UHGV virus genome: UHGV-2109381
Length of the DNA: 46,031 bases
Strand: one strand, 5' to 3'
DNA from: a virus
Shown here: in pieces, positions 1 through 46,031 of the stretch
How the letters are laid out: every line of letters starts with the position of its first letter
Position numbering within the stretch: position 1 is the stretch's first letter
The notes under the pieces: model-generated
The model's database searches: none
What the model was told of the DNA's origin: nothing
Seen by the model: the letters and a program-made list of their open reading frames with translations, nothing else
Position numbers and translations under genes: made by a program

Positions 1-382
1 TGGTGGACTTGATTGCCACGGAGTGCGAAGCAAAGTGCAGTGCTCTTATCGTTGTGGTGAATGCGCAGGCTGATGCGCTCATGACCAGTAGCAGAGCGGA
101 CGTTCTACTGTAGCCAATTCGTGACATCGCAAGCCGGAGATCAGCACCGGCCACCACAACACACAACGGGTAAGAGCATTGCAGGTTTACATGGTGGACT
201 TGATTGCCACGGAGTGCGAAGCAAAGTGCAGTGCTCTTATCGTTGTGGTGAATGCGCAGGCTGATGCGCAAAGAGGATACGCGATGGCAACGTTACAGAT
301 AGCCTCCTAAGACGAGGTGCTCACCATCAAGCAGGATATCAGCACCTGCCACCACACAACGAGCATACGATACCACCGCCTT
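1..382. repeat. Tandem direct repeat with a 191-bp period. Copy 1 is 1..191. Copy 2 at 192..269 is identical to 1..78, then degenerates through about 382.
   Basis: nt 192-269 are identical to 1-78. nt 339-372 resemble 140-176 (atcagcacc.gccaccac...acaacg). The array is noncoding, downstream of a plus-strand promoter at 45799 and upstream of the tRNAs. Confidence 0.85.
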
Positions 383-499
383 TCAAGTAGGTATCCGGGT
401 CGGAACACACTACGCCTGATGACGCTGATAGCAGAAACCAAATGGTCGCGTAGTCTCCCAATGTTACGATTTAGTCGGGAGAGTGAGAAAGGCACATAC

Positions 500-587
500 G
501 GATAGTTGGCTGAGAGGCCGAAAGCAGTCGGTTGCTAACCGATAAACCGGAAACGGTTCACAGGTTCGAATCCTGTACTATCCGCCA
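500..587 (+). tRNA. tRNA-Ser (anticodon GCU), type II with a long variable arm.
   Basis: Acceptor ggatagt/actatcc. Anticodon stem gtcgg/ccgat with loop ttGCTaa. Long variable arm aaaccggaaacggttc. T-arm acagg-ttcgaat-cctgt. Discriminator g then CCA. Confidence 0.85.
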
Positions 588-593
588 CATTCA

Positions 594-670
594 GCACCAT
601 TAGCGTAATTGGATAGCGCAAGAGGCTTCTATCCTCTGGGTTTCAGGTTCGAATCCTGAATGGTGCACCA
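594..670 (+). tRNA. tRNA-Arg (anticodon UCU).
   Basis: Acceptor gcaccat/atggtgc. Anticodon stem agagg/cctct with loop ctTCTat. T-loop ttcgaat. 3' end ACCA. Confidence 0.85.
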
Positions 671-673
671 AAT

Positions 674-750
674 TCCAGTTTAGCTTAACTGGTTAAAGCA
701 CCCGACTCATAATCGGATGATTACAGGTTCGAATCCTGTCGCGGGAACCA
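674..750 (+). tRNA. tRNA-like gene with a CAU anticodon (Met or Ile2 type) and an imperfect acceptor stem. It may be a pseudo-tRNA.
   Basis: D-arm gctt-aactggtta-aagc. Anticodon arm cccga-ctCATaa-tcgga. T-arm acagg-ttcgaat-cctgt. 3' end cgcgggaACCA. The 5' strand tccagtt pairs poorly with the 3' strand cgcggga. Confidence 0.4.
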
Positions 751-1134
751 TCACTCACCAAAAACAACCCTCAGCAACAACTCATAAACTGGCCTCTGCT
801 CTGTAGTGAGTGTTGGACGACCAAGCGGCGCCTGCAACTGAATCATGCCAATGCAACTATCAACTGGATGCTCTTTGATATATGAGATGACATCAAGCGC
901 TTTTGCTTTTGTCTCCTCGATGTTGTACTGACCCTGCTGGCCGACAACATAGAGTGAAAAATAGTAATCGCCGCCGAGTCCTTTGCTTACGTTCGTGCCG
1001 CCATTGGATTGCAGCACCATGAACCGGTCGGTGCCAACTTCGGTATCATTCCAGAACTCAAACTGAGAAGTCCACCCGTCATAAAGACCGGCATCGCTAA
1101 GGTACTGGTCAACAAGCTCAAGCATATCTCTCAT
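751..1134 (-). CDS. Virion neck/tail-completion protein, hypothetical. It is the last late gene before the tRNAs.
   Basis: ORF of 127 aa, translationally coupled to the upstream gene. Assignment is from its position in the head-tail joining block. Confidence 0.4.
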   Translation of the reverse strand: MRDMLELVDQYLSDAGLYDGWTSQFEFWNDTEVGTDRFMVLQSNGGTNVSKGLGGDYYFSLYVVGQQGQYNIEETKAKALDVISYIKEHPVDSCIGMIQLQAPLGRPTLTTEQRPVYELLLRVVFGE

Positions 1135-1547
1135 TTTAGTGTCATCTCTTTTTTAATTACCTGATCGACAAGCTCGCGTGTGTTTTCGCCAGCCTTGAGA
1201 AGGAATTTAGGCTCGCCGCTCTTATCCCATACGTTACCCTTTCCTTTGAGCCGTCCTGTGCGCGGCGTATTCGTGCCAAGCAGTTTACCAGGTGCATTAT
1301 GGACATACAGGGCGTAATTAGCAGCATACCCAATCTTGCCAGTTATGCGAGTGCCATTAACCTCAACGGTGTCAAACTGGCTGTTTATCAGCGCAGATGT
1401 AGCTACTGGAGTCATAGACGCCGATTCAGTCCTGATGATGTAGGTGGCGGCTTTTATTGCTGACACTGCCTTCTCGCCAGTAATCTCACCGACTATCTGC
1501 TGAGTGCGCTTAATCGCCTGCTGGATACCTCGCATTTTGGCGGCCAT
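1131..1547 (-). CDS. Head-tail joining protein, HK97 gp10-like.
   Basis: 138 aa with a NAPGKLLG segment and overall composition typical of the HK97 gp10 tail-component family. Overlapping start and stop with its neighbours. Confidence 0.45.
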   Translation of the reverse strand: MAAKMRGIQQAIKRTQQIVGEITGEKAVSAIKAATYIIRTESASMTPVATSALINSQFDTVEVNGTRITGKIGYAANYALYVHNAPGKLLGTNTPRTGRLKGKGNVWDKSGEPKFLLKAGENTRELVDQVIKKEMTLK

Positions 1548-1550
1548 ACA

Positions 1551-1895
1551 TTACCCCGTTACCAGCGCAAAATCAGGCAGGTCGTTGCGATTTAGTGTGT
1601 TGCCGTAATTCACAACGTTTCTAATCTGGTCAGCTCCGGCGGCCAGCGGGTCAGCAGTGGTGATGGTGCCAAGCATGATGAAGTCGCCAACAGACGCATT
1701 CTGGTATTCCGTCCAGAATGTGTTTTTCTGTGCAATCTCATTGCCAGCTGTGCCGGTGGTCAGATTCTTATCGAAGCCATAATCACACATGAGGGACTCT
1801 GGCGCGGCGAATGTCGGTTTGCCATACTTATCCTTGCCAGTAAGCCGCCAGATTGTGCATGGATATGTGTAAGTCCATCTGGCTATTGCTGACAT
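1551..1895 (-). CDS. Head closure/head-tail joining protein, hypothetical.
   Basis: 114 aa ORF in the connector block. Placed by synteny only. Confidence 0.35.
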   Translation of the reverse strand: MSAIARWTYTYPCTIWRLTGKDKYGKPTFAAPESLMCDYGFDKNLTTGTAGNEIAQKNTFWTEYQNASVGDFIMLGTITTADPLAAGADQIRNVVNYGNTLNRNDLPDFALVTG

Positions 1896-2013
1896 GGCGC
1901 AGCCTCAAGAGTATAAACCCAGCGCGGAACAGGAAGGCGCAGCAATACCAGAATAACCAGCAGTGGCAGGCACCATTTACGGATTGCGATATTTACAGTT
2001 AATGTTTGCGTTT

Positions 2014-2406
2014 TCATCTGCACTTGCTCCCGGTGACAACCCGAAACCACGGCTTTGCTGCCCCATCAGGCTCTTCCACAAGGTCGCCTGTGCAGTCTGC
2101 CGTATCGAGTAGTTTCATCTGATTGTAAAGGGCCATCCACGGCTTGCTGCCATAGCCAAATGACTGCGACGCACCAGATGGCGCCCGGTGGCTGGTGATG
2201 TATCTCCCGGCTGTATTTGAGGCGATCAGGATAGATGCCCATAGCAGAATTGCATCCTGTCTGCATGTGTCTTCGGGGTAATTAAGCTCAAGGCACTCTG
2301 TGATGCTCGCCACCAGACACAGGATGCCAGTTGCGTCTGCCGTGGTGATGGTTACGCCTCTTGACGCCATAGCGGCGACAAGTTCACTTGCTGTCGGTGC
2401 TACCAT
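2014..2406 (-). CDS. Head-tail adaptor/connector protein, hypothetical. The start is ambiguous between 2406 and 2442.
   Basis: ORF 2014..2442. The internal M (MVAPTAS...) at 2406 gives minimal overlap with the upstream gene that ends at 2384. Confidence 0.35.
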   Translation of the reverse strand: MVAPTASELVAAMASRGVTITTADATGILCLVASITECLELNYPEDTCRQDAILLWASILIASNTAGRYITSHRAPSGASQSFGYGSKPWMALYNQMKLLDTADCTGDLVEEPDGAAKPWFRVVTGSKCR

Positions 2407-2671
2407 TCTTTTTGCTCTCCCGAATCTTCCACCACATCTCAAAAAGGTTTTTTGCCACTAGTGATAGCGCGCCAAGTATAGAGGCTACCGCGGCCCACTC
2501 GGTAATCGAATGGGGGATCATTGAGGCAATGTATGATTGTGCGACCGGCGTCTGCTCTGCCACTTTCAGGCCAAGACCCGTGCCGATGGATGTATAACCG
2601 GCTTTGTCGATTACCTGGCCGACAGTGCCACTAATTATCTGGTTTGCGGCGTGCTGAAGCGCGTCTCTCAT
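2384..2671 (-). CDS. Small membrane-anchored protein in the connector block.
   Basis: 95 aa with a C-proximal hydrophobic segment AAVASILGALSLVAKNLF. The same-locus plus ORF 2388..2597 is rejected as antisense. Confidence 0.35.
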   Translation of the reverse strand: MRDALQHAANQIISGTVGQVIDKAGYTSIGTGLGLKVAEQTPVAQSYIASMIPHSITEWAAVASILGALSLVAKNLFEMWWKIRESKKNGSTDSK

Positions 2672-2832
2672 TAATTATTCTCCGAATGATGAACTTCCAG
2701 CATCTGTACACCTGAACCAGCGAAAACGCCATGACGATAACGCCGATTGCTATATCCAATTTCGCCGCCTTACGTTTTTCAGGACGGAACAGCGCGGGGT
2801 GAGTGTTGTTGGTTTAATTTTATCATAAAGTG

Positions 2833-2861
2833 TTGACGTAGATTGAGGGTGTCGCTATAGT
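2833..2861 (+). promoter_or_regulatory. Sigma70-type promoter carrying the recurrent phage motif. It drives the plus-strand moron 2884..4283.
   Basis: TTGACGtagattgagggtgtcgcTATAGT, with a 17-nt spacer. The motif TTGACGTAGATTGA recurs genome-wide. A second copy, gacgtagaaa, sits at 2865. Confidence 0.6.
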
Positions 2862-2883
2862 GATGACGTAGAAACAACAATAA

Positions 2884-3174
2884 ATGTTAGAGGTGATGAA
2901 GATGAATGAATTCAAAGGTACGCCGGGGCCGTGGTCAGTGAATGAAAAGGGCCAGCACTGGAATAATAAATCATTAACCCATCCGGAAGTTATTTTTGGT
3001 GAGGATGGCGAATGCATTTGCGATACGGTTTATCAGCGCGAAGATGCCAATCTCATCGCCGCCGCGCCTGAATTGCTGGAAGCACTGCTGGATTTAGAAG
3101 CTCGCGCATGCATCTACGTTAATACCTCGGAAGCTAAAGCTGCAATCGCAAAAGCACTCGGAGAATCCCAATGA
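2884..3174 (+). CDS. Hypothetical protein. Its C-terminal PELLEALLDLEA motif resembles Ea22-like proteins.
   Basis: 96 aa ORF. The start is probably at one of the MKMNE ATGs, behind the AGAGGTG SD. It shares an AxPExLLEAL motif with the Ea22-like ORF at 22799..23314. Confidence 0.5.
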   Translation: MLEVMKMNEFKGTPGPWSVNEKGQHWNNKSLTHPEVIFGEDGECICDTVYQREDANLIAAAPELLEALLDLEARACIYVNTSEAKAAIAKALGESQ

Positions 3175-3287
3175 TTCGCCACGAAATCCGCAAAGAAGAC
3201 CTTAAAGCATGGCGCAACTTCAAAATAAAGCTGGCATTAATCGTTATCGGATTCGCCATTGCCAGCGCAATCTGTTTATCAAAGTGA
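3171..3287 (+). CDS. Small single-pass membrane protein of 38 aa.
   Basis: Not in the ORF track. Its ATG overlaps the upstream stop (aATGA). It carries a hydrophobic core LALIVIGFAIASAICL. Confidence 0.35.
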   Translation: MIRHEIRKEDLKAWRNFKIKLALIVIGFAIASAICLSK

Positions 3288-3294
3288 GGAAAAG

Positions 3295-4110
3295 ATGACA
3301 TCTCTCGGAAAAATTTACTCAGACAAAGAAACTCGCGGCGGAATCGTGGTCAACAAAGGTTATCAGGTTCCTGTCGACCAGCTTTATCTTGAGCCGGGAT
3401 ACAACATCCGCGAAGCCGATGAGCAGCACGTTGAATACTTCGCGCAGTGCTGGGAATCAGGCCAGCCAATCCCGGCGTTAACTGTTATTCCTGATGCCGA
3501 CGGAAAGCGCATCAAGATTCTTGACGGCCAGCATCGTTATCTTGGCGCATTGCGCGCCATTGAGCGCGGCGTACCAATTGCGCGCATTGAGTGCAAAGAC
3601 TTCACCGGCGATGAAGCGGATAAAATCGCCTTCATGGTGTCATCCAGTCAAGGAAAGCAGCTTGACCCGCTTGAGCGTGCAAAGGCTTATGTGCGCCTGA
3701 AAGGGTTCGGATGGACGAATGAAGAAATCGCCAAGAAGGTTGGTCGCTCAGTTTCTGATGTGCAGATGCACCTGTCACTTGGTGATGTACCTGATGCCAT
3801 CAAGCAACGCATCAATGCAGGCCAAATCAGCTATGCCAACGCCGTTGCGGTAGCACGTGAGCATGGCGATGATGCTGTTAACGTTATTGATGCAGCCGTT
3901 GAGGAAGCGAAAGCGCAGGGAAAAGATAAGGTGACGGCGAAAACCCTCAAGGCCAAAAAAGTTAAGCCGATTGACCGCCTGATTCAGTTGCTGAAAGAAG
4001 CAGATCACATGGTGGTAGCCGAGGGGCATGTGGCACAGGAGACAGAAGAATTTTTGCGCCTTCCTTCTGCTGAGTTGAATGAAGTGCTGGCGATTCTGGA
4101 GAAGCTGTGA
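3295..4110 (+). CDS. ParB N-terminal-like nuclease-domain protein with a DGQHR motif and a central HTH.
   Basis: KRIKILDGQHRYLGALRA matches the DGQHR/ParB-Srx-like fold. An HTH-like segment NEEIAKKVGRSVSDVQM follows. The ATG at 3295 sits behind a GAGGAAAAG SD. The track ORF 3259 start is upstream and in frame. Confidence 0.55.
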   Translation: MTSLGKIYSDKETRGGIVVNKGYQVPVDQLYLEPGYNIREADEQHVEYFAQCWESGQPIPALTVIPDADGKRIKILDGQHRYLGALRAIERGVPIARIECKDFTGDEADKIAFMVSSSQGKQLDPLERAKAYVRLKGFGWTNEEIAKKVGRSVSDVQMHLSLGDVPDAIKQRINAGQISYANAVAVAREHGDDAVNVIDAAVEEAKAQGKDKVTAKTLKAKKVKPIDRLIQLLKEADHMVVAEGHVAQETEEFLRLPSAELNEVLAILEKL

Positions 4111-4283
4111 TGAACCCCGAACAATTCATAGAGAAAAACCTGCGCGAAAAACTGCCAGGCATCGACAATGCGGCCATAGAGGCTGCGTTACAACACTATC
4201 GACAATGCCGAAGCGTTACCGGAAAATCATTTGATGAGATGCTGTATATTGCAAAGCAGCATTATATCAAGAACAAAAAATAA
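4110..4283 (+). CDS. Hypothetical 57-aa protein, last gene of the moron.
   Basis: Its ATG overlaps the ParB-like stop (gtgATGa). It is followed by a strong terminator. Confidence 0.35.
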   Translation: MNPEQFIEKNLREKLPGIDNAAIEAALQHYRQCRSVTGKSFDEMLYIAKQHYIKNKK

Positions 4284-4306
4284 CTGTTATGCTAATGCCT
4301 CTATAG

Positions 4307-4340
4307 AAAAAAGCCCCTTCCGGGGCTTTTCTTTTATTTT
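4307..4340 (+). terminator. Rho-independent terminator ending the plus-strand moron.
   Basis: aaaagccccttccggggcttttcttttatttt. Confidence 0.75.
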
Positions 4341-4360
4341 GCAGCCATATAAACCCAAAT

Positions 4361-4384
4361 AAAAAACCCGCATAATGCGGGTTC
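4361..4384 (-). terminator. Hairpin terminator following the minus-strand gene 4388..4585.
   Basis: The stem cccgcat-a-atgcggg is flanked by an A-run on plus, which reads as a T-run on minus. Confidence 0.5.
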
Positions 4385-4387
4385 AGT

Positions 4388-4585
4388 TTACTCTGCTTTC
4401 TTTTTCTTTGTCGTCTTTTCTTGCGGGGTTGCGACTTCGAAAGACTTTTCCAGTTCTGGCATGACGCGCAGCTTTGACATCAGATGCTCAGCTGGCTCAG
4501 TGATAACCTCGCCAAGCTGCAATTCACGAATCTTGCCCTTTTCTTTTACAAAGATGCCTCGTGCGATGACTTCGTATTTAGCCAT
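4388..4585 (-). CDS. Small hypothetical protein downstream of the major capsid gene.
   Basis: 65 aa ORF with a Lys-rich C-terminus, lying between two hairpins. Confidence 0.4.
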   Translation of the reverse strand: MAKYEVIARGIFVKEKGKIRELQLGEVITEPAEHLMSKLRVMPELEKSFEVATPQEKTTKKKKAE

Positions 4586-4602
4586 TATTCACCTCAATTC
4601 AT

Positions 4603-4626
4603 AAAGGGGCCGAAGCCCCTTTTTTA
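4603..4626. terminator. Bidirectional hairpin/attenuator immediately after the major capsid gene.
   Basis: aaaggggccgaagccccttttttatt. It is a strong terminator on plus, which blocks antisense read-through. It is a weaker attenuator on minus after the capsid stop at 4627. Confidence 0.55.
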
Positions 4627-5700
4627 TTATTTAGCTGCCTGATCACCGTAGCCATTAAAGACACGGCTTTTCCCGGCGGCATCCTTACGAATCTGGAGGC
4701 CCATAGCTGACCACACGAGGAAGTTAAAGTTATCGTGCGAGTTGGTGCGGGCTGCCGCGTAGGTGGAGACAGGCTGAGCAACACGCGGACGGATGTACAT
4801 GTCGTTGCGAACGTAGCCAACGAAATGGTTACCAGTCAGCAGGAAGTTGGTGCCAATCTTGCCGATACGACCGTTGCCGAACTGCGTGATGTACTGCTCT
4901 ACGGTGCCGCCTTTGAAGCCAGCTGCATCAGAATACGGACGCATGAAGCTGCGACGCACTGCCGGGGAAACCCACAGAGTCACCTGCTCAAATACGTTCT
5001 GCGCATCCAGAATAGCCTGGAAATCCTGATTGAAGAAGGTCACGATTTCGTCTGGCGTTGCGGTTTGCAGGTCGATATCCAGGCCGTCGGAAGCACTCAG
5101 GTTTACCTGAATGGTGTTCGGGTGGTTGGTGATGCCATAACCAGTGTAAACACCGTTCACGTTCAGAGTCTGGTCGCCAGTCAGCAGGTATTGCGCCATA
5201 TCGGAACGCAGGTTGAAGGTGACGTTAGCCTGATCGTCCAGCAGTGGGTCGAAGCCTTCAGACTGCATGCCCAGCAGTTCGCGCCATTCGCGGCTGTAGC
5301 CAGTTTTGAAGATTGGGATCACATCACCAGTGTAATCGTAGCGAGTTTTATCCAAATCTTCCGGTTCCTGACCAGACAGAGTGCGGACGACCTTACCAGC
5401 ATCGGAAGCAATGCGGCTGATTGCTACAGTCTTACCAATGTTGATGTTTGCCGCGATGCCCATCAGGTCAGCCATCATATCCTGACCAGCTTCGTTGCGG
5501 AAAACGCGGGTGGTGACGTTATCCACGTCGCGCCAGTAATCTTTCGTTACCAGTGCGGTGGCGTTAACGCCATAAGTTTTCGCCAGTTCAGCTTCTGCAT
5601 TGCAGAACACCTTGCGGTCGATAGTGAGATGTTTCCACTGGTCAGCCACCACTGCGGAGTTGGCTACCAAATCTTTGGTAAAAACAATCTTTTCCATCAT
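4627..5700 (-). CDS. Major capsid protein.
   Basis: ~357 aa. The ATG overlaps the stop of the upstream gene (TAATG) and follows a GGAGAA SD. Codon usage is that of a highly expressed gene. Position after the protease/scaffold and the hairpin directly downstream support the call. Confidence 0.7.
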   Translation of the reverse strand: MMEKIVFTKDLVANSAVVADQWKHLTIDRKVFCNAEAELAKTYGVNATALVTKDYWRDVDNVTTRVFRNEAGQDMMADLMGIAANINIGKTVAISRIASDAGKVVRTLSGQEPEDLDKTRYDYTGDVIPIFKTGYSREWRELLGMQSEGFDPLLDDQANVTFNLRSDMAQYLLTGDQTLNVNGVYTGYGITNHPNTIQVNLSASDGLDIDLQTATPDEIVTFFNQDFQAILDAQNVFEQVTLWVSPAVRRSFMRPYSDAAGFKGGTVEQYITQFGNGRIGKIGTNFLLTGNHFVGYVRNDMYIRPRVAQPVSTYAAARTNSHDNFNFLVWSAMGLQIRKDAAGKSRVFNGYGDQAAK

Positions 5701-6170
5701 TATTCTCCAGCAGGCACGGAAGCATTGCCAGCACAACGAACCGCAACGAGTTCAGCGTCATCAGAGGCAACGGTATAAGTTTCATCGGAATAGAACAGGA
5801 TATTTTCCTTATTAGCGGCAACTTTCAGCGCACCAGTGCCATCACTTGCCAGCGGAGTGCCTTTCTTCAATTTGGAGTTTTTAGCAACCAGTGCGTGATA
5901 GGTGACGCCAAATTCACACTGCACAGCCATGCCAGTAGCGCCAGCGGGAACATCTTCAGATACATCACCACCACCGAGGTAGTTATGCTGGAGCACATAA
6001 GGGAAACCCTGACCACCAGCAGCCGCATGCGCGATGATTTTGTCGTCAGTGGTGTCGAAGTCAACCAGTGCTCCCGGCTTCAACTCGACCTTCATGATGC
6101 CTTCACGAATCTGCGGGTCATTTTTGCGGGCCGGGCCGCCGATGATGGTGCCATAACGGATAGTAGCCAT
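5700..6170 (-). CDS. Head decoration or accessory capsid protein, hypothetical.
   Basis: 156 aa ORF between the protease/scaffold and the capsid gene. Gly/Ala-rich. Translationally coupled on both sides. Confidence 0.4.
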
Positions 6171-7570
6171 TATTCAGGTGCCTCCATATCAAAATCTTCT
6201 TCGGCACGGTTCGGCTGGAACCCGCCGGAAATCGGAGCCGCTTTACTGGTGAGCGCATAGGTTTCACGCAGCGCTTCGCCAGTCAGCGCATTAACAGCAG
6301 ATTCCGGCAACTTCAGCTCAGCCATAATGGCGGCGCGCATTGCGGTTTCTTCCTGTGCGGCATTGGCTTGCAGCTGGTCGCGCAGGGTTTTGTTTTGCGC
6401 CTCCACATCGGCCAGTTTCTGGTTGACTGCGGTCAACGATTCCTGAACCGGTTTGAGGGCATCGGCTAATACAGCCTGTAATTCCTCGTTAGTCATTGAG
6501 ATTTCCCCTTGAGTTGTTTTTACCGGTTCAAGCTCTGTCTTATAAACAGCCTTAACCCGTTCACCGACTAATTCTACCATATCCTCGCGGACGATGTAGG
6601 ACTGCATATAAATGGTGCCGTCAATCTCAACGCCGAAGTAATTATCATAAACGGCGACGATATAGGGCCATACATCAGACTGAGTCTCTGCCTTGATGAT
6701 ATTGCGGAGTTGCTCAGTAATATCAGTGAATGACAGCTGATTCCCAGTCAGTCGATTGATGGCGCGCTGCCACCATTTGATTTTGTTTGCACTTTCGTCG
6801 GTCATTGCTGATTCCTCAAGGTTAACTACAACGCGCTCAATGTCTTCGCCGTTAGCAGCAAAGATACCGACACCATCAGCAGGGCCGCCAGCACCTGGAA
6901 TGCCAGGTGGAAGAATGGCGAGGTGATCCCACTCCATATTCCGGGCAATCCAGGAATATTTTTTGCCCTTAGAAGTTCCTGATGCCTGCTCGCGGTTGAG
7001 TAACAGACCTGTAGACACCTGAACAGGTTTAGCATCGGCGCTGTTAACTTTGAGTCCGTCAATGCGCGACAGCAATTCCCTGCCTTTATCAGAGCGCTCA
7101 GCCACCACCTTGTTAATATAAAGGTCTACCAGTGCTTTGCTGCCGTCATGAGATGAGTTCTCAATCCATGCACCAACGCTGAACTGATTGGCGGCTCGCG
7201 TCATGTTTGCTGACACATATTTGCCATCAATCTTCGGGTGGTCATATGGCGCCGGTTTCCCGTCAAGACCATGGAATGACTTTTTAATCTCATCGCCAGG
7301 GTACAGACCGCCATTCATGACGATGTCATCCACCACCGGCACAACATTCTTGATGACATAATGCGGGTCGCCATCAATGATTTTTTCACTGATGTTGCTG
7401 GCTGAGTTGATGGTATACAGGATGTTAACCTGTAATTTATTATTCATGTGCTTGAATGCCTCCACCTCAGCAAGGCGCTTTTTCGCCGCCTCTTCGGTGT
7501 CGTACTCGCCAAACTGGTGCGAGCCATCCTTAGATTTAACGACCCACTTGCCGCCAATTTTGACAATCAT
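6170..7570 (-). CDS. Prohead protease fused to a scaffolding domain, putative.
   Basis: 466 aa. The N-terminal ~300 aa are globular. The C-terminal ~150 aa are a coiled-coil rich in A/Q/E/L ([39 protein letters not shown]). Good SD GGAGAAAGG. Confidence 0.45.
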
Positions 7571-7754
7571 GACCTTTCTCCGCGCTTACTTTATGCCCGG
7601 ATTATAACACACCATGAATATGCACCACGAAACGGACGCGAGAAGGTAAAGCGGAGATGCGGTAAAAGCGAAAAGAGTAGCACAAAGAATGATATCAGTA
7701 TGATTGGCATGGCTGCTACCTCCTGAGTGCAAGGTAACAGCCACGGAAGAGAAT

Positions 7755-8099
7755 TTATTGAGGACTATTCTTATTTAACATTCCGCAGTTAACTTTTGCG
7801 CGGTTTACGGCATCCATAAATTTCCCGACAGGCATCGTTTTGCGGATTTCAGCCAGAATGGCGCCGTGTAACATTCTTTCTTCGCCGTAATAGAGCTTAT
7901 CAAGGCGAGTGCGAACCAGCGCGCGGGTGCGCTGCATGTGTCCCTTCGCCTTCATGGCCTTCTCTCTCCATACCTTATTTCCATTCTGATTGCCAGCAAG
8001 CTGGCGCTCGATAGCCTCAATCTCAAAGGCAAGCGTCATATCAATGTCATCCAGTTCGCTGATTGTTGCTTCCATGATTTCGTTAAGTTGTAGTTTCAT
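7755..8099 (-). CDS. Hypothetical protein.
   Basis: 114 aa ORF coupled to 8100..8390. Confidence 0.4.
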   Translation of the reverse strand: MKLQLNEIMEATISELDDIDMTLAFEIEAIERQLAGNQNGNKVWREKAMKAKGHMQRTRALVRTRLDKLYYGEERMLHGAILAEIRKTMPVGKFMDAVNRAKVNCGMLNKNSPQ

Positions 8100-8390
8100 T
8101 TACGACTCCACATCCAAATGTTTAACTTCGCCATCTTTGTATAACCTCCAGGGGATGCAAACGATGCATCCACCAATATTCATTTCAATGGAGTGCTCAC
8201 CCTCTCTGAATGAATCTGCATGCCACTGGCTAACCGTGTCGTCATGCCATGTAATTTTAATTAATGCGTTTTTTGGTTTGCTCACATTCACTTCCTCCAC
8301 TATCCACCCCATCTCTCTGCGATTACTAGCCGTACGCTCACAGTTGGTGACAAACAGCACGGTTCCTGATTTATGCTTTACCGCCCACAT
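8100..8390 (-). CDS. Hypothetical protein.
   Basis: 96 aa ORF. Confidence 0.4.
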   Translation of the reverse strand: MWAVKHKSGTVLFVTNCERTASNRREMGWIVEEVNVSKPKNALIKITWHDDTVSQWHADSFREGEHSIEMNIGGCIVCIPWRLYKDGEVKHLDVES

Positions 8391-8950
8391 GACTGACGTG
8401 CCCCGGCAAGCAGCTTTTCAAACATCATCCTGTCACGGCTCATGCCAAACGGGATGATCTCCTGCCAGTAATATTTCCATGCACCGCCGGGAAGCATTTC
8501 ACGGTCAACCTGACCAATGCTTGCCAGATAGCGCATGCGTGCCTTGAGAATGGTGTAGTTGACGCCGACAGCCTCTGCTATCTGCTTGCTCTTACGCCCA
8601 GGATTCGCCTCAAGATAACTCTGAATAGCCAAATCGAGCGCAGTATTATCGGGATTGAGGAAATACTTAAAGCAGCGCCTGCCATAGCTGACGCTTTCCT
8701 CTTTAATAATAAATCCCATACCCTCCAGCTCAATCAGATAGCCTGTAACGCTGGCTCGGTTTGTCATGCCAGTCTGCTTGCGTATCATGGCATTGGTTGC
8801 GCCGCCGCAGCGCTCTATCACCGTGAGTATTTGCGTTTTAAAGTCCATTTGCGCGCTCCATTGCATCTTGCTTGTAGTCGTCAGCGGTATAGAGGTGGCC
8901 ATTTCTGGTATTCCATTTAATGATTGCTGTCGCCGCAACCATCCAGTCAT
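8378..8950 (-). CDS. Putative DNA-binding protein with two winged-helix-like segments.
   Basis: Two segments look wH/HTH-like: IRKQTGMTNRASVTGYLIELEGMGFI and SKQIAEAVGVNYTILKARMRYLASIGQV. The start may be at an internal Met. Confidence 0.4.
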   Translation of the reverse strand: MTGWLRRQQSLNGIPEMATSIPLTTTSKMQWSAQMDFKTQILTVIERCGGATNAMIRKQTGMTNRASVTGYLIELEGMGFIIKEESVSYGRRCFKYFLNPDNTALDLAIQSYLEANPGRKSKQIAEAVGVNYTILKARMRYLASIGQVDREMLPGGAWKYYWQEIIPFGMSRDRMMFEKLLAGARQSCGR

Positions 8951-9086
8951 CAGTACGGCAGCCGCAATCCTGGCATACTACAAAATGCCATTGCCCATCC
9001 TTGTTCCGCATGGAATTTTCGCTACCGCAAAACGGACACTCTAGTAATTTCTCATCATTCATCATTGGTTTCATTTCGCCACCCAT
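8838..9086 (-). CDS. Lar-like restriction-alleviation family protein.
   Basis: 82 aa carrying CPFCGS...CQDCGC. This Zn-ribbon pattern is characteristic of Lar-family proteins from Rac-like prophages. Confidence 0.5.
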   Translation of the reverse strand: MGGEMKPMMNDEKLLECPFCGSENSMRNKDGQWHFVVCQDCGCRTDDWMVAATAIIKWNTRNGHLYTADDYKQDAMERANGL

Positions 9087-9262
9087 TCACCAATATTGCT
9101 GAAATGCGGGCGCCCTTCGCGCCACTCAATAATTTCGCGGTTAACCTGCCGTTGCATGCGGTTGCGAACCTCGCGCAATTCGCTTTCAACCCAGGCTCGA
9201 GTACGGTCAAGTTCCTCCAGCTTGTTCAGCAACTCTTTTTCGTACACCTGATCAGCATTCAT
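9071..9262 (-). CDS. Hypothetical coiled-coil protein.
   Basis: 63 aa. ATG with a GGAGAG SD. Confidence 0.45.
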   Translation of the reverse strand: MNADQVYEKELLNKLEELDRTRAWVESELREVRNRMQRQVNREIIEWREGRPHFSNIGEWVAK

Positions 9263-9345
9263 TTTTTCTCTCCATCAGCACTTTGTAGTGAACGCCATAA
9301 TATTTGAGCACCTGACTATGGCTGTGCAGATACCCGTCATCATCT

Positions 9346-9561
9346 TCAATCGGTAGTCTTACCACGACGTAAAACGCCCGGTAGAGTTCTGTCCATCCAT
9401 GACAACATTTGCGCTTCCTCGGCTTCATGGGCGGCCTCCATAGCAGCGAGGTCAATGCGCTGCTCGATAGATTTAATGATTGACTCTGGCACATTAAGCA
9501 TTTGCAGAGCCTCCCGGCAATCGCGCTTATGAACTTCTGTCACCTCCTGCCACTTCTTCAT
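9346..9561 (-). CDS. Hypothetical protein, first gene of a leftward operon.
   Basis: The internal ATG at 9561 (MKKWQEV...) has a GAGGTGGTG SD and lies just downstream of a minus-strand promoter-like region containing gtagat. The track ORF extends to 9690 without start signals. Confidence 0.5.
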   Translation of the reverse strand: MKKWQEVTEVHKRDCREALQMLNVPESIIKSIEQRIDLAAMEAAHEAEEAQMLSWMDRTLPGVLRRGKTTD

Positions 9562-9607
9562 TCCACACCACCTCTCGCAACTATGATACAATCTACAACA
9601 CCTAGTA

Positions 9608-9645
9608 TTGACTAATTGACGTAGATTAGTCAAGATGATTTCACA
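9608..9645 (+). promoter_or_regulatory. Promoter with tandem -35 elements and the TTGACGTAGATT motif, serving the plus-strand cluster 9657..11207.
   Basis: ttgactaaTTGACGTAGATTagtcaagatgatttcac sits directly upstream of the ATG at 9657. Confidence 0.5.
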
Positions 9646-9656
9646 GGAGAGCGACA

Positions 9657-9857
9657 ATGGCGAGACAACGCAAAGAACCACTGGAAGCACTGACTGAAAT
9701 TATCGCTAAGCGCCAGCCGTTAAGCCTGCGAGATGTCAGATATTACGCGCACTGCTATGTAGCAATGCGGGAATGGAGCGCTGAAGAAATGTATGCGTTT
9801 GTGCGCGAACACTTCAGTGTGGATGAGAAAAACAAGGTTACGCTGAGGGTGGAGTGA
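9657..9857 (+). CDS. Hypothetical protein.
   Basis: 66 aa ORF with SD GGAGAG. Confidence 0.5.
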   Translation: MARQRKEPLEALTEIIAKRQPLSLRDVRYYAHCYVAMREWSAEEMYAFVREHFSVDEKNKVTLRVE

Positions 9858-10327
9858 TGAAATACAAATACCTGAAGGGAAGTGCTGATTATTTTAATGG
9901 TCATGAAGATGCCGTTCTTGCTGTAAAATCAGCAACCAGTGGCAAAATCCACTACCTCAGCGCGGATTATGCAGGGCGAGATAAGGATATCGAAAAGTCT
10001 GGCGATATTGTTATCGCTCATCGTGAGCCAGTAGCTGATGATGACTTGAATGGGCGCGCCAGCTCCACAGAAGCCCTCATCACCGAGCGCGGCAGCCGTT
10101 ATGGCAAATTCAAATATGGCGCAGATATCATGCAGTCACTGAAAGACACCATGCGCGACGTTGACGGCTGGAATACCCTGACGGCGAGCCAGAAGGAGGC
10201 GCTCGACATGATTCAGCATAAAATCGGTAGAATCCTGAATGGCGACCCGACATACGACGATAGCTGGAAAGACATTGCTGGCTATGCAACATTAATTGTT
10301 AATGAACTGAATGGGGAGGTAAAGTGA
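9854..10327 (+). CDS. Hypothetical protein, possibly MazG-like nucleotide pyrophosphohydrolase fold.
   Basis: 157 aa. Acidic helices (EALDMIQHKIGRIL, TERGSRYGKF) are reminiscent of the MazG/dATP-dGTP pyrophosphohydrolase N-domain. This is similarity by eye only. Confidence 0.3.
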   Translation: MMKYKYLKGSADYFNGHEDAVLAVKSATSGKIHYLSADYAGRDKDIEKSGDIVIAHREPVADDDLNGRASSTEALITERGSRYGKFKYGADIMQSLKDTMRDVDGWNTLTASQKEALDMIQHKIGRILNGDPTYDDSWKDIAGYATLIVNELNGEVK

Positions 10328-10551
10328 TGGCACAATGCAAAATCACTGAAGCACAAGAGTCGGGGCACTTTGAGTGCAATGGGTTTGCCGCACGATTAAA
10401 AGGCAAGCACCTGACTATTGAAGTGACCGGTGACAGGGTCAGCATCTTATATGATGGCAGCGTATTCACCATTGATGAGGTTGGGGAGATTATAAAATGC
10501 ATCCAGCACATCAACAAAAGTGTTAGCAAAGCATCGATGGTGAAACTATGA
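10324..10551 (+). CDS. Hypothetical protein.
   Basis: 75 aa ORF, coupled by ATGA overlaps. Confidence 0.4.
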   Translation: MMAQCKITEAQESGHFECNGFAARLKGKHLTIEVTGDRVSILYDGSVFTIDEVGEIIKCIQHINKSVSKASMVKL

Positions 10552-10910
10552 AAAGACTCCTGAAAAACATCGCATGGGATATCTTCCTGATGTGGCCGCT
10601 GATTTACTTCGGCCTGTTTATGCAGAATGTGTATGCATACAATATGGCTGTGGCTTTTTTCTGGTTCATGTCGATTGCGTCAATCATTACATCGGTTGGT
10701 TTGCTGTCAAGCAAAGACCTGCTTGATAAATCCGTTGCTCGCTACAAAAAGCCGCTATGGATTCATCATAAATACCAGGTTGTGACGACATTTTGCGAAA
10801 TAGCAGTAATGTTCGCGCTTGGTTATTTCTGGCTTGGTGGATTTTATCTGACCGCGACGCTGTTTCGCGCTGCCGCCAAGGAAAAAGTGACAGAGGAGGC
10901 TGGTAAATAA
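10548..10910 (+). CDS. Integral membrane protein with four predicted TM helices. A superinfection-exclusion or immunity role is a candidate.
   Basis: Hydrophobic segments MWPLIYFGLFM, VAFFWFMSIASIITSVGLL, FCEIAVMFALGYFWLGGFYL. Confidence 0.45.
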   Translation: MKRLLKNIAWDIFLMWPLIYFGLFMQNVYAYNMAVAFFWFMSIASIITSVGLLSSKDLLDKSVARYKKPLWIHHKYQVVTTFCEIAVMFALGYFWLGGFYLTATLFRAAAKEKVTEEAGK

Positions 10911-11050
10911 TGCCGGTAAAGCAGAATAGAGTACCAAAGGCCTACATCATCACCAGCAACCGTGGCCGCCGCTATCTGGCTTTTGCTGGTAGTGTTGAGC
11001 ATCAGAACGCGGCCATGTTTGGGTATAAAATTAAACCACTGTATGAGTGA
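10910..11050 (+). CDS. Hypothetical 46-aa protein.
   Basis: Its ATG overlaps the upstream stop (taaATG). It ends at TGA 11048-11050. Confidence 0.3.
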   Translation: MPVKQNRVPKAYIITSNRGRRYLAFAGSVEHQNAAMFGYKIKPLYE

Positions 11051-11057
11051 GAGAAAA

Positions 11058-11207
11058 ATGGAAGAGAAAAAGTATGTTGTTGAGTTCACTGAGGGTGAGC
11101 TTAATCAGGTAATGGAGTGTATCAAGCAGGCGTGGGCCGATGGCTTTGAAGATAAAGACCTTGAGAGCGCAGGAAGCAAGATTGTCGACAGGCTTAATGA
11201 CCTGTAA
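11058..11207 (+). CDS. Hypothetical 49-aa acidic protein.
   Basis: ATG behind a GAGTGAGAGAAAA SD. The track ORF 10962 start lacks signals. Confidence 0.35.
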   Translation: MEEKKYVVEFTEGELNQVMECIKQAWADGFEDKDLESAGSKIVDRLNDL

Positions 11208-11210
11208 AAC

Positions 11211-11236
11211 AAAGCCCCTTTACGGGGCTTTTTTAT
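11211..11236. terminator. Bidirectional rho-independent terminator between the plus cluster and the lysis cassette.
   Basis: aaagcccctttacggggctttttt. Confidence 0.7.
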
Positions 11237-11714
11237 TACGGAGGGAGTTGTATTGTGCCTGGCACGTCAATCCCGCTTCTCTTGCTGAGTCAGCATATTC
11301 TGCCAGTTGTCGATTTCTTTCGACAGATTCGCTGAGCAGTTGGGAGAGCAAAACTCCGGTACTGGCGGTTGGATTGCCAATGGACTCAGCGCGGGAATAA
11401 TCGACGAGCTGCTTTCTGATTGTGGCGAGCTGTTGCTGCAACCTGCCAGACTTAACAGCAGCAGCGGAAGCATCAGCACGCGCGGCATCAATGCGGCCTT
11501 GCGCTTCCTGCTCGATGGTCTTTTTGTCTTGCTCATGTTGTTCGCTTGCCTCTTTGTCTTTGACCTTCTGTGCCTCTACGGCGGCCAGATATCCAGAGTT
11601 ATATTTCTCCTTCCCGTAATTGACCCACTTCCCGTAGATAATCAGCGCCAGCAGTGCTACGCCGATAATGGCCGCAACAACTTTCCAGTTAGCCTTGAGG
11701 ATTTGCAGAATCAT
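11220..11714 (-). CDS. Inner-membrane spanin, i-spanin (Rz-like).
   Basis: N-terminal TM segment VVAAIIGVALLALIIYG is followed by a long coiled-coil periplasmic domain. The lipoprotein ORF is embedded in its +1 frame. Confidence 0.7.
   Translation of the reverse strand: MILQILKANWKVVAAIIGVALLALIIYGKWVNYGKEKYNSGYLAAVEAQKVKDKEASEQHEQDKKTIEQEAQGRIDAARADASAAAVKSGRLQQQLATIRKQLVDYSRAESIGNPTASTGVLLSQLLSESVERNRQLAEYADSAREAGLTCQAQYNSLRNKKAP
11267..11536 (-). CDS. Outer-membrane spanin, o-spanin (Rz1-like lipoprotein), embedded within the i-spanin gene.
   Basis: Signal peptide with a lipobox (LLLLSLAGC), then a Pro/Ser-rich mature part. It lies entirely inside 11220..11714 in another frame. Confidence 0.65.
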   Translation of the reverse strand: MSKTKRPSSRKRKAALMPRVLMLPLLLLSLAGCSNSSPQSESSSSIIPALSPLAIQPPVPEFCSPNCSANLSKEIDNWQNMLTQQEKRD

Positions 11715-11934
11715 TTTTCAGCGCCTTAATCTCTTTCTTCATGCCGTGCATTTTTCCAAACAGCGAGGCAATAAGGATGCTGTAGCTGATCGCCTTGACC
11801 GCAATCGGTGGAATGGAAGACTTTAAGTCTTCCGGCATGAATGCCCATACATGAACCATAGCGTCAGGCCAGAGCTGAATCAGCGAGCAGAATGACGCCC
11901 AAATGCCGATAAGCCAGTTAGTTAGGCGCCTCAT
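11689..11934 (-). CDS. Holin, putative, with two TM segments.
   Basis: 81 aa. TM segments are LIGIWASFCSLIQLW and IAVKAISYSILIASLF. It sits between the endolysin and the spanins. Confidence 0.55.
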   Translation of the reverse strand: MRRLTNWLIGIWASFCSLIQLWPDAMVHVWAFMPEDLKSSIPPIAVKAISYSILIASLFGKMHGMKKEIKALKNDSANPQG

Positions 11935-12365
11935 GACATGTAGACCTGACGTTCATCTGCGCGGCGCTTGGTCAGTCCGTTCATGACCTTGCCATTAGCG
12001 CGATTCCATACCCGGAACTGGTCTGCGGCGCAGGTGTAGCAGCGGGAGTTATGCTTTTTCAGCAGAGTTGATTTGCCAAAGTTACCAAGCCCGATGTTGT
12101 AGGCCAGCGACACCATTGCATCAAACTGGCCCTGAGTTGTTGGGGCGGTGATGAGTGACGAGACGCCGCTTTCAAATTTCGCTACGTCGTCACGCAGCAT
12201 CTTTTCCGCTTGCTGTGCGGTGATAACCATGCCTGGCTTAACGCCTTTGGTTGTACCGTAACCGATAGTCCACGGCGCTCCGCCAGTGGCTGGGTCTGGA
12301 TATGCCTTCGAGCTGTAACCCTCGAATTGTTTAATTAAATCAATGCCACGCTGCGATAGTTTCAT
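11931..12365 (-). CDS. Endolysin, a phage lysozyme of the glycoside hydrolase 24 (T4-lysozyme) fold.
   Basis: IDLIKQFEGYSSKAYPDPATGGAPWTIGYGTT is a match to the phage lysozyme catalytic E-x8-D/x5-T region. Confidence 0.8.
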   Translation of the reverse strand: MKLSQRGIDLIKQFEGYSSKAYPDPATGGAPWTIGYGTTKGVKPGMVITAQQAEKMLRDDVAKFESGVSSLITAPTTQGQFDAMVSLAYNIGLGNFGKSTLLKKHNSRCYTCAADQFRVWNRANGKVMNGLTKRRADERQVYMS

Positions 12366-12406
12366 TTGTTACCTCCGGTGATGCAGATTATTTTATCACA
12401 ATAGTC

Positions 12407-12441
12407 TTGACGTAGATTGAATCGTAAGCGATGATGTAGAT
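12407..12441 (+). promoter_or_regulatory. Promoter with the phage motif, upstream of the secreted-protein gene.
   Basis: cTTGACGTAGATTGAatcgtaagcGATGATGTAGATac, then an AGGAGA SD and the ATG at 12465. Confidence 0.55.
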
Positions 12442-12464
12442 ACACAAACACAGGAGAGTAAAAA

Positions 12465-12755
12465 ATGAAAAAATTAATCGCAGCAGCAGTATTCGCAATG
12501 GCTTCATTTGGTGCGTCGGCTGGCGAGTTTTGCAATGCAGTTGGTGAGTTCGGTGAAGCGGCAGCAGAAGCCCGTGATGCTGGCGTATCAAAGCAGCTCG
12601 CGCTGATTGTTTCTTTTGGAGGCCAGTATGGCGCTGAATTTAACCAACTCAGCAAGGCCATCGTTGATGGGGCATACAAAATGACAGACAAGACACCGAA
12701 AGAAGTGGCCGCTGTCGCACGTGAAGTCTGCCTGTCAACGATTGGTGACAAATAA
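12465..12755 (+). CDS. Small secreted/periplasmic protein with an N-terminal signal peptide.
   Basis: MKKLIAAAVFAMASFGASA|GE is a canonical Sec signal with AxA cleavage. It has a strong SD and its own promoter. The antisense ORF 12362..12751 is rejected. Confidence 0.6.
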   Translation: MKKLIAAAVFAMASFGASAGEFCNAVGEFGEAAAEARDAGVSKQLALIVSFGGQYGAEFNQLSKAIVDGAYKMTDKTPKEVAAVAREVCLSTIGDK

Positions 12756-12882
12756 TGTGCCCGCTACTGATGTTTAAGGCCCGCAATCGCTACGTAAGGC
12801 TGGTGATGCGCGGAATGGATGAGCATGCAGCATGGCTGAATGTGATGGGTGAACTGAAAAGCATTTATAACGGAGAGAAGAA

Positions 12883-13489
12883 ATGAAACTGATTGATATG
12901 CTGGTTGAGGATGGCCTGAATGGCTGGCAATGGCCTGATGGGGTGGAGTGTATTACACAGGATAATGGGAGCAGCATATACAAAGGGGTAGCATTTGGAT
13001 ACCATAAAGCGCCTTATCTTAAAAAAAAACATATGGTTAGCAAATAACGGAACAGGTCACGCAGACGCAAAAATAAAAAAATATGACGTCGTTGCTGACG
13101 ATTGGGACACCGCCATCATCACCCGTGAACAGTACGAAACCGCGCTGGCTGCCAAAAATGACGGCTGGATTAATTGGGGTGGTGGTGAATGCCCTGTGAG
13201 TGCCAGTGAAATGGTTGATGTTATATTCGGACATGGCGGAAGAATGTCGGCCAACATCGCAGACTGTTGGCGCTGGAGTCACGACGGAACTGATTCTGAT
13301 ATCATCGCCTACCGTCTGCACCAGCCGCAGGAAGCAGAGCGTAAGCGCGATGAAGCTGTACAGGCGTTATGCTATGCGGGCGTAGGTAATGGAAAAGTTG
13401 ATGAGAAGGCAGGTTATGGTTCTTGCTGGTTTGACGTGTACGACGCCATCGCGGCCGGTAAAATTCCTGGAGTGAAGCTGGAGGATTGA
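12883..13489 (+). CDS. Hypothetical protein encoded in two frames joined at an A9 homopolymer (13021..13029). ORF 12883..13047 is followed by a +1-frame ORF continuing to 13489.
   Basis: The ATG at 12883 follows a GGAGAGAAG SD. The downstream 164-aa frame has no ATG or SD near its 5' end, and the track start is a TTG at 12995. The two frames overlap across cttAAAAAAAAAcat. Confidence 0.35.
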
Positions 13490-13593
13490 TATGTGCAGAA
13501 TGAGCAAGAAAGACTCGCCGGAAGAATTGTTGTGGCGCCACTATGATGCTTACTTGTGAGTCCGTGTCGGTAATTTTCAGTTGAGGAAATATT

Positions 13594-13722
13594 ATGGTTT
13601 GGTTTGTCCCTTTCGCGCTTGGTGTGGCGTATGGTGTTTTTGGCATCACAACGAGCGATAAGCAATTGTTGATAAGTGCAAATGTCTGGATGGCCGTAGC
13701 ATATATGGTTGCCCGCAAATGA
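13594..13722 (+). CDS. Small membrane protein of 42 aa.
   Basis: GAGGAAA SD, then a hydrophobic peptide MVWFVPFALGVAYGVFGI...MAVAYMV. Terminator directly follows. Confidence 0.35.
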   Translation: MVWFVPFALGVAYGVFGITTSDKQLLISANVWMAVAYMVARK

Positions 13723-13726
13723 AATA

Positions 13727-13752
13727 AGGCCCTCTAAGTGAGGGCTTTTTTG
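13727..13752. terminator. Bidirectional hairpin terminator overlapping the 3' end of the minus-strand minor head gene.
   Basis: aaggccctctaagtgagggcttttttg. Confidence 0.65.
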
Positions 13753-14633
13753 TGCGTATCCTGCCAAGCCTCACGCTGCTTATCGAGCCTTTCTTGCGTC
13801 TTCTCAAGTATAACCGGCTTGCCATCCATCACCAGCGCCGGAGTCTGTGCGCAGTGACAATTCCTGCGGTTTGCGCCCTCACTGTAGAACTCATCAATCT
13901 CTTCCGGGGTGTAATATTTCCCATGACGCGCGGCATGAGTGACGCGGGTGGTCTTCATCAGCGCCGACTGCCAGAGCATGATGGTGTCCATACCCAGCGT
14001 GACTTGCGCCTCTTTCACTTCGCGCCTGTTGGCTTCGCGCAGGGTGTTGGTGATTTCAGTCTGAGCAATTGATCGCGCATAGCTCCTTGATACGTCCATG
14101 CGGTTAACGATGTTTTGCTCAACCACTCCCGGAGCGTCGCCATTTGCAATTCCAGCAGTGATAACCTCTGCCACCTGTTGCCGCGTGTAATCTGAAAGGC
14201 CACCCCAATCGTTATACGTGCGCGCATACGCAAGCTGAAGCCTGTCGAGATACGGCTGAGAGTACAGAATTTCAGCAAGCGGTCTGCTGTCTTTGTATGC
14301 CGACGACAGGTCGCCAAGGTCTGAGTTAGCCTTCTGCGTACCGGCATACATGGCGTCGCTGACGTAGGATGAGGCCCACAACCTTCCGTGCGTGAAATCA
14401 TCACCTTCCAGCAGCTGACCATCAAGAATGCGCTGAAGCTCATCAAAGAATGTCGATGCGCGGTAAGCGGAGAAATCATAATAATAATTTCCAGTCTCGG
14501 CATTACCGGTCGCCACAGGAATAGTACGGAACAACTCGGCAACCTGCGATTTTAACGTCACATATCTGGCGTCAACATCGCGCACCATCTTATTGACGCG
14601 ACCCACTGCTCCGAGTGGGTCTGTCAGGCTCAT
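13734..14633 (-). CDS. Minor head/head-morphogenesis protein (Mu gpF / SPP1 gp7-like).
   Basis: Size, its position directly after the portal, and its composition fit the Mu-F-like family. The start is taken as the ATG at 14633 (MSLTDPLG...), 25 nt after the portal stop. The track ORF extends to 14801, overlapping the portal. Confidence 0.5.
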   Translation of the reverse strand: MSLTDPLGAVGRVNKMVRDVDARYVTLKSQVAELFRTIPVATGNAETGNYYYDFSAYRASTFFDELQRILDGQLLEGDDFTHGRLWASSYVSDAMYAGTQKANSDLGDLSSAYKDSRPLAEILYSQPYLDRLQLAYARTYNDWGGLSDYTRQQVAEVITAGIANGDAPGVVEQNIVNRMDVSRSYARSIAQTEITNTLREANRREVKEAQVTLGMDTIMLWQSALMKTTRVTHAARHGKYYTPEEIDEFYSEGANRRNCHCAQTPALVMDGKPVILEKTQERLDKQREAWQDTHKKALT

Positions 14634-14661
14634 GCTTAATTTTGGCTGCGGAAGCCGGGCA

Positions 14662-16113
14662 TTAATTTTGAGGAGGCGCATCGGTCTGGCCCTGCTGTTG
14701 GTCTTGCTGTGATTGCTGGTCTTGCTGCTGCTGACCTTCCTGCAATCCTTCAGGAAGCCGCCCTTCCAGAGGCTCCATACCAACAATGCCGCGCATCTCA
14801 TCGGCGGTCATCAGGGCCATCTGCCCTGCATCGAATACGGATTTGTTTGCAGTGGCAAGCTTGACGAGCAGGTCGGCCTTATTCAGCTCGGAAGGTGCAA
14901 GCAGGTCATCCCATTTGCAGTAATAACCGCTCTCCGGCGCTTTATCCAGGATGCCAAAGGAAATCATCCGGTCGATGAACACCGAGATGATGTAGTCCAG
15001 CCAGTCCTCACGGCGCTGTTTGGCGCTCATGGCGTCGTCGGTTTTATCCTCATCGGATGCAAGGCGGCCAGTCTGCTGACCAAACAGGATGGTGAATGGC
15101 TTCTTGATGGATGCTGCAAACTGGTTGGCTGCAATAGTCCACGTTGGCCCTGGGTCTGCTGGCGTCACTGAGAGCACTTTGACATCGGCGCCCATCGTGA
15201 ACATCGCCGCGTCAATAGCCTCATTCAGGCGCGCCACATCCTCATTGAGCACATCTGCCAGCTCTTCCAGCGGCACACCCATTTGCTGCGCCAGAGACTG
15301 AGCGGAAACGTTGTCTTTATTATAATTAACGTTGAGCTGTCGGCTTGCATTCTTCAGGAAGCCCTCGGAGCTTGATCCGGTGACTTTCGCCATGTCGATG
15401 AGGTGGTTATACCCGGCGCGCAGAAGCGGAACGCCAGAGTAAATTGAACCATCCATCGCGCCTTCGGCAAATACGATTACGCGGTCAGGGTGAATGCTCA
15501 GGGAGCGCGTTGGCTTGCCGTCGCTGTTGCAGGCGCCGACTACCGACTCCTGATATTCGTACATCTTCGGCTGACCATAGTCCTCACTGGCTTCGTCGTT
15601 TTCCCACTCGCTAACGCGAAGCTGCTCTTCCCATACCGGAATGTAACGGACAATGGCAGCATCCTTGATGCGTCTTGTTTTCGTGGTGTCTACCGGCTCA
15701 TTCCACTGCTTTCCGTCACGGATTTGCAGTATGAGGCCGGAGTAGCGGTTAATGAGGTTTCTGCGGTCAGCATCCTTGATGAATGGCGCAGCACGCTTAA
15801 ACAGCTTATTGGCGGCCTTCTCCCACGAGGTGCTTGCTTTGTCATCGGCGCCTTCTTCGAGGATTTGCGGCGGAGTCTGCCAGCACTTATCGAGTACGCG
15901 ATTGACGCCAGCAGTTGCCGGTGCATAGCGCTCATAGGCATAGCGGAACATCTCGGCGGTGATTTCATCGGGGTAGCCACATTCGACCCAAAGACGATCG
16001 TGTTTGTGGTCGATATTCTTCCCACCAAACTCCCGACGCTGCCGCTCGATGAGCCTGTTATTGTTCGCCACTCGCTGCTGAATATAGGCGTTTACCGCCT
16101 CTAACTTTGACAT
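14662..16113 (-). CDS. Portal protein.
   Basis: 483 aa with an acidic/Gln-rich C-terminal tail ([19 protein letters not shown]). It lies between the terminase genes and the head morphogenesis gene. Confidence 0.6.
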
Positions 16114-16166
16114 TTCGTCACCATAAAAAATCCCATCGCATGGATGGGATTATAGCATGGTCATGG

Positions 16167-16376
16167 TTAATCTTTTTCGACCTGGAATGGGTATCTCTTC
16201 CTGAATCTTCCAAGCGCGCAAAATACATTGTGCTCGGCGCCATAGTTAAAATGAACCTGATGGCCGCCTCCAGCACGCACAACATTAAGACATAATGCCA
16301 CCTGCCCTGTGTGTGACTCGTACTTTTTGCCAACCATCTCCTCGCGGATTGACTCTGTAGTTTTAAAGTGCATCAC
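16167..16376 (-). CDS. Hypothetical protein.
   Basis: 69 aa ORF. Its ATGA overlap with 16373..16558 supports it over the alternative frame 16118..16333. Confidence 0.35.
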   Translation of the reverse strand: MMHFKTTESIREEMVGKKYESHTGQVALCLNVVRAGGGHQVHFNYGAEHNVFCALGRFRKRYPFQVEKD

Positions 16377-16558
16377 TTCACCTCAACGCATTGTAAACTG
16401 TCAACATCTGGACTTACATCATGCCACGTCCGCTTTTCCTCGGCGATTTTCATTGCCGTAACGGCCGCCTGACACTGCTCCATGCTTTGCATTGGCACCA
16501 CCTGCATATTGGACGTATTGCTTGTGATTACGAATACCAGGAAGAAATACGACATCAC
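16373..16558 (-). CDS. Hypothetical small protein.
   Basis: 61 aa with a hydrophobic N-terminus. Coupled on both sides. Confidence 0.35.
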   Translation of the reverse strand: MMSYFFLVFVITSNTSNMQVVPMQSMEQCQAAVTAMKIAEEKRTWHDVSPDVDSLQCVEVK

Positions 16559-16776
16559 TTTACCTCATCATCAACCAGTGACCGGAACCATGCGGGGTAT
16601 GACTTCGCGCCGAGTTTATGGTCAACATTCTGAATATAATGCGCCGCATCATCCAGCTTGTCGGAAAGATAATAAAGCGACTTTCTTGCGCCAATAAGCA
16701 TGGCGCCACAGATTAGCATCACAATCAGATGCGGGTTGATGATGCAGAACAGGATTGTTTTGACGGCTTTAATCAT
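16555..16776 (-). CDS. Small membrane protein.
   Basis: 73 aa. TM segment LFCIINPHLIVMLICGAMLIGA. Confidence 0.4.
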   Translation of the reverse strand: MIKAVKTILFCIINPHLIVMLICGAMLIGARKSLYYLSDKLDDAAHYIQNVDHKLGAKSYPAWFRSLVDDEVK

Positions 16777-16905
16777 TCCACCTTTTCGAATTTGTCGATG
16801 ATTAACTTGTCATCTCTTCCGGTCCCTCATTTTGCTGCGAACAATGCAGCGCGCCGCTGTCGCTTAGGAACAATTTAACATCGTGAAAATACTCACCATC
16901 AATAA

Positions 16906-17391
16906 TCATTTCATCCCCTCGCCGTGTTTAAATTTATATGTTTTAACATTTGAGTCAGTGAAAGCATCCAGAACTGACGCAGTAATTACCGCCTGTTCAG
17001 CAGTCTGCCCCAAGCACATTGCGGTCATAGCAAAGTCTCGCCCGCAACCAGCGGCAAGTGGGGGAATGACCGCGTAAACCGCCGGATATTTATTATCAGG
17101 AATCTTCTGGATGGCAAAACAGTTCCCTTTGTCTGTGAATACCCATTGAGTGAATTCCAGCTCTTCTGGCATCTCCATAATGCCATCAACAGCCAGCCGC
17201 ATGAACTGCTTCGCGTATCGCTCATCACCGGCAGCGCCACTACCAACAATCAGTACCGCCAGCTCACCGCAAATAAAAAACTTATCATTTTCATCAAGTA
17301 CAAAAGACTTCTGCTGGTTAGCCATAATCAGGCTTCCGGCAGTGGACTTATCGTGCGCAATCGTAACCCCATCCCATGCAATTGTTGTCAT
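16906..17391 (-). CDS. N-terminal-nucleophile (Ntn) hydrolase, HslV/proteasome-beta-like protein.
   Basis: It begins M-TTIAWDGVTIAHDKSTAGSL, which parallels HslV [23 protein letters not shown] and proteasome-beta TTIAG... The Thr nucleophile is exposed after Met removal. A later GSG-like glycine loop is present. Confidence 0.45.
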   Translation of the reverse strand: MTTIAWDGVTIAHDKSTAGSLIMANQQKSFVLDENDKFFICGELAVLIVGSGAAGDERYAKQFMRLAVDGIMEMPEELEFTQWVFTDKGNCFAIQKIPDNKYPAVYAVIPPLAAGCGRDFAMTAMCLGQTAEQAVITASVLDAFTDSNVKTYKFKHGEGMK

Positions 17392-17422
17392 TTCATCACC
17401 TCAATCATAAATACGATACCCT

Positions 17423-17662
17423 TCATAAATCACCACCCTCATCGTTATTTAACTCAACATTACGAAAGAAATCATTAATCGTCTTCAGGCCACTATAACC
17501 ACGGCGCCGCTGCAACTCACACAGCACCTCATCATACATGCGCAGTAGGATGGCCTCATCCACATCGTACCTTTCGCACAGCGCCTCATCAGACACGCCA
17601 GCTCTTGCTAGTGAGTATATTTTCTCCTTCTGCTCCCACGAAAAAGATGAGTATGCCTTCAT
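17423..17662 (-). CDS. Hypothetical protein with a putative HTH.
   Basis: 79 aa. The segment IYSLARAGVSDEALCERYDVDEAIL looks like a helix-turn-helix. Confidence 0.4.
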   Translation of the reverse strand: MKAYSSFSWEQKEKIYSLARAGVSDEALCERYDVDEAILLRMYDEVLCELQRRRGYSGLKTINDFFRNVELNNDEGGDL

Positions 17663-17694
17663 GATGCCACGGTGATGTAGTTATGTCAATGCGC

Positions 17695-17723
17695 CTTTAC
17701 GTAGATTCTAGCATGTCGTAGAT
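17695..17723 (+). promoter_or_regulatory. Promoter with the motif, for the plus-strand gene 17751..18041.
   Basis: TTtACGTAGATTctagcatgtcgTAGATT: -35, a 17-nt spacer, and TAGATT as the -10 element. Confidence 0.5.
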
Positions 17724-17750
17724 TAAAATGAAACCTCTCGGAGAAATCTT

Positions 17751-18041
17751 ATGAAATGTGTCATTTTTGAGCTTGATGGTGTGCTGCGCGATGCTGAAGG
17801 AAATGCTATTGCTGGTAACGTTGCGCTGGCTAAGTCGCTCTACTCTGCCGGGCACGACGTCCTAATCATGAGGGCAAAGCATGCGTATGAGTGGCTGCAT
17901 GCTAACGATGTTTTCTATGATGACATTATGGCTTCGCACCAGCAGATTGACGCAGACAGGGTGGCAATGGCGGTCGTTTCTGATGACGTGATTTATGCCG
18001 CAATGCGAAATGCGGGGATTCACTGCTGGCTTTACAAATAG
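17751..18041 (+). CDS. Hypothetical protein with a degenerate HAD-like N-terminus, a moron opposing the packaging operon.
   Basis: 96 aa. The N-terminus reads MKCVIFELDGVL. It has its own promoter and a downstream hairpin at 18040-18057. Confidence 0.45.
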   Translation: MKCVIFELDGVLRDAEGNAIAGNVALAKSLYSAGHDVLIMRAKHAYEWLHANDVFYDDIMASHQQIDADRVAMAVVSDDVIYAAMRNAGIHCWLYK

Positions 18042-18056
18042 ACCCCTGCCGGGGTC

Positions 18057-20591
18057 TTATCTCCTGCTCCGCCTAATCCATCCAGAGCCACGCTGTACGA
18101 TGTGATCGTTGCATGCATATCTGATTGCGTCAATGAAGTGGTTCCACGCATCCACAATATTTGTGAGCACGTTACCCGTCAGCTTGTCCACCTTGTAACT
18201 GTACATAGTGAACTCTTCCTGAGTCTGTGTGCAGCGGTCATGAATGATGATGCTGTCGCAACCCCTGAGCCAGGTTACACCATCCTCCACGCTCCCGGGC
18301 CACTTATTGCATGGATGGATATCAAATCCTGCGCGTTTGATGTGACTGATTGTTTCTGGCCGAGAGCAGTCCCCATACCATCTTGCCTTCCTGGAGAGTG
18401 GGAATGATTGCTCCATCGCTGTAGGTGTGTCGGTAATCTCAAGGCCTACACGGCCGTATTCGCGCGCGACGTAAAGGTTGCGGCGGTCATCAGGAAGTTT
18501 CTCAATGTAAACCTCAACCATCGCCGTTGCGTCCTGCGAGAATCCAAAGTCGATGCCAAAGTAAGGCCCATGCCATTCCGGCTTAACCTCGAAATCAGCA
18601 ACGCGCCACTTACCGCCAAATACCTGCTCATCATTACGCTTATTAAAGCGCCCACCCCACACCCATTGATAGCGGTCGAAGTCGGTCTCTTTCATGCGTT
18701 GCATTTGGCTTGGGAGCGGAGTATCCCAGAACCACGGATTGTCTGAGTAATTACACTCCATAATCAGGTTTTCATCATCCTCATAGATGCCGCCATTTTC
18801 GCGCAATTTATTATAAAAAGGCTCAACCCATATTTTCCACGTCGGGTCATGCTCTTTATTTGGGTTGAAGGTCACCCATATCTCTGACCCTTCAGCGCGG
18901 ACTGTTGGGGTGAGGATTTCCCAGCTTGTCTGGCTGACGTTTTCCGCCTCCTCGACCCAAGCTACTGTAATGCCAGCGAAGCCTTTTACGGTCGTCTGGT
19001 TGCGATACAGGCCTTTAAAGCGGAACTTTGCTTTCGTTACCTTGTGTGTTATTTCGTTGTTGATGACGCGAAACTCTTTTGTCTCGCCCTTCCTGTCAAT
19101 CTCGTCTTTCAGCTCCTGATATGAACTATCCTCAATAGACTGCTGAATCTCACGAAAACAAGCTATCCTGTCAGGCTTAAAGCGTGCACGCTCCGTAAGT
19201 ATTGTTGTTACTGTCCTTGTTTTTCCGCTGTTGTGTGTAACCGTGCCATCAGCAAGCAGGAAAAGATGATCGCCATCAATAGTGAACCCAGCGTATTCAC
19301 CATGCCCGACATAAGACAATGACACCTCAGTCATCTTTCCACGGGTTGACTTGGTTTTCTCTGCTATCTTCCTTTTTACTCGGCATGGGATTGTATGAAG
19401 GTCACCACTAACGAACACCTCCCATACGTCCTTTTCGTATATTCTTTTCTCACCTTTATATTCAAAGGTGACATCAGTCTTTTTGATTATGCTTGACTTG
19501 AAGCCAAGAGATCTTGCCACATCCATCAAAGAGAAGGCCATTTCTTTATTTATTGATGTGAAAGAATAGCTTTTCTTTTTCTGGTCATAATGCGAATCAG
19601 TATCCAATAGCCCAGCCAGAATCTGAAGTCTTACCTCTCTGCTGTTTTTGATATAGCAGTCAGGTATGTGTTTATTATTAATCACCCCAAGCTGCTGCAT
19701 TTTAGTTAGTAACGGGTTGGTGTTCTTCCCCATGCCAGCAGCTCGACCATTAGTTATCGCATAGACAGGGCATCTATCATCGTCGCGAACCTTTACCTGC
19801 ATCCCGTATTTGCTTGCCACGTTGTGAATGTAGTCAACTATCTCTGGATCAGGCGTGCATACTTCAACACCACGAGATGAACCATCACCTAACCATAAAC
19901 CAAGAAAGTACGGGTCAACTGGGACGCTTTGGTCATTAAAATCCCATCCTGTTCGCCACCCTTTAAAGACATGGCGGAACTTTTTGGAAGTTGCGCGCGA
20001 CAAATATTCTGAAACACCAATATTCAGTATTTCAGGTTCATTCGGGTAATAACGATAAATTCTTTTACCATCCGGTGTTTTTGTCTCGTCACTGATAGCA
20101 GATGGAATCTTTCGTAATGACAGTATGTGACTTGAGTTGACAGTGTAGTCATCAGCATATTTTTGATGAACCGTATACATGTCATCAAACCCCCGACAGA
20201 TGTTTAAAACATTTCGTGGTTTACTGTCTGGACCCATAACCTTATCGCCAACAACGATATCCTCTACGCGTTTTAGGCTACCATCAAACATCCTCACCAT
20301 CGTGCCGATGGCTAAGCATCCGCGCCCGCCAAACACAATCTTATTACGCTTGGGGTAAAGTAGCTTTTCCAGCTTTTCTGGTATCAGGTGATCAACGCCA
20401 ATATCAGAGTCGCTAACGTCATCAACTCCGCTTTGCGTCATTTTTAGTTTGCGAACAATCTGCTTATCTGTATTAACAACACCGAACACCGCAGATTCAG
20501 GCGCATCAATCACGCCATCGCCAATAATCTCTTCGAGTTTTTCAATTGCTGGTGCTGAGAGTCTTTTGCGTGCCATATATAGATTCCTCAT
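18057..20591 (-). CDS. Terminase large subunit (TerL) interrupted by an in-frame intein.
   Basis: The exteins give Walker A FGGRG|SGKTRTV. The C-terminal region (VTFNPN, WVEEAENV...) is nuclease-like. The 844-aa ORF minus a 363-aa intein leaves a ~481-aa terminase. Confidence 0.8.
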   Translation of the reverse strand: MRNLYMARKRLSAPAIEKLEEIIGDGVIDAPESAVFGVVNTDKQIVRKLKMTQSGVDDVSDSDIGVDHLIPEKLEKLLYPKRNKIVFGGRGCLAIGTMVRMFDGSLKRVEDIVVGDKVMGPDSKPRNVLNICRGFDDMYTVHQKYADDYTVNSSHILSLRKIPSAISDETKTPDGKRIYRYYPNEPEILNIGVSEYLSRATSKKFRHVFKGWRTGWDFNDQSVPVDPYFLGLWLGDGSSRGVEVCTPDPEIVDYIHNVASKYGMQVKVRDDDRCPVYAITNGRAAGMGKNTNPLLTKMQQLGVINNKHIPDCYIKNSREVRLQILAGLLDTDSHYDQKKKSYSFTSINKEMAFSLMDVARSLGFKSSIIKKTDVTFEYKGEKRIYEKDVWEVFVSGDLHTIPCRVKRKIAEKTKSTRGKMTEVSLSYVGHGEYAGFTIDGDHLFLLADGTVTHNSGKTRTVTTILTERARFKPDRIACFREIQQSIEDSSYQELKDEIDRKGETKEFRVINNEITHKVTKAKFRFKGLYRNQTTVKGFAGITVAWVEEAENVSQTSWEILTPTVRAEGSEIWVTFNPNKEHDPTWKIWVEPFYNKLRENGGIYEDDENLIMECNYSDNPWFWDTPLPSQMQRMKETDFDRYQWVWGGRFNKRNDEQVFGGKWRVADFEVKPEWHGPYFGIDFGFSQDATAMVEVYIEKLPDDRRNLYVAREYGRVGLEITDTPTAMEQSFPLSRKARWYGDCSRPETISHIKRAGFDIHPCNKWPGSVEDGVTWLRGCDSIIIHDRCTQTQEEFTMYSYKVDKLTGNVLTNIVDAWNHFIDAIRYACNDHIVQRGSGWIRRSRR
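19230..20318 (-). mobile_element. Intein (Hint domain plus LAGLIDADG homing endonuclease) inserted in the TerL P-loop.
   Basis: It starts with Cys (GGRG/CLAIGTMV) and ends ...LLADGTVTHN/SGKT. Two LAGLIDADG motifs are present: FLGLWLGDGSS and LAGLLDTDSH. Confidence 0.8.
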
Positions 20592-20675
20592 CAGGGCATC
20601 ATTGAAGTGAATGCGGCAGGCGGTGATGAGTCGCTTTTCGGGTGCCCCCTAGCCGCATTGATTATTATAAATCAG

Positions 20676-21152
20676 TTACTGTTGCTGCTCCAGTAATTTC
20701 TCCAGCCGCTCAAGGCGCACCGCAAGCTCTGTTACCTCTTCGATATCAAGCCCGGCCTTCAGAATGTCTGCCATCATCTTGCCAATGTCGGCTGGAACAA
20801 CGCCAGTAGAGACGCCCTTGATAATCGCATCCATCTTCTGCACAGGCGTACCGTCAGAAGGGAAATCAAACTCAACAGGTGGCGCTACAGGCTTTGGAAT
20901 TGGGTTCAGTCGCAGGAATATCTCACGCAGCATGCCGGTAGCCTGAGCGTCTTCGCATGTCATCGCCTTGTTGATGTAGTACGTGACGAATTCAATCTCA
21001 TTCATCGGCGTATTTGCAGCACGTAATGCTTCAAGAAGAACTGTTCTGTAGCTTTTTCCTCTTGGTGGCGGCTGATTGCTGGATGAAAATTTGTGCTTAG
21101 GGTTCGGATTTGCCATTTTATATGTGTCCTTTGAGTAACTCACATAGGACAT
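20676..21152 (-). CDS. Terminase small subunit, putative. The start may instead be the internal ATG at 21116.
   Basis: ~150 aa. A basic N-terminus (KHKFSSSNQPPPRGKSYR) is followed by an alpha-helical domain. It lies immediately upstream of TerL. Confidence 0.5.
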   Translation of the reverse strand: MSYVSYSKDTYKMANPNPKHKFSSSNQPPPRGKSYRTVLLEALRAANTPMNEIEFVTYYINKAMTCEDAQATGMLREIFLRLNPIPKPVAPPVEFDFPSDGTPVQKMDAIIKGVSTGVVPADIGKMMADILKAGLDIEEVTELAVRLERLEKLLEQQQ

Positions 21153-21179
21153 ATCTTACCACATGGCGTAGATAAAAAA

Positions 21180-21201
21180 GAAGCCAGCGCAATGCTGGCT
21201 T
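21180..21201 (-). terminator. Hairpin terminator after the HNH gene, ahead of the packaging operon.
   Basis: gccagc-attgcgc-gctggc. The minus strand reads gccagcattgcgctggcttcttttttatc. Confidence 0.55.
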
Positions 21202-21233
21202 AAAGGGTGGTGAGGTGATGATCGATGAAACTA

Positions 21234-21785
21234 TTATACACCATGATTATCGTGAAACCCATACTCTTCTTCTGCTTTCTTTCTTGCCAGCTCCGCATCA
21301 AGTATGTCGTTGAAATATCCAAGATGTATGAACTTCTTGTTAACCCTTATTTTTGCTTGCCACTTTCGCTTATCCTTCCTCCAGTGTACCCCAGTTACTC
21401 CACTACTATTGCTAGAGTACTTAGATTTGTTTTTTAGATTCCCTCCCCTATTTGTCAGCCTGAGATTTTCAATCCTGTTATCACCAGGGTTATGGTTTAT
21501 ATGGTCAATCTCCAATCCACCAGTTATAGGGCCATTATGCATTTCCCATATGATTCTGTGCGCAAAGTATTTTCGTCCAGAGCACCAAATAGATGTATAT
21601 CCTTTTGACCCTGAGTGGCCTGCAACCTTACCTTTTCTTGCCTTGCGGCCATCATCCTCGCGCCATATCAGGTTTCCGTTGTTGTATTCAAACAGCTCAT
21701 TCCAGTCTATTCTTTTCATCACACTTACCGCTCCTGCACCACAAATCATTGCGTGGGGATTTAACATGAACCACCTCAATCGCAT
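21234..21785 (-). CDS. HNH-AP2 homing endonuclease, copy 3 (intact HNH and AP2 domains).
   Basis: HNH region YFAHRIIWEMHNGPITGGLEIDHINHNPGDNRIENLR. AP2 region SGVTGVHWRKDKRKWQAKIRVNKKFIHLGYF. Possible starts are 21785, 21767 (GAGGTGG SD) or 21719. Confidence 0.8.
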   Translation of the reverse strand: MRLRWFMLNPHAMICGAGAVSVMKRIDWNELFEYNNGNLIWREDDGRKARKGKVAGHSGSKGYTSIWCSGRKYFAHRIIWEMHNGPITGGLEIDHINHNPGDNRIENLRLTNRGGNLKNKSKYSSNSSGVTGVHWRKDKRKWQAKIRVNKKFIHLGYFNDILDAELARKKAEEEYGFHDNHGV

Positions 21786-21876
21786 CAGGAAAGGCTTTGG
21801 CGATTGCTGCTATGAAGTGGTCGACTCCTTCAATCTGCGCAGCTTGCCATACCTCCCGCTTTGATTTTTGCGGCAT
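21697..21876 (-). CDS. Upstream mini-ORF of HNH copy 3 (59 aa). It ends ...WCRSGKCDEKNRLE-UGA, overlapping the HNH frame.
   Basis: Its ATG overlaps the stop of the 52-aa ORF (TAATG). The C-terminal motif C.SG.C..KNR is shared with the mini-ORFs 27918..28070 and 30952..31077. Confidence 0.35.
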   Translation of the reverse strand: MPQKSKREVWQAAQIEGVDHFIAAIAKAFPDAIEVVHVKSPRNDLWCRSGKCDEKNRLE

Positions 21877-22034
21877 TACTGATACCTCGTAGTTGAGTAC
21901 ATATACCGAAGCATACTGTTATGCTCAACCACCATCATCATACTGCCAACCTGAATGACGGCGTGATGCTTTCCGGTCTCCTCATACAGAAAGTCAGCCT
22001 CTTCGCATGCTGCCTGAATGTCGCTCCACAACAT
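21876..22034 (-). CDS. Hypothetical 52-aa protein.
   Basis: GAGGTG SD. Not in the ORF track. Confidence 0.3.
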   Translation of the reverse strand: MLWSDIQAACEEADFLYEETGKHHAVIQVGSMMMVVEHNSMLRYMYSTTRYQ

Positions 22035-22037
22035 GAT

Positions 22038-22130
22038 TCACCTCACGATAAAGTAGACGGCCAGTGCAACAACAATCCAGAATGCAATGCAGGCTACAGC
22101 AATAAGCCTGCGGATGATGTAGGGTTTCAT
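22038..22130 (-). CDS. 30-aa hydrophobic peptide.
   Basis: GGAGGA SD. Its ATGA overlaps 22127..22606. TM core IAVACIAFWIVVALAVYFIV. Confidence 0.3.
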   Translation of the reverse strand: MKPYIIRRLIAVACIAFWIVVALAVYFIVR

Positions 22131-22606
22131 GGTTTATCCTCCTGCGGGGCGGCTGTGATTAAGTTATGCAGAACCGAGTAGGCATCATCACCATGCGCTT
22201 CAGTGTAGTCGCTCATGTGCGTATTGATATGGCGAATCCAACCTTGTGCATCACCATAATTGCGCTCGCGATAGTCATCCAGCATGCACTGAACCAGGCG
22301 AAGGGCTTCAATCAAGTTTGTGTCGATAGCATCAAGCACTACCGGTGCTGGCTGTGCGTGATAGAGGGTCGTATCCTCGGTACCAGCAGAGACAGAGATT
22401 ACCTTTCTCATCCTAGCCGTATCGGTTGAACAGAACAGTTTTCGTTCCTTGTAATCTGGCTCGCTGTCCATTGCGGCCAGCGCTATACGAGCCAGTTCAC
22501 GCAAATTCTCACTATGCGGAGATGTCATTTCTCGGCTGATAATGTGCTGCGCAGTATCAATCAGAATCTGCCGCTGCTGCTCTCTGGTTATGGTTGATTT
22601 GGTCAT
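22127..22606 (-). CDS. Hypothetical protein.
   Basis: 159 aa ORF. Confidence 0.45.
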   Translation of the reverse strand: MTKSTITREQQRQILIDTAQHIISREMTSPHSENLRELARIALAAMDSEPDYKERKLFCSTDTARMRKVISVSAGTEDTTLYHAQPAPVVLDAIDTNLIEALRLVQCMLDDYRERNYGDAQGWIRHINTHMSDYTEAHGDDAYSVLHNLITAAPQEDKP

Positions 22607-22610
22607 TGGG

Positions 22611-22802
22611 CTATTCCTCCACGCTTATATCTACGGAAACTTTCATCTTCCCTGCGGTGACCTCAAAGCCAGTAACATCCGCATTAAGCATGTATTCCGA
22701 GATAACCAGGGCGAGTAGTTTCAATTTGGCGTCAGTGTTGTTGCCATTCAGTTCTTCCAGGAGCTCGATAACCGGCTCCATGTGTTCACCCATTTTCATC
22801 AC
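22611..22802 (-). CDS. Hypothetical protein.
   Basis: 63 aa ORF, coupled. Confidence 0.4.
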
Positions 22803-23314
22803 TCAGCCTCCACCTTGATGCCAGCGGAGGTGATCGCAGCATCGACCTCGTCGGCGTAGTAGTACGTTAATCCGCTCGATGATTTAGCCAACTTGAATGG
22901 CTCTGGCAGCTTCACGGTGCGGGACTCCAGCTCGGCGATGCGCTTCTCTGCAATTTCCAGTTCCAACTTTAGGTGTTGGTTTTCATCTCTCGCCGCTTCC
23001 CTAAATTCGATCGCGGTTTTGCTGTAGGTCTCAAGCTCGCCGTTCCGCTGCTGCGCCTTCTCCAGCGCCTCTACCAGAGCGAGGATGTTTTCCGGCTTAC
23101 ATTCACGGAAGAACAGCTCATCAGCCTCGCCGTTCGGCCCAATGAATCCGTACTCCATGTTTTTATGGTCGGCCTGCAATACCAGAGAGCCGTCATTACC
23201 GAAGCACCGGTACTTAATACTCCCACTCCCATCAATACGGTCGCCAATACGACCAGGAGTCGCTTTCTCTGCCGCCGCTTTCAGGCGCTGCGACAGTTCG
23301 GTGATATCAGTCAT
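22799..23314 (-). CDS. Ea22-like (ead/Ea22) family protein.
   Basis: 171 aa. It carries a [15 protein letters not shown] motif and a central coiled coil, as in lambdoid Ea22-like proteins. Confidence 0.45.
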
Positions 23315-23595
23315 GCTGCTCGCTCCTGCTTTGTCATCAGCGCATCACGGACGCTCTGGCGGTAGTAGTGGTGAAAGGCAAAAGTCAGGCCGAGCTTTGT
23401 TGGCCGCTCCTGTTTCCCCAGCAGTTTGAGGCGAGTGCAAATGGTCGTCGCCGTCCAGCCAGAGTGATAACCGGCAGCTCGCTTCATAACGGTTTCCGCC
23501 AGAATGGTGCGAAAGTCGTCTCGCCCGAAATTAGTGTTTTCGAATGCGGCGCTGATTACTTCGTCAGTGAGATGTGCATCGATAGCGTGGCTCAT
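23311..23595 (-). CDS. Hypothetical protein.
   Basis: The ATG at 23595 overlaps the upstream stop (ATGA). The track ORF extends to 23706. Confidence 0.4.
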   Translation of the reverse strand: MSHAIDAHLTDEVISAAFENTNFGRDDFRTILAETVMKRAAGYHSGWTATTICTRLKLLGKQERPTKLGLTFAFHHYYRQSVRDALMTKQERAA

Positions 23596-24002
23596 TTGTC
23601 GGCCCCCTCGCGCAGCTGAGCGGCGAAGTCTTCGGCGTGTTCTCCAGCAAGCCACCAGTTGTTTCTGATATCCGAAGAAATGGCCCGCATAGATTCTTCT
23701 CGGCATTTTTCAACAAACATCTCCACCCCATCAGCCTTAATCCCGGCTACGATGCGATCGGTGACGGGGGTTTCGATATTGTTGAGAGCGTCAGTAAAAC
23801 CGCCCCTTTCCATGCCAAGTTCGGCTTCATAGTCGGCATCAAATGCAGCGTTTTTGCAGAACTTCTTCAGCGCCACATTCTCCGCAGCCAGTTGCACGCA
23901 CAGCTTTGCAGCATTGAGGTATTTTTCCTCTTTGATTGAGAGTTCACCACCGCTCTCAAGATTTTTAATAATTTCCTGAACTTCGTTGATTTCGATATCC
24001 AT
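23592..24002 (-). CDS. Hypothetical protein.
   Basis: 136 aa ORF. Confidence 0.45.
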   Translation of the reverse strand: MDIEINEVQEIIKNLESGGELSIKEEKYLNAAKLCVQLAAENVALKKFCKNAAFDADYEAELGMERGGFTDALNNIETPVTDRIVAGIKADGVEMFVEKCREESMRAISSDIRNNWWLAGEHAEDFAAQLREGADK

Positions 24003-24008
24003 AAATCC

Positions 24009-24269
24009 TCACTTAACTGCCTGCAAGCGCTCAAGCTCACGCATCAGTGCAGATACACGGCGTTGCCGAAAAGTCTCTGCATGCTCTTTTGCCTGCTGCT
24101 CATCAAGCCAGTATTCACCACGTTTAAAGTAAACATCGCCAACCACAGCAACCTTCCCATCAGCAAACAACTGTGCGCTTTCGTACTTCTGAATGCCACG
24201 GGTTAGTGCGTACTTCGTGACCCATATTGTTTCAGCGCTTGCCGCGTTAGCGATAACCAGTAAAACCAC
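24009..24269 (-). CDS. Small protein with a signal-peptide-like N-terminus. Start codon uncertain (GTG).
   Basis: The N-terminus reads (K)LLAVVLLVIANAASA|ETIW, consistent with a Sec signal. Confidence 0.35.
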   Translation of the reverse strand: MVLLVIANAASAETIWVTKYALTRGIQKYESAQLFADGKVAVVGDVYFKRGEYWLDEQQAKEHAETFRQRRVSALMRELERLQAVK

Positions 24270-24302
24270 TGCCAGTAATTTATTAATCGTTGCTAAACCG
24301 GT

Positions 24303-24488
24303 TTAGTTTCCACCAGATGACACGATAACCTGCTCAAGCACTCTCTGCTTGCCTTCGCCACTAAAAACTCGACAGACGCGCTTACCGTTGCTGTATGAAT
24401 GCATTGCCTGCGCCATCATAAAGTCTTGCGCTTTCACTGCGCCCATTTCTGGTTCCAGTTGAGTGCGCGTGTAGATTGCTTTGGTCAT
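24303..24488 (-). CDS. First early-left gene, a 61-aa small protein and possible small regulator.
   Basis: ATG with an AGGTGA SD, about 25 nt downstream of the leftward early promoter. Confidence 0.45.
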   Translation of the reverse strand: MTKAIYTRTQLEPEMGAVKAQDFMMAQAMHSYSNGKRVCRVFSGEGKQRVLEQVIVSSGGN

Positions 24489-24519
24489 TCTTCATCACCT
24501 ATTTGTTGTTGGTGTGGTA

Positions 24520-24548
24520 ACTATACGATGGCGCTCAATCTACGTCAA
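24520..24548 (-). promoter_or_regulatory. Leftward early promoter, a near-identical copy of the consensus promoter at 2833.
   Basis: The minus strand reads TTGACGTAGATTGAgcgccatcgTATAGT, with a 17-nt spacer. Confidence 0.65.
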
Positions 24549-24600
24549 TATGATGGTGAAAATAAATCAGATTGGGGTAAATTTTACCCCTGTGGGTAAG

Positions 24601-24870
24601 GTGTTGGGGCATAGGGCTTCCCCACGCACAAGCCTTGTCACTAAAGGGATTTAACATTTTTGGGGCAGTGGGGCAATTTTGACACCCATCCCCTTGTATA
24701 TATAAAAATGCCGCAAGTTTGTTAATTTATTGTTAAAATAATACCTATAATATGAATAATAATATTACCCATTACCCCAACTACTACTATTATTATTATA
24801 TTACATATACTTAGAGTATAAAAGTTTGGGGCAACTAGGGTGCCCCAAGGCTGCCCCATATGCCCCACAA
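24601..24870. promoter_or_regulatory. Divergent early control region. TGGGGCA heptamer repeats and a 21-bp palindrome flank a very AT-rich core that carries rightward promoter candidates.
   Basis: TGGGGCA at 24605, 24661, 24669 and 24827. The complement TGCCCCA at 24841, 24852 and 24861. Palindrome TGGGGCAactagggTGCCCCA at 24827-24847. Promoter candidates TTGACA (24679) with TATAAA (24701), and a perfect TATAAT at 24746. Confidence 0.5.
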
Positions 24871-24943
24871 TGAATGTTTGTGATTGCATGATTCAATGTT
24901 TATGATATGATTCAACATAGATTTGTTTGATGAGGGGGTTGAT

Positions 24944-25162
24944 GTGTATCTTGATAAGTACGGAAAGAAGAATGCGGCGCTGTCTTCGCTTGCAGCTATC
25001 GCTGTTGGGGAGGTGGTAACTTATGATGCAAGAAAGTTTGGCGGCGTTGTGAGTTTAAGGAACGCCATCAATTACTTCATGCGCAGGAATCCTGATTTAA
25101 AATTTTCCACTAAAGCCGGATATCCTGACAAAGAGACAATTTACGTGAAAAGGATTTCATGA
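24944..25162 (+). CDS. First early-right gene, hypothetical. The start is uncertain: GTG at 24944 or TTG at 24923.
   Basis: GAGGGGG SD 5 nt before the GTG. The track start is a TTG. Confidence 0.4.
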   Translation: MYLDKYGKKNAALSSLAAIAVGEVVTYDARKFGGVVSLRNAINYFMRRNPDLKFSTKAGYPDKETIYVKRIS

Positions 25163-26715
25163 TGATTACAGCACAGGAAATCTTCAATCAGGCAAGAGAA
25201 GCCCACACCTCTGCGGCGCGCGTAGCCATTCATCATGGCATGACACCAAGCCACAACATGTGGCCGGAAATCAAGGAAGGGCAGGAGAAGGATGTAACAT
25301 ACTCGGAGATAGAGCTTACCAGCGACAACAGGAAAGACCTGATAACGCGCTACTCAGTTGCGGCGGCTAGGGCTGTGCAATTCCCAGTTAGCACGTCATT
25401 CATGCATTTGCTTGGCTGCGTAGCCAGTGCCATGACGCGAAATTTTAGCGTTGAATACTACGGTTCTGAATTGCCTGTTTCATTGTACGTAGTGACGTCG
25501 CAGCCGCCATCAGCTGGCAAGACAGCCATCAACTCAATGCACATGAACCCGATAAAAATTGAGTATGACAACCTGTCAAAAAAGATGGAGAAGGAAATTG
25601 TAAAGATAAACATTCGCATTGAAGACCTGATGAAGGCTTACAAGGAGGCAACTAACCAGAACGCGAAGGCCATCATTGGAGATGATATCGCGAAAGAGAA
25701 GGAAAAACTGGAAAGTCTTTACACCATCACCTACCCGTTAACCGATGCAACACCAGAAGCGGTGCAGCACCAGGCAATTCATGAGGGTGGTTTTTTCAAC
25801 CTGATAAGTGATGAGGCAAGCGTTTTAAATACCTGCCTTGGACTTTCGTATGGCAAGGATGGAGGAAAGTCTAACGCCGAAGTCATCCTTAAAGGCTGGG
25901 ATGGCGGGTTTGTTGGTTCAGCTCGCGTTGGTCGTGGTGTTTCATCTGGCTATGTGCTTGGTAACATCAGCGTCATTGCACAGGACGAAAGTATTGATGC
26001 CATTCTTTCCGCTGGCGACAGGGGTAATGGATTGTCAGAGCGATTCCTGATGCTTCGTGAGCAGTCGATGTTGGGTTATCGTGAGCATTGGGATGTTGAA
26101 AATGATTGCCCGGTAAGTAAGCCAATGCCTAAAGAACTAAAGGCAGAATATGCCAGATTTGTGCATAACCTTGTGGCTTCTGAGAAGGTTGTTTTCTCCC
26201 TCGCTAAAGAATCGCAGCGTATGATTGGGCTCTTACGAAACCAGTGGGAAAAGAATTTCCTGCCAGGTGGTAAATGGGATCACGTTTTGCTTCGTGGCGC
26301 CATGGGTAAGGCTGACAAACAGATAATCAGGCTTTCGGCAATATTCCATGCCGCTGAAAACTGGTGCGATGGCGGTCGTCGCTCAAAAATTATTGGTGAG
26401 GAGCATATAAGCCGTGCCATAAGCGTTTATGATGCACTAACAAAAACATTTACCGATGCCGTTGAGTCAAATGGATACGCTGGCGAGAAATCAGAAATTG
26501 ATGTCGTTGCTGAAAAATTGCGCACGGCTGCGCAAAAAGGAAAGACAAATGTCACAGTGAAATGGTTGTATGATTCACTAAAAAACGTTAGACCATTCAA
26601 AGGCATACCGCATATTTATGACAGACTCAAGTCAAGCGTTTTGCCTTCTCTTGAAGAGGATGGATATTGCGTATTCCTCAATAATACTGTTTACCTGAAT
26701 CCGAGGCTTAAATGA
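25159..26715 (+). CDS. P-loop ATPase, putative replicative helicase/primase-associated NTPase.
   Basis: Walker A VVTSQPPSAGKTAINS. 518 aa. AAGGA SD. It precedes the primase-like gene. Confidence 0.45.
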   Translation: MMITAQEIFNQAREAHTSAARVAIHHGMTPSHNMWPEIKEGQEKDVTYSEIELTSDNRKDLITRYSVAAARAVQFPVSTSFMHLLGCVASAMTRNFSVEYYGSELPVSLYVVTSQPPSAGKTAINSMHMNPIKIEYDNLSKKMEKEIVKINIRIEDLMKAYKEATNQNAKAIIGDDIAKEKEKLESLYTITYPLTDATPEAVQHQAIHEGGFFNLISDEASVLNTCLGLSYGKDGGKSNAEVILKGWDGGFVGSARVGRGVSSGYVLGNISVIAQDESIDAILSAGDRGNGLSERFLMLREQSMLGYREHWDVENDCPVSKPMPKELKAEYARFVHNLVASEKVVFSLAKESQRMIGLLRNQWEKNFLPGGKWDHVLLRGAMGKADKQIIRLSAIFHAAENWCDGGRRSKIIGEEHISRAISVYDALTKTFTDAVESNGYAGEKSEIDVVAEKLRTAAQKGKTNVTVKWLYDSLKNVRPFKGIPHIYDRLKSSVLPSLEEDGYCVFLNNTVYLNPRLK

Positions 26716-26903
26716 TGAAGATAAAAGGTTACTTAGTAAGGTCAGAAGGCGCATATCATTTTAGGCCTTATGGTTGGAGTGTTTGGTTTTTCTGGAGTAA
26801 ATTGCACGGCTGCTGGTTAATATCAAACTATCATGTTATTGCCAGTTACTGGCATCGACATCTTCATGCAAGTGTTGATATAAATAGACTGATGATACGA
26901 TAA
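26712..26903 (+). CDS. Hypothetical Trp-rich small protein.
   Basis: 63 aa. ATGA overlap with the upstream gene. Weak call. Confidence 0.25.
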   Translation: MMKIKGYLVRSEGAYHFRPYGWSVWFFWSKLHGCWLISNYHVIASYWHRHLHASVDINRLMIR

Positions 26904-26936
26904 CAAAAACCCTCCATCAGGAGGGTTTGTTTTTTA
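26904..26936. terminator. Bidirectional terminator between the plus operon and the convergent primase gene.
   Basis: aaaaaccctccatcaggagggtttgtttttta. Confidence 0.7.
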
Positions 26937-27843
26937 GTGCTTCAAATAGCTCTTCTGGTTTATACAGCCTTTTTCTGATGGCGCCGCTGTAACGGATATC
27001 CTGGCCATCATCAGTAATCAGTATCGGAAGACCTGCATTCTCGGCGGCGCATACCTCATCGAAATTATTATTAATGATGCAGCGTAGTTTGGATCGCTGC
27101 TCATCGCTCACATTGCGTACAACTTCCCACATATTCTCAGGCGACCAGCAACACCAGACATGTGCGCCAGTAAGCCGGTGTGCTCGCCAGGCATCGAAGT
27201 AATCCGCAACCAGGTATGTCCATTCCGTCTTATAGCCGATGGGTGTCACTGCGCCTCGCGTAAGTCTTCCGCGAGTGTACTCATGGCTGAAACCCGCGCG
27301 AAATGACACGCCTTCATCGTCAGCAATGAATGCCACATTGCATGGCGTCATGGTTCCAGCCATATAGAGCGGTATCGCCACCAGTTCACCAGTTTTACCG
27401 GTTATGGTGTCACCTCCTGCTTTTTCCATTATGGCCGCCACTTCTGCCTCTGTCAGGTAGTCAGAAGCACGGTTGACCTTCGGAAGTTGCTTTCTAATCG
27501 CCTCAAGTTTTTCGCGTGGGTGCATGTTTAGAAATCCGGCCAGTGCCTCCATTGACTCTGGAAACGTCATTCCTGACAGCTTCATTAGCCAGGTGATGCC
27601 GCTGCCGTTTCCGCACTGGTTGCAGATGGCGCCGCCGTCGCCTTTGTAGTCTAAGTGGTCATCGAATCTAAACCTGTCCTTGCCAGCGCAACTTGGGCAT
27701 GGCTGATGTTTACCATTGAAAATTCTCACGTCGACATTTACTATCGACATGATGGCAGCCTGCCAGTTGCCTACCATTAAAGGCTCTATATCCTTCCAGT
27801 CGTATCGCATAATTTCTTCCAGTTGACTATGATGTAGATTCAT
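26917..27843 (-). CDS. DNA primase-like protein carrying a primase-helicase-type zinc ribbon.
   Basis: CPSCAGKDRFRFDDHLDYKGDGGAICNQCG is a Prim-Zn-ribbon-like motif. 308 aa. It is encoded opposite to the surrounding operon. Confidence 0.45.
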   Translation of the reverse strand: MNLHHSQLEEIMRYDWKDIEPLMVGNWQAAIMSIVNVDVRIFNGKHQPCPSCAGKDRFRFDDHLDYKGDGGAICNQCGNGSGITWLMKLSGMTFPESMEALAGFLNMHPREKLEAIRKQLPKVNRASDYLTEAEVAAIMEKAGGDTITGKTGELVAIPLYMAGTMTPCNVAFIADDEGVSFRAGFSHEYTRGRLTRGAVTPIGYKTEWTYLVADYFDAWRAHRLTGAHVWCCWSPENMWEVVRNVSDEQRSKLRCIINNNFDEVCAAENAGLPILITDDGQDIRYSGAIRKRLYKPEELFEALKNKPS

Positions 27844-27851
27844 TGTAATTT
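27823..27851 (+). promoter_or_regulatory. Promoter with the GTAGATT motif, upstream of the HNH copy-1 locus. It overlaps the primase 5' end.
   Basis: TTGACTatgatGTAGATTcattgTAATTT, with a 17-nt spacer. Confidence 0.45.
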
Positions 27852-27917
27852 ACTCACATGAAACGCGCAAGCGTTCTTGACATGAAACGCAACTGAGTTT
27901 AATATTGAGGTTAACAA

Positions 27918-28070
27918 ATGGCTATCACATTGAAGAAGTGCAAACACTGCGGGAGAGAATTTCATGGAACATCAAGAGCTGAGTTCTGCTGCTCGGGGTG
28001 CAGACTTAAAAACTTCAGGGAAGAAAGAAAAGCTAAAGGTTTCACAGGAAAGTCTGATGGAGGTTCTTGA
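27918..28070 (+). CDS. Cys-rich mini-ORF (CxxC...CxxGC zinc-ribbon-like, 50 aa) upstream of and overlapping HNH copy 1.
   Basis: MAITLKKCKHCGREFHG..FCCSGCRLKNFRE. GAGGTTAAC SD. It ends GGU UCU UGA, and the +1 frame at that point reads LDYSPDTG... of the HNH ORF. Confidence 0.4.
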   Translation: MAITLKKCKHCGREFHGTSRAEFCCSGCRLKNFREERKAKGFTGKSDGGS

Positions 28071-28530
28071 TTACAGTCCTGACACCGGGGTGTTTAACTG
28101 GATTAATGGCAACTTAAGAAATGTCAAGCCAGGAGATATTGCTGGATATAAAAATTCACGTGGGTACATAAAAATAAGGGTTTGGTCAAGGCTGTTTTTC
28201 GCGCATAGATTGGCGTGGATTTATGTTTATGGAGAAGATATCGATGGGCATGAAATAGACCATATAAATGGTGATAAGTCAGACAATAGAATTTGCAACC
28301 TTAGAATTTCCAGTCATCAACAAAACATGTTCAACATGAAAAAGAAATCAACAAATAAATCTGGTGTAAAAGGCGTGCATTTCGACAAAAGATGCAATAA
28401 ATGGAGAGCCCAGACATCAATAAACAAAAAGAGGGTTCATATTGGATTGTTTAATACCATAGAATCGGCAGAAAATGCTATTCGTGAATTCATGGTAGCC
28501 AACCATAAAGAGTTTATTAATTTAGGGTGA
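27964..28530 (+). CDS. HNH-AP2 homing endonuclease, copy 1 (intact).
   Basis: HNH region FFAHRLAWIYVYGEDIDGHEIDHINGDKSDNRICNLR. AP2 region SGVKGVHFDKRCNKWRAQTSINKKRVHIGLF. Possible starts are 27964 (GGGAGAG SD) or 28057 (AGGAAAG SD). Confidence 0.8.
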   Translation: MEHQELSSAARGADLKTSGKKEKLKVSQESLMEVLDYSPDTGVFNWINGNLRNVKPGDIAGYKNSRGYIKIRVWSRLFFAHRLAWIYVYGEDIDGHEIDHINGDKSDNRICNLRISSHQQNMFNMKKKSTNKSGVKGVHFDKRCNKWRAQTSINKKRVHIGLFNTIESAENAIREFMVANHKEFINLG

Positions 28531-28533
28531 ATT

Positions 28534-30447
28534 ATGCACAAGATAGATAAAATGATTGCAGAACTTGATATAGATAAACTGAAGCAATCAATAAAACCAG
28601 GACTTATCGAGCCATATGATTATCAGTGGCTGGTATACGCAAAGTGCGCAGAGGTTATTCGTAATTTTGGCAAAGACCCCAAGCCTAGCTACGTAACAGC
28701 GTCAGTTTCATCAGGTAAGACGGTAATGATTTCCATGCTGTGCAGTCGATTCCAGGATATGGGGTGGGAAGGTCTGGTAATAGCTAGACAGTCTGAGATT
28801 ATCGACCAGGATGCAAGTGAGCTTTGGAATTTTGGAGTTAAGAACTCACTTTATAGTGCATCGCTAGGCAGAAAGAGCACTGCTTACCCAATAATCTGCG
28901 CCACAGAGGGAACAATTATAAATGCTCTTTTTGACAAGAAAGATGAATCTGGTGAGGTTATTAAAAAATCAGACCTTTCAGATTACACGCCTAGATTCTG
29001 CCTGTGCGATGAGGGACACCAGGTTCCGTGGCAGGACGTCGTAAGTGACAACCCAACAACTCAGTATGGAGTAATACTTACTGAGCTTAACAGGCGCTGC
29101 AAAGCAAAGTATGGACACGACATGATCACCATCGCTTTCACCGGAAGCCCTTTCCGTGGCACTGAGTCAATGAAGGGTGCCTACTGGAAGCATGAAATAA
29201 TAAACATTGACACAAAGTACATGGTAGATCGCGGATTCGTTGTGCCAACAATCTTTGGTCTTCATGATGTAGATGATTTACAGTATGACCTTTCTGATTT
29301 TCACGGCTCAGATGTTGACGGAACTCAAGACTTTACCGCTGAGCAACTCAAGCAGATGCAGAAAGAAATATTAGAACAGGGTACTCTCACGCAAAAAATA
29401 ATGATGAAGGTCATGGAGCTTACGAAAGACCGCAATGGGGTATTGATTACATGTGCAGGCAAAAAGCACTGTTTAGAAGCTGCAAAATATTTACCAGAGG
29501 GGAGTTATGCGATAGTAACTGAAGATATGGGCATGAAAGCTCGCCGGAAGGCTCTAAAAGATGCCTATACCGGAAAAATAAAATACACATTCCAAATTGC
29601 GGCGTTAACAACAGGTGTAAACATACCTTTGTGGGATGTAAGTGTGATATTGCGAAAAATAATGTCACTTACCCTTCTCGTCCAGCTTCTTGGTCGCGGG
29701 ATGCGCTTGCTGAAGAAAGAGCAAATTGATGCCGGGTATCATAAAGAAGACCATCTGGTTCTGGATTTCTCAGGCACGATGTTTGAGCTTGGTCAGCTGT
29801 ATGAAGACCCAATTCTGGAAGAAGCCGAAGCGCAACGCTCAAAACGCAGCGGTGAACAGGTTCCGTGTCCTAAGTGCGGAACAATGAACAGCCCATATGC
29901 ACGGCGCTGCATCGGTAAGGATGCAACATCGCCAGATGGTCGTTGCGAAGAGTTTTTCAGCTTCATTCGCTGTGGTTTCGACAAGCACGGCATCCGTATT
30001 TTTGATGATGGCTGTGGAACAAAAAACGACCCAACAGCTCGTTATTGCCGTCAATGCGATCACGTTTTGCGCGACCCTAATGCAGCGCTGAATGAACGGG
30101 CATACACTGATAAAGAATGGACTGATGTAAAGGATTTCAAGATTGAGCTAACGAAAGATGAGAAGGGTGTTGTTTATCGTTATTTCATCACGAAAGAAAA
30201 CGGCAAAGATGGCTGGGCCAACGAGGTATTCTATCCATTCGGAAGGCAGGAGAAGTACCTGAAAAATCAGTTTAAGATTAAAGGATTACTAAACCATGTG
30301 TCAGACAGGAATCTGATTGATAACCTCATGAATTGCCACAGCGCAAAAGCATTCATGGCGTTCACTGGCCTTATCCGCGCGCCTAAACGCATCACGCATC
30401 GTTTTAACGATAAAGGCCGAGACATAATCCACAGAAAAGAATTTTAA
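28534..30447 (+). CDS. Superfamily-2 DNA helicase with C-terminal zinc-ribbon insertions.
   Basis: Walker A SVSSGKTVM. Motif II CDEGHQ. Motif VI QLLGRGMR. Four CxxC pairs: CPKCG..RRCIG, RCEEF..RCGF, CGTKN..CRQCD. Confidence 0.8.
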   Translation: MHKIDKMIAELDIDKLKQSIKPGLIEPYDYQWLVYAKCAEVIRNFGKDPKPSYVTASVSSGKTVMISMLCSRFQDMGWEGLVIARQSEIIDQDASELWNFGVKNSLYSASLGRKSTAYPIICATEGTIINALFDKKDESGEVIKKSDLSDYTPRFCLCDEGHQVPWQDVVSDNPTTQYGVILTELNRRCKAKYGHDMITIAFTGSPFRGTESMKGAYWKHEIINIDTKYMVDRGFVVPTIFGLHDVDDLQYDLSDFHGSDVDGTQDFTAEQLKQMQKEILEQGTLTQKIMMKVMELTKDRNGVLITCAGKKHCLEAAKYLPEGSYAIVTEDMGMKARRKALKDAYTGKIKYTFQIAALTTGVNIPLWDVSVILRKIMSLTLLVQLLGRGMRLLKKEQIDAGYHKEDHLVLDFSGTMFELGQLYEDPILEEAEAQRSKRSGEQVPCPKCGTMNSPYARRCIGKDATSPDGRCEEFFSFIRCGFDKHGIRIFDDGCGTKNDPTARYCRQCDHVLRDPNAALNERAYTDKEWTDVKDFKIELTKDEKGVVYRYFITKENGKDGWANEVFYPFGRQEKYLKNQFKIKGLLNHVSDRNLIDNLMNCHSAKAFMAFTGLIRAPKRITHRFNDKGRDIIHRKEF

Positions 30448-30457
30448 GGAGAAAAAA

Positions 30458-30883
30458 TTGAAGCAGCTTGATAGTGGACTATGGGTATTTGATAGCGGTT
30501 ATCGCGGGGAGTGTCCAAGGGAGGAAACTGACCAGATGGCCTATGGTCTGTGGATGCAATACCGTTTTCCTGATGCTCTATGGTTTCATGTTCCTAACGA
30601 GACTGGAACAAAGAGTGGGCCGCAATTCGTCGAAAAACGCCGCAAAATGGGCGTCAGGAGCGGAGTAAGCGACAATGTGATACTAACTCACGGCATTAAT
30701 CATAAATGCGGCCTGATTGAACTGAAGAGGCGTGATAAGACAAAATCAAAAGTATCGTCATCGCAGATTGAGGTTCTGGAGTGCGCCATTGCAGAAGGTC
30801 ACTTTAGCGCCATTGCTTATGGCCTTGAGGAGATAAAAAGAGCGACTCTTTTCTACTTTGGCTTGCCTTTGGATGTGGATTGA
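30458..30883 (+). CDS. VRR-NUC domain nuclease.
   Basis: The motif order ...GVSDNVILTHGINHKCGLIELKRRDKTKSKVSSSQIEVLE fits VRR-NUC (D..E.K). TTG start with an AAGGAG SD. An ATG alternative lies 84 nt downstream. Confidence 0.55.
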   Translation: MKQLDSGLWVFDSGYRGECPREETDQMAYGLWMQYRFPDALWFHVPNETGTKSGPQFVEKRRKMGVRSGVSDNVILTHGINHKCGLIELKRRDKTKSKVSSSQIEVLECAIAEGHFSAIAYGLEEIKRATLFYFGLPLDVD

Positions 30884-30951
30884 TGCATTGTTAGTAACAG
30901 GTAAAAGTTACTTGCAATGTAACGCTGAATGATTACAATAGAGGGTAAGAA

Positions 30952-31554
30952 ATGGCTATCACCGTTAAGAAATGCGAGGTTTGCGGAAATGAGTTCATCG
31001 GAACTGCAAAAGCAAAATTCTGCTCTGGGAGATGTAGAGTCAAAAACCACAGGAAAAACAAAAAGAATACCTCTTGATGTCGTTTTGCATAACTTAACTT
31101 ACAACCATGAAACAGGACTTTTCTTCAGAAATAAGACTGGTGGAGGAGTCAAGAAAGGAAGTGTAGCTGGAAGGAAAAAGCATAACGGATATATAGAAAT
31201 AAGCATAAACAATACGAGATATTATGCGCATCGTCTTGCATGGCTCATGCATTACGGTTTCTGGCCTGAACACCAGATCGATCATATCAATGGTGTTCGT
31301 GATGACAACCGGATTAGTAACTTAAGAATTGCAACAAACATGCAGAACCAGTACAACGCGAAAAGCCAAAAAACAATACATCTGGAGTTAAAGGCGTTTA
31401 CTGGCATAAGCAATGCAAGAAATGGCAGGCATACTGCGATGTAAGCGGTAGAAGATACAGCATTGGGTTGTTCCATGATATTGAGAAAGCAAAGGTTGCT
31501 GTTATGAATTTTAGAGAAAAAATGCACAAAAATTTTTGCAACCACGGAGAGTGA
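30952..31554 (+). pseudogene. HNH-AP2 homing endonuclease, copy 2, split over three frames. A Cys-rich mini-ORF spans 30952..31077. The HNH body (track ORF 30929..31444) is in its +1 frame. The AP2 domain sits in a further frame to 31554 after an A6 run at 31368-31373.
   Basis: Mini-ORF MAITVKKCEVCGNEF..FCSGRCRVKNHRK ends UCU UGA. HNH region YYAHRLAWLMHYGFWPEHQIDHINGVRDDNRISNLR. The AP2 region SGVKGVYWHKQCKKWQAYCDVSGRRYSIGLF is readable only in a different frame. Confidence 0.6.
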
Positions 31555-32495
31555 TGATGAAAGTTTATTTAAATAACGAATTAAGCAATCAGGAATATCA
31601 TGCTGATACAGAGCATATTAATGGGTCTGGTCTCTGGAATATATTAGACCGCTGCCCGGCAGCGTGGCGCTATAAAGACGAAGAAGATGAGCAATCAAAG
31701 GCTCTTGTCTTCGGAACCGGTAGCCATACCGCACTGCTTGAGCCTGAGCGCTTCGAAGCCGAATATGCCCGCATGCCGACGAAAGAGGATTTTGGCGCTG
31801 AACTGCTTGTTACTGTGAGCGATATGAACTCATGGGCGAAAGAGCGCGGCATTAAGGGGCTTTCTGGCAAGACAAAGGCTGAGGTGATCAAAATCATACG
31901 CTCAACTGGAGAGCCAGTTAGAATCTATGATGAAGAGCGCCTGTTTGCTGAACTAAATGCAAAAGGAAGAATTTTGCTGGAAGGCGATGATTATGACGCC
32001 ATCATGCAGATGCGCGCTGTAATCCATGCAAACAGCTATTACAGCAGCCTGCTTTCTGGTGCTTATTCCGAGGTGTCAATTCTCGGTGAGTTGCTTGGCG
32101 AGTCATCCAAGGTGCGATTTGACTGCCTTACGCGCGGCGGTGATATCATCGACTACAAAACAGCAGTGAGCGCCAAGCCTGATGAGTTTTTTCGCCATGC
32201 TGCTCGATTCGGGTACTTTATGAAAATGGCAATGCAACACGATATGTTTGTCGAGGCTTATGGGCATGCACCTCGCTCGGTAAATCTTCTGGTGCAGGAG
32301 AAGAAATCGCCATTCATCCCTGCGTTGATTCGTCTGACTGATGAACAGTTACGCATTGGTCGCATTCAGCTGCGCAGCGCGATGGAAATCTATAAGGCAT
32401 GCAAAAAGGCTAGTTCATGGCCCGGTTACTCAATGGGTAATCCGGTCATCGAAATGGAAACGCCAGAATGGTTCAAAAAGCAATTTAACCTGTAA
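31554..32495 (+). CDS. PD-(D/E)XK exonuclease (lambda Exo/YqaJ-like), the recombination partner of ERF.
   Basis: Motif GDIIDYKT (D..D-x-K). It precedes the ERF gene. ATGATG start with a GGAGAG SD. The track ORF begins at 31536. Confidence 0.5.
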   Translation: MMKVYLNNELSNQEYHADTEHINGSGLWNILDRCPAAWRYKDEEDEQSKALVFGTGSHTALLEPERFEAEYARMPTKEDFGAELLVTVSDMNSWAKERGIKGLSGKTKAEVIKIIRSTGEPVRIYDEERLFAELNAKGRILLEGDDYDAIMQMRAVIHANSYYSSLLSGAYSEVSILGELLGESSKVRFDCLTRGGDIIDYKTAVSAKPDEFFRHAARFGYFMKMAMQHDMFVEAYGHAPRSVNLLVQEKKSPFIPALIRLTDEQLRIGRIQLRSAMEIYKACKKASSWPGYSMGNPVIEMETPEWFKKQFNL

Positions 32496-32518
32496 TTTAT
32501 AGTAAATGAGGTGAAGTG

Positions 32519-33178
32519 ATGAGATTTTCAGAACAGAAAGCAAACCTGATTAAGGCTCTGGTAGGGGCTCGCAAGGTAATGAGTAGCAGCGCCAAAAAGA
32601 ACGCGCAAAACCCGCACCTTAAAAGCAACTACGCCAACCTTGAGTCATTCCTGAATGCCATCAGACCAGCGCTTGAGGCCAACGGTCTTATCATCATCCA
32701 GAACGCCATTGAGAGCGATGCGGTTGATGTTTTGAAGCTGGAAACAACAATCATGCATGAGTCTGGCGAATACATGTCTTCGGTCATGCCAATGCCAGTT
32801 GCCAAGAAAGATGCTCAGGGTTACGGCTCCGCAATGACGTATGCGCGCCGCTACTCTATTGCGTCCATGTTCGGTATTGCGCAGGCTGATGACGATGGCA
32901 ATGCCGCGCGGAAGTCTCCTAAAGATGCAGCCGCACTCATTCGTTCAGCAGCAAACATGGATGAGCTTACTGCCATTTATGGTGAAGAATACAAATCATT
33001 TCGTGGTGATGATGCTGCCACTCGCGTAATCGTCGGAGCATACCAGGAAATGAAAGCGAAATTCATTGCTGGCGGCAGTGATTTCAACCCGGCCAAACTC
33101 CAGAAAGCAGAGGCGCCTGCGTCATCTGCAAACGAAGAGAAGCCATCAACATCTCAACAGAACATCGAAAACTTTTAA
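32519..33178 (+). CDS. ERF-family single-strand annealing protein.
   Basis: YANLESFLNAIRPALEANGL...TYARRYSIASMFGI matches the ERF pattern. GAGGTG SD. The track start at 32516 is a GTG. Confidence 0.6.
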   Translation: MRFSEQKANLIKALVGARKVMSSSAKKNAQNPHLKSNYANLESFLNAIRPALEANGLIIIQNAIESDAVDVLKLETTIMHESGEYMSSVMPMPVAKKDAQGYGSAMTYARRYSIASMFGIAQADDDGNAARKSPKDAAALIRSAANMDELTAIYGEEYKSFRGDDAATRVIVGAYQEMKAKFIAGGSDFNPAKLQKAEAPASSANEEKPSTSQQNIENF

Positions 33179-33187
33179 GGGTAAATT

Positions 33188-33691
33188 ATGGCCTCTCGCG
33201 GAATCAACAAAGTAATCATTTTGGGCACTCTTGGACAAGACCCGGAAGTTAAATATATGCCATCTGGCGGCGCTGTGTGCAATCTTTCTCTGGCAACATC
33301 AGAACAGTGGAATGACAAGGCCACAGGTGAAAAGAAAGAGCAAACTGAATGGCATCGCATTGTTATCTTCGGAAAGCTGGCAGAGGTGGCTGGCGAATAC
33401 CTGCGCAAAGGCTCTCAGGTATACATAGAGGGTAAATTACGCACTCGAAAATGGACAGATCAAAGCGGTGTTGAAAAATACACTACTGAAATTGTCTTGC
33501 AGCCGATGAACGGCGTTATGCAAATGATTGGTGGTAAATCAAGTGATAATGGAAACCAACAATCACAGCAGCGACAACAATCAGGAAGCAATCAGCAGTC
33601 AGGATGGGGTAAGCCTCAGCGACCATCAAGCACACAAAAAACACCGGCAAACGAGCCGCCGATGGATTTTGACGATGATATTCCGTTTTGA
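33188..33691 (+). CDS. ssb: Single-stranded DNA-binding protein (SSB).
   Basis: OB-fold N-terminus [30 protein letters not shown]...[12 protein letters not shown]. Gly/Gln-rich linker. Acidic tail DFDDDIPF. Confidence 0.9.
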
Positions 33692-33998
33692 GTTTTCAAA
33701 AAACAACATAAGGTATATGACTATGAAAGATGAACATGGTGTTGATGTAATTTTAGGCAATCCGTAATTATACATATACGGATTGCCAGGGCCTGATACA
33801 ACACTAGTTATCGCAAAGGAATTCAAAAATGATAAAGTTTTATGTTTCGATGTTTATTCAGAGTTTGATATTGAATTAGACCCCTGGAAATTTTTCCAGC
33901 GCAAAAAGACCGTATAGAAATGGAACGAAATGCGCAAGGTGCTAGATTTTTGCGTAAATTTAGCATTAATGCTAAATCATAATGCAAAAATTTAAAAT

Positions 33999-34020
33999 AA
34001 AAGGGGCGTAAGCCCCTTAA
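33999..34020. terminator. Bidirectional terminator between the early-right operon and the tail operon.
   Basis: aaaataaaaggggcgtaagccccttaaactatttt. Confidence 0.65.
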
Positions 34021-34190
34021 ACTATTTTAAATGTCAATTCTTCTTTGTCAGAAAACCCATTGTTCATTAAGTAATCTAACACATAATCTTGTTTTTCAAT
34101 TTCGTCGGAAAACGATGAGCCGCCATCATCTATTTCCACTGTAACCGGAAGAGCGTCAGTTGTCATAAACCACACATTTACTTTTAACAT
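34017..34190 (-). CDS. Small acidic 57-aa protein downstream of the tail fibre gene, possibly a fibre assembly factor.
   Basis: GAGGTG SD 5 nt before the ATG at 34190. It ends inside the terminator hairpin. Not in the ORF track. Confidence 0.4.
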   Translation of the reverse strand: MLKVNVWFMTTDALPVTVEIDDGGSSFSDEIEKQDYVLDYLMNNGFSDKEELTFKIV

Positions 34191-34199
34191 TTAACACCT

Positions 34200-36191
34200 C
34201 TATGTAAAATTAATAATGAAATTATCGACGTCGATCACCGCACCTTCACGGCAGCGGATAGATACTTCGCAGTACTCAGCGGCTTGTGGCACGCGACCCT
34301 GTATGAACCGTCCTACAGATTGCCATCCGCTCGGGGTGTTAGTAAAATTACTACTTGCACCTGATTGGATGGGGTTGCCAGCCCTATCGTAAAATGTAAC
34401 GGTTAACGCCCCTGCTGTTTCTCCTGCTCCAGCCGTTATTGTATTGATTTGACACGTTGTCGAGTAATAACCATGCTGTGTTACTTTTACCTTTTGAACT
34501 AAGAAACAACTTAACGACCCGAACGATGTCATTCTCGCACCATAAGTGCCTGTTTTCTTATATGCTGTACCAACTACACATGTTTGACTGGCAGAACCCT
34601 GATCATTAAATGTCCACGATGATAAAGCCCCTGTCTCAAATCCTGGATTCAATGTTGGGTTAAGGGATTTATGGAGTGGAATATTTCCCACCCCGGACAA
34701 GATATCTCCTATACAATGACTTGCGGTAACATACCCATCTCCCTCAACAAAAGTTCTTAATCCTTCGTCTCCATTCTGAAAGAGATAATCATTTCCTGGT
34801 GTTTTAACAAGGGTTACATCGATGAAGGCGTTTGCCCCCACGTAGAATAATGGTTTCGTTTGCAGCGACGGTTTGTTACACACAAGTGTACACCCATTAA
34901 GGATGAGTCGCGCGCCAGTTCCTGTTACTTCCCCGTAGCGATACCACTCTGACGCCCCTGGATTTTCAATATTAGCCGCCGAATCCAAGATGACCATGGC
35001 ACCGTCACCAGTTATCTTAATCGGGGTATTCAATACCGATGTGCCAGGCATCCCAATGGCAAAACTTGCGCATTCAACAAGTATCGGGCATCCTTTCATG
35101 TCGAATATTTTGCAATTTTGAAAAGTAACCGACTCTCCAGAGTCCGAAATGCCCACCGGGAAGTGCATCGCATATGTACCTCCAGGTGACTCCATCATAA
35201 ATCCGCAATTAATGAATTTATAACGCCAGGTACTGTTAGAGGCACCTAAAACAATGTCAGCAGTAGAAAACATACAGTTTTCGATTTTACAATCACCATT
35301 ATAGGTGCCTTTGCTGGGGTTGTTATTATTTCCAGTTAGCAGCAACCGCTGACTAATACCTTTGATCGAGCTTTTAAATTTTATACCGCGCATGGCTGTA
35401 CAGTGGTTATCCGACCCAGCAGGATACGGTTGGCTGGAATGGACCCACAAGCAGTAAGTGGCCGTACAACCAGTAAAGTCAATATAGGCAATGCCATTGG
35501 GGCTCTCGAAAGAATAGTACCCTAAATCTACTTCCAACCCTTGCGACCCGGTTACATAATAGGTTTTCCCCGCCTGTAACACCACATTGACTCTGTTTGC
35601 TTTCGCATAGCTGTTTGCGGCCAGTAACTGTTCGGTGTCAGTGCCTGGGAAATCCTCCGGCATTATAAACTTAGTTCTTCTGTTAAAAATCTCCATATAA
35701 TCATCGAGCTGTATACCATCAGAGTGGGTTACTAATGAAGTCCCCGGTATTACAGACGAAGATAATTCCTGCCTCAAATTAGCATCACCAACGCTCACCA
35801 AATGCGTAACATCGGTAGCCCATGATGTACTATTAATACCCGTGGTTGTGTATGGTGGATTGGTAGCCGCATTTAAACGCCAGAATTCATTCTGATAACG
35901 AATAATCTGATTACGAGCGGCAATTGTATAAGGCCCATTTTCATAATCTCCTAAAAACTTATAACCAGAATTCAAGAGGAATTGCTGGAAATCAGACTCC
36001 CTTTGAGTCTGAGCTGCCTGGAACTGGTTATTCCTTCCGGTATTAGTCAGCCTCTGCATGCCGAATCGGTCGGTGTAGTAATCAGCACTTCCGTTGACCT
36101 CTTCATCAATCTTCCCAGCGTTAAACTTCAGGTCGCGCGGGTCTTCAGAAGGGATCGGCTTGTTAGTTGGGGTAGTAGCCATCGGCTGCAA
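34200..36191 (-). CDS. Tail fibre/tailspike with a right-handed beta-helix (pectate-lyase-like) putative depolymerase domain.
   Basis: 663 aa. A conserved-looking N-terminal anchor is followed by a central region with repetitive Gly/Asn-rich beta-helix-like rungs (NCGFMMESPGGTYAMHFPVGISDSG...) and a C-terminal beta-sandwich-like region. Confidence 0.55.
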   Translation of the reverse strand: MQPMATTPTNKPIPSEDPRDLKFNAGKIDEEVNGSADYYTDRFGMQRLTNTGRNNQFQAAQTQRESDFQQFLLNSGYKFLGDYENGPYTIAARNQIIRYQNEFWRLNAATNPPYTTTGINSTSWATDVTHLVSVGDANLRQELSSSVIPGTSLVTHSDGIQLDDYMEIFNRRTKFIMPEDFPGTDTEQLLAANSYAKANRVNVVLQAGKTYYVTGSQGLEVDLGYYSFESPNGIAYIDFTGCTATYCLWVHSSQPYPAGSDNHCTAMRGIKFKSSIKGISQRLLLTGNNNNPSKGTYNGDCKIENCMFSTADIVLGASNSTWRYKFINCGFMMESPGGTYAMHFPVGISDSGESVTFQNCKIFDMKGCPILVECASFAIGMPGTSVLNTPIKITGDGAMVILDSAANIENPGASEWYRYGEVTGTGARLILNGCTLVCNKPSLQTKPLFYVGANAFIDVTLVKTPGNDYLFQNGDEGLRTFVEGDGYVTASHCIGDILSGVGNIPLHKSLNPTLNPGFETGALSSWTFNDQGSASQTCVVGTAYKKTGTYGARMTSFGSLSCFLVQKVKVTQHGYYSTTCQINTITAGAGETAGALTVTFYDRAGNPIQSGASSNFTNTPSGWQSVGRFIQGRVPQAAEYCEVSIRCREGAVIDVDNFIINFT

Positions 36192-36220
36192 TCTCCGTAA
36201 TCATTAATTGCCCTATTGTA

Positions 36221-38701
36221 TCACGCAACAGGATTGGTGTAGGCGTACATGGCGTCATTGTACTCAGTTACTGTGAGAGACACCGTGCCATCTGTACCTG
36301 GAGTTTTCTGGCTGACTGTCCATAACGTTGAGTCAAGTTCGACCTCTGTGGAGATGGCATATCTTGATTCTGACTGAACATTAACACCGTCAAAAATGTT
36401 CAACTCGAAATCAGATGGCAACGCGCACTCGAATGTGTTCAAACCAGTAATGGCACAAGCAAGACGTTCTGATACATTACCATTGGCGCCGGTGATCACC
36501 ACAAACAGATTGCTTGCCGCTGTGAGCTGCTCACTGGTGGTGAACACATTTCCTGACCTTGAGCGGATAACACCAGTCTGCTGCACTGAATCATAAATAT
36601 CGACAACGGAAATCATATCGCCAACGTTCACCCACTCGCCATCAGCAAGCGCTTTTATCTCCATTCCGCGACGTGAGTACATGAGGCGATTGCACTCAAG
36701 CATAGCCCGGTCTGTTGCCTGATACAGATTTCGAACGTATAGCATGTCGAATTTTTTCGGTTTAGTTGGCTCCCCAGGTTCGATACCAGAAGCGCCAACT
36801 TTATAATAAACGTAAGCCTGTTTGTTGGTGTTTGGGTCGCGGTACTGAACGCTTACGCCATCATATGCCCCTGGCAAAGTCATGTCATAAGACATTTTAT
36901 AGCCATCAGCCTGCGTGTTTCTGGTATTAAACACAGTTTCAGGGGCTGATTTTTGCTCATCCCTTGAAAACGATAAGACGCCATCATCCCAAAACACCGT
37001 CACGCGAGCTGCATCACAGATGGTCTGAATTCGCTCACCAATGGACTTATCATCATCGTCAAAGGTGTAATCAAAATACCCAAGGCGCGCATCAGGCAGC
37101 GCATCAGCTATTTCATAGAGCCTGCCTATATCAATGGTGCTTTCAGGCTGACCAGCAGTAATAAGCCAGTTATGCAGTACTGAATCTGCAAAACTTCTTG
37201 ATGGAGTTAACGTATAGTCGACTGTCCCGGTTGTTCTGTTGTATCCAATAGTCCATCGGGTAATCAGCGCATTATATTTGCGCTCAGTAACTGATGTGGG
37301 CTGAAGCGTGGCCTTCACTGTCACTTTAACCAGAGTGTCATCTGGATAAACCACGTTTTCACGGATATTGATGGCATGCGCCGCCTGCAACGTTACGCGG
37401 TTGCCAGAGTTTGAGTTGTTTGTCCTTTCAATGCTGATGGCATACTTAGCCAGCCCATGAGCAGGAGTTAACTTATACGTGCGATAATAGGTTTTGGTTG
37501 TCTGATTGAATGGGTTGTCAATACTGTCTGCAAGCTGCTCCTCAGTTCCTGGAATGGCATCCCCATTATCATCAACTGCCCATACCTTGATCAGGTAATC
37601 TGCTGTGCCACTGGTAGGACCAAGCTCAGACTGAACATGAACCCATACCTGCGTTGATTCCACAGCTCCAACATATGGGCCAACAACGAGCGCCTCATTA
37701 TCCACAATCTGGAAATAAGTGTTGTTGATGGTTGCGCCGGTCAGATTGCCAAGGTTTGCGCCGGTCAAGTTATTGAAGGTGAAATTATAGAAATACTGAA
37801 TATCAGGAATGACGCCTGTTTCAGTTTCCTCAGCCGAAATGATGTTGCCACTAAGCTGAATATTTTCAGTAACTGGCCCGGATGTCGAGTTATAGGTAAT
37901 ATTTATTGTTAATGACACAGAGTGCGGCAAAGAGAGGCCCATAAAGTAATCGAAATCAGTGTTTTTTGGTATGACCATTAACAACTGTCCGCCAGCATAA
38001 TCACCACTGGTAACAGATGTTGTGGTCGCTGTCTCTATCGGGGTGTCCTCTGATTCGTTCAGTCCTGGAACCTCCTGACCATCAAGCCCGTCGAACTGGT
38101 AAGGCTCAATGATTTGCCCGATCACATCACCTGGATTGTAGATGACATGAGTGGCGCCGGGCAGAGAACCAAGATTAGTTTCCGCATAGCGAACCGATGA
38201 AATGGTGTATTTCCCAAGGCCAAAGTTCATGAACTCAGTGACGTACTTCAGATCGTCAATGTATTCAAAAAGCGATTCCTGAATCAGGTCAGGGAATGCC
38301 CTTATCTGACCGAAGTTGTCAGGTCTTGCCTCTCCATTGCGCGCAATATTAGTTTGCGATTTCAGGCTGTTATTGGGTGATTCAACCGTCGTGCCGGTGC
38401 TTGTTGATGGCGTTGATGCTTTTGGCAGCAGAAAAGAAAGAACCTTAGTTACAGGCTTGAGTATCGTGCTGATAAGGTCGCCAATGGCGCCGCGAGGCTG
38501 GCAGTAAATGTTAACAATATCGTTTTTCTTTAACGATATCGACAATTCATCATCAGGGCCAAAAATGCGGCCATTCAGTGCAATCCTGATGTCAGATGGA
38601 AGGCCGGAATTCTCCAGCCATCTCCACAGATTAGTGCCAGCAGGAACATTACCCGTCTCTTTTGGAAAACCTGGCATCTTCTGGATGTGAATAACCGGCA
38701 T
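36221..38701 (-). CDS. Tail tip/host-specificity protein (lambda J-like central fibre).
   Basis: 826 aa. It is the last large tail gene after the K-like gene, with the fibre gene following. Confidence 0.6.
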
Positions 38702-39128
38702 AAGTCAGGAACCTTAATTTTGTTGATAATTTTTCGAGTGTTTTAAGGCGGTCTGTCTTGACTGCCGTTTTCTCTCGCGCATGCAGTATTTTATCACGAC
38801 CCCACCATAGCGCGACATGTACCGGGTGACTACCACGATAGGCAACCACCACATCGCCAATTTTTGGCCGGTCTGTGTCTTTCCAGAATGAAACTTCCCC
38901 ATTGAAACAAGTGACAAAATCTCCGCCACTTGAATATGAATTATCGTGATGAACATTGACATTCATACAAAGGCGATAGAAAAGCACCACCAGACCCCAG
39001 CAGTCAACTGCATCAACGTGACAGCATCTGTCAACATATGGTTTTCCAGCCATCAGCCGCTCAAAATCGTCAAACGGTACGCAGTCCGGGGAATTCTGTG
39101 ATGTCATAAAGTTTTGCCACGTTGCCAT
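38649..39128 (-). CDS. Tail assembly protein K-like, NlpC/P60-type peptidase domain.
   Basis: Catalytic Cys context [13 protein letters not shown] with a downstream His ([10 protein letters not shown]). Position between the L-like and J-like genes. Confidence 0.55.
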
Positions 39129-39540
39129 TGATTGGGTTCTTTATGGAGATGGAGACAGTTACATCAGACTGATCAAGCGTCACATCGTTCACATAAAGCG
39201 TATATGGCTTTAATGGTGTGCTTTTGTCAGTCTCATCAAAACGCTGGTATAAAGCAGTGATAGGCTCAATACGTCCAGAGCCTGACCATAACTTTAAATA
39301 TTGCTTAAAGTCATTAGCCAGTCTCGCAAACTTTAACGTGGCATTAATTACCGGCGTGTTCGATTGTTGGCTTCTGGTTACATCCATGCGTACTGGCTGG
39401 TAGGTCTGGCCGCCAAGGACAACATCAGAGAACTCGTTGCCAACTAGCCGGACATAACCAAATGAGGAATGATAAAAGGTTATGGTGTCATACAGCTTCC
39501 AGTTTGGCCTTTTTGACTGGTATTCACGCAATGTTGGCAT
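39070..39540 (-). CDS. Minor tail protein (lambda L-like position).
   Basis: 156 aa ORF, coupled. Assigned by synteny with the lambda-like tail tip cluster. Confidence 0.45.
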
Positions 39541-40010
39541 TATGGATACTCCGGCAAATCCCTGTTAACGACTTCATCGAGCCATGAATACCATCTCTCA
39601 TCAAGCTCAACAAGCACATCATCAAACTCATCCATGGAGTTATTGAGAGTTTTACAGATGACATTTCCAGTCCATGTGACGATGCCGCCATTGATGCTTG
39701 TTTGTACGGGATAATCAGTAAAGTGCAAAGTCTGATTCTGTAATCCGCTGCCACCAAGATCGATATCCATCGTGAACCATTCATTACAGTGGTTGAGGTA
39801 TTTGCTGCTTCTTAACCACTGAATAAAAGCTCGCTCCTGCCTTAGCGTGAAAACCCATGTCAAACTCCATGTTACTGCAACATCAGTCGTTAACTTTTGA
39901 AATATTGGCGCCCCAACCGCAGGCTGATCGCTGCGGAATGGGGTTTGAGTCGTCATGTTCTTGCTGGCACGCTGCGCAAGCGGTAGCCATGATGGATAAG
40001 CTATAGCCAT
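39540..40010 (-). CDS. Minor/distal tail protein (lambda M-like position).
   Basis: 156 aa ORF immediately after the tape measure gene, with overlapping start and stop. Confidence 0.45.
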
Positions 40011-43000
40011 TATTCTGTTGCCCTTCTGGTTGCAGTGGTGTTGCTGGTAATAGCCTGAGAAATAGGGCCGCCATTTTCTATGTCGGCAACGATGGTCTCA
40101 ATTGTAACAGAGCCGTCACCATTATCTCTTGCTGTTGATGAGGCCGTTGCTCCGCTGCTGTTATTGGTGACATTATTATAAATAATGATGCCACTGCCAC
40201 CTCCGGTAAGGTCTTTGTTGCTGATAACCTTTCCGTTGTCCCCGGGTATCATGTACTGATTACCATTACTGGCCTGGAAGATTTCAGGGAGGTTGTTCTC
40301 GCCGACCTGATACATTGATCCAGCCTGCGCAGGGCCGCCATTCTTTAATGCACCGGCAACAGACATTGCTTTAGCCACACCAATGGTGGAAACAATGCCA
40401 GCCTGTGCAGGGATTGCGTTAGCGCCAGCCGTGGCAAGCGAGGTCATTGCCGCTGCCGGGGCCATTGCCGCTGCGATTAGCTGGGCCTGAGTCGCTGCCA
40501 TCGCTGAGGCTGCGGTCATCCCAACCTGACCCATAATCACCGATTTAAGCCACTCAACACCCATCTGAACGAATGAGTTAATGACAGCGTTCAACACAGT
40601 GCTGCCAATTGACCGCAAGGCATCACTTACAGACATTGAGCCAGTCAGAACGCCAGTTAGGGCATTGCTTGCGGTTTGCCCAAAAGCATCAAATGCAGCA
40701 GCCGCCGCTTGCGTAGCCGCATTCTGCTGGCTCCACTCCTGCCACATGGCATCGAGGCGCTGCTGGCGGTATTGCTCCTCAATTGCTGCTCTGGCCTGTT
40801 CAACTTCCGCTATCTTTTGCGGATAAGCCACTGCGTAAGCATTGAGCGCTGCTAAATCTTTCTGATAATTTGTTTCAACGGCAAACATTGGGGATGTCTG
40901 CGATTTTAATGCAGCAAAGCCTTTTACAGCTTCGGCTCTTTTTTTCTCCGCCTCTGCCTGAGCCTTGAGCGCGTTGGCGTTATCCCATGCCTTGGCTGCA
41001 TATTGTCCTGCAAGGTTAATTTGCTCCTGAGTGGCGCCTTTTCCAAGAGACTGCTGAGCGGCCAGTATTGACTGTTCACGGCTAAGCTCTCTTGTACTTT
41101 CAGCGGTAAGCAGTGACTTCTGGCGAAGCTGCTCAAGTTTATTGGCGATATTCTCCTGCTCTGTGGCTGCTTTTTTGGCCGCTGATTGAGAATCATTTTG
41201 CGATTTTTCCCTTGCTTTCTCGGCCTCATTTAAATCATATATCTGCCCTGCAAGCTCACCAGCTCTGGCTATCTGATTGGGGTTATCAGTTACCTTAGCT
41301 GCCTCCATTCTCGCCTTTGTTACTGCCCTTTGTCTTTCATCCTGTATTTTTAAAAGCTGATTCTGCTCCTCAAGACTGAGAATTATCTTATCTGCTTCTT
41401 TTGTCGGGGCTGACACCTGCAAAGATTTGGGGTTGAAGTTTTGCCCGGCTTGGTTTGCTCGATTTATCTCATCAGCAGTCAATCCAAATGCTCTTGCCAC
41501 CGCCCCTTGCACCCTCTCAAGAGTCGAGCCTTTCTCAATCAGGCCATCATGCACACCCATTGACGTGAGCATATTGTTTGTTAGGGTTCTGCTTGCTTCT
41601 GCTGCCGTGTCCTGAGTTCTTGCTAGTTTTTCCTCAGCATCAGCTAAATCCCTACGCTTTTTAGCTAACTGGTCTGCGGCATCCGTTGCCTTAATCACGA
41701 ACCCATTATTTTGATCTTCGGCAACCCCGTACTTTCTTGCAAGCGTTGTATATTTCTCGTAATCGGATTGCAGGTCTGAAATGGTGTCCTTCAGATCGCT
41801 AATAGCTTCCTCTTGCGCCCTAATTGAAATATTGGCGTCAGCTATCGCCCCCCTGAGTTGGGTATTGTTCATCGCCTTCATTGAGGCGTTAACTTTATCC
41901 AGGCTATCGGCAAAGCGGATTGCTTCTTCTTTGGCTTGCTGCGCTTTCTGCCAGAAGTAAAATATTGCCCCCGCCGCTAACATTGCCGCGCCAGCTGGGC
42001 CGCCTATCAATGAAAGTGCACCTCTGGCAAGTCCAATCCCTACCGATGCGGCCCTTGCCGCTGATGCTGCTCTCGCTGATGCGGCAGCCTGTGCGTTTTC
42101 AGCCTGAGCAAGGGATAGTGACGCGGCGCTCGCTCTTGATTTTGCCGCAACCAGAGCATCAAGCGCCAGCATCTCGGCTGCGCTGCCTTTTGCTACGTTA
42201 TATTCAGCCTGAGCAAGCGCCAGAGATGATAGCGCCGCCTCTTTATCAGCCAGCGCCTTCCTCCGCGCGGAATTTGCAGCCACAAGCGCTGATTGTGCCT
42301 GCTGATTCTCAGCTATTAATTGCTGTCTTGATGCCGCTATATCTGATATTTTCGCGGCAGTGGACATTGCCAGCGCGCCAACATACCGACTTCCCATTAT
42401 GCCAGCTACAATGATAAGGGCGCCGCTCAGCGTCTCAAGGTTCTCACTTATTGTGATGACAGAGTCTCGGAACCCTGCTGCAAATGATTTAACCGTCGAG
42501 TTTTCGCCAAAGAACTTCGTTACGTTGTTACCGGCTACCTGCAATCCCTTGGCGATTGAGACGGTGGTGTTGGCAAATTCTTTGCCGATTGCATCCCCTT
42601 GTGACAGAAGCCCCTTAACTACAACGTCTGTTGTTAGCTGCCCCTGAGCGGCCATAGCCCTCAACTGACCGATAGAAACACCCATCGAATCAGCCAGAGC
42701 TACCATGAGGCGGCTGCCTTGCTCTGACACTGAGTTAAACTCCTCGCCGCGCAGAACGCCGGAAGCGATACCCTGTGATAGCTGAATGATTGCGTTCTCA
42801 GCTTCCTGAGCTGTTGCACCGGATACTGCAAACCCCTGGTTGATAATAGTGGTCAGGCGGACTAAATCTTCCGCGCTGGTGTTGTACGCCCTGGTTCCTC
42901 GCTCAAGTCTGGCGTAAAGAGTCGCCGTGCCGTTAAGGGATGACTGGGTTGCTTGTGAAACATCAAAGATCCGCTGCATAACTTCGGTCTGCGTCTCTCC

Positions 43001-43291
43001 AGTACGAACCGAGTTAGCTACCTTGTTATTTAGTTCAGTCCAGGCATCGGCGTAACTCGCAACCTGTTGCACAGAAAGCGCCGCGAACAATCCCTTGGCA
43101 ACGCCAGAAAGGCTGGACATTGTTCGTTCCATCGATCCAATAGAGCGCTCTGTCCTGTTTACACTGGCCTCAAGTCGCCCCATGTTCCCGCTAAGTCCAT
43201 TTAGCATTGACTGCAATTCACGACTACCAGCTGCTAACTGAGATGTGTCAATGCCAACCTCATAGATAATGCCGCCAACTGTTTCTGCCAT
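40010..43291 (-). CDS. Tail tape measure protein.
   Basis: 1093 aa. Long Ala/Gln/Glu-rich coiled-coil regions with hydrophobic Gly/Ala-rich segments. Canonical position. Confidence 0.85.
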   Translation of the reverse strand: MAETVGGIIYEVGIDTSQLAAGSRELQSMLNGLSGNMGRLEASVNRTERSIGSMERTMSSLSGVAKGLFAALSVQQVASYADAWTELNNKVANSVRTGETQTEVMQRIFDVSQATQSSLNGTATLYARLERGTRAYNTSAEDLVRLTTIINQGFAVSGATAQEAENAIIQLSQGIASGVLRGEEFNSVSEQGSRLMVALADSMGVSIGQLRAMAAQGQLTTDVVVKGLLSQGDAIGKEFANTTVSIAKGLQVAGNNVTKFFGENSTVKSFAAGFRDSVITISENLETLSGALIIVAGIMGSRYVGALAMSTAAKISDIAASRQQLIAENQQAQSALVAANSARRKALADKEAALSSLALAQAEYNVAKGSAAEMLALDALVAAKSRASAASLSLAQAENAQAAASARAASAARAASVGIGLARGALSLIGGPAGAAMLAAGAIFYFWQKAQQAKEEAIRFADSLDKVNASMKAMNNTQLRGAIADANISIRAQEEAISDLKDTISDLQSDYEKYTTLARKYGVAEDQNNGFVIKATDAADQLAKKRRDLADAEEKLARTQDTAAEASRTLTNNMLTSMGVHDGLIEKGSTLERVQGAVARAFGLTADEINRANQAGQNFNPKSLQVSAPTKEADKIILSLEEQNQLLKIQDERQRAVTKARMEAAKVTDNPNQIARAGELAGQIYDLNEAEKAREKSQNDSQSAAKKAATEQENIANKLEQLRQKSLLTAESTRELSREQSILAAQQSLGKGATQEQINLAGQYAAKAWDNANALKAQAEAEKKRAEAVKGFAALKSQTSPMFAVETNYQKDLAALNAYAVAYPQKIAEVEQARAAIEEQYRQQRLDAMWQEWSQQNAATQAAAAAFDAFGQTASNALTGVLTGSMSVSDALRSIGSTVLNAVINSFVQMGVEWLKSVIMGQVGMTAASAMAATQAQLIAAAMAPAAAMTSLATAGANAIPAQAGIVSTIGVAKAMSVAGALKNGGPAQAGSMYQVGENNLPEIFQASNGNQYMIPGDNGKVISNKDLTGGGSGIIIYNNVTNNSSGATASSTARDNGDGSVTIETIVADIENGGPISQAITSNTTATRRATE

Positions 43292-43998
43292 TATTTTGCT
43301 CCTTTGCTTTTAGCGGCCTTTCTGGCGGCTTTCTCTTTCAGTTTCTGTTTATTCAGCTTGGCCCGCTCATAAGACGCATCATACTGCTCGCGCGTCATGC
43401 CTTCCGGTTCCGGGTATTTTGATTTTATCATCTGCTGATACTCGGTCATGGTCAGGTCTTCGGCTTCCTCACGGGTGATTCCGAAATGGGTGCGAGCTGA
43501 GATGATGTAATCCGACATTCTCAACTCACTTGTTGTGCGCTTTTGGTTTTCCGAGCGCTGAGGAACCTTGAGTGGAGACTTGCCGATGATGCCATGCTCC
43601 ATAAGGTTGCGAGCAATAATAATAATGTCATTTACTGGCATTCTTCCGGTGACGTACTTCACACCGCGCGGAGTTGGCTTCCATGACCCAATGAGCACCG
43701 AGATATCATCATCGCAACAGGACTGCATGATGAGGCAGGCGGCGCTGAGCACTTTCTTACCATAGGCAGGGCGTGACAGGATTTTTGCCACCTGAATCTG
43801 CGCTCCATACGGCAATGACTGAATAGCGCCAAGTATGGCCGCGTATTCATAGCCATTAAGCGTAGCGTACAGCTCGACAATCTCTTTCGGTGAACCAAGA
43901 TCATTCATCGCCGCAAATGATGGCTTGAAGAAAAAAGACTTGTCAGCCAGGGAGATGCGCATCTCTCCGATTTCTGTTAGCGGTGTGCGTTGTCTCAT
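43291..43998 (-). CDS. Tail assembly chaperone (gpG/GT-like), annotated as a single ORF.
   Basis: 235 aa with a Lys-rich C-terminus, immediately upstream of the tape measure. No convincing slippery site or second frame was found. Confidence 0.45.
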   Translation of the reverse strand: MRQRTPLTEIGEMRISLADKSFFFKPSFAAMNDLGSPKEIVELYATLNGYEYAAILGAIQSLPYGAQIQVAKILSRPAYGKKVLSAACLIMQSCCDDDISVLIGSWKPTPRGVKYVTGRMPVNDIIIIARNLMEHGIIGKSPLKVPQRSENQKRTTSELRMSDYIISARTHFGITREEAEDLTMTEYQQMIKSKYPEPEGMTREQYDASYERAKLNKQKLKEKAARKAAKSKGAK

Positions 43999-44035
43999 GT
44001 CTAAATCCTGTTTTCACAATGACGTAATTATACCA

Positions 44036-44095
44036 TTGACAGGGGGCGCAAAACTGACGTAGATTGAAAGCATAAGGTGATTGAGGGTTTGACAT
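44036..44095 (+). promoter_or_regulatory. Promoter region with two -35-like TTGACA boxes and the CTGACGTAGATTGA motif, driving the tail-module moron.
   Basis: TTGACAgggggcgcaaaactgacgTAGATT, then gaaagcataaggtgattgagggTTTGACATATG. Confidence 0.55.
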
Positions 44096-44230
44096 ATGAA
44101 CGAGACTGATGCTGATTTGAGATTTTACATCGACCTTTACATTGATCAGGGCTACACCTATGAGGAGGCCCGTGTAAAGGCGATTTTGTTGCTGGCTAAG
44201 ATTGGCGTAGTGGTGGAGGATAAGAGATGA
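44096..44230 (+). CDS. Hypothetical 44-aa protein, first gene of the moron.
   Basis: ATG after a GAGGG SD. Its stop overlaps the next ATG (ATGA). Confidence 0.35.
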   Translation: MNETDADLRFYIDLYIDQGYTYEEARVKAILLLAKIGVVVEDKR

Positions 44231-44532
44231 GCACTGATTACAGCAAGATGAGTGATTTTGAGATTAATTGCCGCGTGCATTCAGAGGTTATGGAAATTTC
44301 AGGGCTGGATTCATTTAAAGCAAAAGACTACTGCAACAACCCAGTAGATGCGTGGCCGATTATTGTTAATAATAGCATTTCTCTGGAATGTATTGTGGTG
44401 AACAGGCACGAGAAAACATGGCGAGCGCAATTCAAGACTGCATATGTTAAACATCGCGTAAACCACAAAAACCCACTCCGCGCCGCAATGATTGTCTTCC
44501 TCATGATGCAGGAGTCCAAAAATGCCAGTTAA
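44227..44532 (+). CDS. Hypothetical protein.
   Basis: 101 aa ORF, coupled. Confidence 0.5.
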   Translation: MSTDYSKMSDFEINCRVHSEVMEISGLDSFKAKDYCNNPVDAWPIIVNNSISLECIVVNRHEKTWRAQFKTAYVKHRVNHKNPLRAAMIVFLMMQESKNAS

Positions 44533-44674
44533 CAAAGATGACGAAGATGTGATATCTGCATATGCAGGCCAGCGCATCGACATAAACTATGCGATAGCAA
44601 TTCACCTGAGACGATCTGAGTTTATTGCCAATCTGATTTTGTGGGGCATCAAGAACAAGACGAGGAAGGCGTGA
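44522..44674 (+). CDS. Hypothetical 50-aa protein.
   Basis: Its ATG overlaps the upstream stop region. It ends at TGA 44672-44674, which overlaps the next ATG. Confidence 0.3.
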   Translation: MPVNKDDEDVISAYAGQRIDINYAIAIHLRRSEFIANLILWGIKNKTRKA

Positions 44675-44976
44675 TGAGTAAATTGGCAAAGTGGCTGGAA
44701 AGCGGGGAGTATCTACCTGAATTCATGCGTGATTTCCATGACCAGAAAGACGTATTCAAGGCCATGCACAATACAATCACCAACGCCAATGAAAACGGTA
44801 ATCCACGCGATGGCCATATTTACGTGGTTGATACATTTCTTTGGTATATGGCGCGATGTGGGTACACTCTGCAAAAATCGAGAAAGCAGGTTGAATTTAA
44901 AGATATGGGCGACGACATTGAGAGAATGAGGCGTGAATTTTCAGAAAAGTTTCGAGATATGTTGAGTGCAAAATAA
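44674..44976 (+). CDS. Hypothetical protein.
   Basis: The ATG at 44674 follows an AGGAAGG SD. The track ORF begins at a GTG at 44641. Confidence 0.5.
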   Translation: MSKLAKWLESGEYLPEFMRDFHDQKDVFKAMHNTITNANENGNPRDGHIYVVDTFLWYMARCGYTLQKSRKQVEFKDMGDDIERMRREFSEKFRDMLSAK

Positions 44977-44996
44977 ACCCCCTTTCGGGGGTTTTC
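44976..44996. terminator. Bidirectional terminator between the moron and the convergent major tail gene.
   Basis: aaacccccTTTCGGGGGTTTTCTTTATT, a hairpin with flanking A and T runs. Confidence 0.75.
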
Positions 44997-45000
44997 TTTA

Positions 45001-45753
45001 TTACGTAACGGTAACAACACACTTGGTGGAGTCAACGTAATCAGGGCTGGTTGCAGAATCCATCACGCGGCAGAAGTACGTACCAGCATCACCTGCGGCA
45101 GCATTGTACTTGGTGAACGTGTTGGTAGTAGCACTGCTGATCGGCGAAGTGCCTTTATACCACTGATAGGTATAAGGCTCTACACCGCCAGAAGCTGCAA
45201 CAGGGCCAAGCGTCAGAGTGGTGTCATGAGCAACGTTTTGGGTTTTGCTGATATCAGTAGTCAGCGTTAAATCTTCGATGCTGGACACATCAACGGTAGA
45301 GCCATCATAAGGCTTGAATTCAACCGATCCGGTGATGATGTCGTTGGTGCCGCCATCGTAGCTCAGCGCGGTGATGTTGCAGTAAGCAACGACAACGGTA
45401 TTACCGGTGGTTTGACGCACCCACAGTGACGGCTGGCGACGCGCTTTTACTTCGGTGACAAAGTATTTGATGAGGTTGTGCACGCCATACTCATCAGCCT
45501 TGTCAGCCTTACGAACTTCAAAATCACCGGAAATGGTGAGGTCTGCGGTAGTGACCAGCGTCGCGACAAAGCCATCGCCATCATCAGCCTCTGAGGTAGT
45601 GGTGCTTGGGCTGAAGTCGACGCCTTTTGAGGTCATGGGAGCAAAAAACTTCCAATCTTCCTCTGCTGGCACAGCATCCCAGCAGCCATCAGCCAGCTCG
45701 ATGAGCGACTGGCGACCCGTGATGATGCCGTTATCATTTGCACAAATAGCCAT
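45001..45753 (-). CDS. Major tail protein with a C-terminal Ig-like (Big_2-type) domain.
   Basis: 250 aa. The C-terminal ~80 aa form an Ig-like module (PYTYQWYKGTSPISSATTNTFTKYNAAAGDAGTYFCRVMD). It is the first gene of the tail block. Confidence 0.6.
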   Translation of the reverse strand: MAICANDNGIITGRQSLIELADGCWDAVPAEEDWKFFAPMTSKGVDFSPSTTTSEADDGDGFVATLVTTADLTISGDFEVRKADKADEYGVHNLIKYFVTEVKARRQPSLWVRQTTGNTVVVAYCNITALSYDGGTNDIITGSVEFKPYDGSTVDVSSIEDLTLTTDISKTQNVAHDTTLTLGPVAASGGVEPYTYQWYKGTSPISSATTNTFTKYNAAAGDAGTYFCRVMDSATSPDYVDSTKCVVTVT

Positions 45754-45798
45754 GTTTAGAATCCTCTCTGTTTAGCTAAACAATCGCATTATATCATG

Positions 45799-45827
45799 TT
45801 GACAGGTTTTGATTGGTGGTGTAGATT
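45799..45827 (+). promoter_or_regulatory. Consensus promoter TTGACA-17-TAGATT, reading into the repeat array and the tRNA cluster.
   Basis: TTGACAggttttgattggtggtgTAGATT. It diverges from the major tail gene. Confidence 0.55.
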
Positions 45828-46000
45828 TAATGGCAGATAGTTTTCGTAAGCGACTTTGCGGGTTTTTAGAAACTGACCACAAAGATAAATGCAAACGAAG
45901 AAATGTATCTGGCAGTAGCCTAACGGCTAAACACCAGCAAGGTCTTCCGAATCCTTGTCAATGAATTCGGCGCACTGGCCCGGTGTGATTAATAATGGGC

Positions 46001-46031
46001 ACACAACGGGTAAGAGCATTGCAGGTTTACA
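46001..46031. repeat. Terminal partial copy of the same repeat unit, identical to 161..191. It indicates a circular or concatemeric permutation of the record.
   Basis: acacaacgggtaagagcattgcaggtttaca occurs at 161-191 and 46001-46031. At 191/192 it is followed by tggtggactt, which is also window position 1. Confidence 0.85.

What the first reader, a model, noticed from the sequence alone, without database searches (positions are those of the whole stretch)
19230..20318. LAGLIDADG intein inserted in the Walker A P-loop of the large terminase
The TerL ORF (18057..20591) reads ...KIVFGGRG | C-LAIGTMV...(363 aa)...LLADGTVTHN | SGKTRTVT... Removing the insert restores the canonical P-loop GGRGSGKT. 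The insert has an N-terminal Cys, a C-terminal His-Asn followed by Ser, and two LAGLIDADG blocks (LGLWLGDGSS, LAGLLDTDSH).

Protein splicing would therefore be required before any packaging ATPase activity. The intein-free allele would be an empty homing site.
Basis: partly seen in the sequence, partly recalled or inferred. Interest (0 to 1): 0.55.

Follow-up and report, generated by a model that had tools for sequence, protein, structure and literature searches.

The report
Mobile intein splitting phage terminase P-loop
The phage's DNA-packaging motor gene is interrupted, exactly inside its ATP-binding loop, by a self-splicing protein element that carries its own homing nuclease; it is real and shows signs of recent horizontal spread, but it is an unannotated example of a well-known kind.

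Summary
Confirmed. It carries a 363-aa in-frame insert at exactly 19230..20318, between G and S of the Walker A motif GGRG|SGKT.

The insert is a canonical class-1 intein with a PI-SceI-type LAGLIDADG homing endonuclease. Splicing residues Cys1, N61xxH64, His362-Asn363 and Ser+1 are all present. So are the nuclease residues D145, K216 and D241. Pfam matches Hom_end_hint at 7e-21. The AlphaFold model (pLDDT 93.6) matches PI-SceI at TM 0.75.

Intein-less relatives such as Klebsiella phage KP591P1 align across a clean junction. The intein sits in a ~1.7-kb island of low synonymous divergence (dS 0.07-0.17, against 1.15 in the rest of terL versus Salmonella phage Segz_1). It is also better conserved than its exteins in a distant TerL. 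The endonuclease core is under purifying selection. Together these indicate recent homing-type transfer with co-converted flanks.

No cognate empty site was found: intein-less alleles differ at 16-19 of 48 junction bases. Seven GenBank phages carry this intein, annotated only as "terminase large subunit". TerL and P-loop inteins are already well documented, so this is a new member of a known kind.

The parts
18057..20576 (-). terL precursor CDS: 839 aa plus stop, 96.4 kDa. An alternative upstream ATG lies at 20591.
   Evidence: ORF. Pfam Terminase_3 and Terminase_3C. NCBIfam TIGR01547 PBSX-family TerL 126.9 bits against a cutoff of 105. GAGGA Shine-Dalgarno before ATG 20576. Relatives annotate this start.
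20319..20576 (-). N-extein, 86 aa, ending in the first half of Walker A (GGRG = 20319..20330).
   Evidence: It is 100% identical at protein level in KpV2811, pIS4-A and Segz_1, but only 56-58% identical in intein-less relatives.
19230..20318 (-). Intein: 363 aa, 41.1 kDa, class 1, PI-SceI-type, with a LAGLIDADG homing endonuclease.
   Evidence: Pfam Hom_end_hint, Hom_end and LAGLIDADG_3. PI-SceI by phmmer at 5.5e-21. AF2 model pLDDT 93.6. Foldseek to 1lwt_A E 3e-28, TMq 0.75.
20316..20318 (-). Cys1 codon (TGC), the block A nucleophile.
   Evidence: Invariant in the 72-sequence family alignment.
20127..20138 (-). Block B, N61-S-S-H64 (NxxH as in PI-SceI N76/H79; the PI-SceI numbering is from my own knowledge).
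   Evidence: H64 is invariant and N61 is >=90% conserved.
19419..19928 (-). LAGLIDADG endonuclease core, intein aa ~131-300. Motif 1 is LGLWLGDG (19881..19904, catalytic D145). Motif 2 is LAGLLDTDS (19593..19619, catalytic D241). K216 is equivalent to PI-SceI K301.
   Evidence: Residue correspondence to PI-SceI D218, D326 and K301 read from the alignment. D145 and K216 are invariant and D241 is >=90% conserved. dN/dS 0.15-0.26.
19230..19295 (-). Blocks F and G, YAGFTIDGDHLFLLADGTVTHN, ending in His362-Asn363.
   Evidence: H362 and N363 are invariant. TIGR01443 intein_Cterm 16.2 bits against a cutoff of 15.6.
18060..19229 (-). C-extein, 390 aa. It starts with Ser+1 (AGC, 19227..19229) and the second half of Walker A (SGKT = 19218..19229), then the rest of the ATPase and the RNase-H-like nuclease domain.
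   Evidence: 97.4% aa identity to intein-less KP591P1 TerL.
19000..20700 (.). Approximate island of low divergence: the intein, ~230 nt of C-extein, the whole N-extein and ~100 nt upstream. This is the inferred co-transferred (co-converted) tract.
   Evidence: Differences per 100 nt against Segz_1 are 0-11 inside the island and 10-77 outside. dS is 0.07 (N-extein), 0.17 (intein) and 1.15 (C-extein). Divergence from intein-less KP591P1 falls from 29 to 5 per 90 nt moving away from the junction.

Best explanation
terL is translated as a 96-kDa precursor in which a 363-aa class-1 intein separates GGRG from SGKT of the Walker A P-loop. The intein folds as a Hint splicing domain plus a two-motif LAGLIDADG nuclease domain, like yeast PI-SceI. 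It would excise itself by the standard four steps. Cys1 makes an N-S acyl shift. Ser+1 attacks in a transesterification. Asn363 cyclises, assisted by His362. An O-N shift then completes the peptide bond. The products are a 55-kDa TerL with an intact GGRGSGKT loop and a free 41-kDa endonuclease. In a co-infection, the free endonuclease would cut an intein-less terL allele at the P-loop-coding sequence. Repair from the intein-bearing genome would then copy in the intein plus some hundreds of bases of flanking extein. Shown here: the anatomy, the conserved catalytic residues, the fold, the clean junction, the island of recent common ancestry centred on the intein, and purifying selection on the nuclease. 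Inferred: that splicing occurs, that the precursor is ATPase-dead, and that the nuclease is still active.
For: Anatomy and residues:
- The coordinates are exact.
- Pfam, PDB and NCBIfam matches support intein identity.
- In an alignment of 72 family members, C1, H64, D145, K216, D239, H362 and N363 are invariant, and all are present here.

Fold:
- The AF2 model has pLDDT 93.6 and pTM 0.90.
- Its best PDB matches are all PI-SceI (E 3e-28, TMq 0.75), followed by archaeal VMA and PI-PfuI inteins and I-DmoI.

Clean junction:
- Intein-less KP591P1 TerL aligns as GGRG|SSKT with no residues lost or gained.
- 118 of the 120 best TerL homologues carry no intein: lengths 274-489 aa, mostly 458-489, with an uninterrupted GGRGS[GAS]K[TS]-type loop. 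The exceptions are P0187, which has this intein, and P0212, which has a different Hint-like insertion in the nuclease domain.

Mobility:
- dS against Segz_1 is 0.07 (N-extein), 0.17 (intein) and 1.15 (C-extein).
- The low-divergence island spans about 19000-20700.
- In the distant TerL P0187 the intein sits at the same site. It is 78.8% identical, against 43.9% and 66.1% for the exteins.
- The intein is 42.7% GC, against 49.5% for the C-extein.
- All intein-bearing alleles share the AGC Ser+1 codon and a near-identical 23-bp junction core. All intein-less alleles use TCN.

Selection:
- dN/dS is 0.11-0.25 for the intein and 0.15-0.26 for the LAGLIDADG core.
Against: - No splicing or cleavage data exist for this intein.
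- No cognate empty homing site was found in GenBank phages or among close relatives in IMG/VR. Current homing therefore cannot be demonstrated, and the element may be fixed in its lineage.
- LAGLIDADG motif 2 ends D-S here (D-A in P0187), where >=90% of family members have D-G. This could weaken the nuclease.
- The similarity island could come from ordinary mosaic recombination at terL rather than nuclease-initiated repair.
- The pairwise dN/dS values rest on few substitutions (12-52 per comparison).
Confidence: 0.9

Rival explanations
1. The intein still splices, but its homing endonuclease is no longer active on any available target. The element is vertically inherited and fixed in one terL lineage. 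The similarity island reflects ordinary phage mosaic recombination in which terL modules are swapped, not nuclease-driven homing.
For: - No cognate empty site exists among 33 intein-less GenBank records or among close IMG/VR relatives.
- Motif 2 has D-S instead of the family's D-G.
- The upstream island boundary near 20700 is also a mosaic junction against KpV2811, where terL is nearly identical but the upstream ORF is ~40% divergent. Recombination therefore happens there regardless of the intein.
- A free-standing HNH nuclease gene lies nearby and could drive exchange instead.
Against: - The island is centred on the intein, with co-converted tracts on both sides.
- The LAGLIDADG core has dN/dS 0.15-0.26, and against P0187 dN is 0.19 with dS saturated. 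This is unexpected for a dead nuclease.
- The same intein sits in a TerL whose exteins are only 44-66% identical.
Confidence: 0.25
2. The insert is a native, non-splicing Hint/LAGLIDADG-like domain of this TerL, or a bacterial intein-like domain that only cleaves. The 96-kDa protein would then be the working terminase.
For: None beyond the absence of experimental splicing data. GenBank and RefSeq annotate the whole ORF simply as terminase large subunit.
Against: - The insert bisects the Walker A loop.
- Close homologues lack it with a residue-exact junction.
- 118 of the 120 best TerL homologues carry no intein.
- All class-1 splicing residues, including His-Asn and Ser+1, are present.
Confidence: 0.02
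3. Besides being selfish, the intein acts as a conditional switch, responding for example to redox state or metal through Cys1 and other cysteines. It would delay terminase ATPase activity until late in infection.
For: Only by analogy: conditional splicing of P-loop inteins in RadA and DnaB is described in papers listed (PMC4513877, PMC6195587). The intein has six cysteines: C1, 41, 154, 183, 221 and 312.
Against: Nothing in the sequence was tested or is testable here. Most closely related phages package DNA without the intein.
Confidence: 0.1

Closest known systems
PI-SceI (Saccharomyces cerevisiae VMA1 intein; Pfam Hom_end_hint PF05203 plus Hom_end PF05204)
   Same: - It has the same two-domain architecture: a Hint splicing domain with a DNA-recognition region, plus a two-motif LAGLIDADG nuclease.
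- It shares Cys1, NxxH, the terminal His-Asn, and the nuclease residues D218, D326 and K301 (D145, D241 and K216 here).
- It is the best sequence match (5.5e-21) and the best structure match (TMq 0.75).
- Its host is also a P-loop ATPase.
   Different: - Sequence identity is only ~23%.
- This intein is 363 aa against 454 aa.
- The +1 residue is Ser rather than Cys.
- The host is a phage terminase rather than the eukaryotic V-ATPase A subunit.
- Motif 2 ends D-S rather than D-G.
Mycobacteriophage TerL P-loop inteins (TerL1-a and TerL1-b; Kelley et al. 2016, PMC5050341)
   Same: Both are inteins in the Walker A loop of a phage large terminase. [quoted passage not shown]
   Different: - Those inteins are in Terminase_1 and Terminase_6 family TerLs of actinophages. 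The paper states that only those families carried inteins.
- This one is in a Terminase_3 (PBSX family) TerL of enterobacterial siphophages.
- The classic site is GK|T. Here the site is three residues upstream, G|SGKT.
Other Terminase_3 TerL inteins from metagenomes (P0005, P0022, P0025, P0027, P0051)
   Same: They share the host family, the P-loop location and the PI-SceI-type intein family, at 36-41% identity.
   Different: They are inserted at GGRGSGK|S, the classic register, not at GGRG|SGKT. Whether they form one clade with this intein is unresolved (44/200 bootstrap).
Intein-containing helicase precursors of Salmonella Jersey-like and Klebsiella JD001-like siphophages
   Same: They belong to the same intein family (37-39% identity over the full length) and occur in phages of the same host genera. 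Some are already annotated as inteins in GenBank.
   Different: The host protein is a helicase rather than a terminase, and the lineage is different.
Inteins proposed to move between the P-loops of unrelated proteins (Anaeramoeba cluster 1; PMC10710043)
   Same: Related inteins occupy Walker A motifs of unrelated NTPases. Here the hosts include thymidine kinase, DnaB, PhoH, ABC ATPases, RecA, RuvB, AAA+ proteins, dTMP kinase and TerL.
   Different: Those are class-3 inteins in a eukaryote. This family is class 1, PI-SceI-type, from phage and prokaryotic metagenomes, and it uses two registers: GK|[ST] and G|[ST]GK.

Membership tests
Class 1 intein | An in-frame insertion whose removal restores a contiguous, conserved host protein. 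| tested here: met
   The junction against intein-less KP591P1 TerL is residue-exact. Terminase_3 rises from 109.8 to 126.7 bits on removal. 118 of the 120 best homologues carry no intein.
Class 1 intein | Block A N-terminal Cys/Ser nucleophile. | tested here: met
   Cys1 (TGC, 20316..20318). Invariant in 72 family members.
Class 1 intein | Block B (T/N)xxH. | tested here: met
   N61-S-S-H64. H64 is invariant and N61 is >=90% conserved.
Class 1 intein | Block G penultimate His, terminal Asn, and a +1 Ser/Thr/Cys. | tested here: met
   H362, N363 and Ser+1. TIGR01443 intein_Cterm 16.2 bits against a cutoff of 15.6.
Class 1 intein | Hint fold. | tested here: met
   Pfam Hom_end_hint 7.4e-21. AF2 model pLDDT 93.6. 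Matches PI-SceI, and the Prp8 mini-inteins at TMt 0.83-0.86.
Class 1 intein | Autocatalytic protein splicing that yields ligated exteins. | not testable with these tools
   Needs expression with SDS-PAGE or mass spectrometry.
LAGLIDADG homing endonuclease (two-motif, intein-borne) | Two LAGLIDADG helices, each ending in a catalytic acidic residue. | tested here: met
   LGLWLGD145G and LAGLLDTD241S align to PI-SceI D218 and D326. Caveat: the final Gly of motif 2 is Ser.
LAGLIDADG homing endonuclease (two-motif, intein-borne) | The endonuclease fold. | tested here: met
   Pfam Hom_end 1.3e-10 and LAGLIDADG_3 3.7e-8. Foldseek matches the nuclease domains of PI-SceI and PI-PfuI, and I-DmoI.
LAGLIDADG homing endonuclease (two-motif, intein-borne) | Site-specific cleavage of the intein-less allele, and homing. 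| tested here: inconclusive
   Indirect support comes from the dS island and flank co-conversion, from the intein being better conserved than its exteins in P0187, and from dN/dS 0.15-0.26. However, no cognate empty site was found and there is no biochemistry.
Terminase_3 / PBSX-family large terminase | An N-terminal ATPase domain with Walker A, plus a C-terminal RNase-H-like nuclease domain. | tested here: met
   Terminase_3 1.1e-36 and Terminase_3C 7.2e-14 on the spliced sequence. TIGR01547 is above its cutoff. PHROG terminase families match. The portal gene lies downstream.

The most novel reading that the evidence does not exclude
This intein may belong to a large, mostly unannotated clade of PI-SceI-type class-1 inteins specialised for DNA that encodes Walker A loops. 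The clade would spread non-allelically among unrelated NTPase genes of phages and bacteria. Nearly all of the 120 listed homologues (of 254 hits) whose flanks could be read are P-loop insertions. They use two registers three residues apart, GK|[ST] and G|[ST]GK. The terL copy here uses the rarer G|SGKT register, while other Terminase_3 inteins use GK|S. This could mean a 9-bp register shift within one P-loop, or an independent capture from another NTPase.
Probability: 0.3. Interest if true: 0.5.

Novelty: new member of a known kind. Interest (0 to 1): 0.33.

Why it matters
Practical consequences:
- Seven deposited phages of Klebsiella, Salmonella, Aeromonas and Vibrio, several of them studied for therapy, carry this intein annotated only as "terminase large subunit". 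TerL-based phylogenies and length-based quality checks of these phages are therefore distorted.
- Virion production in these phages would depend on a protein-splicing step.

Biological value:
- The locus is a clean natural example of intein spread with co-converted flanks between diverged terminase genes in enterobacterial phages. An earlier survey had remarked on the absence of inteins from the hosts themselves (E. coli, Salmonella; PMC5050341).
- It offers a tractable system for testing homing and P-loop targeting: lytic phages on easy hosts, intein-less sister phages available, and a predicted ~23-bp target.

It does not change concepts. TerL inteins and P-loop inteins are both established.

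Tried and rejected
- Search for a cognate empty homing site. A degenerate scan of IMG/VR for the uninterrupted GGNGGNCGNGGAAGCGGNAARAC found 32 loci. All are in TerLs <=40% identical or in unrelated genes. A 150-nt spliced-junction query against GenBank phages found only intein-less alleles of <=74% identity and split matches in intein-bearing phages.
- Attempt to decide whether the Terminase_3 inteins in the two registers form one clade. The Biopython NJ tree grouped them, but a bootstrap gave 44/200 and the base tree on Kimura distances did not recover the group. This is unresolved and is not used as evidence.
- The native-domain reading was rejected on the clean junction.
- Search for a second intein or Hint paralogue in the window. 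tblastn found none.
- Check whether papers on the related phages mention the intein. The BUCT610 paper does not, and literature searches on Klebsiella or Salmonella phage terminase inteins returned only other phage groups.
- The NCBIfam intein models barely detect it (16.2 bits against a 15.6 cutoff; the N-terminal model did not match). This probably explains the missing annotation.
- The extein search did not return the near-identical intein-bearing proteins. This is probably a word-filter or clustering effect, so intein frequency was taken from BLAST of GenBank phages instead.
Full report
**1. Observation**

The window holds an 844-aa ORF at 18057..20591, on the minus strand. Translation gives ...KIVFGGRG|CLAIGTMV...(363 aa)...DGTVTHN|SGKTRTVT....

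The likely true start is the second ATG, at 20576. A GAGGA sequence lies 8 nt upstream of it, and KpV2811, pIS4-A and Segz_1 are all annotated from that Met. From that start the sizes are:

| Product | Length | Mass |
|---|---|---|
| Precursor | 839 aa | 96.4 kDa |
| Spliced TerL | 476 aa | 55.3 kDa |
| Intein | 363 aa | 41.1 kDa |

**2. What the insert is**

Pfam places three domains on the insert: Hom_end_hint at residues 1-87 (7.4e-21), Hom_end at 218-281 (1.3e-10) and LAGLIDADG_3 (3.7e-8). With the insert removed, the remaining sequence scores better on Terminase_3 (126.7 against 109.8 bits), and the match now begins at profile position 3 instead of 12. Terminase_3C is also present. PHROGs and NCBIfam agree on a PBSX-type large terminase.

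The closest solved structures by sequence are all PI-SceI, the yeast VMA1 intein (5.5e-21). The alignment runs from Cys1 to the terminal His-Asn. Reading that alignment gives these correspondences to the PI-SceI nuclease residues:

| This intein | PI-SceI |
|---|---|
| D145 | D218 |
| D241 | D326 |
| K216 | K301 |

In an alignment with 71 homologous inteins, C1, H64, D145, K216, D239, H362 and N363 are invariant, and all are present here. N61 and D241 are >=90% conserved. One departure stands out: LAGLIDADG motif 2 ends D-S where >=90% of the family has D-G.

An AlphaFold2 model built from that alignment is confident (pLDDT 93.6, pTM 0.90). Its best PDB matches are eleven PI-SceI chains (E down to 3e-28, TMq 0.75). 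Archaeal VMA inteins, PI-PfuI, Prp8 mini-inteins and I-DmoI follow.

The element is therefore a canonical class-1 intein carrying a two-motif LAGLIDADG homing endonuclease.

**3. Insertion or native domain?**

The window is a Roufvirus-like siphophage genome. Over its first 25 kb (the only part queried) it is 92-94% identical, across about 70% of that stretch, to Aeromonas phage pIS4-A, Vibrio phage pYD38-A and Klebsiella virus KpV2811. These three phages, plus Salmonella phages Segz_1, ST44, ST46 and ST65, carry the same intein at the same site. All of them are annotated only as "terminase large subunit".

Klebsiella phage KP591P1 has a 476-aa TerL whose C-extein is 97.4% identical to the window's. 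It reads GGRG|SSKT with no residue gained or lost at the junction.

Of the 120 best homologues of the spliced TerL, 118 carry no intein. Their lengths run from 274 to 489 aa, mostly 458-489. Their Walker A loops read GGRGSGKT, GGRGSAKT, GGRGSSKT and similar. The two exceptions are P0187, which carries this intein, and P0212, which carries a different Hint-like insertion in the nuclease domain.

**4. Evidence for mobility**

(a) Synonymous divergence from Segz_1 differs sharply between parts of the gene:

| Region | dS vs Segz_1 |
|---|---|
| N-extein | 0.07 |
| Intein | 0.17 |
| C-extein | 1.15 |

- Per-100-nt difference counts show a ~1.7-kb island of similarity at about 19000-20700.
- The island covers the intein, about 230 nt of C-extein, the whole N-extein and about 100 nt upstream.
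- Flanks on both sides are 10-77% divergent.

(b) Against intein-less KP591P1, divergence is greatest next to the junction, at 29 differences in the first 90 nt of C-extein.
- It decays to about 5 per 90 nt further along.
- The N-extein is only 58% identical at protein level.
- Similarity resumes in the upstream gene, at 94%.

(c) A metagenomic phage (P0187, locus L009) has the intein at the same GGRG|SGKT site in a much more distant TerL.
- The intein is 78.8% identical, against 43.9% and 66.1% for the exteins.

(d) All five intein-bearing alleles examined share AGC for Ser+1 and a near-identical 23-bp core, GGCGGNCGCGGA|AGCGGNAAAAC.
- All seven intein-less alleles examined use TCN for that Ser and differ at 16-19 of 48 flanking bases.
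- This holds even for alleles that encode the same GGRGSGKT loop.

(e) The intein is 42.7% GC and the N-extein 44.7%, against 49.5% for the C-extein and 47.7% for the window.

(f) dN/dS is 0.11-0.25 for the intein and 0.15-0.26 for the LAGLIDADG core.
- Against P0187 the core has dN 0.19 with dS saturated.
- The nuclease has therefore been under purifying selection.

Together these results fit homing with co-conversion of flanks. They do not prove that the nuclease is active today.

**5. What was not found**

No cognate empty site turned up. The 150-nt spliced junction finds only diverged intein-less alleles (<=74% identity) in GenBank phages. The exact core occurs uninterrupted in IMG/VR only in TerLs <=40% identical or in unrelated genes. 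The sampled intein-free alleles, however, look like diverged and possibly resistant sites.

**6. Wider family**

The intein has 254 homologues at E <= 1e-5, typically 35-44% identical. Nearly all of the 120 listed whose flanks could be read are inserted in Walker A loops of diverse NTPases. The hosts include thymidine kinase, DnaB, PhoH, ABC ATPases, RecA, RuvB, AAA+ proteins, dTMP kinase, SF2 helicases and Terminase_3 TerLs.

Most sit at the classic GK|[ST] position. A minority, including this one, sit three residues upstream at G|[ST]GK. The other Terminase_3 inteins (P0005, P0022, P0025, P0027) use GK|S. Whether they share a clade with this intein is unresolved: bootstrap support is 44/200, while window plus P0187 is 200/200. 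Related inteins are also common in helicases of Salmonella and Klebsiella siphophages, where some are annotated as inteins.

**7. Comparison with the literature**

- Terminases are described as a common target of intein insertion in phages, and P-loops as a hot spot (PMC4760082).
[quoted passage not shown] That survey found them only in Terminase_1 and Terminase_6 families, at GK|T or one residue away (PMC5050341).
- Movement of inteins between P-loops of unrelated proteins has been proposed for Anaeramoeba class-3 inteins (PMC10710043).
- I found no paper describing the intein in this phage group.

**8. Verdict**

The observation and the interpretation are both correct. The element is a new, unannotated member of a known kind.

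Three features go beyond the routine:
- the host family (Terminase_3) and the host range (enterobacterial siphophages);
- the less common G|SGKT register;
- an unusually clear co-conversion footprint.

The mechanism of splicing before ATPase function, followed by homing through the LAGLIDADG nuclease, is inferred from family knowledge. It still needs the experiments listed under next steps.

Noticed in passing
window 21237..21785 (-), within the 21244..21759 insertion: A ~516-nt insertion is absent from all eight relatives compared: every alignment jumps from 21243 to 21760. It encodes a 183-aa HNH_3 endonuclease (Pfam 1.7e-18; PHROG 99 4e-65). This is a free-standing homing-endonuclease gene two genes upstream of terL, so this phage carries two mobile nuclease elements within 2.5 kb.
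   Followed up: partly
window 500..750 (+): A tRNA cluster: Ser(GCT), Arg(TCT) and Met(CAT). tRNA-Ser(GCU) reads AGC, the codon used for the intein's +1 Ser in every intein-bearing allele, whereas intein-less alleles use TCN. This is probably coincidence.
   Followed up: no
window ~20620..21150 (ORF 20679..21152, -, PHROG 9747, unknown function; possibly the small terminase by position): Against KpV2811 this upstream ORF is ~40% divergent, while terL next to it is nearly identical (0 differences over 20023..20622). Against pIS4-A and KP591P1 the ORF is 94-97% identical. There is a recurrent mosaic junction in the terL-upstream intergenic region.
   Followed up: partly
P0212 (558-aa TerL homologue): It carries a different Hint-like insertion in the C-terminal nuclease domain (...DKDNH|CIAEGELVTTSKGD...). 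This would be a second intein insertion site in Terminase_3-family TerLs.
   Followed up: no
L002 4421..4576 (KP591P1) and equivalents in L005, L006 and L008: Four of the five intein-less relatives examined (KP591P1, GP-1, VLCpiS13c, BUCT610) have an extra 156-nt ORF overlapping the terL start. DP01 is the exception, and the intein-bearing phages and the window also lack the ORF. The whole 5' module of terL differs between most intein-plus and intein-minus lineages.
   Followed up: no
window 17751..18041 (+): A 96-aa ORF on the opposite strand, immediately downstream of terL. It matches a polynucleotide-kinase PHROG (1.4e-12) and is annotated as such in phage DP01.
   Followed up: no

Follow-up and report, generated by a model that had tools for sequence, protein, structure and literature searches.

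Two phage homing endonuclease genes probably begin within a small conserved zinc-ribbon gene, in another reading frame

Three HNH-AP2 homing endonuclease genes (copies 1 to 3) in the viral genome UHGV-2109381, whose whole 46,031 nt stretch is referred to here as the window, each overlap a short upstream ORF. Are these nucleases produced by a frameshift at the stop codon of the short ORF, or are two genes superimposed? The first-pass annotation had proposed the former, or termination-reinitiation, for three Cys-rich mini-ORFs. Its coordinates for all six ORFs were correct, the nuclease was in frame +1 relative to the upstream ORF at 3/3 loci, each upstream ORF was terminated by TGA, and SD-like GAGG motifs preceded all three, in agreement with an SD for each. 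The nuclease genes of copies 1 and 2 probably begin within a small conserved zinc-ribbon gene in the other frame; what they show is not a frameshift at a stop codon but a cassette of overlapping genes that is widespread (Table 1).

Table 1. Features of the three nuclease loci; the last five rows give candidate embedded nuclease starts by cassette lineage.
Feature	Position	Strand, frame	Evidence
DUF7334 gene, copy 3 upstream ORF	21697..21876	-	Pfam DUF7334 positions 1-55 of 58, E 2.6e-29; phrog_18384
HNH_3(-AP2-like) homing endonuclease, copy 3	21234..21719	-	Pfam HNH_3 1.7e-18; family alignment
Sigma-70-like promoter, copy 1	27877..27905	+	TTGACA, 17-nt spacer, TAATAT; 10/12 in promoter scan
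Zinc-ribbon mini-gene, copy 1	27918..28070	+	50 aa, CxxC-12-CxxxC then basic tail; own SD (GAGG)
HNH_3-AP2 homing endonuclease ORF, copy 1	27964..28530	+, frame +1	Pfam HNH_3 3.5e-17, AP2 6e-7
Promoter-like site, copy 2	30912..30939	+	TTGCAA, 16-nt spacer, TACAAT
Zinc-ribbon mini-gene, copy 2	30952..31077	+	41 aa; Pfam DUF2116 / treble clef 0.005
HNH_3 ORF, copy 2	30989..31444	+, frame +1	Pfam HNH_3 1.2e-18; counted from embedded ATG
AP2 domain remnant, copy 2, displaced to another frame	31375..31554	+	Pfam AP2 1.3e-6
Embedded start, MAITV lineage	+37		GAGGT-N9-ATG
Embedded start, MAITL lineage	+46		GGGAGAG-N7-ATG
Embedded start, MAITE lineage	+46		ATG
Embedded start, MI[AST]EV lineage	+19		GAGGT-N6-GTG
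Embedded start, MSIEKRE lineage	+25		ATG; SD-like motif flagged in 1/4 loci

The architecture thought to be common to all three paralogs broke down at copy 3. Its upstream ORF is no Cys-rich paralog: it encodes DUF7334 at full length, lacks the first CxxC and is an ordinary conserved phage gene. Homologs turned up in 179 phage records, most of them without a nuclease. Among 40 rows sampled from these 179 records, the three in which an HNH lies beneath the match (H91, H98, H112) aligned through residues 53-59 and the alignments of the others ended at residues 47-53. Matches to residues 50-59 were confined to records in which an HNH follows; the last ~10 codons of the copy 3 DUF7334 gene co-occur with the downstream nuclease insertion. 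Comparison of the copy 3 junction DNA with zinc-ribbon modules, using shuffles as control, gave no significant similarity (p 0.08-0.6). The copy 3 nuclease retains a native start Met (MKRIDWNELFEY) at the family-typical position, and its overlap with the DUF7334 gene is 23 nt long. Counted from the T of the UGA, this ATG (21719-21717) starts 20 nt earlier, not 18 nt as first reported. The motif C.SG.C..KN.R, ascribed to all three upstream ORFs, was exact in copy 3 only; copy 1 reads CCSGCRLKNFR and copy 2 CSGRCRVKNHR. Copy 3 is a normal HNH-AP2 gene that keeps its native start, and the neighbouring gene that it overlaps is unrelated and falls outside the zinc-ribbon set.

As had been noted, the mini-ORFs of copies 1 and 2 open with MAIT(L/V)KKC..C; they are 56% identical and encode a CxxC…CxxxC zinc ribbon. 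Against Pfam, the copy 1 mini-gene gave weak treble-clef or zinc-finger matches only. That of copy 2 matched, in PHROG, zinc-ribbon segments within HNH endonuclease families. The ribbon family has 947 members; some are stand-alone proteins of 40–55 aa, some are tandem repeats, and in others the ribbon is fused in frame to the N-terminus of a T5orf172 or GIY-YIG-like nuclease. A word-indexed search with the mini-ORF profile returned three small stand-alone proteins and nothing else. The stand-alone ORF adjoins non-nuclease genes at four loci (L036, L040, L042, L043), and in phage LPST10 it is a separate CDS in the GenBank annotation.

Substitutions were used to determine which frame is selected in each stretch. 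Variable sites in the zinc-ribbon core (codons 2-33) were 12 synonymous and 3 nonsynonymous in its own frame versus 1 and 14 in frame +1. In the linker the zinc-ribbon frame was unconstrained (3 synonymous to 16 nonsynonymous), and substitutions in the nuclease body were again mostly synonymous (12 to 3, type B). Between the copy 2 mini-gene and phage Bas77, changes in the zinc-ribbon frame were mostly synonymous or conservative. The zinc ribbon of copies 1 and 2 is real and under purifying selection. Codon pairs that create a +1 stop within the core could occur at 30 sites in nuclease-linked modules; 12.3 were expected and 0 were seen. The ten other modules had them at 3 of 10 sites, each time in a stand-alone ORF; the independent sites in this test are few and share ancestry.

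The zinc-ribbon ORF is part of a recurrent cassette. In about eight diverged lineages the order is promoter, SD, zinc-ribbon ORF and then a +1-frame nuclease of the HNH_3-AP2, zinc-finger HNH or GIY-YIG type, and the two successive ORFs were found at dozens of phage and metagenome loci with several nuclease families. The promoter architecture of copy 1, flanked by CATGAAACGC direct repeats (27857-66 and 27881-90), recurs directly 5' of zinc-ribbon ORFs at unrelated loci. In copy 2 an inverted repeat (AGTAAC 30893-98 / GTTACT 30907-12) lies beside the -35 element, and the ATG of the long ORF (30929) falls within the promoter spacer/-10 region. Both cassettes are missing from the 91%-identical phage DP01, which has merely a 74-nt primase-helicase spacer at the copy 1 site. 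Because the 5' modules of copies 1 and 2 (promoter, SD, zinc-ribbon ORF) are homologous, their frame break was inherited and the events were not independent. Of the earlier argument that a shared break speaks against random decay, the conserved architecture of copies 1 and 2 stands, and copy 3 drops out of the set.

Start signals for the nuclease are present inside the mini-genes. The copy 1 nuclease ORF, identical to a database protein of 188 aa (P0153), opens at an embedded ATG (27964) 46 nt past the mini-gene ATG with GGGAGAG ahead, and the ATG at 28057, preceded by AGGA, is an alternative. The embedded ATG of copy 2 (30989) lies 37 nt past the mini-gene ATG with GAGGT ahead. In most lineages an SD-like motif and an ATG or GTG in frame +1 were likewise located within the zinc-ribbon core. 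The architecture, the frame selected in each stretch and these start signals are all seen in the data; which start is used, and what the small protein does, we infer.

The best reading, which we hold to be probable, is that two overlapping genes are translated separately. Copies 1 and 2 would be mobile homing endonuclease cassettes with a common portable 5' module: a strong promoter of the sigma-70 type, often accompanied by a GTAAC/GTTAC palindrome, then an SD and a short gene encoding a zinc ribbon of ~35 structured residues plus a Lys/Arg tail. The nuclease ORF has lost the native start codon and stays open in frame +1 back into the zinc-ribbon gene. Initiation most likely takes place within the first ~50 nt of that gene, at an SD-preceded ATG or GTG out of frame with it, the candidates being 27964 in copy 1 and 30989 in copy 2; copy 1 may additionally use the Met at 28057, close to the stop of the mini-gene. 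Two separate proteins would result from the overlapping frames, heavy translation of the mini-gene probably holding nuclease initiation low, and the zinc-ribbon protein may serve the cassette as DNA-binding regulator or helper.

Two loci are complementary in this respect: L038 has kept the native ATG and its core contains no ATG, and in L117 a +1 stop lies upstream and a GAGGA-TTG start coincides exactly with the position of the family's native Met. Together with the frame under selection, the nuclease N-terminal motif found in frame +1 ahead of the mini-ORF stop, the avoided +1 stops, stand-alone ribbons, cassette mobility and the lack of an HNH_3-AP2 fusion in the searches made, they support embedded starts. 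The position of these starts differs by lineage, which counts against them. Some are by-products of conserved residues (His/Tyr-Gly giving xAT-G, Cys-Gly/Glu giving TGT-G). Three loci (L103, L128, L046) have GTG or TTG candidates only, and L024 has lost the embedded ATG. Embedded starts also leave the universal +1 relation unexplained, including that of downstream genes with their own starts.

The alternative that survives best, which we consider unlikely, is recoding in a Lys-rich A-run at about codons 31-38, just past the zinc-ribbon core. If tRNA-Lys slipped by +1 on the ribosome, or RNA polymerase slippage lost one A, this would yield a zinc-ribbon-linker-nuclease fusion plus the free zinc-ribbon peptide. 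The selected frame changes at codons 33-36, where there is no start codon, and nearly all modules have an A5-A8 Lys run exactly at this switch, after a conserved ..C-R-x-x-x-[HFCY]-R; the run also counts against embedded starts. Most lineages lack a native nuclease start, three MI[AST]EV-lineage members lack any ATG ahead of the first zinc finger of the nuclease, and nuclease-linked loci were all +1 and never -1. Similar ribbons fused in frame to T5orf172 (P0107) and GIY-YIG-like (P0147) nucleases, with the linker length that a slip would give, mean that the ribbon can act as an N-terminal nuclease domain, as recoding predicts and contrary to embedded starts. However, no conserved shifty heptamer, stop or fixed-distance SD stimulator accompanies the run, which in copy 1 is only A4/A5 and is expected anyway, as stand-alone zinc-ribbon genes are also Lys-rich at the tail. 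A shift further downstream would not call for the observed avoidance of +1 stops ahead of the run, and L117 and L072 have their own starts past a +1 stop. A single-ORF zinc-ribbon plus HNH_3-AP2 protein was absent from the best 120 of 1729 matches in a search of 5.8 billion proteins, and from the word-indexed profile search.

Termination-reinitiation, whereby ribosomes that finish the mini-ORF restart nearby (ATG 28057 in copy 1, ATG 21719 in copy 3), is in our view improbable as the general explanation. It is possible for copy 1, whose in-frame ATG, as first described, is 11 nt ahead of the UGA and has AGGA upstream, and for copy 3, which like L117 has a short +1 overlap with a real start. 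A Met near the junction was also found in types B, L007, L008, L016/19 and L018. It does not hold for copy 2, where, as in the A2 type (L003, L011-17), L010, L029 and others, no start is near the stop. A start at MEVLDY would strip 8 residues off the conserved N-terminal motif, and the junction Met sits at a hydrophobic helix position and may be incidental.

That the frame-broken nucleases are decaying pseudogenes, with the zinc-ribbon gene alone functional, seems very improbable. Homing endonuclease genes often decay (PMC10448857), body frameshifts occur in L062 and L105, and the lost ATG of L024 fits this pattern. Copy 2 itself has a second frame break, overlooked earlier: because of a 1-nt deletion near 31359-31366 relative to phage Bas77, its HNH_3 ORF stops early and the AP2 domain is out of frame. 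Against decay, many diverged lineages keep intact +1 ORFs of 190-300 aa in which the catalytic motifs are conserved, and the nuclease body shows the synonymous excess given above.

A programmed, prfB-like +1 frameshift at the mini-ORF stop (UCU UGA U) has almost no chance of being correct, and comparative data already contradict it. The first-pass annotation was right that TCTTGAT is shared by copies 1 (28065-28071) and 2 (31072-31078) and that GGAGG lies directly 5' of it in copy 1, the distance being 1 nt, and the stop placement is kept in three copy-2-type variants (CTT GAT, CGT GAT, CGT AAT). Yet the stops of relatives are TGA, TAG or TAA and range from 12 codons upstream (L010) to 17 codons downstream (L063) of a conserved Tyr, copy 3 is not of the set, and the single-ORF fusion to HNH_3-AP2 was missing from both searches given above. 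The HNH_3-AP2 family begins M-(L/I)-(T/S)-Q-x-x-L-K-E-x-L-x-Y; the matching stretch of copy 1 (VSQESLMEVLDY) is read in the HNH frame and extends 5' of the UGA by 11 codons or more, and a shift at the UGA would therefore delete the N-terminal motif. TCTTGAT was rejected as a slip site: CTTGA corresponds to Leu-Asp/Glu codons of that motif, and relatives read CGT GAT or CGT AAT. By the prfB mechanism, tRNA-Ser on UCU cannot re-pair on CUU.

Copies 1 and 2 resemble prfB (RF2) in having a short upstream ORF that ends in UGA and a downstream product in frame +1, and copy 1 also in its SD-like GGAGG just 5' of the stop. They differ from it in having no CUU_U re-pairing codon and no conservation of stop position or identity, in downstream-frame homology that starts well ahead of the stop, and in an upstream ORF that is an independent folded zinc-ribbon domain and elsewhere a stand-alone gene. 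Physical joining of a ribbon to a homing-type nuclease is also seen in P0107 and P0147, and in phrog_1271 and phrog_15471, HNH families with internal zinc ribbons. All four share the MAI..KC..CG..F.GT.RA.[FY]CS..C ribbon of the window and are single reading frames, whereas in the window ribbon and nuclease are in different frames. The mini-genes have the CxxC...FCSxxC spacing and basic tail of FCS/TRASH-like treble-clef ribbons (DUF2116, ribosomal protein L24e), a likeness in sequence, with weak profile matches that all fall below curated thresholds.

Out-of-frame embedded or overlapping genes are familiar in phages, as in lambda Rz/Rz1, phiX174 and the MS2 lysis gene. There, too, a second ORF starts in +1 within another gene, its start signals are written in the codons of the first gene, and one frame is constrained per stretch. 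What sets the overlap in the window apart is that the gene joined to the 5' end of the selfish nuclease gene is a small one of DNA-binding type, and that the 5' module is portable from one nuclease family to another. Phage homing endonucleases of the HNH-AP2 type have been described (Magnani et al. 2004, as cited in PMC10448857). All three nuclease bodies in the window have the HNH_3 plus AP2-type architecture, and the intergenic gaps that house the three copies contain no insertion in a close relative. A typical member is one ORF of 160-175 aa that begins at a Met of its own; in copies 1 and 2 this Met is missing and the ORF extends upstream into the zinc-ribbon gene.

In copies 1 and 2, two of the three HNH_3 homing-endonuclease loci of the window, a zinc-ribbon mini-ORF is followed by a nuclease read in the +1 frame. 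We regard the two as probably a pair of overlapping genes, each translated separately through a putative initiation event of its own. All ORF coordinates of the first-pass annotation were correct. At all three loci the nuclease ORF was +1 relative to the upstream ORF and the upstream ORF stopped at TGA, and TCTTGAT at the stop was common to copies 1 and 2, as that annotation had stated.

Features of the endonuclease loci and of the terminase gene in the window (nt positions)
Feature	Position	Strand	Remark
Terminase large subunit ORF	18057-20591	-	844 aa
Copy 3, upstream ORF	21697-21876	-	DUF7334 gene
Copy 3, end of upstream ORF	21697-21730	-	last ~10 DUF7334 codons (…GKCDEKNRLE)
Copy 1, gap occupied	27850-28530		primase-helicase spacing
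Copy 1, promoter repeats	27857-27890		direct repeats, CATGAAACGC
Copy 1, mini-ORF	27918-28070	+	zinc-ribbon gene, MAITL lineage
Copy 1, embedded start	27964		ATG
Copy 2, gap occupied	30890-31554		before exonuclease VIII
Copy 2, promoter repeat	30893-30912		inverted repeat, AGTAAC/GTTACT
Copy 2, mini-ORF	30952-31077	+	zinc-ribbon gene, MAITV lineage
Copy 2, embedded start	30989		ATG
Copy 2, missing base	near 31359-31366		relative to phage Bas77
Copy 2, AP2 domain	31375-31554		out of frame

The window, a siphophage genome of the Jersey-like or Klebsiella group, is most closely related within the phage collection to Klebsiella phage DP01, with 91% identity across 69% of a 12-kb query. In DP01 only 74 nt separate primase and helicase, and the pre-exonuclease VIII gene directly abuts exonuclease VIII; the same gaps are occupied by copies 1 and 2, respectively, in the window. 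Since both gaps are filled in the window and empty in DP01, with boundaries taken from annotation spacing where the sequence alignment was poor, copies 1 and 2 are insertions as expected for homing endonuclease genes. DP01 thus provides the presence/absence polymorphism at insertion sites among close relatives by which such genes are recognized. The HNH_3 catalytic domain was found by Pfam in all three bodies (E 3.5e-17, 1.2e-18 and 1.7e-18 for copies 1-3). The AP2 domain of copy 1 was in the same frame as HNH_3 and scored 30.1 bits, below the Pfam cut-off of 33.3, and the AP2-like C-terminus of copy 3 was seen by alignment only. From domain content, and for copies 1 and 2 also from insertion polymorphism, the three copies are predicted homing endonucleases of the HNH_3(-AP2) kind.

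Copy 2 is one base short relative to phage Bas77 (31350-31385; AACGC-GAAAAGCC vs AACGCTAAAAAACC), and this 1-nt deletion, a second frame break not noted in the first-pass annotation, puts its AP2 domain out of frame; it reflects either genuine decay or a sequencing error in a homopolymer. Extra frameshifts were present within the HNH body of L062 and L105, close relatives of copies 1 and 2, indicating that individual cassettes are still decaying. An intein, recognized by Pfam matches to Hint, Hom_end and LAGLIDADG, lies within the terminase large subunit ORF of the window. Because the DP01 homolog is much shorter (~474 aa), the intein is a fourth mobile element of the region.

The architecture was surveyed by tblastn against phages, in 30 IMG/VR loci, and by scans with a hand-made degenerate DNA pattern, which yielded 72 metagenome, 27 viral and 9 genome loci. 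The module was found in about eight diverged lineages, named after the mini-ORF N-terminus (MAITL, MAITV, MAITE, MI[AST]EV, MITYKK, MSIEKRE, MPISF and MPVNQ), and consisted of a TTGACA-type promoter, then an SD, then the zinc-ribbon ORF. The downstream ORF was +1 in every nuclease-linked case and was usually open back to the first mini-ORF codons. Its body was HNH_3 or HNH_3-AP2 in L051, L063 and other loci, a zinc-finger HNH with an EVDHIVP motif in L029, L038, L046, L103, L128 and L133, a GIY-YIG/NUMOD3 enzyme in L077 and T5orf172 in L072. As the same +1 arrangement recurs over about eight lineages and several nuclease types, the earlier view was right to take the frame break of copies 1 and 2 for conserved design rather than decay.

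In L011-L015 and L017, all from IMG/VR, the +1 ORF of 365-373 aa joins the N-terminal part of HNH_3, without AP2, in frame to a complete zinc-finger HNH, and is a chimeric double-nuclease ORF. Phage tblastn matches covering query residues 21-204 in one piece were rejected as in-frame fusions, because they are actually split and the alignment runs through the wrong frame. Erwinia phage Prophecy was rejected as a case of two separated genes, its 36-aa upstream ORF not being a zinc ribbon. Unrelated genes that carry a start codon themselves also follow the zinc-ribbon gene, in L036 (a Rha-like gene), L040, L042 and L043. Genes with an own start after a stop in the +1 frame were still +1 to the zinc-ribbon ORF in 6 of 6 cases (L036, L040, L042, L043, L072 and L117), a bias that no model considered here accounts for.

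Copies 1 and 2 have homologous mini-ORFs (56% identity), whose Cys pairs, CxxC and CxxxC, show conserved spacing with C8, C11, C24 and C28 invariant. Within three groups of close relatives, the variable sites of codons 2-33, the core, comprised 12 synonymous and 3 nonsynonymous in the mini-ORF frame vs 1 and 14 in the nuclease frame, and the zinc-ribbon frame is therefore the selected frame there. The nuclease body favoured the +1 frame (12:3 in type B). Per-site classification of the linker within types was not decisive (3:16 vs 6:13), and codon-position diversity over all 50-codon modules, though informative in the core, was too noisy there.

Among 1.84 billion representative proteins, a profile search identified 947 relatives of the zinc ribbon. 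One group consisted of stand-alone proteins of 40-55 aa, also opening MAI..K.C; a second carried 3-13 tandem copies per protein; in a third, the zinc ribbon was fused in frame at the N-terminus of a T5orf172 nuclease (P0107) or a GIY-YIG-like nuclease (P0147). Tandem proteins P0004-P0008, P0016, P0029, P0061 and P0066 were 190-630 aa long. The motif was also internal to PHROG profiles of some HNH endonucleases. No curated Pfam family scored above threshold (DUF2116, 17 bits with a cut-off of 26.8; zf-C2HC_2, 18 bits with a cut-off of 27), and a search of solved structures with the profile gave marginal matches only (PDB L24e, E 0.11). Its Cys spacing suggests that the mini-ORF product is a treble-clef or FCS-like zinc ribbon. 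In a word-indexed search of 5.8 billion proteins the mini-ORF was matched by only 3 clusters; gene callers almost never call it and call the long nuclease-frame ORF instead. Module promoters carry TGTAAC-N8-GTTACA-type palindromes overlapping the -10 element (L046, L092, L038, L103 and L032), and repeats were also present in the promoters of copies 1 and 2. One may speculate that these operator-like repeats are binding sites of the zinc-ribbon protein.

The first-pass annotation had assigned one architecture to all three loci, which does not hold for copy 3. Its upstream ORF is a full-length DUF7334 protein (Pfam E 2.6e-29; 101 bits, cut-off 27; positions 1-55 of 58) without the first CxxC. 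This ORF has homologs in 179 phage records; among the rows sampled, matches reached the last residues where HNH follows (H91 and H98) and otherwise stopped at residues 47-53. The DP01 homolog has a different C-terminus. The last ~10 codons were confined, again in the rows sampled, to phages with a downstream HNH. As this C-terminal end was seen only alongside HNH, nuclease insertion appears to have rewritten the 3' end of its neighbour. Similarity between the copy-3 junction DNA and the zinc-ribbon modules was not significant, and this, together with the full-length DUF7334 match, ruled out copy 3 as a degraded zinc-ribbon module. Copy 3, which retains the native Met (MKRIDWNELFEY) in the family alignment, is an ordinary HNH-AP2 gene with a 23-nt overlap with the neighbouring DUF7334 gene.

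Since most lineages lack the native Met, nuclease translation must come from upstream. In nearly all lineages, the first 50 nt of the mini-ORF contain a +1-frame start codon with an SD-like motif before it: GAGGT-N9-ATG at +37 in MAITV, GGGAGAG-N7-ATG at +46 in MAITL, ATG at +46 in MAITE, GAGGT-N6-GTG at +19 in MI[AST]EV and ATG at +25 in MSIEKRE. Nuclease-linked modules had +1 stops at 0 of 30 possible core sites, where 12.3 were expected from body codon usage, and used only GTT or GTC for Val30 and only CTT or CTC for Leu30. Among the remaining modules, +1 stops stood at 3 of 10 such sites, all three in stand-alone ORFs. As evidence that the core is read in the +1 frame, this avoidance is moderate and not strong, owing to common ancestry among the sites and a preference for transitions. 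L038, which lacks an ATG in the core, has kept the native ATG (GGK-M-CSKC); in L117, a +1 stop upstream is followed by a GAGGA-N5-TTG start exactly at the family Met position. These complementary cases fit separate initiation. As in overlapping gene pairs, constraint falls on one frame in the core and on the other in the nuclease body, and the second frame has an SD and a start and is kept open. The embedded starts, the stop avoidance, L038 and L117, and the stand-alone contexts of the zinc ribbon favour separate translation of the two genes. Traffic on the mini-gene would keep nuclease output low.

Selection passes from one frame to the other at codons 33-36, a stretch that has no start codon and that in nearly all modules carries an A5-A8 Lys run, as would suit +1 recoding in the A-run after the zinc-ribbon core. 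Nucleases of at least three superfamilies (HNH_3-AP2, zinc-finger HNH and GIY-YIG/NUMOD3) would then depend on ribosomal or transcriptional recoding, the nuclease being made only as a rare zinc-ribbon fusion and the abundant free peptide regulating the cassette. In-frame zinc-ribbon-nuclease fusions with the same linker length do exist, no -1 arrangement was seen among the loci examined, and some loci have GTG or TTG start candidates only. However, copy 1 has A4-A5 runs only, Lys-rich tails are a general feature of the zinc ribbon, and there is no conserved stimulatory element; a scan of the switch region for a conserved shifty motif returned generic Lys-codon A-runs only. We consider recoding of this kind unlikely. 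If true, phage selfish elements would have a new, widespread class of programmed +1 frameshifting.

A full-text literature search found no paper describing the zinc-ribbon/+1-nuclease arrangement, and on the mechanism it gave no more than general remarks about frequent frameshifts in homing endonuclease genes. The arrangement has an immediate annotation consequence. Genome records call a long "HNH endonuclease" ORF whose first 30-50 residues are a wrong-frame read of the zinc-ribbon gene, and recognition of the cassette corrects many phage annotations. The cassette also defines a portable 5' expression module common to unrelated homing endonucleases. How selfish nucleases hold their own expression low is testable here, with a few silent mutations, as out-of-frame initiation vs +1 recoding.

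A +1 shift at the mini-ORF UGA, as first proposed, is contradicted by upstream homology, variable stops and the lack of fused relatives among the best database matches, and is highly improbable. The 19 typical family members in the alignment (160-175 aa) open M-(L/I)-(T/S)-Q-x-x-L-K-E-x-L-x-Y-D-P-x-T-G, and the copy-1 nuclease frame reads K-V-S-Q-E-S-L-M-E-V-L-D-Y-S-P-D-T-G. Homology therefore begins at least 11 codons before the mini-ORF stop, so that a shift at the UGA would put KSDGGS in place of this helix. The CTT GAT at the junction is the Leu-Asp of the nuclease N-terminal motif; at this position Bas77 has CGT GAT and L024 has CGT AAT with a TAA stop. The joined product had been expected to align colinearly with single-ORF homologs; no fused homolog was found, and with the joined product as query the zinc-ribbon part was covered by none of the best 120 of 1729 HNH relatives.

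A prfB-type shift needs a P-site codon able to re-pair in the +1 frame (CUU U). Copies 1 and 2 have UCU UGA at the junction and copy 3 has GAA UGA, neither of which allows this re-pairing; CUU UAG C was seen in L018 only. Unlike in prfB, shift site and stop were not conserved among homologs: TGA, TAG and TAA occurred at variable places relative to the nuclease N-terminus, with L010 having its mini-ORF stop 12 codons earlier and L063 having it 17 codons later. As a candidate for the SD-like stimulator, which in prfB lies ~3 nt before the shift codon, copy 1 has GGAGG 1 nt before UCU; copy 2 has none. The arrangement combines features that are each known, overlapping phage genes and modular homing endonucleases.

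Follow-up and report, generated by a model that had tools for sequence, protein, structure and literature searches.

In SaPIbov1 and SaPI1, as Ubeda et al. reportedly found, sets of repeats flank an AT-rich region and Rep, a hexameric helicase, acts as its own initiator; the repeat sequence is said to co-vary between elements with the specificity region of the helicase. In lambdoid phages (ori-O-P) and iteron plasmids, the repeats that serve as initiator sites adjoin an AT-rich unwinding region. Entire modules of origin plus initiator are swapped among otherwise similar lambdoid phages, and iteron plasmids use inverted half-repeats to autorepress the rep promoter. The core origins of SV40/polyomavirus and papillomavirus have inverted-pair boxes beside an AT tract; the DNA-binding domain of a hexameric helicase (large T antigen or E1) reads the boxes, and the origin is melted by the helicase once assembled on either side. 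Phage P4 carries octamer repeats (ori/crr), to which its helicase-initiator, alpha, binds with its C-terminal domain.

For the siphophages of Klebsiella, Salmonella and E. coli considered here, and for their T1-like relatives, no replication origin is defined in the accessible literature, and a 2024 re-annotation of the T1-like phage TLS found no origin-type repeats. The stretch of DNA analyzed (46,031 nucleotides; "the window") is a Roufvirus-like Klebsiella siphophage whose divergent early region contains an array of heptamer boxes around an AT-rich core. The same element is annotated in Salmonella phage Vi II-E1 (GenBank AM491472) as a 25-nt repeat_region with no role given, each of the two inverted box pairs being entered as "repeat of sequence GTGGGGCAACCAACCTGCCCCACGA"; a full-text literature search with the repeat string returned no match.

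Like the SaPI origin, this locus has two sets of short repeats around an AT-rich region beside a hexameric helicase gene, and its repeats and helicase co-vary. However, the SaPI origin lies 3′ of rep, whereas the array is 5′ of the helicase gene in a divergent promoter region; the boxes here are inverted in orientation between the two sides and include true inverted pairs, and the helicases are only remotely alike. Lambda iterons are contained in O, whose product is not a helicase, whereas intergenic 7-mers accompany an MCM-like AAA+ helicase here, and no enrichment of DnaA boxes was found. P4 shares the PF08273 primase family with the phage, but has two separated repeat clusters and an alpha protein that fuses primase and SF3 helicase, whereas primase and helicase are separate genes here and the helicase is DUF3987/MCM-like. 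Judged by analogy, the SV40 and papillomavirus core origins are the closest match in working logic, although their SF3 eukaryotic-virus helicases have no homology to the phage helicase and the AT core here is far longer, at ~130 bp, and separates the two sets of boxes.

Results

Composition and conservation of the box array

Comparison was made across 32 loci, 22 of type 1 (DUF3987 helicase and TGGGG boxes; for example STGO-35-1) and 10 of type 2 (another helicase and TTATCC boxes; for example seszw and KP591P1). Array position and architecture are conserved at the 22 type-1 loci, which belong to the Klebsiella Roufvirus-like and Salmonella/E. coli Skatevirus-like genera. Features of the window are collected in Table 1.

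Table 1. Features of the array, the core and the adjoining cassette (window coordinates).
Feature	Position	Strand	Details
Predicted leftward early promoter P_L, TTGACG-17-TATAGT	24520–24548	−	Consensus scan, 10/12 matches
Exchangeable replicon-like cassette (array, AT core, P_R, orf79, helicase)	24567–26711		Homology breakpoints
Outer left box pair TGGGGTA/TTACCCC	24573–24590		Near-palindrome GGGGTAAATTTTACCCC at 24574–24590
Degenerate box TGGGTAA	24593–24599	+	TGGGGCA in Skatevirus-like relatives
Left inverted box pair TGGGGCA-N6-TTCCCCA	24605–24624		Two arms, free spacer
Tandem direct boxes TGGGGCAgTGGGGCA	24661–24675	+	Exact heptamers
C-run element CACCCATCCCC	24683–24693		Left edge of core; ACCCATCCCCTT nearly invariant in alignment
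AT-rich core, putative DNA-unwinding element	24694–24826		79% A+T, low stability
TGTTAA-N5-TGTTAA direct repeat	24720–24736		Core sub-element
TATAAT	24746–24751		Core sub-element
Internal boxes TTACCCA and TTACCCCA	24765–24779		Core sub-elements
Conserved ATTATATTACATATACTTAGAG	24795–24816		Core sub-element
Right inverted box pair TGGGGCA-N7-TGCCCCA	24827–24847		Inverted pair in relatives too
Two further boxes, TGCCCCA ×2	24852–24867	−	11 and 9 nt spacing to neighbors
Predicted rightward promoter P_R, TTGTGA-17-TATGAT	24878–24906	+	Overlaps direct repeat ATGATTCAA ×2 (24888, 24907)
orf79 (orfX)	24944–25162	+	Likely start GTG 24944 after GAGGGGG; in-frame TTG 24923
DUF3987, MCM-like (SF6) helicase, C-terminal winged helix	25159–26715	+	Pfam PF13148, E = 2e-35

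The seven exact heptamers listed in the first-pass annotation are all present, TGGGGCA on the plus strand at 24605, 24661, 24669, and 24827 and TGCCCCA at 24841, 24852, and 24861. Seven of the 11 copies of TGGGGCA in the whole 46-kb window (7.0 expected) fall within 24605–24867, and among all 7-mers of the window TGCCCCA clusters most strongly. In 200 simulated sequences from a first-order Markov model, no 270-bp stretch held more than 3 copies, a number reached once only, against the 7 observed. The motif is therefore clustered beyond chance, as in iteron-type origins. The array is larger than was at first noted, with at least six degenerate boxes beside the seven exact ones in ~300 bp: same-family boxes start at 24573 (TGGGGTA), 24584 (TTACCCC), 24593 (TGGGTAA), and 24618 (TTCCCCA), the last forming a second inverted pair with the box at 24605, and additional copies are the C-run element and an in-core stretch (TTACCCATTACCCCA). 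What had been called a perfect 21-bp palindrome (24827–24847) consists instead of two perfect 7-nt arms (8 nt each when the flanking T/A is counted) separated by a non-symmetric 7-nt spacer, ACTAGGG.

The comparison of heptamers with related genomes that had been proposed bears the array out, box positions and order being kept in all relatives examined. In the outer left pair, GTGGGGTA is unchanged in 18 distinct relatives in the alignment. Almost every type-1 relative retains the left inverted pair, with a spacer that varies freely and either C or A at the sixth position; the tandem boxes are replaced in some relatives by GGGGAAgtGGGGCA, GGGTAAAAAGGGGCA, or GGGTTAACTGGGTTA; and the arms of the right inverted pair occur as CA/TG, AA/TT, and asymmetric AA/TG. 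The two rightmost boxes, which vary to TTCCCCA, TTACCCA, or TTAACCCA, are the final elements before the joint of the orfX module, and homology with many relatives stops at ~24866. In some relatives the outer boxes drift to TTAACCC-like forms despite an unchanged helicase, which suggests either loose recognition or more than one factor.

Both inverted pairs are hairpin-capable, and two weak minus-strand terminator-like sites were flagged, the outer left pair (24573–24590) being scored by the scan as such a hairpin; the repeats might thus reflect structure, as RNA or DNA hairpins (5′-UTR stem-loops, terminators), or form a platform for a host protein. Many arm changes, however, lack a compensating change in the opposite arm (CA/TT, AA/TG), and boxes that stand singly or in tandem vary in the same way, so that the selected unit appears to be the box and not the stem, and an Rfam scan of 24300–25100 gave chance-level snoRNA/sRNA matches only. 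For a host protein speak the conserved TGTTAA-N5-TGTTAA of the core, which resembles an ArcA-type direct repeat (L018 has GTTAATTAAATGTTA), and the type-2 boxes TTATCCA/C, which look like DnaA boxes. Matches to the DnaA box (TTATNCACA, ≤1 mismatch) nevertheless occur at chance level in the window (45 against 45.9 expected, 2 of them in the region), and no match to WATCAANNNNTTR was seen by eye in the core; the array thus has no signature of the host DnaA boxes or IHF sites that are common, though not universal, in iteron-type origins. A host factor alone would also leave unexplained why the boxes are so strictly linked to helicase type in phages of Klebsiella, Salmonella, and E. coli, and we consider this whole group of explanations improbable.

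The AT-rich core

The repeats do bracket an AT-rich core, as had been described: the seven boxes flank the 100-bp stretch with the lowest stability in the window (24722–24821; −100.9 kcal/mol; mean −139.5, sd 7.4; next lowest value −115.6), and the suggested search for a DNA-unwinding element thus places the stability minimum of the window in the core. The A+T content of more than 85% claimed at first was too high, since 24700–24820 is 79% A+T and 85% is reached only over the best 60 bp; the TATAAT (24746), TATAAA (24817), and ATTATT runs are all there. The core of the array is the genome-wide stability minimum in five of the five genomes tested (window, T1, STGO-35-1, seszw, and KP591P1), so that the adjacent low-stability, AT-rich region of iteron-type origins is found in the window and four related genomes. 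A cumulative GC-skew minimum, also put forward as a test, does fall at 24–25 kb, but this is also where gene orientation switches, and the minimum is therefore uninformative on an origin.

In the alignment, the core is the most conserved stretch of the intergenic region, more strongly so than a mere unwinding element would need, and a AATAATAAT...TACATAYAC motif within it is common to both cassette types (31 of 32 loci). Since the core has a perfect TATAAT, promoters may reside in it. A rightward core promoter, TTAAT(T/A)-17/18-TATAAT, is possible; for the leftward candidate, neither the −35 nor TACATATAC as −10 is conserved. Two reading frames were rejected as genes, a 20-codon ORF from ATG 24752 that is interrupted by TAA in most relatives and an implausible 55-aa minus-strand ORF (24722–24889). 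The array tends to break short-read assemblies and to attract spurious ORF calls.

Exchange of the cassette and co-variation of boxes with the helicase

Homology to the window ends at 24566 in three relatives (L079, L080, and L082) and restarts at 26712 in the first of these, a Klebsiella-phage relative in which the swapped segment is exactly window 24567–26711. An analogous swap of 2.7–2.9 kb separates the Salmonella pair seszw and STGO-35-1, whose flanks are 92–94% identical; the block exchanged there is the array-to-helicase equivalent plus two small genes. Type-2 phages, with flanks 92–97% identical, carry a non-homologous 496-aa helicase (BLASTP E = 1.2) and an array of the same architecture with TTATCC/CAACC boxes instead. 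The correspondence is complete: 4–10 TGGGGNA boxes and zero TTATCC at all 22 type-1 loci, zero TGGGGNA and 3–10 TTATCC at all 10 of type 2. Among more distant helicases, one 64% identical goes with TGGGGT(A/G) boxes, that of phage Ymer (51%) with TTCCCCA/TGGGGAA, and that of T1 (37%) with GATTAAC boxes in a positionally equivalent region, the T1 array corresponding in position and architecture only.

Among the candidate partners tested, the helicase is the sole gene that tracks box type, and the repeats are thus linked to, and co-vary with, a candidate initiator gene, as in iteron-type origins. In a four-genome comparison, a NinX-like ORF (44227–44532), 81-aa ORFs at 10844–11207, and a partial ORF (1–271) also co-occur with type 1. 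Box type is independent of orf79, orf63, the small terminase, the ParB-like protein, the primase, and the left-hand genes. As box partners we rejected orfX (four types with identical boxes), orf63 (87% identical in a type-2 phage), and a 73-aa protein (16555–16776) that does not track box type.

The TerS-like protein was likewise rejected as a partner, being 99.3% identical in the type-2 phage KP591P1 and 49% in the type-1 phage STGO-35-1. This independence weighs against a pac site, where repeats bound by the small terminase would co-vary with it and flank the region of first cleavage. The four-plus-three boxes do resemble the layout of P1 pac, with its repeats around a core; the AT core is where a number of GenBank and IMG records have been opened or break off, and the equivalent divergent region of T1 spans the ends of its linear GenBank record. 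The broken records, however, lack 2–35 nt at differing positions and therefore look like assembly failures in a low-complexity AT stretch, and the Akira record is opened between annotated repeats. PhageTerm papers on two relatives describe headful, permuted genomes with no fixed termini. We judge a pac function very improbable.

The phage also encodes a ParB-HTH/KorB-domain protein (3259–4110), 80% conserved across genera, for which the array might be a centromere-like or silencing site; in P1 parS, too, heptamer boxes of either orientation surround a bent centre. Unlike the sites of ParB-parS and KorB-OB systems, however, the boxes do not co-vary with this ParB-family HTH protein, which was rejected as a partner at 79–81% identity in phages of both types, between which the boxes have nothing in common. 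Its homologues elsewhere occupy nin-like or DNA-modification contexts, and no array was found in the neighborhoods of homologues in unrelated phages; we give this reading hardly any credence.

Mutants of seszw down to 36.5 kb were obtained in a genome-reduction study (PMC9825161). In a spread sample of the mutant records, reaching down to 36.5 kb, the full array, together with an ORF that lies inside it, is kept in every one, and neighboring genes are deleted on both of its sides, orfX included; these deletions bear on the type-2 cassette.

The flanking promoters and transcriptional control

The predicted P_L and P_R are the two best sigma-70-like promoters, and their −35/−10 hexamers are clear of all boxes. 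Within P_L, TTGACGTAG is invariant in the alignment; this promoter belongs to the conserved backbone outside the swappable cassette (type-2 homology extends to 24566) and adjoins either array type. P_R is replaced along with orfX in relatives with AP2-type modules. The orfX position is itself a swappable module, with four types, AP2-domain proteins among them, and unchanged box type; the stop codon of orf79 overlaps the helicase start, and the orfX homologue is deleted in the viable mutant seszw_290L.

The location of the array between two good predicted promoters raises the alternative that the boxes are operator or activator sites timing the divergent early promoters, with the helicase or another factor as regulator and replication starting elsewhere. 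The right boxes stop 10 bp upstream of the predicted P_R −35, TATAAT-like hexamers lie in the core, a dimeric regulator would suit the inverted pairs, and the seszw deletions suggest that the region is indispensable without saying why. Yet no box overlaps the −35, −10, or +1 of either predicted promoter, as operators of the lambda type (OR/OL-like) would, and P_L adjoins boxes of either type. Relatives carry other genes in the first position on either side, where a Cro-like or CI-like regulator would be expected, while box type stays constant, and orfX is deletable, so that the usual logic of an adjacent regulator fails; an adjacent co-varying DNA-binding regulator of the lambda kind was not found, nor was an HTH repressor or regulator detected in the early region. 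Transcriptional control would also leave unexplained why boxes flank the stability minimum in five phages. We therefore regard it as a serious but unlikely alternative, which overlaps partly with an origin, since the protein that binds the boxes may also autoregulate the promoter of the cassette.

The helicase and the replication genes

The gene downstream of orf79 has the features of DUF3987/SF6 proteins, namely PF13148, a Walker-type P-loop (P116, G120, and K121 invariant), an MCM-like AAA+ fold, and a C-terminal winged helix. The latter, H-strand-H-H-strand-strand in the AlphaFold2 model (pLDDT 90.6), fits PMC4889955, where DUF3987 proteins are described as replicative helicases of SF6 that carry a wHTH at the C terminus. 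MCM chains were the best Foldseek matches to the model (E = 1.5e-4), against E = 0.25 for SaPI5 Pri-Rep (7ola); sequence searches of the PDB, with the single sequence and with a profile, gave nothing significant, and a plasmid collection held no informative homologue. This helicase is proposed, from sequence and predicted fold, as the candidate initiator and box-binding protein. A DnaG-type primase is among the phage genes; it is of the zinc-ribbon family PF08273 and matches the P4 primase weakly by tblastn. No DNA polymerase gene is encoded by the phage itself.

Discussion

The array probably serves (we would put the chance at about 55%) as the cis-acting half of a replication cassette that is complete in itself, most likely as a lytic replication origin or helicase-loading site, as judged from comparative sequence analysis. 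The first-pass annotation had offered operator or origin; the clustering of boxes around the most meltable stretch, together with constant linkage to the helicase, makes an origin more likely than a repressor operator. Co-inheritance as a cassette and the core minimum in five phages favor the origin, and the classical operator is weakened. An upstream region would, on the other hand, also be expected to travel with its gene if it were the cassette's own promoter or regulatory region, and a host factor may cooperate with each helicase type.

Sequence facts apart, we infer the steps of initiation throughout. The product of the helicase gene ~300 bp downstream, alone or within a complex, would recognize the TGGGG(C/A/T)A boxes, probably through the C-terminal winged-helix domain; it would assemble on the two inverted pairs and the flanking direct boxes on either side of the AT core, melt this core, the least stable DNA in the genome, and recruit the phage DnaG-type primase, SSB, and host polymerase. 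Because the right-hand boxes abut the cassette promoter, the same binding may also autoregulate expression of the helicase, like the Rep proteins of iteron replicons.

A broader proposal, which we hold only tentatively, is that virulent T1-like/Skate-like siphophages replicate from exchangeable "replicon cartridges," each a self-loading helicase with its own boxes around a shared AT core. The sequence-specific helicase could be MCM-like or unrelated; the MCM-like one would read 7-mers through its winged helix and so be a counterpart in bacterial viruses, built on an MCM scaffold, to SV40 large T antigen or papillomavirus E1. The AATAATAAT...TACATAYAC motif, common to non-homologous cartridges, is a candidate docking or start site for a shared factor, perhaps the conserved primase.

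This siphophage group includes therapeutic candidates against Klebsiella, Salmonella, and E. coli. If the array is an origin, it would represent a ~300-bp cis element to preserve in genome reduction and engineering, would explain the recurrent mosaic joint of these genomes, and would provide a testable pair of origin and initiator for the DUF3987/MCM-like helicases, a family without characterized origin recognition.

Organization of the Array

The window represents a Klebsiella siphophage, which is close to VLCpiS13a and KpV2811 and is related to Aeromonas phage pIS4-A (genus Roufvirus). The array, a cluster of TGGGGCA-family boxes around an AT-rich core, lies in a 435-bp intergenic region. 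To its left, a leftward operon runs from the DUF7540 gene through small early genes to the TerS-like, TerL and structural genes; to its right, a rightward replication operon comprises orf79, the gene for a 518-aa DUF3987 helicase and orf63, followed by genes for a DnaG-type primase (encoded on the other strand), SF2 helicase, exonuclease VIII, Erf and SSB. A DNA polymerase gene is absent. The best predicted σ70-like promoters, P_L and P_R, sit immediately beyond the array edges. In VLCpiS13a and pIS4-A, an additional gene separates the array from the DUF7540 gene.

Features of the window and their positions
Feature	Position	Strand	Basis
ParB-HTH/KorB-domain protein	3259–4110	+
73-aa protein	16555–16776
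TerL ORF	18057–20591	−
HNH endonuclease	21234–21785	−
DUF7540 gene	24303–24488
Intergenic region	24489–24922
P_L, predicted σ70-like promoter, TTGACG-17-TATAGT	24548–24520	−	consensus scan
Outer box pair	24573–24590
Degenerate box TGGGTAA	24593
Second inverted pair, TGGGGCA-N6-TTCCCCA	24605–24624
Degenerate box element CACCCATCCCC	24683
Direct repeat TGTTAA-N5-TGTTAA	24720–24736
AATAATAAT...TACATAYAC motif	24795–24816, 24755–24764
Two box copies within AT core	24765–24779
Inverted repeat, 7+7 nt	24827–24847
P_R, predicted σ70-like promoter, TTGTGA-17-TATGAT	24878–24906	+	consensus scan
Small gene slot (orfX) upstream of helicase	24923–25162
HNH endonuclease	27964–28530	+
HNH endonuclease	30929–31444	+

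All seven heptamers listed in the first-pass annotation were confirmed in position; only 4 further copies of TGGGGCA occur in the other 45.8 kb, and 200 Markov simulations gave at most 3 heptamers per 270-bp window by chance. The array extends beyond the limits first proposed, with additional degenerate members of the box family TGGGG(C/A/T)A. What had been described as a perfect 21-bp palindrome is actually an inverted repeat of 7+7 nt with an asymmetric spacer. The AT-rich core has 79% A+T rather than the >85% originally given; even so, no other 100 bp of the window is as unstable, its stability lying 5 standard deviations from the mean. The global stability minimum fell inside the array in all five complete genomes tested. 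A direct TGTTAA repeat with 11-bp phasing is conserved in all relatives with the DUF3987 helicase (type 1); its version in one locus (L018), GTTAATTAAATGTTA, corresponds to the ArcA-P box consensus, and the repeat may serve a host response regulator or may simply belong to the unwinding element.

Elsewhere in the window, three HNH endonuclease genes, two of them encoding an AP2-like C-terminal DNA-binding region, are inserted in the early and replication regions; several relatives lack them at these positions, a pattern typical of homing-endonuclease mosaicism. The TerL ORF encodes 844 aa, with terminase homology confined to residues ~455–844; TerL of STGO-35-1 and KP591P1 has ~475 aa, KpV2811 has the long form, and the ~450-aa N-terminal extension might represent either a fusion or an insertion.

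Among 28 IMG/VR loci encoding the same DUF3987 helicase (86–100% identity), 18 distinct intergenic sequences were aligned, and the heptamer layout proved to be conserved: all 18 share the order outer box, inverted pair, tandem boxes, ACCCATCCCC, AT core, inverted pair and two bottom-strand boxes. The conserved array is also present in phages of Salmonella and E. coli that belong to other genera (STGO-35-1, C1, Vi II-E1, and Akira). Within the intergenic region, conservation is strongest in the AT core. Position six of the box varies freely among C, A, and T, often asymmetrically between the arms of a pair, which argues that the selected unit is the box and not a base-paired stem; a hairpin or host-factor reading fails specific tests, including the linkage of array and helicase described below. 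The repeat is already noticed in GenBank AM491472 (Vi II-E1), where both inverted pairs are annotated as a 25-nt repeat to which no function is assigned; no functional assignment was found in that annotation or in the literature searched, and a 2024 paper on the T1-like phage TLS reported that origin repeats were not found.

Linkage of the Array to the Helicase

Many relatives align to the window only as far as ~24566. In Salmonella phage seszw (genus Skatevirus) and Klebsiella phage KP591P1, the position of the helicase is occupied by a 496-aa helicase (type 2) that has no Pfam match and no detectable similarity to the DUF3987 helicase (BLASTP E = 1.2). The array upstream of it has the same architecture, built of TTATCC(C/A) and CAACC boxes, and TGGGGNA is absent from the seszw and KP591P1 arrays. 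Homology of 97% between the window and a Klebsiella-like type-2 locus (L079) stops at 24566 and restarts exactly where orf63 begins (26712); in the comparison of seszw with STGO-35-1, the exchanged block is made up of the array, orfX, the helicase and two small genes, and its flanks are 92–94% identical. Over 32 loci, helicase type and box type partition perfectly: the 22 type-1 loci have 4–10 TGGGG[ACT]A boxes and no TTATCC boxes, and the 10 type-2 loci have no TGGGG[ACT]A boxes and 3–10 TTATCC boxes. The two cassette types, though non-homologous, share the AATAATAAT...TACATAYAC motif within their AT core (in L073–L086 at ~2580–2650), in 31 of the 32 loci and in constant orientation to the helicase; elsewhere this motif is rare (0–3 copies per genome), which suggests a factor common to both cassettes, e.g., primase, host protein or polymerase.

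Box divergence rises in step with helicase divergence. In L088 (helicase 64% identical) the boxes are TGGGGT(A/G) and (T/C)ACCCCA, and in Pectobacterium phage Ymer (51%) four TTCCCCA and one TGGGGAA lie beside a "aataataattacccatt" core. Phage T1, whose helicase is 37% identical to that of the window, has six GTTAATC/GATTAAC boxes (within 146–508) around its least stable 100 bp (203–302). They lie in the divergent region that is topologically equivalent to that of the window and runs across the ends of the record; by analogy, this is a candidate origin or control region. T1 also has a separate cluster of four TATTCCA (48749–48797); the annotation table of the record lists no such feature.

Other candidate partners of the boxes were rejected. 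Type-1 loci exchange orfX among the orf79 type, two stand-alone AP2-domain types (Pfam AP2 matches with E between about 5e-5 and 9e-5, short of the gathering score) and a third type without change of boxes, and the third type also accompanies type-2 cassettes. The orfX slot (also seen in L030, L016, L014, and L028) is translationally coupled and hot-swapped, each module carrying its own promoter and joined directly after the last box (~24867). A type-2 locus has an orf63 of 87% identity, and the primase and SF2 helicase are both part of the backbone. For the TerS-like protein, identity reaches 99.3% with type-2 KP591P1 and 92% with seszw, yet only 49% with type-1 STGO-35-1; a pac reading fails because this similarity does not track box type. 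A parS reading fails likewise, the ParB/KorB-HTH protein being 79–81% identical whichever box type is present. Its gene, conserved across genera (80% identity), belongs to a virulent phage, has no partition context, adjoins RusA-like and EaC genes in relatives and shows no link to the array. A screen of four genomes showed the 73-aa protein together with type 1, yet it is missing from many type-1 genomes and present in non-type-1 genomes.

Seszw genomes have been reduced by CRISPR (PMC9825161). Among the matching GenBank records, of which a spread sample was compared, all seszw mutants listed keep the full 491-bp array region, the smallest at 36.5 kb vs. 45.9 kb in wild type; seszw_290L has a clean deletion of orfX, and seszw_200L lacks leftward genes 53–59 and one gene 3′ of the helicase. 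Gene 51, annotated within the array, is never lost in the sampled mutants and shows point changes only. This retention, which concerns the type-2 cassette, fits an indispensable cis element. Long-passaged seszw_290L and seszw_260S differ from wild type (L087, 32200–32680) by several array point changes or 1-nt indels; two changes hit boxes, TTATCTC to TTATCCC (degenerate to consensus) and TTATCCC to TTACCCC, and these mutations may be adaptive or Cas9-escape changes. The "putative membrane protein" ORF annotated inside the type-2 array of Skate and seszw records (L087, 32363–32602; L072, 5837–6076) and other ORFs called inside arrays are probably spurious. The "complete" genomes MT682064 (KpV2811), MZ440881 (ZCKP8) and OP373729 (ZCKp20p) are linearized in the AT core (equivalent to window 24760–24811) with 2–35 nt missing, and IMG/VR contig 3300045988_062303 apparently ends at the same place; these breaks probably reflect assembly failure at AT-rich low-complexity sequence, leaving the records slightly incomplete.

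AlphaFold2 modeled the helicase with high confidence (pLDDT 90.6, pTM 0.86), and the top PDB fold matches of the model are archaeal and eukaryotic MCM subunits (E = 1.5e-4, probability 1.0). Residues ~443–513 are modeled as helix-strand-helix-helix-strand-strand, a winged-helix pattern. The predicted structure agrees with published work that assigns DUF3987 to SF6 replicative helicases carrying a C-terminal wHTH (PMC4889955) and with the helicase activity demonstrated for a different DUF3987 protein (PMC11724360).

Discussion

Judged from sequence comparison, the array is inherited like the cis component of a replicon cassette, with the helicase as its sole constant trans partner. The first-pass annotation had left open whether the repeats were operators or an origin; the linkage to the helicase only, together with the box-DUE-box layout (DUE, DNA-unwinding element), favors a replication origin and helicase-loading site as the best explanation, with a probability of roughly 0.55. 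The winged helix of the helicase would bind the boxes, assembly would occur on both sides of the core, and the AT core would be melted. A purely transcriptional role is less likely but keeps some probability, since a cassette would in any case bring its own promoter region; such a role would leave the geometry of the array, its independence from the neighboring genes and the stability minima unaccounted for. Autoregulation through the right-hand boxes abutting P_R would be compatible with an origin and has precedent in iteron replicons.

The three systems closest in logic are the SaPI ori with its Rep helicase, the core origins of SV40 and papillomavirus, and the exchangeable ori-initiator modules of lambdoid phages, to none of which the array is homologous. 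It differs from these in the class of its putative initiator, an MCM-like DUF3987 protein, and in lying 5′ of the helicase gene, within the divergent early region.
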